30,295 bases of DNA, taken from Bacteroidota bacterium (GTDB taxonomy: Bacteria > Bacteroidota > Bacteroidia > AKYH767-A > 2013-40CM-41-45). The translations under genes and the position numbers were made by a program. Location: the NCBI GenBank assembly GCA_046090385.1, contig JBJSZR010000602.1:1-30295 (forward strand). Direction: 5' to 3'. Under the pieces are notes generated by a model, which was given only the letters and a program-made list of their open reading frames with translations, was not told the DNA's origin and made no database searches. Each line of letters starts with the position of its first letter. Positions within the stretch are counted from its first letter, which is position 1. This document shows positions 1 to 30,295 of the stretch, one piece after another.

Positions 1-314
1 GGTTCGTCCGATAAAAGTTCAAATCCTAATGAGCGAAGACGTTCCATCGCAGCGCGTATGTCCTCTACCTCAAAGGCTACATGGTGGATTCCCTCGCCTT
101 TGCGCTCAATGAATTTCGAAATAGGGCTTGCGGGATCGGTGGCTTCCAGCAATTCTATTTTCGATTCACCTACTTTGAAAAAGGATGTGATCACTTTTTC
201 CCGTTCCACAGTCTCGGACTTGTAGGGTGCTATGCCCAGTAAAGCTTCGAAAAGGCTGTTGGCTGAAGCGAGCTCTTTTACGGCTATACCCAGATGTTCT
301 ATACGTATCATCAT
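1..314 (-). CDS. mce: Methylmalonyl-CoA epimerase (VOC/glyoxalase superfamily), 3' end runs off the window
   Basis: Not in the ORF track. Hand translation of the minus strand from ATG at 314 (or 311) gives MMIRIEHLGIAVKELASANSLFEALLG...KIELLEATDPASPISKFIERKGEGIHHVAFEVEDI..., with the EHxGIAV, IELLE and GEGIHHVAF metal-binding motifs. The frame is open to the window edge. Confidence 0.93.
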   Translation of the reverse strand, partial: MMIRIEHLGIAVKELASANSLFEALLGIAPYKSETVEREKVITSFFKVGESKIELLEATDPASPISKFIERKGEGIHHVAFEVEDIRAAMERLRSLGFELLSDE

Positions 315-340
315 GACCTGTGAAGATTGGCGGAAAGCTA

Positions 341-2356
341 TCAGACTTCCAGCAGGATTTTTGGCAAAGAAACATAAAAGGATGTTCCCTTGCCGGCGGA
401 TGTCTCGAATCGGATGGATCCACCCATCTTTTCGAGCGCATTCTTGACAACGAACAATCCAAGTCCGGAACCATCCGATTCCTGGTGGCCACGATAGAAC
501 ATATCGAAAATACGTGGCCGTATCGATTCCGGAATACCCTCCCCGTTGTCAGTAACCTCGAGCTCGATGTGCGTAGCGAGTTCACGGGCTGCAATACGGA
601 TCCGCGGTTCGGTTCTACTGCAGTAATTGATGGAATTATGTACGAGATTTTTCAAAACAGATTGAAGCAAGACTCTATCTGTCTGCACTTCCGTATCCTC
701 ATCGATAAGGATATCGAATCGGATTTTAGGAAACTTAGGAAGATGTTCCAGCTCTGCGAGGATCCTGTCGAGAAAACTTCTCAATCCTATAGAGCTTACC
801 TTGCTCGCTCCCTTGCGTGTCCGTGCCAGCTCTATAAGCTCCATCAATGTCCGATCAAGCCGTTGGGCACTGGACTCGATCATACTGAAATAACGCGAGA
901 TTTGAGGATCATCAGTGTCCATCTGACCCAAGTGCACGACACCAAGCATACTGGCAATGGGTCCCTTCAAGTCATGTGAAGCCTTGTAGAAAAAAGTATC
1001 AAGCTCCTGATATGCCTCGCGAAGCTCCTTTTCGGTTGATTTACGCTCAGTGATATCGGCCTGTACGCCCCAGGTCCTGATGAGGCGACCATTTTCAATG
1101 ATCCCAATATTGTTGTTGAGCATATAGCGGACATTGCCTTCGCGGTCATGTTCTTTTGACTCCGAATTACTGATACGATAACCGGACATGACATAATGCC
1201 TGAGCATGGCGTGAACTTTTTCGCGATCCGAATCGGAATCGTACAGATAAAAATCCCTGAGCGGTTTTCCGATAAGGTCTTTTGATTCGTAATAGCCGTA
1301 CAACCTGGCCATGAAGTCATTGCACTCGGTGATGATACCCGATTCAAGCAGGCGTTCCACTTGTTGGTCGATAGGCATGTTCACTTGTACAGGTTGGAGA
1401 TAATCGATCCGCCAGATCCCGATTGCGCTCTGGTCGATGAAGGTCCTGTATCCCTCTTCCCGTTTCTTCAGCAGTTCCTGTGTCTGCTTGAGTGAAGAGA
1501 TATCAGTGAACACCAACATGGTACCGCTCCTGCTTCCATTTTCGTCAAGATACGGCGCCCCGTTCACACGAATGGAGAGGGATGATCCGGAAGCAGGCGC
1601 TATATGGAATTCAGCCCGTGAATTCTCTCCTGAGTCCAATTTCCCGAAAAAGTCTTTCGCCGACGCATCAGGTACAAGTTCGCGTATATCCTTTCCTTTC
1701 AGTTGGCTTTTCGAATATCCGCTGATACGGCAGAACTGTTCGCTTACGGAAACGATCTTCCAATCCGAATCGGCGTAGATAAGTCCGTCGTTCATGTGTT
1801 CAACGAGAGCAGAAAATCTGTTTTCCTGATTGGCTATCTCACGGTGGAACTCCCTTTTACGCTTTTGGATCTGGTCTGAAAGAAGCGCACCTGAATACAA
1901 GGTGATGATCGCAACGGTATATTGAGGCTCCCATCCGCGTTTCACCAACATCAAGACAAGCATGAGCGTTGTAAGGAAGAAAATGAATGCGACAGATTTA
2001 AAAACACGATCGAATACGAGAGAGAAAGTGAATATCGAGATAGCGACAGGAAGCAACACCATGATTTCGAAATCTCGCTGGTACGCGACAAAAACCGCCC
2101 ATACATGCAAAACAGCGATGGTGAAATCGGTCACGGTATGAAAATGTCGTTTTACCGCATTGTTGTAGTAGGAAAGTAGAAAATTGATCGTGAGCCCCAT
2201 TGATACGATCAAGCCTGTCAACAGTATCCAACCATCATGATATAAGAACTCGAATAGGAATCCGAGTGCCGTCACCACCAATGCAGCAAACACCGTGAGA
2301 TAACGGAGATTCTGCAGTTGTTGCGACTTCAATTTATCCTGAAAACTGTAAATCAT
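341..2356 (-). CDS. Membrane-bound PAS-PAS sensor histidine kinase (671 aa)
   Basis: About 5 hydrophobic N-terminal helices and two PAS-like segments. Kinase motifs: H-box ASHDLKGP, N-box NLVHNSINY, D/G1 DNGEGI, G2 GSGLGL. Confidence 0.93.
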   Translation of the reverse strand: MIYSFQDKLKSQQLQNLRYLTVFAALVVTALGFLFEFLYHDGWILLTGLIVSMGLTINFLLSYYNNAVKRHFHTVTDFTIAVLHVWAVFVAYQRDFEIMVLLPVAISIFTFSLVFDRVFKSVAFIFFLTTLMLVLMLVKRGWEPQYTVAIITLYSGALLSDQIQKRKREFHREIANQENRFSALVEHMNDGLIYADSDWKIVSVSEQFCRISGYSKSQLKGKDIRELVPDASAKDFFGKLDSGENSRAEFHIAPASGSSLSIRVNGAPYLDENGSRSGTMLVFTDISSLKQTQELLKKREEGYRTFIDQSAIGIWRIDYLQPVQVNMPIDQQVERLLESGIITECNDFMARLYGYYESKDLIGKPLRDFYLYDSDSDREKVHAMLRHYVMSGYRISNSESKEHDREGNVRYMLNNNIGIIENGRLIRTWGVQADITERKSTEKELREAYQELDTFFYKASHDLKGPIASMLGVVHLGQMDTDDPQISRYFSMIESSAQRLDRTLMELIELARTRKGASKVSSIGLRSFLDRILAELEHLPKFPKIRFDILIDEDTEVQTDRVLLQSVLKNLVHNSINYCSRTEPRIRIAARELATHIELEVTDNGEGIPESIRPRIFDMFYRGHQESDGSGLGLFVVKNALEKMGGSIRFETSAGKGTSFYVSLPKILLEV

Positions 2357-2722
2357 GAGCGGATGTGCATCGTTATACGCTCATCATCGGTGAAAAGGAT
2401 ACGATTACAACCATCCTGAAGGTCAAAAAGTGGATGATACACTCGAGGATACAGCTCCGATGCGTTGACGTTCAATCTGCCAACATCATGTTGATAATGC
2501 AAGATCACTAAGCATACGAATGCAGTATTCACAAAAGAAAAAAGAAGCGAATAAAATCATCAATGTGCTGAACACGGCTACTGATGGGATGTTCAGAGCG
2601 TCGAAGAACTCTGTGACAATCGATTGATGCATGCTTCGATGCTCGAAAAGATGATTCACGTAATCAACAATCCGATGTGAAAAAAAAATAAGGTGTATGA
2701 AGTGTAACCTTTTTTTATTTAC

Positions 2723-2730
2723 TATGTTTG
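2723..2730 (+). promoter_or_regulatory. Bacteroidota housekeeping-sigma -7 box (TATGTTTG) for the micropeptide gene
   Basis: Exact match to TAnnTTTG, 31 nt upstream of the ATG at 2762. No clear -33 TTTG. Confidence 0.6.
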
Positions 2731-2761
2731 AATAGTCATAACAATCAAAAAACCAACAACA

Positions 2762-2836
2762 ATGGCAAAAGCAAAGAAAGCTGCTAAGAAAAAAGTAGCT
2801 AAGAAAGCTAAGAAAGCTGCTAAGAAGAAGAAGTAA
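2762..2836 (+). CDS. 24-aa Lys/Ala-rich basic micropeptide (histone H1-tail-like), MAKAKKAAKKKVAKKAKKAAKKKK
   Basis: ATG 2762 to TAA 2834-2836, hand translated: 14 Lys, 8 Ala, 1 Val, 1 Met. It has an A-rich leader (ACAATCAAAAAACCAACAACA), an upstream TAnnTTTG box and a downstream terminator. It is below the ORF-track size cut-off. Confidence 0.8.
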   Translation: MAKAKKAAKKKVAKKAKKAAKKKK

Positions 2837-2870
2837 TCTTAGCGCTTCACCGTTCTAGCAGCGGTCAGCG

Positions 2871-2901
2871 AAATCCCCCGATGAATCATCGGGGGATTTT
2901 T
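2871..2901 (+). terminator. Intrinsic terminator downstream of the micropeptide gene
   Basis: Perfect 13-bp inverted repeat AAATCCCCCGATG / CATCGGGGGATTT with a 3-nt loop, ending in TTTTT. Confidence 0.85.
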
Positions 2902-2927
2902 CATTTGTAATCATACTTGAAATCTGC

Positions 2928-3959
2928 ATGGAATCAACTGCAAAATGGAACCTGAAGCCCCTAAGGCTTCCTTTACGGTATACATGGAAAATATCCAGGA
3001 ATGCTACGGATGAGAAGACGAACCTCATCGTGTCCTACTCCGAAAATGGCAGAACCGGTTACGGAGAAGCGGCTCCCAACATCCGGTATGATGAAACACC
3101 GGAGATGCTGACCGATCAATTTGAAAAACTGCTTTACAAACTTGAACAGGGCGTAGTCGATGTCCACCGGCTACATGAAACATTTGAAAAGGAAGGAACA
3201 GCCTATGCTCTACGTTTCGCCATCGAATCGGCCTGGTTGCATCAACAACACCGTTGCGAAAGGGAGAGTCTTCAGAAATATCTTGAGGTTTCTTATCGTA
3301 ACGAAGTACCTACTTCTTACACCATTCCGATCATGGAACCAGGACTTGTCAGAGAATTCTATGAAAAGCAACGATTGGAACGCTTTGAGTCGATAAAACT
3401 CAAAATAGACCGGGATTCTGCTGCTGATCTCCTGCATGAACTCATCTCCTGCGATCCCGGAAAGATCCTGCTCGATGCGAACGAGGCGTTCACCGATGTA
3501 GAAGATTGTATTCGTTTCCTTGAAAGCATACGACGTATCCCACTTGAGTTGGTGGAGCAACCGCTACCAAGCAGACTGATGGACGAAGCTGTTTACTTGA
3601 AAAAATACTCTCCGTTCAAGCTGTTTGCCGATGAAGCGGTGACTCACGATCCGGATATGGATCATGTGGTTGCCGCGTATCACGGCATCAATATGAAACT
3701 GATGAAGACGGGGGGCTACCTACAGGGAGTCAGGATACTGAAAGAGGCCCGTAAAAGAGGACTTCGGACAATGATCGGTTGCATGGTAGAAACCACACTT
3801 GGGATCTCGTCCGCGCTAACGCTGACGGGACTTGCTGATTACACGGACCTGGACAGTTTTCTTTTGCTGAAAGAGGAGCCCTTCCGCATTTTGCAGGAAA
3901 AAAGCGGGAAGCTGACTTTCCAAAACCCGCAAATGCAGGGAATGATCGAACTTGACTGA
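2928..3959 (+). CDS. Dipeptide (L-Ala-D/L-Glu-type) epimerase, enolase superfamily MLE subgroup
   Basis: KLK catalytic motif, metal ligands DANE / EQP / ADE, second Lys in MKLMKTGG, plus MIGCMVET and DLD motifs. N-terminal ISRN resembles the substrate-binding Arg loop. Confidence 0.85.
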   Translation: MESTAKWNLKPLRLPLRYTWKISRNATDEKTNLIVSYSENGRTGYGEAAPNIRYDETPEMLTDQFEKLLYKLEQGVVDVHRLHETFEKEGTAYALRFAIESAWLHQQHRCERESLQKYLEVSYRNEVPTSYTIPIMEPGLVREFYEKQRLERFESIKLKIDRDSAADLLHELISCDPGKILLDANEAFTDVEDCIRFLESIRRIPLELVEQPLPSRLMDEAVYLKKYSPFKLFADEAVTHDPDMDHVVAAYHGINMKLMKTGGYLQGVRILKEARKRGLRTMIGCMVETTLGISSALTLTGLADYTDLDSFLLLKEEPFRILQEKSGKLTFQNPQMQGMIELD

Positions 3960-3964
3960 TACTT

Positions 3965-5710
3965 TCAGCGAGAAACTGAAATGCCCAACTCCTTCAACTG
4001 TTCGTTACTGATTTCAGAAGGCGACTCGATCATCACGTCGCGTCCGGAGTTATTCTTTGGGAACGCTATATAATCACGTATCGAATCGGCACCACCGAAC
4101 AATGAACAAAGCCGGTCGAAACCGAATGCGATACCGGCATGAGGTGGAGCACCGAACTCGAAAGCATTCATAAGGAAACCGAATTGCCGTTGTGCCTCTT
4201 CGCGAGAGAATCCTAGTACTTCGAACATTTTTTGCTGGAGATCCTTGTCATAGATCCTCACGGATCCGCCTCCTACTTCGACACCATTGATGACCATATC
4301 GTAGGCGTTGGCACGTACAGATCCAGGATCCTTCTCGAGTTTGTCAAAGTCATCCGGTTTGGGCGATGTGAAAGGGTGATGCATGGCGTGCCAGCGGGAT
4401 GTCTCCTCACTCCATTCCAGCAATGGAAAATCAACCACCCACAAGCACTTATAACTGCCTTTGTCTCGCAAACCCAACCTGTCGCCCATCTCAAGACGCA
4501 ATTCACTCATGGCTTTGCGGGTCTTAGACTGAGCGCCCGCAAGTATCAATAACAAGTCGCCCGGACTGGCGCCACAATGATCCATCCATTTCTTAAGGGC
4601 ATCGTGGTCATAAAACTTATCGACTGACGATTTCAAAGAACCGTCAATGCTGTAACGCGCATATACGAGTCCGCTCATACCGATCTGAGGGCGCTTGACC
4701 CATTCCGTCAACTCGTCCAACTGTTTGCGTGTATATTCCGAACAACCTTTGACACAGATGGCAACTACAAGTCCTGCTTCATCGAAAACTTTGAAGCCTT
4801 TGCCACCCACAACTGCCGCCATGTCATGCAATTTCATATCGAAACGGATATCAGGTTTATCGTTACCGTAGCTTGACATCGCCTCTGCATACGTCATGCG
4901 AGGCAGTTCGCCGATATCGACGCCTTTTACTTCGGTAAAAAGATGACGCATCATGCCCTCGAATGTCTGAAGGATGTCTTCCTGCGTGACGAAGCTCATC
5001 TCACAATCTATTTGCGTGAACTCTGGCTGACGGTCGGCACGCAGATCTTCGTCGCGAAAACATTTGACAATCTGATAATACCGATCCATTCCGGCAACCA
5101 TCAATAATTGCTTGAACGTCTGAGGTGATTGGGGCAAAGCGTAGAATTCGCCCTGATTCATGCGTGACGGAACAACGAAATCGCGTGCGCCTTCGGGAGT
5201 GGACTTGATGAGTACTGGTGTTTCCACCTCTACGAAATCCTGCTTTCCAAGATATTCACGGGTTGCGGCCGCTACACGTGCACGCAACAGCAGCGCATCT
5301 CTTACGGGAGCGCGACGTATATCCAGATAACGGTATTTCATCCTGATATCATCACCACCATCCGTATTGGTTTCAATGGTGAATGGGGGAAGCAGGGCTT
5401 TATTCAGTATGTCAAACGAGGAAACGATGATTTCAATATCACCGGTGAATAGCTTGGGGTTCTTACTGGCACGTTCAGTGACGGTTCCTTCCACTTTCAA
5501 TACGAATTCCCTACCCAACTGACGAGCGGATTGGCAGAGTGTGGCATCCCTTTCCATATCGAATACCAATTGAGTGATTCCGTAACGGTCGCGAAGATCG
5601 ACGAAGGTCATGCCACCGAGATCGCGCGATCGCTGCAACCAGCCGCACAACACAACTTTTTTACCGATGTCACGAATGGACAATTCCCCGCAAGTATGGC
5701 TTCTAAACAT
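3965..5710 (-). CDS. aspS: Aspartate--tRNA ligase (581 aa)
   Basis: Starts at [10 protein letters not shown]. Contains [54 protein letters not shown] and [14 protein letters not shown]. The ORF-track extension to 5830 overlaps tadA and a promoter box, so it was trimmed. Confidence 0.98.
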
Positions 5711-5729
5711 GATTCCAGAGTTATAGACG

Positions 5730-5737
5730 CAAAAATA
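5730..5737 (-). promoter_or_regulatory. -7 box (TATTTTTG) for aspS
   Basis: Exact TAnnTTTG match on the minus strand, 19 nt upstream of the ATG at 5710. Confidence 0.6.
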
Positions 5738-5808
5738 GCAATCCTGACGCGGATGCTGAAGGTCAAAAACGTCACTAGTATGATTGTACGGATTATTTTT
5801 ACAGCCTG

Positions 5809-6258
5809 ATGGAATCCCAACTTCATTCACACGAGCATTTCATGCGCGAAGCTTTCAAAGAGGCCATGAGGGCTTTTGAGGCCGACGAAGTGCCGGTCGG
5901 CGCTGTGATCGTATGTGAAAACAGAATCATTGCAAGAGGACACAATCTTACCGAACGGTTGAACGACCCTACTGCGCATGCAGAAATGCAGGCATTCACG
6001 GCAGCAACCAACCATTTGGGCGGTAAATATCTCGACAGTTGCACGTTGTACGTGACTTTGGAACCCTGTGTAATGTGTGCAGGCGCATCGTTCTGGACAC
6101 AGATTGGCGCAGTCGTTTATGGGGCAAGGGACGAGAAACGCGGATTCATCGGCGTTTCAGGAAAAATAATGCACCCGAAGACAGCTGTGACCGGAGGAAT
6201 CATGGAATCGGAGTGCAGCTCATTGCTGAAGCAGTTTTTCAAAAAGAAAAGGAACTGA
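5809..6258 (+). CDS. tadA: tRNA adenosine(34) deaminase / nucleoside deaminase
   Basis: [15 protein letters not shown] (HAE zinc motif), TLEPCVMC (PCxxC) and C-terminal [10 protein letters not shown] typical of TadA. Confidence 0.88.
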
Positions 6259-6262
6259 GCGA

Positions 6263-6661
6263 TCAGATATTGATTGCATCAAGAACCGATTTGTTCATCG
6301 GCTTGTTCAGGAACTTATAGACGTACGGGCTCTGATTGGCTCTGTTAAGGTCTTTGAAACTCTCCGTCGTAGAGAGCATGACGATTTTACAATATTTCCG
6401 GATATCCTCGGGCAACTTGGCGAACTCATCAAGGAAGCCGAAGCCATCCATGCCGGGCATCATGATATCCAGGAAAATGATCCTGGGAAGTCGGGATGCG
6501 TCACCGGAACGCTTTTTCAGATCATCGAGTGCATTCACCGCGGAGGTATGAATAAGGATTTCCGAGGAGAAGGATTCGGTTTCAAGGAGCTTTTTATTGA
6601 TGAAATTATCCAGCTCATTGTCGTCAACCAACATGATCATCGGATAGCGGGAAGTACTCAT
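6263..6661 (-). CDS. Single-domain (CheY-like) response regulator, 132 aa
   Basis: Acidic pair LVDD, phospho-acceptor FLDIMMPGMDG, MLST and KP. There is no output domain. The start was moved to MSTSRY (6661) because the ORF-track extension runs through a terminator. Confidence 0.92.
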   Translation of the reverse strand: MSTSRYPMIMLVDDNELDNFINKKLLETESFSSEILIHTSAVNALDDLKKRSGDASRLPRIIFLDIMMPGMDGFGFLDEFAKLPEDIRKYCKIVMLSTTESFKDLNRANQSPYVYKFLNKPMNKSVLDAINI

Positions 6662-6748
6662 GACGTGTCTTGGTTTTACCCTTATTGCGGTACCGAATGT
6701 AGTGTATAGTTGACTAACAAAAAAGAGTACAGGCTCTTCCCAAATGAA

Positions 6749-6776
6749 GAGAGGCCATCCTGACGGATGGCCTCTC
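6749..6776 (-). terminator. Intrinsic terminator for the small T9SS-B gene
   Basis: Perfect 12-bp stem GAGAGGCCATCC / GGATGGCCTCTC with a 4-nt loop, followed on the minus strand by TTCATTT. A smaller second hairpin (AAGAG/CTCTT plus T-run) lies at about 6719-6738. Confidence 0.75.
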
Positions 6777-6797
6777 CGTGATACGTGTGTTATCACA

Positions 6798-7259
6798 TCA
6801 TCGGACCACGGTTACTGCACCGGTCCTTGCACGTCGCCCCATGGCTTCGCTAGTCACTTGATATACATATGTACCTTGTTGTACAGGTCTGCCCAGGTAA
6901 TTGCCATCCCACGTCCTGGTCGGATCATCTGATTCGAAAATCACTTCACCCCACCGGTCGAAAATGCGCATCGAAAAATTCAATATCCCTTCGCCCTTTA
7001 CACCGAAACGGTCATTTATGCCATCACCGTTGGGAGTGAATGCATTGGGTATGTAAATCTGTTGTTGCGGCGTGACCTCAGCATGGTTCGACTGACTAGT
7101 GACAGCGGTCTCGCCCCTTTTGTAGGCCGTGACTCGATAGACTTTGTTTGGAAGCACGTCTTGCGCCATTGCAGTATAGGCTGCAATGACCCATAAAACA
7201 AGCAGCAATACGAGAAGTCGCTTGGATGACCGGGAAGTTTGTGTGTTCAGCTGATGCAT
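6798..7259 (-). CDS. Small secreted protein with a T9SS type-B ('gliding motility-associated') C-terminal domain
   Basis: Signal peptide ending AMA|Q. CTD-B motifs YIPNAFTPNGDGINDRF, IFDRWGEVIF and WDG...GTYVYQV. Start is ATG 7259 or GTG 7265. Confidence 0.88.
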   Translation of the reverse strand: MHQLNTQTSRSSKRLLVLLLVLWVIAAYTAMAQDVLPNKVYRVTAYKRGETAVTSQSNHAEVTPQQQIYIPNAFTPNGDGINDRFGVKGEGILNFSMRIFDRWGEVIFESDDPTRTWDGNYLGRPVQQGTYVYQVTSEAMGRRARTGAVTVVR

Positions 7260-7408
7260 ACTCACAAATTAGCTTTGAACACCTCGCACGTTTGACGTAA
7301 ATGACCGATTCCTTTGACGATGTAAGAAAATGAACTTTTTAAGCTCGATTATGTTTTGATATTCAACCGAAAAACGAGGAATTCATGCAGGTCGACACCT
7401 TTCTTCCG

Positions 7409-7416
7409 TATTTTTG
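7409..7416 (+). promoter_or_regulatory. -7 box (TATTTTTG) for the bacilliredoxin gene
   Basis: Exact TAnnTTTG match 21 nt upstream of ATG 7438. It overlaps the ORF-track TTG start at 7414, which argues against that start. Confidence 0.6.
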
Positions 7417-7437
7417 CGGTGTAAACAATTCATCATC

Positions 7438-7854
7438 ATGCCTTATCCTGAATACATCTGCACCCCTATGCGCCAGGAGCTGACCAATGTCGGTTTCCAG
7501 GAGTTACGCACGCCTGAAGACGTGGATGAGAACATCCCTTCTTCGAGTGGAACTGCTTTGTTGGTACTTAATTCGGTTTGCGGTTGTGCCGCCGGCACGG
7601 CTCGTCCGGGAGTCAAGCTATCCCTGCACCACACTAAAAAGCCTGCTCACCTGTTTACAGTTTTCGCCGGGCAAGACATGGAAGCCACTGCACAAGCGCG
7701 TAAATACACCTTGCCATATCCTCCTTCTTCGCCTTGCATTGCATTGTTCAAAGACGGGAAGCTGGTTCATTTCATTGAGCGTCATCATATCGAGGGCCGC
7801 TCTGCTGAAATGATTGCTGAGAACCTGAAAATGGCCTTCGACGAATATTGTTGA
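7438..7854 (+). CDS. BrxA/BrxB-family bacilliredoxin (YphP/YqiW, DUF1094), 138 aa
   Basis: MPYPE...MRQELT N-terminus, NSVCGCAAGTARPG (CGC motif) and SSPCIALFKDG. Confidence 0.9.
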   Translation: MPYPEYICTPMRQELTNVGFQELRTPEDVDENIPSSSGTALLVLNSVCGCAAGTARPGVKLSLHHTKKPAHLFTVFAGQDMEATAQARKYTLPYPPSSPCIALFKDGKLVHFIERHHIEGRSAEMIAENLKMAFDEYC

Positions 7855-7860
7855 ACGCAT

Positions 7861-7908
7861 AAATGAAAAAACAAAGAGGGCCCGTCGATTGCGGGTCCTT
7901 TTTCATTT
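7861..7908. terminator. Bidirectional terminator between the convergent brx and plsC-like genes
   Basis: Inner stem AGGGCCCG / CGGGTCCT (one G-U pair), flanked by the complementary arms AAATGAAAAA and TTTTTCATTT. Confidence 0.7.
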
Positions 7909-8676
7909 TACAGGGTACCAGTCCTGATATTTCTGATACAATGGAGCGTTGATTACATCGTAGGTCATCTGTTTCAGACGATCCAAATCATCCATAGTCA
8001 TGCCGGTAGTCGGTATTGGCGGATGAATGATGACATCGGCTACACCGGGGCGACCGACCCTCTGTTGGAAATCATCGGGTAACAGCAGCCAGTTGTTCAT
8101 GAAGGTGACCGGAAGAATAGGCACTTGTTTCTCGATGGCCAGATGGAAGGGTCCGTTTTTAAAGCGACCCATGACCGGACCATTGTGATAGATGGTGCCT
8201 TCAGGAAAAAGTGTGACGCTTACCCCTTTGTCAAGATCCGAGGCTGCACGAAGCATGGCCCGATGTGAATCTACCCTGCTTTTTCGGTTGACCGGAATAT
8301 TCATTCTTTCAAAAAACTTCCTGAACAACGGAACTTTCAGCAGTTCCGCCTTGCCCATCGTGTGGAAGTAGAAAGGAACAGCTATATATATAAGCATTAT
8401 GTCCAGGTAAGACGTATGATTGGGGCAAACCACATAGGCCTGGTCCTTTTTCAAATCTTCGCTGCGTTGGATGCGATAAAAAATGCCTAGAGGAATAATG
8501 ATCAGGTGCGCCCAGAATTTTTTGATCAAAAAGACGTATTTGAACCATTTTTCATGCTGCAAAAGCAGGAAAAACAGCGGATAAAGGAAAAAAAAGGTCA
8601 AAACGGCGTTGATGAAGAACAACGAACGCCAGACCCAGAGCAGCGGAAAAAGGAGGATTTTGAGGAATTTTCGCAC
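7903..8676 (-). CDS. plsC: 1-acyl-sn-glycerol-3-phosphate (lysophospholipid) acyltransferase
   Basis: NHTSYLD (NHxxxxD), IPVNR and FPEGT motifs, with a hydrophobic N-terminus. Confidence 0.88.
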   Translation of the reverse strand: MRKFLKILLFPLLWVWRSLFFINAVLTFFFLYPLFFLLLQHEKWFKYVFLIKKFWAHLIIIPLGIFYRIQRSEDLKKDQAYVVCPNHTSYLDIMLIYIAVPFYFHTMGKAELLKVPLFRKFFERMNIPVNRKSRVDSHRAMLRAASDLDKGVSVTLFPEGTIYHNGPVMGRFKNGPFHLAIEKQVPILPVTFMNNWLLLPDDFQQRVGRPGVADVIIHPPIPTTGMTMDDLDRLKQMTYDVINAPLYQKYQDWYPVK

Positions 8677-8797
8677 AAACAGGGTTTAAAGTTAGAAACA
8701 ACCTTGGAAGCTCGACGAATTGCAATGAATATAGATTTTATAAAAGAAGCAATATGCTGATAGGCAAGAGATTCTGTAAGGGTGCCTATTCCAAACC

Positions 8798-8828
8798 TTT
8801 GCTTTCAATCAGGAAATCTGTACATTTG
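8798..8828 (+). promoter_or_regulatory. Consensus Bacteroidota promoter for the yceD-rpmF operon
   Basis: TTTG (8798-8801), a 19-nt spacer, then TACATTTG (8821-8828): a full -33/-7 match 28 nt upstream of ATG 8857. Confidence 0.8.
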
Positions 8829-8856
8829 TCCCCCCTTAAAATTCAGGAACATAGCG

Positions 8857-9384
8857 ATGGGAAGATCGAGGGACTATGTAATAGAGTTCGGGTCACTTCC
8901 GAAAGGAGAGCACGAATTCGAATTTGAAGTAAGCGATACGTTCTTTCAAGAGTTCGAGCATTCAATCGTACAGCATGGAAACGTGGATGTGCTGGTGGTG
9001 CTGGAAAAGAAGGAAAATCTTCTGCTGTTGGACTTCACATTGAGCGGCACGGTAACAGTTACTTGCGACCGTTGTCTGGATGATTTGGAGCTGGAGCTGG
9101 AAGGTTATAGTGAGTTGATTGTGAAGCTGGGCGACCACTCAGAGGAGGAATCCGACGAGGTGATCATGATTCCGGTTTCAGAACACCAACTCGATCTTTC
9201 CCAGTTCATCTACGAGTATGTCACCGTGATGATACCGATGAGGAATGTGCATCCGGATAACGAGGACGGCACCACTTCGTGCAATCCTGAGATCCTGCGA
9301 CAAATCGAACGCCATCAACATCAAGAAAACAGCGAAGAACCCGATCCTCGTTGGGAAGCTTTGAAAAAAATCAATCTGAACTGA
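8857..9384 (+). CDS. yceD: DUF177/YceD family protein (23S rRNA accumulation), 175 aa
   Basis: CDRCLD motif, acidic composition, [10 protein letters not shown]-terminus and position upstream of rpmF. Start moved to MGRSRDY, downstream of the promoter. Confidence 0.92.
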
Positions 9385-9409
9385 AAAACAATCATTAAGA
9401 ATACACGTC

Positions 9410-9601
9410 ATGCCAAATCCTAAACACAGACATTCGAAATCCCGTCGTGACAAGCGCCGTACGCATTGGAAGGCCGAAGTGCCGACCGTAGCTGTAGATC
9501 CTACAACCGGTCAGCCTCACCTCTTCCACCGTGCACATTGGCACGAAGGTAAGCTCTATTATAAGGGCCGTGTGGTCCTTGAGAAAGAAGAGTCCGTCTG
9601 A
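9410..9601 (+). CDS. rpmF: 50S ribosomal protein L32 (Cys-free)
   Basis: [22 protein letters not shown]-terminus, HRAHW...YYKG and yceD-rpmF-plsX synteny. Confidence 0.97.
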
Positions 9602-9625
9602 TCCACGCCTCGGATTTGACACCTG

Positions 9626-9666
9626 ACAGTTGACAAATGGCTGATGCCCTTGTCAACTGTTTTTTA
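9626..9666 (+). terminator. Intrinsic terminator between rpmF and plsX
   Basis: 11-bp stem ACAGTTGACAA / TTGTCAACTGT with an inner GGC/GCC stem, followed by TTTTTATTT. Confidence 0.72.
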
Positions 9667-9697
9667 TTTAGAGGCTATTTTCACCACACGATAGACC

Positions 9698-10651
9698 ATG
9701 AAGATCGGAATTGACATACTCGGCGGAGATTATGCCCCCGCGGAAACCATGGCCGGGGCATTATCGGCCTCGAAAGAACTTCCCGCAGATGCCATCACGG
9801 TACTGATCGGTGATGCTGATGCGATCCGTTCAGAGTTGGCGAAATACGATGCCGATCTTTCTCGATTCGAGATCATAGACGCTCCAGAGGTAATCGGGAT
9901 GGGTGAACATCCTACCAAAGCGATTCAGCAGAAACCGCATTCCAGTATTTCGGTAGGCTTTCATCTGCTCAAAGAAGGAAAGATCGATGCATTCGCATCT
10001 GCCGGAAATACAGGGGCCATGCTTGTTGGCTCCATGTTCAGTGTGAAAGCCATACCGGGTATCCTGCGTCCTGCTATTTCCACCTTACTTCCGAAAGAAA
10101 ACGGTGGTTGGGGACTTTTGTTGGATGTGGGCGTGAATGCCGACTGCAAACCCGAAGTACTGCAACAGTTCGCCATTCTTGGTTCTCTATATGCAAAACA
10201 TATCCTTCATATCGATTCGCCCAGAGTGTCGTTGATGAGCATAGGCGAAGAAGAGGAAAAAGGAAATCTTTTAGTGAAAGAAGCTCATGCGCTTTTAAAG
10301 GATACTCCTGATCTGCATTTCATAGGGAATGTGGAAGGGCGCGACCTTTTCAACGACAAATCGGATGTGATCGTTTGCGACGGATTCACAGGAAACGTAT
10401 TACTCAAAGAAGCCGAGTCCTTTTATTCCCTTATAAAAAAGCGTGGTATCAACGATCCGTATTTCGAACGGTTCAACTACGAAGATTATGGCGGCACGCC
10501 TATCCTCGGTGTCAACTCCACGGTCATTATCGCCCACGGAATCAGCAAAGCTAAAGCGATCAAAAACATGGTCTTATTGGCACACGAAGTAGCCAAAGCG
10601 CGGCTCTGCGACCGAATAGCATCGGCTTTCTCGAAGGAAGCAGTGGGCTGA
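9698..10651 (+). CDS. plsX: Phosphate acyltransferase PlsX
   Basis: [53 protein letters not shown] and IIAHG motifs. Confidence 0.96.
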
Positions 10652-10681
10652 TCCTTCAACGTTTCCGTATTTTTCTTTTTC

Positions 10682-10689
10682 TATTTTTG
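10682..10689 (+). promoter_or_regulatory. Internal -7 box (TATTTTTG) upstream of fabH
   Basis: Exact TAnnTTTG match 17 nt upstream of ATG 10707. Confidence 0.55.
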
Positions 10690-10706
10690 CGCCACAAACT
10701 TCAAAC

Positions 10707-11696
10707 ATGGGAAGAATCACTGCGGCCATCACCGCTGTAGGCGGCTACGTACCGGATTATGTGCTCACTAACAGCGAGCTTGAAAAGATGGTGGATACCA
10801 CTGACGAGTGGATCATTTCACGTACAGGTATCAAAGAACGCAGGATCCTCAAGGGCGAAGGTTTGGGCACTTCGGACCTGGGCGCACCTGCTGTGCTGGA
10901 GCTTTGCAGGAAACGCAGTATCGATCCGATGGAGATAGACCTGCTGATCTGTGCGACCACTACCCCTGATTTCGTTTTTCCGGCTACTGCAAATGTGATC
11001 TGCGACAAGGTGGGTGCGAAGAAGGCATTCGGATACGATCTGCAGGCAGCCTGCTCAGGTTTCATGTATGCCTTGGTGACCGGCTCAAAGTTCATCGAGT
11101 CCGGACAGTATAAGAAGGTGGTTGTAGTGGGTGCGGATAAGATGTCAAGCATCATCGACTATTCGGACCGTGCCACTTGCGTCATCTTCGGCGATGGTGG
11201 CGGTGCTGTTTTACTTGAACCGAATACCGAAGGGATGGGGATTCTTGATTCCATTTTACGAAGCGACGGTTCAGGTCGTGTTTATCTCCACCAGAAAGCC
11301 GGTGGCTCGGTGAAGCCCGCATCGCATAAGACGGTGGATGCAAAGGAGCATTTTGTATTCCAGGATGGTCAGCCTGTCTTCAAATTCGCCGTGACCAATA
11401 TGGCTGATGTATCAGCTGAAATCATGGAACGGAACAACCTTACCGGAAATGATATTTCTTGGCTGGTTCCACATCAGGCCAACAAGCGAATCATAGATGC
11501 TACCGCCAGGAGAATGGAAGTCGGAGAGGACAAAGTGATGCTCAATATCCAGAAGTTCGGAAATACGACAAGCGGCACCATTCCTTTATGCCTTTGGGAA
11601 TACGAACCACGACTTAAAAAAGGAGACAACCTCATTCTCGCTGCATTCGGTGGCGGGTTCACTTGGGGAAGCGTATGGCTGAAGTGGGCTATTTAA
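10707..11696 (+). CDS. fabH: Beta-ketoacyl-ACP synthase III
   Basis: Cys-His-Asn triad in AACSGF, PHQAN and FGNT, plus TGIKERR, FGDGGGA and FGGGFTWG. Confidence 0.97.
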
Positions 11697-11712
11697 AGCC
11701 ATTTCAAGCTTC

Positions 11713-11743
11713 TTGTCTGATAGTATTTTTTGGACTAAGTTTG
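11713..11743 (+). promoter_or_regulatory. Promoter upstream of accB
   Basis: TTG (11713-11715), a 20-nt spacer, then TAAGTTTG (11736-11743, exact -7 consensus). Confidence 0.6.
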
Positions 11744-11804
11744 AGCAATTAATGCTTGAAAAAATCTGTTTTTGGCGATTTTTTCGGGTTTCAAACCAAA
11801 TAAC

Positions 11805-12341
11805 ATGCCTGTAAAAAGCAAAAAGACCCCGGCTCCAAAAGCGACCCTCAACATGAACTTGAAGGAGATAGAGAGTCTCATCCAATTCGTCCAGAAAAGT
11901 GGCGTGCATGAAGTAAGCCTGGAACAACAAGACTTCCGTATCATCATCAAAACCTCGCATGGCGCTCCCACGATGGTGGCGGCTCCTCAGGTGATGCATG
12001 TTCCTTCTCCAGCTCCGGCTCCAGCGGTTGCATCTATTCCTGTTGCTCCAAAAGCTGACGCCCCTAAAGCTGATGTGGCTAAAGGAGGTGACGATTCAAA
12101 ACTTGTGACCATCAAGTCACCGATGATCGGAACCTTCTACCGCTCTTCCTCCCCCGATAAACCTGCATTCGTGAATGTGGGCGATGAGATCAAAGGCGGT
12201 AAGGTGATTTGCATCATCGAAGCCATGAAGCTCTTCAACGAAATCGAGTCGGAAGTTTCCGGACGAATCGTCAAAGTGCTGGTGGACAATGCGTCTCCAG
12301 TAGAATACGACCAACCCCTTTTCCTGGTCGATCCTAGTTGA
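11805..12341 (+). CDS. accB: Acetyl-CoA carboxylase biotin carboxyl carrier protein
   Basis: SPMIGTFY, the EAMKLFNEI biotinylation motif, VEYDQPLF and an Ala/Pro linker. Start is ATG 11805 (A-rich leader) or ATG 11853. Confidence 0.96.
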
Positions 12342-12347
12342 ATAAAA

Positions 12348-12362
12348 GGGGCCTTCGGCCCC
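12348..12362 (+). promoter_or_regulatory. GC-rich intercistronic hairpin between accB and accC
   Basis: GGGGCC-TTC-GGCCCC, flanked by AAAA and GTTT, in the 38-nt gap. Confidence 0.45.
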
Positions 12363-12379
12363 GTTTGCAAGCTTATCCC

Positions 12380-13717
12380 ATGTTCAAGAAGATACTTATT
12401 GCCAATCGTGGCGAAATTGCGTTGCGCATCATCCGCACTTGTAAGGAAATGGACATCCGCACGGTGGCCGTTTACTCCACTGCCGACAAGGATTCATTGC
12501 ATGTACGTTTCGCCGACGAGGCGGTTTGTATCGGACCTCCTCCCAGTAAGGATTCTTACTTGAACATTCCTCGCATCATTTCCGCCGCTGAAATAACGAA
12601 TGCGGATGCTATCCATCCGGGATACGGATTCCTTTCTGAAAACTCCAAATTCTCCGCCATCTGTGCGCAGCACGGAATCAAGTTCATCGGTGCGACACCG
12701 GAGCAAATCGATGCCATGGGCGATAAATCAAACGCAAAGGATACGATGAAAAAAGCCGGTGTACCTACTATTCCCGGCAGTGACGGACTTTTGACTGATT
12801 TGAAAACCGGACTGAAGGTCGCCAAGCAGATCGGTTATCCAGTGATCCTGAAAGCAACAGCCGGAGGCGGTGGCAGAGGCATGCGTATCGTATGGAAACC
12901 GGAAGACTTCGAAACACTTTGGGAATCGGCACGTCAGGAAGCAGGAGCCGCTTTCGGTAATGACGGCATGTATCTTGAAAAATACATCGAGGAGCCGCGC
13001 CATATAGAAATTCAGATCGCAGGTGACCAGTTCGGAACAGCTTGCCATTTGAGCGAACGGGATTGTTCCGTACAACGCCGTCACCAGAAACTTTGTGAAG
13101 AAACCCCCTCCCCTTTCATGACACCTGATTTGCGTGAAAAGATGGGCGACGCTGCTATCAAGGCCGCATTGGCTGTGAAGTACGAAGGCGTCGGAACCGT
13201 AGAGTTCCTTGTAGATAAACACCGCAACTTCTACTTCATGGAGATGAACACCCGGATTCAGGTGGAACATCCCGTTACAGAAGAAGTGATCAACTACGAT
13301 CTTATCAAGGAACAGATCAAGATCGCTGCAGGTATCGCCATTTCAGGTAATAATTATTACCCTTCGATGCATGCCATCGAATGCAGGATCAATGCAGAAG
13401 ATCCGTACAACGGATTCCGTCCTTCCCCGGGCAAGATCACCGTACTGCACGTTCCGGGTGGACATGGCGTGCGAGTTGATTCACACATTTACGCCGGATA
13501 TGTGATTCCTCCGAACTATGATTCGATGATCGCAAAGCTGATCACCATCGCTCAAACGCGCGAAGAAGCCATCAACACGATGGAGAGAGCATTGAGCGAA
13601 TTCGTGATCGAAGGCGTTAAGACCACCATTCCGTTCCATCAGCAGTTGATGAAGAACGAAGATTTCAGAAAAGGTAATTACACCACCAAGTTCCTGGAAA
13701 CATTCGTGCTTGAATAA
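12380..13717 (+). CDS. accC: Acetyl-CoA carboxylase biotin carboxylase subunit (445 aa)
   Basis: [66 protein letters not shown] and YDSMIAK. Confidence 0.98.
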
Positions 13718-13726
13718 TAAATACGC

Positions 13727-15589
13727 TCAGAGATCCAGATAATTTTCATAATGCGCTTGCATGAAGGCCTTCGCCTTCATGAGTGAATTTTTTTCATCTT
13801 TTCTGTCATAAAACAACGAGCGTACGGAAATACTGTCGCGCTGGTATTCATACAAGAACCAACCGTTTTCTGTTTTCCAGACAAGTAAGTCTTCAATAGG
13901 CAAGTAAGCGAATGATTGCGTCATTGTACCGCAAAGATCCTTACTCCAGGAAAATACGCTGTTTTCAATTTTCAACTGATTGAGCAAGGTGACCGGCAAA
14001 TCATGATGGCCTCCCAATTTACCGATCATATGACCATGGAGAGAGTCCTTTACCACTGCACCTGCAAAAACCATCGGTATATGGCGCCCGTTCGGAAAGA
14101 GTATATCACGCTTCCGAGGTAAAGTATGAGCATGATCGGCAACAAGAATGAACAATGTATTCTTGAACCAATCCTGGCGGGATGCTTTTTGGAAATACCG
14201 CTTCAAGGCATCATCGGTATAATGAACGGCATTCCTGAAGCGTGACGGCTCATCGTCGCCTCTAATGTGTACCGGCCCTGGCACATCGAATGGTTCGTGA
14301 TTACTCAGAGTGAGAAGGACACTGAAGAATGGCTGCGACTGATCATTGAAATCGTCGAGCTGTCGATCAAGCACCGTCTCGTCATGATACCCCCATCTGC
14401 CTCTCGGACCTTCCAATGAGAAAGAATCCTGTGTAATGATGCGATCGAATCCTTGCAATTGAAGATATGCACCCATATTTGAAAAACCGGCGGAACCCCC
14501 ATAGTAGAAAGATGAAGCATATCCGTTTTTTTCAAGCAGTCCGACCAATGAAGGCAGTCGCTGACACTTGTCAGTTGACCGCATGACGGAATGATACGGT
14601 GTGGCAGGCCATCCATTCAGTACCGAAACAACCCCTTGATCGGTACGAAAGCCGGATGAATAGATCTGATTGAAGAGCACTCCGTTTTGAATCAATGAAT
14701 CAAGCGTAGGCGTCAAGGATGTATCGCCATTCATCGACTGAACCACATCGGCAGTGAAACTCTCCAGCAATATCAGTACGATATTCGGTCGTTGTGAATC
14801 AAGCAGTGCCGTCGTTTCTCCATGTTGGGTTCTCAGCTGGGAAAGCCGCGACTTCAATTCCAATTCGTCCAACTTCTTGAAAGGATTGGTGCGCGTAATT
14901 CCTGCCATTTTCACATCATATGCCAGATGCCATACCGGGTTGAGGGCAGTGTGATTGAGAAACGGATCATTTGAAAAGAACGCATGCGTTTCGTTGACCG
15001 GAAGGCGTTGCACCCCCCCTCTGACAGATGTGACCGTCAACACCAGCCATACAGACATGAATATAAATCGGTCGGTTTTCCAGCCTGAAGTAGCAGCGTA
15101 TTTTATTTTGATCCACTTTTTACAACACCAAACCGTAAGAAAGCAGATGAATACGAATGCCAATATGATTGAAACTGCCTGTGATACTGAAACAGAAGCA
15201 AGTACCTCAGCCGGATCCTTCAGATAAGTCAATGCTCGATAATTAAGCAGGCTTCGCCAGAAATGATAAATGGCGACATTACCTGAAAGCACAAGTGTGA
15301 AGAAAACCGAAATGAAATACAGGTATCTGCTTGTATGTTTTCCGGTATCGGATGGCAGGTCTTTCCAAAGTGCGAACAGGAACAAAGGAGAAAGCGCATA
15401 CGCGGTAACCGCAAGATCAAGACGAAGGCCGTAGAAACATGCTTCGAGCAATGAGTTTGTCTGGCTGAAAGCGGAACTAGATGAATTGACTAAGAAAAAA
15501 ACAACTCTCCAAAAGCAGAAGATCGCCATCATGAAGGCAAAAGCACGGAGCAGAAAAAAATACCTGGATAAAGCGGCGTTTGTCGGCAT
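13727..15589 (-). CDS. LTA synthase-family / sulfatase-like membrane phosphotransferase (LtaS/OpgB-like)
   Basis: About 5 N-terminal TM helices and an alkaline-phosphatase-fold domain: PNIVLILLESF, SGFRTDQG (Thr nucleophile position), LSNHEPF and VADH. Start is 15589 or 15604. Confidence 0.85.
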   Translation of the reverse strand: MPTNAALSRYFFLLRAFAFMMAIFCFWRVVFFLVNSSSSAFSQTNSLLEACFYGLRLDLAVTAYALSPLFLFALWKDLPSDTGKHTSRYLYFISVFFTLVLSGNVAIYHFWRSLLNYRALTYLKDPAEVLASVSVSQAVSIILAFVFICFLTVWCCKKWIKIKYAATSGWKTDRFIFMSVWLVLTVTSVRGGVQRLPVNETHAFFSNDPFLNHTALNPVWHLAYDVKMAGITRTNPFKKLDELELKSRLSQLRTQHGETTALLDSQRPNIVLILLESFTADVVQSMNGDTSLTPTLDSLIQNGVLFNQIYSSGFRTDQGVVSVLNGWPATPYHSVMRSTDKCQRLPSLVGLLEKNGYASSFYYGGSAGFSNMGAYLQLQGFDRIITQDSFSLEGPRGRWGYHDETVLDRQLDDFNDQSQPFFSVLLTLSNHEPFDVPGPVHIRGDDEPSRFRNAVHYTDDALKRYFQKASRQDWFKNTLFILVADHAHTLPRKRDILFPNGRHIPMVFAGAVVKDSLHGHMIGKLGGHHDLPVTLLNQLKIENSVFSWSKDLCGTMTQSFAYLPIEDLLVWKTENGWFLYEYQRDSISVRSLFYDRKDEKNSLMKAKAFMQAHYENYLDL

Positions 15590-15619
15590 ACCGATAGCAG
15601 TCATTAAAGGCCTTGCTAC

Positions 15620-15627
15620 CAAAGGTA
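15620..15627 (-). promoter_or_regulatory. -7 box (TACCTTTG) for the LtaS-like gene
   Basis: Exact TAnnTTTG match. It overlaps the ORF-track start at 15622, which argues for a downstream ATG. Confidence 0.6.
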
Positions 15628-15654
15628 AAAATTAGAAAATGAACGTCATCCCGA

Positions 15655-17148
15655 TCAGCGCAGTACGAGCTGTTCTGTGCTGATGGAAGATCCTCCGACC
15701 ACCTTTACAAAATACATGCCTTTTGATAGCCCGGAAACATCCATATCTGTCAGCCGATCTGATGCAAGGTCCTTTTGGACGACAACCTGACCGCGTACAT
15801 CCTGTACAGATACAGAAGAAGCATCCAACCCATCGGGAATGACGACTGTAACATGGTTTTCGGCAGGATTAGGAACAAGACGAATGATTTTACCGTCATC
15901 GATATTACGGTAACTCACAACTTCGGAGTAACTGGACTTCCCATCGAAATCCGACTGTTTGATACGATAATAAGAAACGCCTGAAAGCGGAAAGTGATCG
16001 ATGAAACGGTATGAACGCAATTCAGAAGTCGTGCCTGCTCCCGGAAGCGTGGTTACATTTTCAAAGTCTCTGCCATTACGACTACGTTCCACTGCAAATT
16101 GTTCGTTATTGGTTTCAGAAGCGGTGACCCATTTCACTTCAGCGACCCCGTTGATATCAGTAACATTGAATGACATCAACTCGACTGGCAGGATTATGAT
16201 ACTGCCTACCGTGAGACGAAATTCACATGCAGTCCCTGCGAAACCGTCAATGGTGATGAGGTAACATTGGTTGGGATTCGGTATCCACTCATAATAGTAA
16301 GGAGTCGTGACGCCGGGATTTTGACAGATGACCGTTGGATTGGTCGCAGCGGTAGGACAAGTACTGCCTGTATTCCAAACTGATAGCTGCAGTCCCTGAG
16401 TAGAATTGCATATCTGATTATACACACTTATATATGCTTTTTGTCCTATAGGCCAATTTGCAGGAGTACACCAACTGTACCATACATCGTTTTCAACGGA
16501 CCCGGAACAGATGGGAGCGTTAGGAGTAGCCCCTGCATTTGTCATCGTATAGGTTACGTTCGTAGTCAGCGGGACTGCTGATGAGCAGGTATTACCGGAG
16601 GGCAAGTAGGGAACTGAAGAAGTGAAGCACACGCTGGTGGCATTTGCCGTGGGATTGGAGGCGGGCGGAGAGACCATCACATAATAATTCCTGCCTGTAA
16701 TAAGCCCTCCAATTGTAGCTGATGCTCCGGCTGCCAAATAGCCGCAATTGATTTGCGAAAGATTGCCTGGAAGGCCCGAATAAACCGCATAGTCTCTTGC
16801 ATTTGCATTGGATGCACCTGGTCCTACATACGGACTTCCGTTATTGATAGTGAAAGAAGTAGTGGTGGCATATACTCTGACCCAGATCACCGATTGCGAT
16901 CGCTCATCATCCGAAGAGCAAGCAGGATCGAATCCGGAAGAGTTGCCGGCAGCTGTGACACTTGACGAGCAGTTACCTGTCGGGCATTGCATGTTGCCAC
17001 AGAATTGCTGTCCACATGTATTGTTGCAGTTGGCAGCCGGATAAACCACATAAGGATTAGAAGGACTTGTGCCGATCTGGGAAAAGAGCCGAGAAGTCAC
17101 CAAGATGAAGCCCAGCATTAAAAAAAATTTCAGGACATCACTTCTCAT
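15655..17148 (-). CDS. Secreted Cys-rich protein with a T9SS type-A C-terminal domain
   Basis: Signal peptide ending LFS|Q, two Cys-rich beta-rich modules, an LPVELMSF linker, an Ig/FN3-like module (KWVTASETNN...YYRIKQSDFDG) and the CTD VPNPA...LSKGMYFVKV. Start is 17148 or 17163. Confidence 0.88.
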   Translation of the reverse strand: MRSDVLKFFLMLGFILVTSRLFSQIGTSPSNPYVVYPAANCNNTCGQQFCGNMQCPTGNCSSSVTAAGNSSGFDPACSSDDERSQSVIWVRVYATTTSFTINNGSPYVGPGASNANARDYAVYSGLPGNLSQINCGYLAAGASATIGGLITGRNYYVMVSPPASNPTANATSVCFTSSVPYLPSGNTCSSAVPLTTNVTYTMTNAGATPNAPICSGSVENDVWYSWCTPANWPIGQKAYISVYNQICNSTQGLQLSVWNTGSTCPTAATNPTVICQNPGVTTPYYYEWIPNPNQCYLITIDGFAGTACEFRLTVGSIIILPVELMSFNVTDINGVAEVKWVTASETNNEQFAVERSRNGRDFENVTTLPGAGTTSELRSYRFIDHFPLSGVSYYRIKQSDFDGKSSYSEVVSYRNIDDGKIIRLVPNPAENHVTVVIPDGLDASSVSVQDVRGQVVVQKDLASDRLTDMDVSGLSKGMYFVKVVGGSSISTEQLVLR

Positions 17149-17500
17149 GGCGTTCAGATTCATCGTTTGTCAATAGGTATGAAGTATGCTGTTGCGATCT
17201 GACCTCATCGCGGGATAATATTTCGATTGTGACAAATGCAGACAGCCGGTATCTGATTGTTTCATGTTCCCTTCGCAATTGCTCTGCGATAATTAAAACG
17301 TCATCGGTAAAAACCTCTTGTTCTCCACCGGGTTCGACGATGAAAAGGTAAGTGCCCGGGCGTGCTTTGGCGGGATTAGCCTGACGCTGCTCGGTATCAT
17401 TAGTAGCGTGATTGCTACCCTGAGCCCTTGCAGAATAATTGGAAAGCAATCCTATTGAACAAAGTAGGATGACTCGATAAAGTGTGATAAAGTGCCTCAT
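17138..17500 (-). CDS. Hypothetical exported protein (120 aa), overlapping the downstream T9SS cargo gene
   Basis: Signal peptide ending ARA|Q. Its stop codon overlaps the next gene's start, consistent with translational coupling. No family recognised. Confidence 0.72.
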   Translation of the reverse strand: MRHFITLYRVILLCSIGLLSNYSARAQGSNHATNDTEQRQANPAKARPGTYLFIVEPGGEQEVFTDDVLIIAEQLRREHETIRYRLSAFVTIEILSRDEVRSQQHTSYLLTNDESERHEK

Positions 17501-17771
17501 AATGACCCCAAGATGTCGTAAGGGACGGGCGAATGTGAAATAAACTTGGCAGGACCGTTTAAAAAACGGGGGAATGGCCGGGAAATGCGGGTCAATCGCC
17601 CTTAACAGATGACCAACGGAAGGGTGGTCGAGTTGAAATCAATGATGAATCCAGATTGATGTTCCGCAAAAAATACTCAAAAGAAAATAACGCACATCCC
17701 AAATAAAGTCTCAACCGGCAAGATAGAGCAAGCAAGGGAATAATTGAATCAAGTAAAAATCGAGGAGATTA

Positions 17772-19382
17772 TCAATCAATGATGGCAAACCTACGGGAAA
17801 TTGTTTCGTTTCCAATGGTCGCTTTCAGAAGATAGGATCCTGAAGAAAAGAGCTTTGAATCCAATTGCAATGGATATGTGCCACCATCAGAAAAATATTC
17901 TCCAGTTTGTATGAGGTTCCCGATCGGGTCGATGATTGACCACTTTAAAGCAACTGAACCCGAAGGGGCAATTAGCGAAATATTGGGAAGGCCTTTGCTT
18001 GGGTTAGGGTAAAGTTCAATGCGAGCAACCTGCTTGCCTATCTTGATTGCAACAGGAGTATGTATTTCACGCTGACCGTCAAAATCGACTTGATGAAGCC
18101 TGTAATAAATAATACCTGATATCGGATCAAGATCCAAGAATTCGTATTCACTGAGCTCACTAGTAGTGCCATTACCCGCTACTGATCCGATCTCAGTGAA
18201 ATCAAAACCATTCGAGGATCTTTCAATGATGAACCGTTCGTTATTGGTTTCACTCGCTGTTGACCAGTGTAATCTTACGCCTGCAGGTATTTCCTCCGCA
18301 TCAAAATGCAATAGCTCGACGGGAAGCAACACCGGTGCGGCTCCAACGAAATAGGGATAATGTATGGAATGATAACAGCCTGAGGGCACAGCGAAAGAAT
18401 AACAGTATGTATATCGTTGACCGGGAATAAGGGAATTAAAAGTAAGATTGCTAAGGGTCCCGGTCTGGATAGGATTTCCACAGTTGCTGGAGTAAAGATT
18501 CCAAGCGAAACTAGTCACATTACCTGATCCGCAAGTAGAATTCAAAATCACATTGAAGCTGACGGTGCTGTTCACCGCGGTGAATGTATAACATTGGGTA
18601 TCTGCTACAGTGCCCTCCAACAAGGGGAACTGGGTATAAGAGGGGCAAGAGGAGGTAACCTGAGCAACAGTAGGAGAGGTAGAAAAACCACAAGCAGGTC
18701 CACAAGGTGCATTACACGTATTACAGTTTATGTACCTGTCTCCAACTCGGATACAGAAATTAGGAATGGAATTCGCACCCTGGCCAGTACTATAGCCGAC
18801 CTGTACAAGATAAACTGACCCGACAGTAAGTCCGGTTAGGTTATTTGTAATGACCCCATCACCCGTGCCTCTGGAGTTGGTATTAATACATGAAATGACA
18901 TTGCCTGCAGTAGGCGGTAAAGTTGCCGAACTGCGATAAACTACACATGCCCAGTTTGCAGGACCCCACGTTGCGCCACTACCTCCATATCCTGTCACAT
19001 TTAATTGAACAAACATCGAAGGTGCAGTTGCTGTGAAGCGATACCAGACCGTTTGCGAAAATGCATTCGTAACACAACCTGGAGTCGTTGACTCGCCGAG
19101 TTGGGTGATTCCGAATTCGGTGGTTCCATTAGTGCATCCGGCATTTACAGTCAAAGTAGTTGCGGCATTACAATCATCGTTCGTTGGTGGAAGCATGGCA
19201 GAACTGCGCAACAAGGGCAAATTGCTTTCAAGTAGTACTTCATCACCAATTGAAGTTTCCTGCAGTGAACCGACAACAGAATTTCCAGAATTCGGAACTT
19301 GTCCGAAGGAGGATTTATAAATAAAAATAAATAATACTAAAAACAAGGAAACGACCTTATAAGTGCGTTTTTGAGAAAACAT
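17772..19382 (-). CDS. Secreted Cys-rich protein with a T9SS type-A C-terminal domain (536 aa)
   Basis: Signal peptide ending SFG|Q, a PPTNDDCNAATTL module, an LPVELLHF linker, an Ig/FN3-like module and the CTD LYPNPS...SSGSYLLK. Confidence 0.88.
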   Translation of the reverse strand: MFSQKRTYKVVSLFLVLFIFIYKSSFGQVPNSGNSVVGSLQETSIGDEVLLESNLPLLRSSAMLPPTNDDCNAATTLTVNAGCTNGTTEFGITQLGESTTPGCVTNAFSQTVWYRFTATAPSMFVQLNVTGYGGSGATWGPANWACVVYRSSATLPPTAGNVISCINTNSRGTGDGVITNNLTGLTVGSVYLVQVGYSTGQGANSIPNFCIRVGDRYINCNTCNAPCGPACGFSTSPTVAQVTSSCPSYTQFPLLEGTVADTQCYTFTAVNSTVSFNVILNSTCGSGNVTSFAWNLYSSNCGNPIQTGTLSNLTFNSLIPGQRYTYCYSFAVPSGCYHSIHYPYFVGAAPVLLPVELLHFDAEEIPAGVRLHWSTASETNNERFIIERSSNGFDFTEIGSVAGNGTTSELSEYEFLDLDPISGIIYYRLHQVDFDGQREIHTPVAIKIGKQVARIELYPNPSKGLPNISLIAPSGSVALKWSIIDPIGNLIQTGEYFSDGGTYPLQLDSKLFSSGSYLLKATIGNETISRRFAIID

Positions 19383-19472
19383 TTCAGAGACAGATTTCAG
19401 ATTTAAAATTAGATAAAATGCCTGAAAATCAGGACGGCACGAAGTAATAAAATGGAATAGTGCAATTATTTC

Positions 19473-21392
19473 TTAGATAGATGCAGCTATTTTCGCCATT
19501 TCCCTCACTGCCCCCTTTATGGCATCCGTATCGAAGTGACATTCCTGGTAAAGTTCCTTTTGCTCACCGTGCTCAATGAACCGGTCAGGTATCCCCAAAC
19601 GGACCATTCTTGCTGCATACCCATTATCCAGCATGAACTCAGCAACCGCTGTACCGAAGCCACCTTGGATACAACCGTCCTCAACAGTGACCACTTTCTT
19701 GAATTTCTTGAACACTTCGTGCAACATGTCCTCATCCAAGGGTTTTACGAAGCGCAAGTCAAAATGAGCAGGATGCAATCCTTCAGCTGCCAGATCACTG
19801 CAGGCCTTGACTGCAAAATTACCGGGATGACCGATCGTAAGAATAGCGACCTCTTCCCCATCACAGATTTTTCTTCCGGTGCCGACCGTCAATGCACGCA
19901 GCGGTTGACGCCAATCGACCATGACTCCATTACCTCGGGGATAACGAATAGAAAAAGGTGCGTTGGTTTCTGGCAACTGAGCCGTATACATCAAATTACG
20001 CAACTCCTCTTCATTCATGGGAGCAGCTACGATCATATTCGGAATACAACGGAAGTAGGCGATATCGAAAGCACCATGATGGGTGGGGCCATCGGCACCT
20101 GCAAGTCCTCCACGGTCCAGACAGAAAACCACCTGCAGTTTCTGAAGTGCGACATCATGAACTACTTGGTCATAAGCGCGCTGCATGAAAGAAGAATAGA
20201 TGTTGCAAAACGGCACCATGCCCTGGGTAGCCATGCCTGCGGAAAAAGTGACCGCATGTTGCTCGGCAATTCCGACATCGAATGCACGTTCCGGAATAGC
20301 TTTCATCATGATGTTCAAAGATGAACCGGATGGCATTGCAGGCGTTACACCGATGATTTTCGGATTCTGCTCGGCAAGCTCGACCAACGTATGGCCGAAT
20401 ACGTCCTGATATTTTGGAGGCTGTGGCGCCTCGGTCTTGGGCTTGAATATCTCTCCGGTGATCTTGTCGAACAACCCGGGTGCATGCCACTTGGTCTGAT
20501 CTTTCTCAGCCAGGTCATACCCTTTGCCTTTTACTGTAAGGCAATGAAGGATTTTGGGACCAGGTATGTCGCGAAGGTCACGCATCACTTTCACAAGTCG
20601 ATTCACATCGTGCCCGTCAACAGGTCCGAAATAGCGGAAACGCAGTGATTCGAACAGATTGCTTTGCTGTAATAAGGTCGTCTTTATTCCGTTTTCAACC
20701 TTTGAAACGATCTCCTGAGCATTAGGTCCGAATTTTGAAATTTTGCCTAACAGTTTCCAAACCTCGTCCTTGACCTTGTTGTACGTATGCGATGTGGTGA
20801 TGTCCGTGAGATATTCCTTGAGTGCGCCCACATTGGGGTCGATACTCATGCAATTGTCGTTCAGGATGACCAGCACATTGGAGTTCTCCACACCCGCATG
20901 GTTCAATGCTTCAAAAGCAAGACCTGCTGTCATGGCACCATCACCGATCACCGCCACATGCTGCCGATCGGATTCTCCTTTCAATCGGGATGCAACCGCC
21001 ATACCCAACGCGGCGGAAATGGATGTGGACGAATGACCGACTCCGAATGTGTCGTATTCGCTTTCGCTACGCTTGGGGAATCCGCTTATCCCATTGTAGA
21101 TACGGTTCGTATGAAACACATCACGACGACCGGTCAGAATCTTATGCCCATAAGCCTGATGACCTACATCCCAAACCAACTGGTCATAAGGAGTATTGAA
21201 AACATAATGCAGCGCGACTGTCAATTCAACCACACCCAACGATGCTCCGAAATGGCCACCATTGACTGAGACTACATCTATGATATAATCGCGAAGATCA
21301 CTGCACACCTGCTCTAGTTCGCGTTCCGATAGCTTACGCAGGTCTTCCGGGTAGCGGATGTTGTTCAATAGGTGGCCGGGAGGATGCTCCAT
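19473..21392 (-). CDS. dxs: 1-deoxy-D-xylulose-5-phosphate synthase (639 aa)
   Basis: GHFGASLGVVELT, WDVGHQAY, the TPP motif GDGAMTAG...NDN, VGIAEQHA, YSSFMQRAYDQ, GADGPTHHG and IRYPRG. Start moved to MEHPPG (21392). Confidence 0.98.
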   Translation of the reverse strand: MEHPPGHLLNNIRYPEDLRKLSERELEQVCSDLRDYIIDVVSVNGGHFGASLGVVELTVALHYVFNTPYDQLVWDVGHQAYGHKILTGRRDVFHTNRIYNGISGFPKRSESEYDTFGVGHSSTSISAALGMAVASRLKGESDRQHVAVIGDGAMTAGLAFEALNHAGVENSNVLVILNDNCMSIDPNVGALKEYLTDITTSHTYNKVKDEVWKLLGKISKFGPNAQEIVSKVENGIKTTLLQQSNLFESLRFRYFGPVDGHDVNRLVKVMRDLRDIPGPKILHCLTVKGKGYDLAEKDQTKWHAPGLFDKITGEIFKPKTEAPQPPKYQDVFGHTLVELAEQNPKIIGVTPAMPSGSSLNIMMKAIPERAFDVGIAEQHAVTFSAGMATQGMVPFCNIYSSFMQRAYDQVVHDVALQKLQVVFCLDRGGLAGADGPTHHGAFDIAYFRCIPNMIVAAPMNEEELRNLMYTAQLPETNAPFSIRYPRGNGVMVDWRQPLRALTVGTGRKICDGEEVAILTIGHPGNFAVKACSDLAAEGLHPAHFDLRFVKPLDEDMLHEVFKKFKKVVTVEDGCIQGGFGTAVAEFMLDNGYAARMVRLGIPDRFIEHGEQKELYQECHFDTDAIKGAVREMAKIAASI

Positions 21393-21409
21393 GGGTGGTT
21401 GTGAACTGC

Positions 21410-21417
21410 CAAAGTTA
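21410..21417 (-). promoter_or_regulatory. -7 box (TAACTTTG) for dxs
   Basis: Exact TAnnTTTG match 17 nt upstream of ATG 21392. Confidence 0.62.
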
Positions 21418-21490
21418 GCCAATTCGGGGCTACCCTTTGATTTACCTAAGCCTGATTCTGCCCAATTTCTGAAGTTTTCAAAAGAAATTT

Positions 21491-21620
21491 GCTCCTCTGA
21501 CGCTGTTCCTTGGCGTAAATCAAGACTGGCTGCGGAAGCCTGTGGTGTTCTTTGGCGTTTCATTATGGATAGAGAAACAACCCAAGAATCCAAAAGTTCT
21601 TCAACAACCAGGGCCCCGGG
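21491..21620 (-). ncRNA. ssrS: Putative 6S (SsrS) RNA of the Bacteroidota / 6S-Flavo type
   Basis: The 5' end CCCUGG-UUGUU pairs with the 3' end AACAG-CG-UCAG-A-GG. An unpaired GAAGAACU follows. The apical stem is UUCUU-G-GG-UU-GUUUC / GAAAC-G-CC-A-AAGAA, with 3'-side hairpins GGCU/AGCC and CUUG/CAAG. A near-consensus -7 box TAACTTTC lies at 21626-21633. The family call is from remembered 6S-Flavo motifs, not a covariance search. Confidence 0.58.
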
Positions 21621-21724
21621 CTACAGAAAGTTAAATCGTGCAGTTGAACTGATTGACTGGATACGAGTCGAATTGAACCACATTAAGAAAAGTACCGTAT
21701 GGAAATAATTTATGCTTGAAAGGG

Positions 21725-22150
21725 TCAAATCTCACCCATTCGTTTCAATCGTGCAATGAGTCGCCAGTAAGCTTGGCCATAATCAACAAAAACCTCCTCA
21801 CCCTTTTTTATTTTACGCGTGGCCGATATGTAGCACTTTTTACCCTTGGTGATATATTCAGAGTTGTTCCTGCAGCCCGCCACACGCACCAGACCACGTG
21901 CATCATTGGCATATCTGCCTTTCGATCTCAACGTCCTTAATCCATCAATCGCCCACGTTTCATTGATCTTGAAAATATATGCGTTATAACCATCCTCTTC
22001 CTTCACATCACGCCATTTGCACAATCTGCCCTTGTATTCAGTTATTCGGGAACCTTTAGGAATTTCAACCGTGGTGAACAATCCTTTACCTGCCTGCGGA
22101 ATAGTCGATTTGCGGATGCGGAGATGACGCTCGTAAGTTTTCAGTGGCAT
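21725..22150 (-). CDS. SET-domain protein (putative protein-lysine methyltransferase), 141 aa
   Basis: STIPQAGKGLFT (GxGLF SAM motif), RYANDA (variant of RFxNHS) and IKKGEEVFVDYG..YW (ELxxDY). No post-SET Cys cluster. Confidence 0.9.
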   Translation of the reverse strand: MPLKTYERHLRIRKSTIPQAGKGLFTTVEIPKGSRITEYKGRLCKWRDVKEEDGYNAYIFKINETWAIDGLRTLRSKGRYANDARGLVRVAGCRNNSEYITKGKKCYISATRKIKKGEEVFVDYGQAYWRLIARLKRMGEI

Positions 22151-22216
22151 AAACGGAATTGAAGAATAAGTCGGTGAAAATAATAATGGCCATCATGAAT
22201 ACGAAAAGGTGTCGCT

Positions 22217-24325
22217 TCATTTTCGCAACGACAAGATCAGGAATTCACCGCCGCCGGGCGCCATCCACAGGTCAAAATCATCCCCGTTGCGTATAGTGCC
22301 ATGTCGGATAGAATAGGCATCAGGATTGTTTTCGTAGTGTGAAGTCGCCAGGTCCGTGCAAATTTCCGCATCGTATTGCTTTCCGTCCAAGAGAAAATCT
22401 GTCGGCAATTGAAATGAACGGGAGTATTCATTGGTGATTCCCGCGACGAACCATGTTGTTCCTTTACGACGGGCTACCACGATGTACTCTCCTATAGCGG
22501 CACCCAATACTAGGGATTCATCCCAAGCGGTTGGCAAAAGACTGATGAATTTCAATGCCGGATGGCCGATATAATTTGAAGGCAAGTCGGCGGCCATTTG
22601 AAGCGGACTGTAATTGATCACCATCAAGGCCAATTGGTTGGAGAGTGTCGAATGAACGGAGTTGCTACCTCTATCAAGTCCGTTCCATGGGATCCTTTTC
22701 TCGGAAAAATTATCTTCCGTGATATCAAAAATACCCGGAGTGTAATCCATCGGCCCGGCAAGTCCACGGGTAAAAGGAATCAAACACGTATGCGACGGCG
22801 GATTGCCATCACTCCATGCATTCCACTCCATACCGCGTACTCCCTCGAAAGTCATAAGGTTCGGATACGTTCGACCTAGTCCGGACGGAATCACTGGCTC
22901 ATGCACATCCAATGCAATGCCGTAATCTGCGGCTTTACGCATGACCGTATTCATGTGCTTTACCATGTACTGGCCATGATGATGTTCAGTGGGTGGATTG
23001 ACCGGACCGGCATATCCTGTTTTCACATAGCGTACGCCAAGCCTTTTGTAGATTGAGAATGCGGAGTCAAGTCGATTTTCATAGGTAATGATGTCTCCGC
23101 CGGTTTCATGATGACCGATCAGATCGATCTTCCTGAATATTGCATCCTCAACCACTCGTTGCAAATTGAAATCATCGTAAGGAGTTGTGAAATCGAATGC
23201 GCCCTTCTGTCCCCAATTCTCCCACCCCGTATTCCAACCCTCAATAAGTACTCCTTGAAAATCATTATCAGCGGCGAAGTCGATATGTTCCAATGCGTTC
23301 TTTGTTGTAGCACCATGTCTTCCTCCCTCCTTTTTCCACGTTGAGATTCCAAGATGCATTTCCCACCAGATGCCGATATATTTCATCGGCTTCACCCACG
23401 AGAAGTCCCTGCCTGGCGGGTCGTTCAGATTTAATAGTAGATTGGATGATAGCAGTCCTGCAGGATCGGATGATATGATGAACGCCCTCCAAGGCGATTG
23501 TAACCTGTGGTTGACTCTAACGCCGACTCCATCCGACCATGGAACCAGGTTGGGATGGAAAACAAGAGAATCAAGAGAATCCTGTAACAAGGTCATGGTG
23601 GTATAATCATCGATGCCGGCCTCCAAGACACTGATATAAATCGATGAATCGATTTTCGCTGTGAATGGCAGCGCTACATGATCGGCAGAACCTGCTTCAG
23701 TCGAGTAAACCTCTTTTTCCAGAGTGTTATAATCGGCCCATGACCACCAGCAATCCTTTATGTTTTGGAAACGAAAAGTGCTTGTTTCCTTCAAGATAAG
23801 TAATGAATCGCCGGAAAAATCGGATTCATACCTGAAGGCCCACCCATCATCATAGACGCGGAAACGGATAGTCATCGGAAACGAATCATTACAAGAAACC
23901 AATTTCAAAGACAACTCCCTAAAATGATTCTGATAAGCAGATGCGGTTCCCCATGGCATCGAATACGTGCTGAAGGAATCCACTATTGTCGAGCTCAGTT
24001 GAAGGAAACAAGTCAGCGGATTTTTCCCGCGCAAAACATACCCGAATGGCGAGCAAGACAATATCGATTTGTCGCGGAATCCGACAGAACAGCCAAATTC
24101 GCCATCTCTTTCGATGACCGTCAATTTGATATTTCCTGATGGCGAATGGATTACCGCACTGTTGGTTGCGGCAGAATAATGCCACATCAGTATTGATGAA
24201 AATAAAAAAAGGAATCCCGAAAATTGTCTTCCGCAAGACCTCTTTGAAACTGAATTTAAAAACAGCTCACGGAATACGGTATCTGCGCGACTATGGTTGA
24301 ATTTCGCGTCGATAGGTTTTTTCAT
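22217..24325 (-). CDS. Glycoside hydrolase family 97, probably the inverting alpha-glucosidase (SusB-like) subgroup
   Basis: GIWWEMH, LIEGWN, GHHETGG, VKTGY, VHEP, EGVRGMEW, FTRGLAGPMDYTPG and SPLQMAAD. Glu residues in EGW, HHET and HEP match the inverting subgroup. The exact start is uncertain. Confidence 0.92.
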   Translation of the reverse strand: MKKPIDAKFNHSRADTVFRELFLNSVSKRSCGRQFSGFLFLFSSILMWHYSAATNSAVIHSPSGNIKLTVIERDGEFGCSVGFRDKSILSCSPFGYVLRGKNPLTCFLQLSSTIVDSFSTYSMPWGTASAYQNHFRELSLKLVSCNDSFPMTIRFRVYDDGWAFRYESDFSGDSLLILKETSTFRFQNIKDCWWSWADYNTLEKEVYSTEAGSADHVALPFTAKIDSSIYISVLEAGIDDYTTMTLLQDSLDSLVFHPNLVPWSDGVGVRVNHRLQSPWRAFIISSDPAGLLSSNLLLNLNDPPGRDFSWVKPMKYIGIWWEMHLGISTWKKEGGRHGATTKNALEHIDFAADNDFQGVLIEGWNTGWENWGQKGAFDFTTPYDDFNLQRVVEDAIFRKIDLIGHHETGGDIITYENRLDSAFSIYKRLGVRYVKTGYAGPVNPPTEHHHGQYMVKHMNTVMRKAADYGIALDVHEPVIPSGLGRTYPNLMTFEGVRGMEWNAWSDGNPPSHTCLIPFTRGLAGPMDYTPGIFDITEDNFSEKRIPWNGLDRGSNSVHSTLSNQLALMVINYSPLQMAADLPSNYIGHPALKFISLLPTAWDESLVLGAAIGEYIVVARRKGTTWFVAGITNEYSRSFQLPTDFLLDGKQYDAEICTDLATSHYENNPDAYSIRHGTIRNGDDFDLWMAPGGGEFLILSLRK

Positions 24326-24339
24326 GAACCAAAAGCCGA

Positions 24340-25221
24340 TCAACGGCCATAGGTAGGAATCAGTCCACGCAGTCCCATATCCACCACTTGCTCTACGGAG
24401 GCGGGACTGGTTGTCAGATCCCATTTTCCATTTGCATTGGCATCGATCCATTCGAAACTATGATTTGTCGAAAGGGACATGGTAAGAGTGATATCGGCAC
24501 GTTCTTCAGCGGTGATCACCAAGGGCGAAGAGAAGGAACCCGTCACCACACAGGAACCTTGCGGAATCGGAGATGTGGCGAAAATAGGATTGACAACAGT
24601 AGTGGCACCAGCCGGGCTTTGTCCTCGTGCTAAAGCCCCGATGGTTTCAAACGCCCAATAGCCTTGGGGTTTATTGCTATTCACGGTATCACTCAATGTA
24701 TTTACCGGATATGAAGAGATGTACTGATTGTAACCGACGAAGCTTGCCACAGTGCCAACTGTACCGATACTGTTCAGATAATAATCGACTTCGTAATTCT
24801 GGTACGACAAGGACAAACGCACCCAGGTATATGATCCTGCAGGTACATCTTTTAGCGGTATCGCGAGAAACTGCTCGCCAGGGGAAACCACCTTGGATCT
24901 GCTGAAATCGATAGCAGTGGCGCCTCCCTGATTGGTTTCAGGGGCGTGATACAGAATAGCTCCGGTACCAAGAGCCGTTAACGCATTGGGCGCAAGTTCC
25001 AGATAGTGTGCTGAGATCTTATTGAAACGTGGACTCTGGGCTGCATGACCCGAAGGAACAGTCGCGGGAAAACCAGTATTTCCAAGTCGGGCCTGGTTGG
25101 AATCAACCACCAACTTGATATATAACATCGGCTCATCCGAATCGGAAGATTCTTTCGAGCATGAAAAGAAAAAAATGGTCAAAAGTCCAAGTAATAGAGA
25201 TTTAGCGAGTTTGTGGTTCAT
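24340..25221 (-). CDS. Hypothetical surface lipoprotein (293 aa)
   Basis: MNHKLAKSLLLGLLTIFFFS|C lipobox followed by SKESSDSDE, resembling the Bacteroidota lipoprotein export signal. The segment LKDVPAGSYTWVRLSL is weakly reminiscent of DUF4382/MbnP-like beta-sandwiches. Confidence 0.75.
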   Translation of the reverse strand: MNHKLAKSLLLGLLTIFFFSCSKESSDSDEPMLYIKLVVDSNQARLGNTGFPATVPSGHAAQSPRFNKISAHYLELAPNALTALGTGAILYHAPETNQGGATAIDFSRSKVVSPGEQFLAIPLKDVPAGSYTWVRLSLSYQNYEVDYYLNSIGTVGTVASFVGYNQYISSYPVNTLSDTVNSNKPQGYWAFETIGALARGQSPAGATTVVNPIFATSPIPQGSCVVTGSFSSPLVITAEERADITLTMSLSTNHSFEWIDANANGKWDLTTSPASVEQVVDMGLRGLIPTYGR

Positions 25222-25351
25222 ACCACAAAATACGAAAATGCCTGATATGAGTAGAAATATGAGATAATCCTCTGAACTAAGGCTATTCACCGAATTCACC
25301 TTGATTAATCAGGTTAATTAGTCGATTTTTGTACATATAACCCATCTCAAA

Positions 25352-26605
25352 ATGAGAACATTATTACTTATCCTGATTTCAGCATTTGTAATCACTGCGC
25401 AAGCGCAACAACGCAGAACGTGTGGTACCCATGATCGGTATGTTCAAGCCGTACAAAACGATCCTTCTATAGCCCGTATGCGTGCGCAGATGGAACAACA
25501 GATGCAGGAGTGGATCAGACGTCAGCCATCACAACGTACTTCCGGAGGTAGTGTGCTCGTAACTGTCCCTGTGGTTGTCCACGTACTCTATTACAACAAT
25601 AACCAGAACATCACAGATGCTCAGATTCTTTCTCAGATAGACGTATTGAACATGGATTATTCCTTCACCAATACTGATACAGGTCTCGTGCCAAATGCCT
25701 TCAAGCCACTTACAAGCAATACACAGATCCAATTCTGCATGGCCTCATTGGATCCAACCGGCAACCCTACTACCGGCATCGAGCGTCGTGCAGTAACTGT
25801 CACCAGAATAGGCAATTCGAGCCGTTACTACAATTACTCGCAGGGTGGACTTGCAGCCTGGGATAGAAACCGCTATTTGAATTTCTGGATTTGTGATATC
25901 GATGGAGGAAGTACACTGGGTTACACTTATCTGCCAGGATCGGTTCCTGCCAGTTATGACGGTGTAGTGATCGACTATCGATATTGGGGAACAACTGGAA
26001 CTGTAACCGCACCGTTCAACAAAGGTCGTACTGCAACCCATGAAGTAGGCCACTGGTTCAACCTCGAACATATTTGGGCGGACGAACCTAGTTGCTCGGC
26101 TGATGACGGTGTCGCTGATACGCCTCAGCAGAAAGGTGAAAACTACGGATGTCCCAGCTACCCTCAAACCACTCAGTCAGGTGGCAGATGTGTGACAACC
26201 GATCCGAGTGCGATGTTCATGAATTACATGGATTATACCGACGACCGTTGCATGTACATGTTCACTGCCGGGCAAGCTGCACGTATGCAGGCTGCGCTCA
26301 ACTCCTACAGACCCTCATTGTTCACATCGAATGGTTGCCTGAGTCCGACCCAAGTAAGCTCAGCACAGGCCCTGGGTACAAACGTGCATCCGAATCCATC
26401 CACAGGCCTCTTTGAATTCACCACTTACTTCCAAAGTGATATAAGTATCACTGTCATGGATATCACCGGACGTGTCGTGTTCAGCAAAAACTTCCAGAGC
26501 AATGAACCGAAGCGTTTCGATTTATCGGATTTTCCAGACGGAGTATATATCGTCCGCTTCGAAAGCGATGGTCGCAAAGAAGTACGACGCGTCATCAAGA
26601 ACTGA
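25352..26605 (+). CDS. M43 (ulilysin/mirolysin/pappalysin-like) zinc metalloprotease with a T9SS type-A CTD
   Basis: Signal peptide AQA|Q, pro-segment RTCGT (Cys switch), HEVGHWFNLEH zinc motif, Met-turn MFMNYMDY and the CTD VHPNPS...PDGVYIVR. Confidence 0.93.
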   Translation: MRTLLLILISAFVITAQAQQRRTCGTHDRYVQAVQNDPSIARMRAQMEQQMQEWIRRQPSQRTSGGSVLVTVPVVVHVLYYNNNQNITDAQILSQIDVLNMDYSFTNTDTGLVPNAFKPLTSNTQIQFCMASLDPTGNPTTGIERRAVTVTRIGNSSRYYNYSQGGLAAWDRNRYLNFWICDIDGGSTLGYTYLPGSVPASYDGVVIDYRYWGTTGTVTAPFNKGRTATHEVGHWFNLEHIWADEPSCSADDGVADTPQQKGENYGCPSYPQTTQSGGRCVTTDPSAMFMNYMDYTDDRCMYMFTAGQAARMQAALNSYRPSLFTSNGCLSPTQVSSAQALGTNVHPNPSTGLFEFTTYFQSDISITVMDITGRVVFSKNFQSNEPKRFDLSDFPDGVYIVRFESDGRKEVRRVIKN

Positions 26606-26651
26606 CCACTCGGTACGCTATCATGAATACGCCCGTCTCATGCCGGCTTTT

Positions 26652-27425
26652 TCATTTCAAGGAGACTTCATCTCCATATCGAATGTACTTGCCCTCCTGA
26701 CCAGAATTTATAACCAGCGTAGTGGCCAGATGATATCCATGCGGATATGAATCCAATGAAGACCATGATGGCAGATATTCTCGTCTAAGTTGTTCGAATC
26801 GTTTTTGAAACCCTATGTCCGGTTCTCCTGTGTAAGGATCGCGGGCTGGCACAGGGCATCTGGGACAAGGCTTCTTCCCTGCCGCTTTTACCTCTCCAAT
26901 CATGCAGGCTACCGGTTGCTTCCCCGGTAGAAAGAGAGTATCCTCCCAGAATGCAGGTACTCCGTTTATTTCAATATTCGCTCTGAAGCGAAGTCGTGCT
27001 TCTTCCATATCCTTCCAACCGAACCACTTGCACACTTGCAGTAAAGTTGCAGTGGACACTATGGTCATATGGCTGCCTGTTGGATCATCAAGCAAAGCTC
27101 CGCTGTTGTCCTCTTTGATCTTGATACGGTAGCCGATCATATCAGAAAGAATTGTTTCCAAATCCGAGCGGTCTGATTGGAGATCGAACCATTTTCCTTC
27201 ATCCAAGCGTAATCGATCTGAAGTAATATCATAGCGACTTCGGATTTTCTGCAAACGTGGCTCCCGCTTACCGTTCACTAAACCTCCGTATTGATCGAAC
27301 AATGCAAAGCGCCTGTCGCCAAAAAGATTGCCTCCTACTCCAATTTGTGCTGATTGAACTTCAACCGGATCAAGTGACTTTATGGGGTAAAGTCGAATGG
27401 AGACGATAGTATGAGCAGCAATCAT
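26652..27425 (-). CDS. MOSC N-terminal beta-barrel + MOSC domain protein
   Basis: IRLYPIKSL, DRRFAL, RFRANIEI and PCPRC motifs. Confidence 0.88.
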   Translation of the reverse strand: MIAAHTIVSIRLYPIKSLDPVEVQSAQIGVGGNLFGDRRFALFDQYGGLVNGKREPRLQKIRSRYDITSDRLRLDEGKWFDLQSDRSDLETILSDMIGYRIKIKEDNSGALLDDPTGSHMTIVSTATLLQVCKWFGWKDMEEARLRFRANIEINGVPAFWEDTLFLPGKQPVACMIGEVKAAGKKPCPRCPVPARDPYTGEPDIGFQKRFEQLRREYLPSWSSLDSYPHGYHLATTLVINSGQEGKYIRYGDEVSLK

Positions 27426-27431
27426 AGTGAC

Positions 27432-27483
27432 AAAAAATAAAACAGAGTCCCGACCTGAAATACTCAGACCGGGAATTTCTGTT
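27432..27483 (-). terminator. Intrinsic terminator of the large T9SS adhesin-like gene
   Basis: Minus-strand stem UCCCGGUCUGA / UCAGGUCGGGA (11 bp with two G-U pairs that form only on this strand), an outer AACAGA/UCUGUU stem, then UUUUAUUUUUU. Confidence 0.78.
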
Positions 27484-27495
27484 GATCAATGATGT

Positions 27496-30295
27496 TCATC
27501 TACGGTCGATAAGCAAGGACTTCTGTGCGCCCTCACCGATCACTTGCAGGACATACAAGCCAGCAGAAGCGAGAGAGAGATCGAACTCCGTTTCTGCATT
27601 TCCCTCAAGAGCGATAGAAAGCGACTTCTCGTCAACCAGCTTGCCATTCAGATCGAATAATCGAACCGATAACAATCCGGGCTTGGCTTTTTCGATACGA
27701 ACATGTAAAAGGTTTTCGGTAGGGTTCGGAAATGCCTGAAGGGTGAATTCTTCTGCGACAACAAGTGGAAGTTCTTCTGACTGACGCAAGACGGTTGTCG
27801 ATGAAGTGACAGCGATGCCTGTAGAATTCGCATTGGAAGTGTTAAGAAGATTATTCGCGGTCGCACTCAAGGTTGTAGTGCCGGTAAAAAGCGCTGAAAG
27901 CGAATATGTATATGAGCGATCAACACCATTATCGACCACACGAACCAAACCGTTATCAAGCACGGCGCCTGTCAAGGCGCCCATGGTAGCACCCGTATTG
28001 GTCCGCATGGCACGTGACACCACAGCAGTTCCTCCAGCCTTGGGATAACGGTAAAATGTCTTTGAATTGCTATTGTCCAAAACATAGAGAAATCCTTGAC
28101 TTTGGAAAAGACTCTCCCCTGCAGAATTCTTGCTGTTCAATGTGATCTTTAGCGAGGCACTCAAGGTGCCTGTCCCTGAAAACGCAGCCGACAAGGAATA
28201 CCGATAAACTGCTTTACCGGTCTTATCAAGCACCCACAAAGTATCGCCACTGATAGCCAAACCGGTCGGCGTCCCGATGGCAGTGCCGGTATTGGTATTG
28301 AGCGTTCTTGAAACGGCAGCAACTGTTCCGGTCGCACTGCTTCGGTAAATACGCTTATTGGTCTGATCAAGTACGTAAGCGAGACTGGAAACGATTGCCA
28401 CATCGGAGGCGTTAGTCACGCCGTTGACAATTGATGTAGAAAGCACATTCGACACGATGAAATTCATCAATGAGTCATAGTAGTAAGCGCGGTTCTGTGT
28501 GATGTCGACCACTACATACTTGGAGACCACATTGTTCACCGTCATGATGATATTATTGGAATTGGCTGTTGCGACAGCTGTACAATTCGCATTGCTGGTG
28601 AGGATACAACTTATCACATCGCCATTCACCCAATTGCTGTTGGAATAGGTAGCGGAATTGGTGCCAACGTTGGCTCCATTCCTTCTCCACTGGTAAATCG
28701 GTGATGAGCCCCCGTTCGTAACGGAAGCAGTGAACGTAACAGCTGTTGAAGGTGTGACTGCACCCGCTGGATTCGCTGAAATGGAAATGACAGGTGTCAC
28801 AACAGGACTGACAGTGACAACCGTATTGGAGGATACCGCCGTGCAACCATCGGCGTTGGTAGCAGTTACATTGTAGGTCCCCGACGAAGAAACAGAAATG
28901 GACGCAGTGGTCGCTCCATTGTTCCACTGATAGGTTGAAGCACCTGAAGCAGAAAGTGTCACACTTCCTCCATTACAGAACGTAGTAGGTCCGGATGCAC
29001 TCACTGAAACGGAAAATACCGCAGGTTGTGTGACGGATATCGAGGTGACTGAAGTACAGCCCCGACTGTCGCTTACCGTATAGTTATAACTACCAGCACT
29101 AACGGTGAAAGCGCCAGTTCCGGTGTAAGGTGCAGTACCACCGGATGCGGATACTGAAACTGTTGAAGTGCCGCCATTGCAATTGATAACTGTAGCTGTT
29201 GATGCGGCAACAAGTACCGTCGGCTGAGTGACGACTACAGATGCTGTCGAAGTACAACCGTTGGCATCAGAGACCTGATAGCTGTAGCTACCTGCAGGTA
29301 CGGTGAACGTACCTGTACCGTTATATGGGGTCACCCCTCCTGTTGCCGAGACCGTCACGTTAGTCGTACCTCCTGAACATGCGATGATTCCAGAAGTGGC
29401 TATGGCTTGCAGTTTGGCTGGTTGCGTCACGTTGACAGATGCGCCGGAAACACATCCGTTTGCATCTGACACTTGATAACTGTATGATCCGGAAGAAACG
29501 GAAAAAGCACCCGTTCCACTGTAAGGCGAAGTTCCTCCCGTAGCCGAAACAGTCACCATAGCTGCTCCTCCATTGCAAAGTACAGGGGAAGTGACAATAG
29601 CGGTTGCACTGAGAGCCAACGGCTGGTAGATCGTGAACGTTTGCGAACCGGAACAACCGTTGCCGTCGAAAACCGAAGCAGTATAATTTCCGGCACTCAG
29701 TCCGGAAAATATACCGGTAGAATTGGATGAACCGCCAGGTACAATTGAATACGTGTAAAAACCATCGCCTCCTGTCGCCTCCAACGTAACTGCTCCATCC
29801 GAGAAGCCATTGCATGAATTATCTGTCGTGTGTACGACCGACAGGTTTAATGAACAACTGGGAGCAGATACGGATGCGGATCCGGTATTCGAACAACCGT
29901 TCGCATCCGTGACCGTCACGACATAATTTCCTGCCGGCAGGTTCAACGCTGTTGAAGTGGTCTGAACCGGACTTGTATTCCATGAAAAGAAGTAAGGGGC
30001 TGTTCCGCCATTTACTGTAGCAGTAGCTGTACCATCAGCCGCAGTGGGTGCAGAGGTACTGGTCGTGCTGGTCGTGATAGCAGGAGATGCTGTGACGGTT
30101 ACAATCACCGTGTCTTTTTGACTGACACCTGAAGGAGAATAAGTGGCCGTCAACACATAAGTTGTCGTAGAGGCAGGACTGGCGATTGGATTTGAAACCG
30201 ATGCACTGTTGAGTCCTGTTGCAGGTGACCATGAATAATTAAATCCGCTGACTGGTGCGGAGCCGATTGTAGCACCCGTACCAAGACAAACGACC
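27496..30295 (-). CDS. Large secreted SprB-repeat/Ig-like protein with a beta-propeller-like domain and T9SS type-A CTD (5' end outside the window)
   Basis: The frame stays open from the ORF-track GTG at 30156 to the window edge (…VVCLGTGATIG…YSWSPATGLNSASVSNPIASP…). It contains SprB-type repeats (GGTAPY…LPAGNYVVTVTDANGC), Ig-like modules and the CTD AFPNPT...ASAGLYVLQV. Confidence 0.9.
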   Translation of the reverse strand, partial: VVCLGTGATIGSAPVSGFNYSWSPATGLNSASVSNPIASPASTTTYVLTATYSPSGVSQKDTVIVTVTASPAITTSTTSTSAPTAADGTATATVNGGTAPYFFSWNTSPVQTTSTALNLPAGNYVVTVTDANGCSNTGSASVSAPSCSLNLSVVHTTDNSCNGFSDGAVTLEATGGDGFYTYSIVPGGSSNSTGIFSGLSAGNYTASVFDGNGCSGSQTFTIYQPLALSATAIVTSPVLCNGGAAMVTVSATGGTSPYSGTGAFSVSSGSYSYQVSDANGCVSGASVNVTQPAKLQAIATSGIIACSGGTTNVTVSATGGVTPYNGTGTFTVPAGSYSYQVSDANGCTSTASVVVTQPTVLVAASTATVINCNGGTSTVSVSASGGTAPYTGTGAFTVSAGSYNYTVSDSRGCTSVTSISVTQPAVFSVSVSASGPTTFCNGGSVTLSASGASTYQWNNGATTASISVSSSGTYNVTATNADGCTAVSSNTVVTVSPVVTPVISISANPAGAVTPSTAVTFTASVTNGGSSPIYQWRRNGANVGTNSATYSNSNWVNGDVISCILTSNANCTAVATANSNNIIMTVNNVVSKYVVVDITQNRAYYYDSLMNFIVSNVLSTSIVNGVTNASDVAIVSSLAYVLDQTNKRIYRSSATGTVAAVSRTLNTNTGTAIGTPTGLAISGDTLWVLDKTGKAVYRYSLSAAFSGTGTLSASLKITLNSKNSAGESLFQSQGFLYVLDNSNSKTFYRYPKAGGTAVVSRAMRTNTGATMGALTGAVLDNGLVRVVDNGVDRSYTYSLSALFTGTTTLSATANNLLNTSNANSTGIAVTSSTTVLRQSEELPLVVAEEFTLQAFPNPTENLLHVRIEKAKPGLLSVRLFDLNGKLVDEKSLSIALEGNAETEFDLSLASAGLYVLQVIGEGAQKSLLIDRR
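27802..28383 (-). repeat. Tandem 97-aa (291-nt) internal duplication in the propeller-like domain
   Basis: LAYVLDQTNKRIYR..VSRTLNTNTG...YSLSAAFSGTGTLSA..LNSKN versus FLYVLDNSNSKTFYR..VSRAMRTNTG...YSLSALFTGTTTLSA..LNTSN. Confidence 0.8.
29023..29619 (-). repeat. Three tandem 66-67-aa shortened SprB-like repeats
   Basis: Consensus C(N/S)GG...V(T/S)VSA(T/S)GG..PY.GTG.F.V..GSY.Y.VSD..GC.....V.(V/I)TQP at 29419-29619, 29221-29418 and 29023-29220. Confidence 0.88.

Follow-up and report, generated by a model that had tools for sequence, protein, structure and literature searches.

A conserved, transcribed micro-gene with a predicted 24-residue lysine/alanine product in freshwater Bacteroidia

Introduction

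Can an open reading frame of 24 codons, nearly all of them for lysine or alanine, be a gene in its own right, and what would a cell do with such a product? This question is raised by a locus in a contig from family f1, a family of uncultured freshwater Bacteroidia. The window analysed here is the whole stretch of 30,295 nucleotides, and a first-pass annotation made from its letters had described a complete mini-gene in it, consisting of a -7 box, an A-rich leader, an ORF and a 13-bp terminator, and had proposed that annotation pipelines would probably overlook this stand-alone gene. All of these parts were located as described (Table 1) and the proposal was borne out, the micro-ORF being unrecorded by any gene caller. 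Lys/Ala-rich tails of histone H1, chlamydial Hc2, AlgP and a SWIB-domain protein encoded in the same genome as the locus are thought to bind polyanions electrostatically. Because its ORF is too short for gene callers, its composition is filtered in homology searches and trypsin would destroy it, a peptide of this kind escapes genomics, homology search and standard proteomics, and the micro-gene is a sign that annotation in general overlooks genes of this type.

Results

The peptide translated from the micro-ORF consists of 14 lysine, 8 alanine, 1 valine and 1 methionine residues, which agrees with the earlier count of 14 lysines in 24 residues and no acidic ones. Its net charge is approximately +14 and its calculated mass ca. 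2.6 kDa, or ca. 2.5 kDa with Met1 removed. Arginine is absent from the peptide and occurs at most once in its relatives; large hydrophobic residues, aromatic ones included, are likewise missing. Among the short ORFs of the 2.67-Mb genome, the micro-ORF has the most basic product. Alanine is encoded by GCT or GCA in all 8 cases and in 203 of 222 cases across family f1, compared with 56% genome-wide, and AAG accounts for 57% of the lysine codons, compared with 61% in the ribosomal-protein cluster and 42% in the genome. The exclusive use of GCT and GCA claimed in the first-pass annotation is confirmed, while the high expression which it deduced from these codons is weakly supported by the codon choice of the micro-ORF.

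Table 1 Parts of the micro-gene unit and the gene that follows it (positions in the window)
Feature	Position	Strand	Description
Upstream element	2661-2684	+	rAAATCAACA-N6-TGTK and, 3' of it, an A tract; contains a partial palindrome (AACA-N6-TGTT)
Promoter core	2701-2730	+	Invariant GTGTAACC-TTTT, T-rich spacer, -7 box TATGTTTG at 2723-2730
5' leader (predicted)	~2737-2761	+	A-rich, unstructured, without Shine-Dalgarno sequence; putative transcription start
Micro-ORF	2762-2836	+	24 codons followed by TAA; encodes MAKAKKAAKKKVAKKAKKAAKKKK
Small hairpin	2843-2870	+	Just 3' of the stop codon; nearly invariant, with a CCGC...GCGG core in the majority of orthologues
Intrinsic terminator	2871-2901	+	Perfect 13-bp stem (2871-2883 / 2887-2899), 3-nt loop, U run
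Dipeptide-epimerase-like gene (enolase superfamily)	2928-3959	+	Outside the unit; starts 27 nt past the terminator

A transcript of the unit was looked for in environmental RNA and found as a discrete RNA in three metatranscriptomes from freshwater/aquatic samples. Among RNA contigs placed on 2300-3300, coverage is confined to 2754-2873 and depth is zero over the flanks 2300-2741 and 2878-3300, where depth, being taken from assembled contigs, is a rough guide only. With the flanks silent, a short and abundant RNA is a better explanation of this coverage than carried-over DNA. The contigs start at 2754-2766, and others extend into the terminator of a close relative. One contig matches over 115 nt at 100% identity, unique UTR sequence included, and carries an adapter at its end. 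Of the whole locus, environmental RNA yielded the micro-gene alone.

Using a DNA search of 60 relatives, matches were obtained in all 36 genomes of family f1. Reading of the loci verified an intact micro-ORF in 31 of these, covering genera g1 and g3-g10 (9 of 10 genera), and four further g8 genomes show the same DNA match. In case of the single g2 genome (91% complete), the match is the tail of a SWIB-domain gene and the micro-gene was not found with this query. In-frame homologues are thus present in 31 genomes of nine genera, with frame, ATG and TAA kept. Orthologous ORFs range from 17 to 40 codons; every one of them starts with ATG GCA and ends with TAA, and the indels among more than 36 distinct sequences, including single-codon ones, comprise whole codons only. 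Pairwise differences number 2497 at third codon positions, 512 at first and 858 at second positions, the latter two counts being inflated by repeat misalignment. When the comparison is restricted to the first 10 codons and to sequences with a common MAKAKKAAKK, variation affects 5 of 10 third positions and 0 of the 20 positions that are first or second in their codon (Fisher p = 0.0018). After inclusion of orthologue L025, which carries amino-acid changes in this part, the numbers are 6 of 10 and 3 of 20 (p = 0.03), three orthologues with indels being left out of this count. The unit is conserved in related genomes far more than expected by chance. Its DNA identity across genera is 74-98%, compared with protein identities of 46-63% for the flanking epimerase-like protein and 45-78% for the flanking histidine kinase, so that conservation of the micro-gene unit exceeds that of the protein-coding genes beside it and selection on the unit, judged from these comparisons, appears to be stronger. 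Based on the substitution pattern, we regard it as very probable that the micro-gene is a real, translated gene.

Structure is also predicted for the RNA itself. The 3' UTR fold has a predicted energy of -32.2 kcal/mol (z = -5.8 relative to shuffles), and compensatory double changes occur in 7 of 11 consensus pairs of the terminator among 36 sequences. The stem of the small hairpin reads CCCCG...CGGGG in one genus-g5 genome, and the hairpin is missing in orthologue L033. Pairing potential between the coding region and the UTR is also seen in the fold. One could thus imagine a non-coding, purine-rich and structured small RNA with a regulatory role, in which the open frame is incidental. The short, discrete, terminator-ended transcript, the conserved 3' hairpin and the fold of the whole micro-gene RNA (z = -7.5 relative to shuffles) are in line with this idea, which is nevertheless contradicted by the three-base periodicity of substitutions, the invariant start and stop codons and the whole-codon indels described above. 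Further, only one frame is open at the micro-ORF and no Rfam family was matched: the Rfam 15 covariance models gave nothing at gathering score, and matches at E <= 1 were at chance level (17-18.5 bits compared with cut-offs of 50-100). We therefore consider a purely non-coding RNA to be highly improbable. In addition to encoding a peptide, the transcript could still serve an RNA-level function that would be reflected in the conserved 3' hairpin and the modelled pairing of coding region and UTR. The possibility that the ORF is a fragment of a longer gene was checked and rejected, since conservation across genera includes the stop codon, the UTR and the terminator, and nothing beyond them is coding in frame.

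The consensus of the Bacteroidota -7 element is TAnnTTTG, and the -7 box TATGTTTG fits it. TGTAACC, TTTT and TAnnTTTGA show little or no variation among the aligned genera. The combination of TGTAACC and a subsequent TAnnTTTG box occurs twice in the genome, namely in the micro-gene promoter and once on contig C332. In 28 distinct orthologous sequences, the upstream element keeps a fixed distance to the promoter; in the window, it and GTGTAACC-TTTT together span 2661-2712. A weight matrix derived from the 28 sequences scores 33.6 at 2661-2684 and 16.7 at the runner-up site in the genome; a regulon search with this matrix found no second site in the genome and consequently yielded no functional lead. 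The element is possibly a site for a regulator or an architectural protein, and part of it presumably resembles the IHF core WATCAA. The leader is kept in the orthologues (ATAACAATCAAAAAC...) and is unpaired in the predicted fold. Translation from leaders without Shine-Dalgarno sequences is described as typical of Bacteroidia (PMC6847099). If the product acts as a cationic counter-ion, the dedicated, unusually conserved promoter together with the unique upstream element would suggest that the cell doses its charge balance in a regulated manner.

In nine genera, the gene order is histidine kinase (minus strand), micro-gene (plus), epimerase-like gene (plus) and AspRS (minus). The epimerase-like gene matches Pfam MR_MLE_C, with 3IJI as best solved relative (E 3.7e-32) and the L-Ala-D/L-Glu epimerase 1JPD among further matches. 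It adjoins the micro-gene in 29 of 29 loci of these genera and is absent from the g5 loci. The distance from terminator to epimerase start codon is 25-46 nt in many genomes and 95-240 nt in g7, and no TAnnTTTG box was seen in this gap (2901-2927 and the orthologous gaps). With a gap this short and devoid of such a box, the epimerase-like gene may depend on read-through of the terminator. This arrangement invites the interpretation that the micro-ORF is a leader peptide with an attenuator, whose translation senses tRNA charging or ribosome speed and thereby sets read-through into the epimerase-like gene, because ORF and terminator lie directly upstream in the same orientation at every one of the 29 loci. 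However, in genus g5 (L168:4000, L169:3963) the whole module of upstream element, promoter core, ORF, hairpin and terminator lies elsewhere, upstream of an unrelated T9SS-secreted Sortilin/BNR-like protein of 933-942 aa, and epimerase, kinase and AspRS are all missing from the surrounding 4 kb. This arrangement speaks against the micro-ORF being a leader peptide of the epimerase-like gene. The wide gap in g7 likewise speaks against attenuation. In minimum-energy folds of full and crudely truncated transcripts, no pairing that would sequester the 5' arm of the terminator was seen, and the small hairpin and the terminator coexist. Moreover, the N-terminal residues are constant while their codons vary synonymously, and comparable stand-alone Lys/Ala peptides of other Bacteroidota adjoin PolX-like, DinB, LpxD or CotH genes. 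Taken together, attenuation seems very unlikely to us. The epimerase-like gene probably receives read-through transcription without a functional tie to the peptide; the synteny across nine genera and the gap of 25-46 nt nevertheless leave room for a possible regulatory role of the unit. In case of the g5 peptides, glycine or serine replaces some of the alanines (e.g. MAKKKKAAKKGGKKKGGKKRKK).

A SET-domain protein encoded in the window (141 aa, 21728-22150, minus strand) was considered as a methyltransferase 'writer' and rejected, as there is no co-occurrence signal. A SET homologue is widespread in the order, being present in 50 of 61 relatives, including family f5 where the micro-gene DNA query matched nothing, and it was not found in 4 f1 genomes with the micro-gene, three of which are 99-100% complete.

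We also asked whether the peptide corresponds to a known small ribosomal protein. The genome encodes bS22 as a 28-aa ORF, MPSGKKRKRHKMATHKRKKRLRKNRHKK, on the minus strand of contig C435 (position 1471 counted along that strand). This ORF is almost identical to F. johnsoniae bS22 (7JIL chain 5, E 8.5e-10), and NCBIfam holds no model matching it. bTHX is encoded by a 31-aa ORF on contig C222 (TIGR04560 at E 5.1e-14). Since both proteins have separate ORFs elsewhere in the genome, the 24-aa peptide is neither of them, in line with the first-pass annotation, which did not recognise it as either. bL38 was rejected as well; it is a protein of 5.6 kDa and is encoded after bL28 and bL33.

The peptide could still be another specific small ribosomal or ribosome-associated protein that occupies a defined rRNA site in the way of bS22, eL41 or bTHX. 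Tiny and extremely basic, it is overlooked by gene callers and seems to be strongly expressed, and its lysine codon choice is near that of the ribosomal-protein cluster. bS22 was itself overlooked until cryo-EM (PMC7797042). The similarity to bS22, bTHX and eL41 extends to size, charge and invisibility to gene callers, but these proteins are Arg-rich, fixed in length and conserved in sequence. In contrast, the micro-gene product is nearly devoid of arginine, contains no aromatic or large hydrophobic residue and varies from 17 to 40 aa through gain and loss of repeats, and this length variation argues against a stoichiometric ribosomal protein. Further, the genome already has bS22 and bTHX, and the searched passages of the papers on the ribosomes of F. 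johnsoniae and P. gingivalis, species that may or may not carry the micro-gene, give bS22 and bL38 as the only extra small proteins. On these grounds we regard a specific ribosomal protein as improbable.

Database searches with the peptide returned nothing. No match was obtained in the PDB (phmmer, E <= 10) or in Pfam and NCBIfam, and a search of 5.8 billion proteins gave 3204 word-sharing candidates of which none scored. An exact look-up of 17 peptide variants, including relatives of 45-150 aa, found none in a collection of 15 billion proteins; such absence is weak evidence because even the long variants are missing, and it fits non-annotation. In a six-frame protein search covering 301 genomes from the phylum, not even the genome of the query was retrieved, which makes this blank result uninformative. 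The low-complexity composition of the peptide defeats homology searches. Literature on Pollutiaquabacter and on lysine-rich small proteins or microproteins in bacteria was also searched, and no paper describing such a peptide was found.

The same genome also encodes a SWIB/MDM2-domain protein of 121 aa (contig C427, L002:1228-1593, minus strand) that starts with a Lys/Ala-rich N-terminal tail, MATKKAKKKAPAKKAAKKKVVKK... The tail of the SWIB gene and the last bases of its leader share 73-82% DNA identity with the micro-gene, and the two genes have a similar start and leader end. In contrast to the SWIB gene, the micro-gene ends after 24 codons, has its own conserved UTR and terminator, and lacks a SWIB domain. 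From this similarity, the micro-gene may have arisen from a SWIB-type 5' end. The composition that the first-pass annotation had likened to H1-type Lys/Ala tails does match such tails, that of the genome's own SWIB protein included.

Discussion

Our analysis establishes that the unit is autonomous, conserved and transcribed and that its substitution pattern is of the coding type. In kind, the product is closest to the H1-like Lys/Ala proteins. With the chlamydial histone H1-like protein Hc2 (HctB; PF07382) it shares short Lys/Ala-rich repeats, the absence of acidic residues and a presumed charge-driven binding of DNA, and Hc2 is naturally polymorphic in length because lysine-rich repeat units are gained or lost (PMC2848022). 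The two differ in size, with 165-237 aa for Hc2 compared with 17-40 aa for the micro-gene peptides. The PF07382 profile did not match the 24-aa and 40-aa forms at E <= 10, and it scored 20.1 bits and 7.4 bits with a 62-aa and a 150-aa Lys/Ala protein of the sister families, respectively, relative to a cut-off of 40. Because low complexity defeats homology searches, the likeness to H1-like proteins is one of composition and not of demonstrated descent. AlgP, PhaF, BpH1 and the mycobacterial HupB tail carry polycationic AKK/KPAA-type repeats resembling the micro-gene peptide; in the AlgP-type proteins, however, these repeats are domains of much larger multi-module proteins, whereas in the micro-gene the repeat is the entire product. 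AlgP associates with polyphosphate granules (PMC9239181), and by analogy polyphosphate is one candidate polyanion partner of the peptide.

We lean towards the view that the product of the micro-gene is a polycationic micro-protein, autonomous and strongly expressed, which in kind would be a minimal counterpart of the H1-like Lys/Ala proteins. The conserved Bacteroidota-type promoter would give rise to a transcript of ca. 165 nt that comprises an unstructured A-rich leader, the 24-codon ORF, the small 3' hairpin and the strong intrinsic terminator. Presumed translation of the ORF would yield the 24-residue Lys/Ala peptide with a charge of about +14, from which Met1 is probably removed. The peptide would be expected to lack a fixed fold, as it is too short and, with 17-40 aa among relatives, too variable in length. 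Repeat-driven length variation and the lack of a hydrophobic or aromatic anchor favor non-specific electrostatic binding and argue against a fixed structural site. Presumably abundant, the free polycation would thus, by analogy, be predicted to bind polyanions electrostatically, namely DNA, rRNA or mRNA and possibly polyphosphate. In other words, the peptide probably forms a minute cationic coat on DNA or RNA, as judged from its known relatives in kind. The micro-gene is best filed as a minimal stand-alone form of the known Lys/Ala histone-H1-like kind for which no database entry was found. If the product is a free polycation, it would be the smallest bacterial version known of the histone-H1-like principle and, if this is true, a missing player in the charge balance of nucleoid, ribosome or polyphosphate in abundant freshwater and wastewater Bacteroidia.

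When 185,579 species genomes were scanned for the MAKAKKAAKK coding-start pattern, at least 119 stretches matched. Among the matches listed are family f1 members labelled as Bacteroidota, Bacteroidia or Flavobacteriales MAGs, 'Candidatus Pollutiaquabacter aromativorans' from the same genus as the window, stand-alone Lys/Ala/Pro peptides of 37-69 aa from Chitinophagaceae in other gene contexts, and N-terminal tails of SWIB-domain, HU and uS11 proteins. In Chitinophagaceae, SWIB proteins and stand-alone peptides alike begin with MAKAKKAAKK. We tentatively entertain the idea, without yet leaning towards it, that stand-alone oligo-Lys/Ala micro-genes are a widespread unannotated class of encoded polycations, recurring in Bacteroidia and Chitinophagia and acting as minimal H1-like counter-ions for nucleoid, ribosomes or polyphosphate.

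Longer proteins of this composition occur elsewhere in the order, in the sister families f4 and f6 (L155-L164), where Lys/Ala/Pro-rich proteins of 62-209 aa were found. One unpublished genome (G050) is among those counted for f4, and none of the claims depends on this genome alone. Several of these proteins have short conserved non-repetitive heads, e.g. MMNNSMI... and MKQNMEMK...GVTRVIGFKM.

The stand-alone Lys/Ala/Pro peptides of the Sediminibacterium type (L052, L046, L103) and of Puia (L106) are 37-57 aa long, and their leader and 3' UTR are conserved within each group. They are encoded just upstream of a PolX-like (HHH_8/PHP) gene or beside DinB, a recurring DNA-polymerase neighbourhood that may be due to chance. 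One RNA contig joins the same coding start to a leader typical of the Sediminibacterium-type micro-genes, which therefore appear to be transcribed too.
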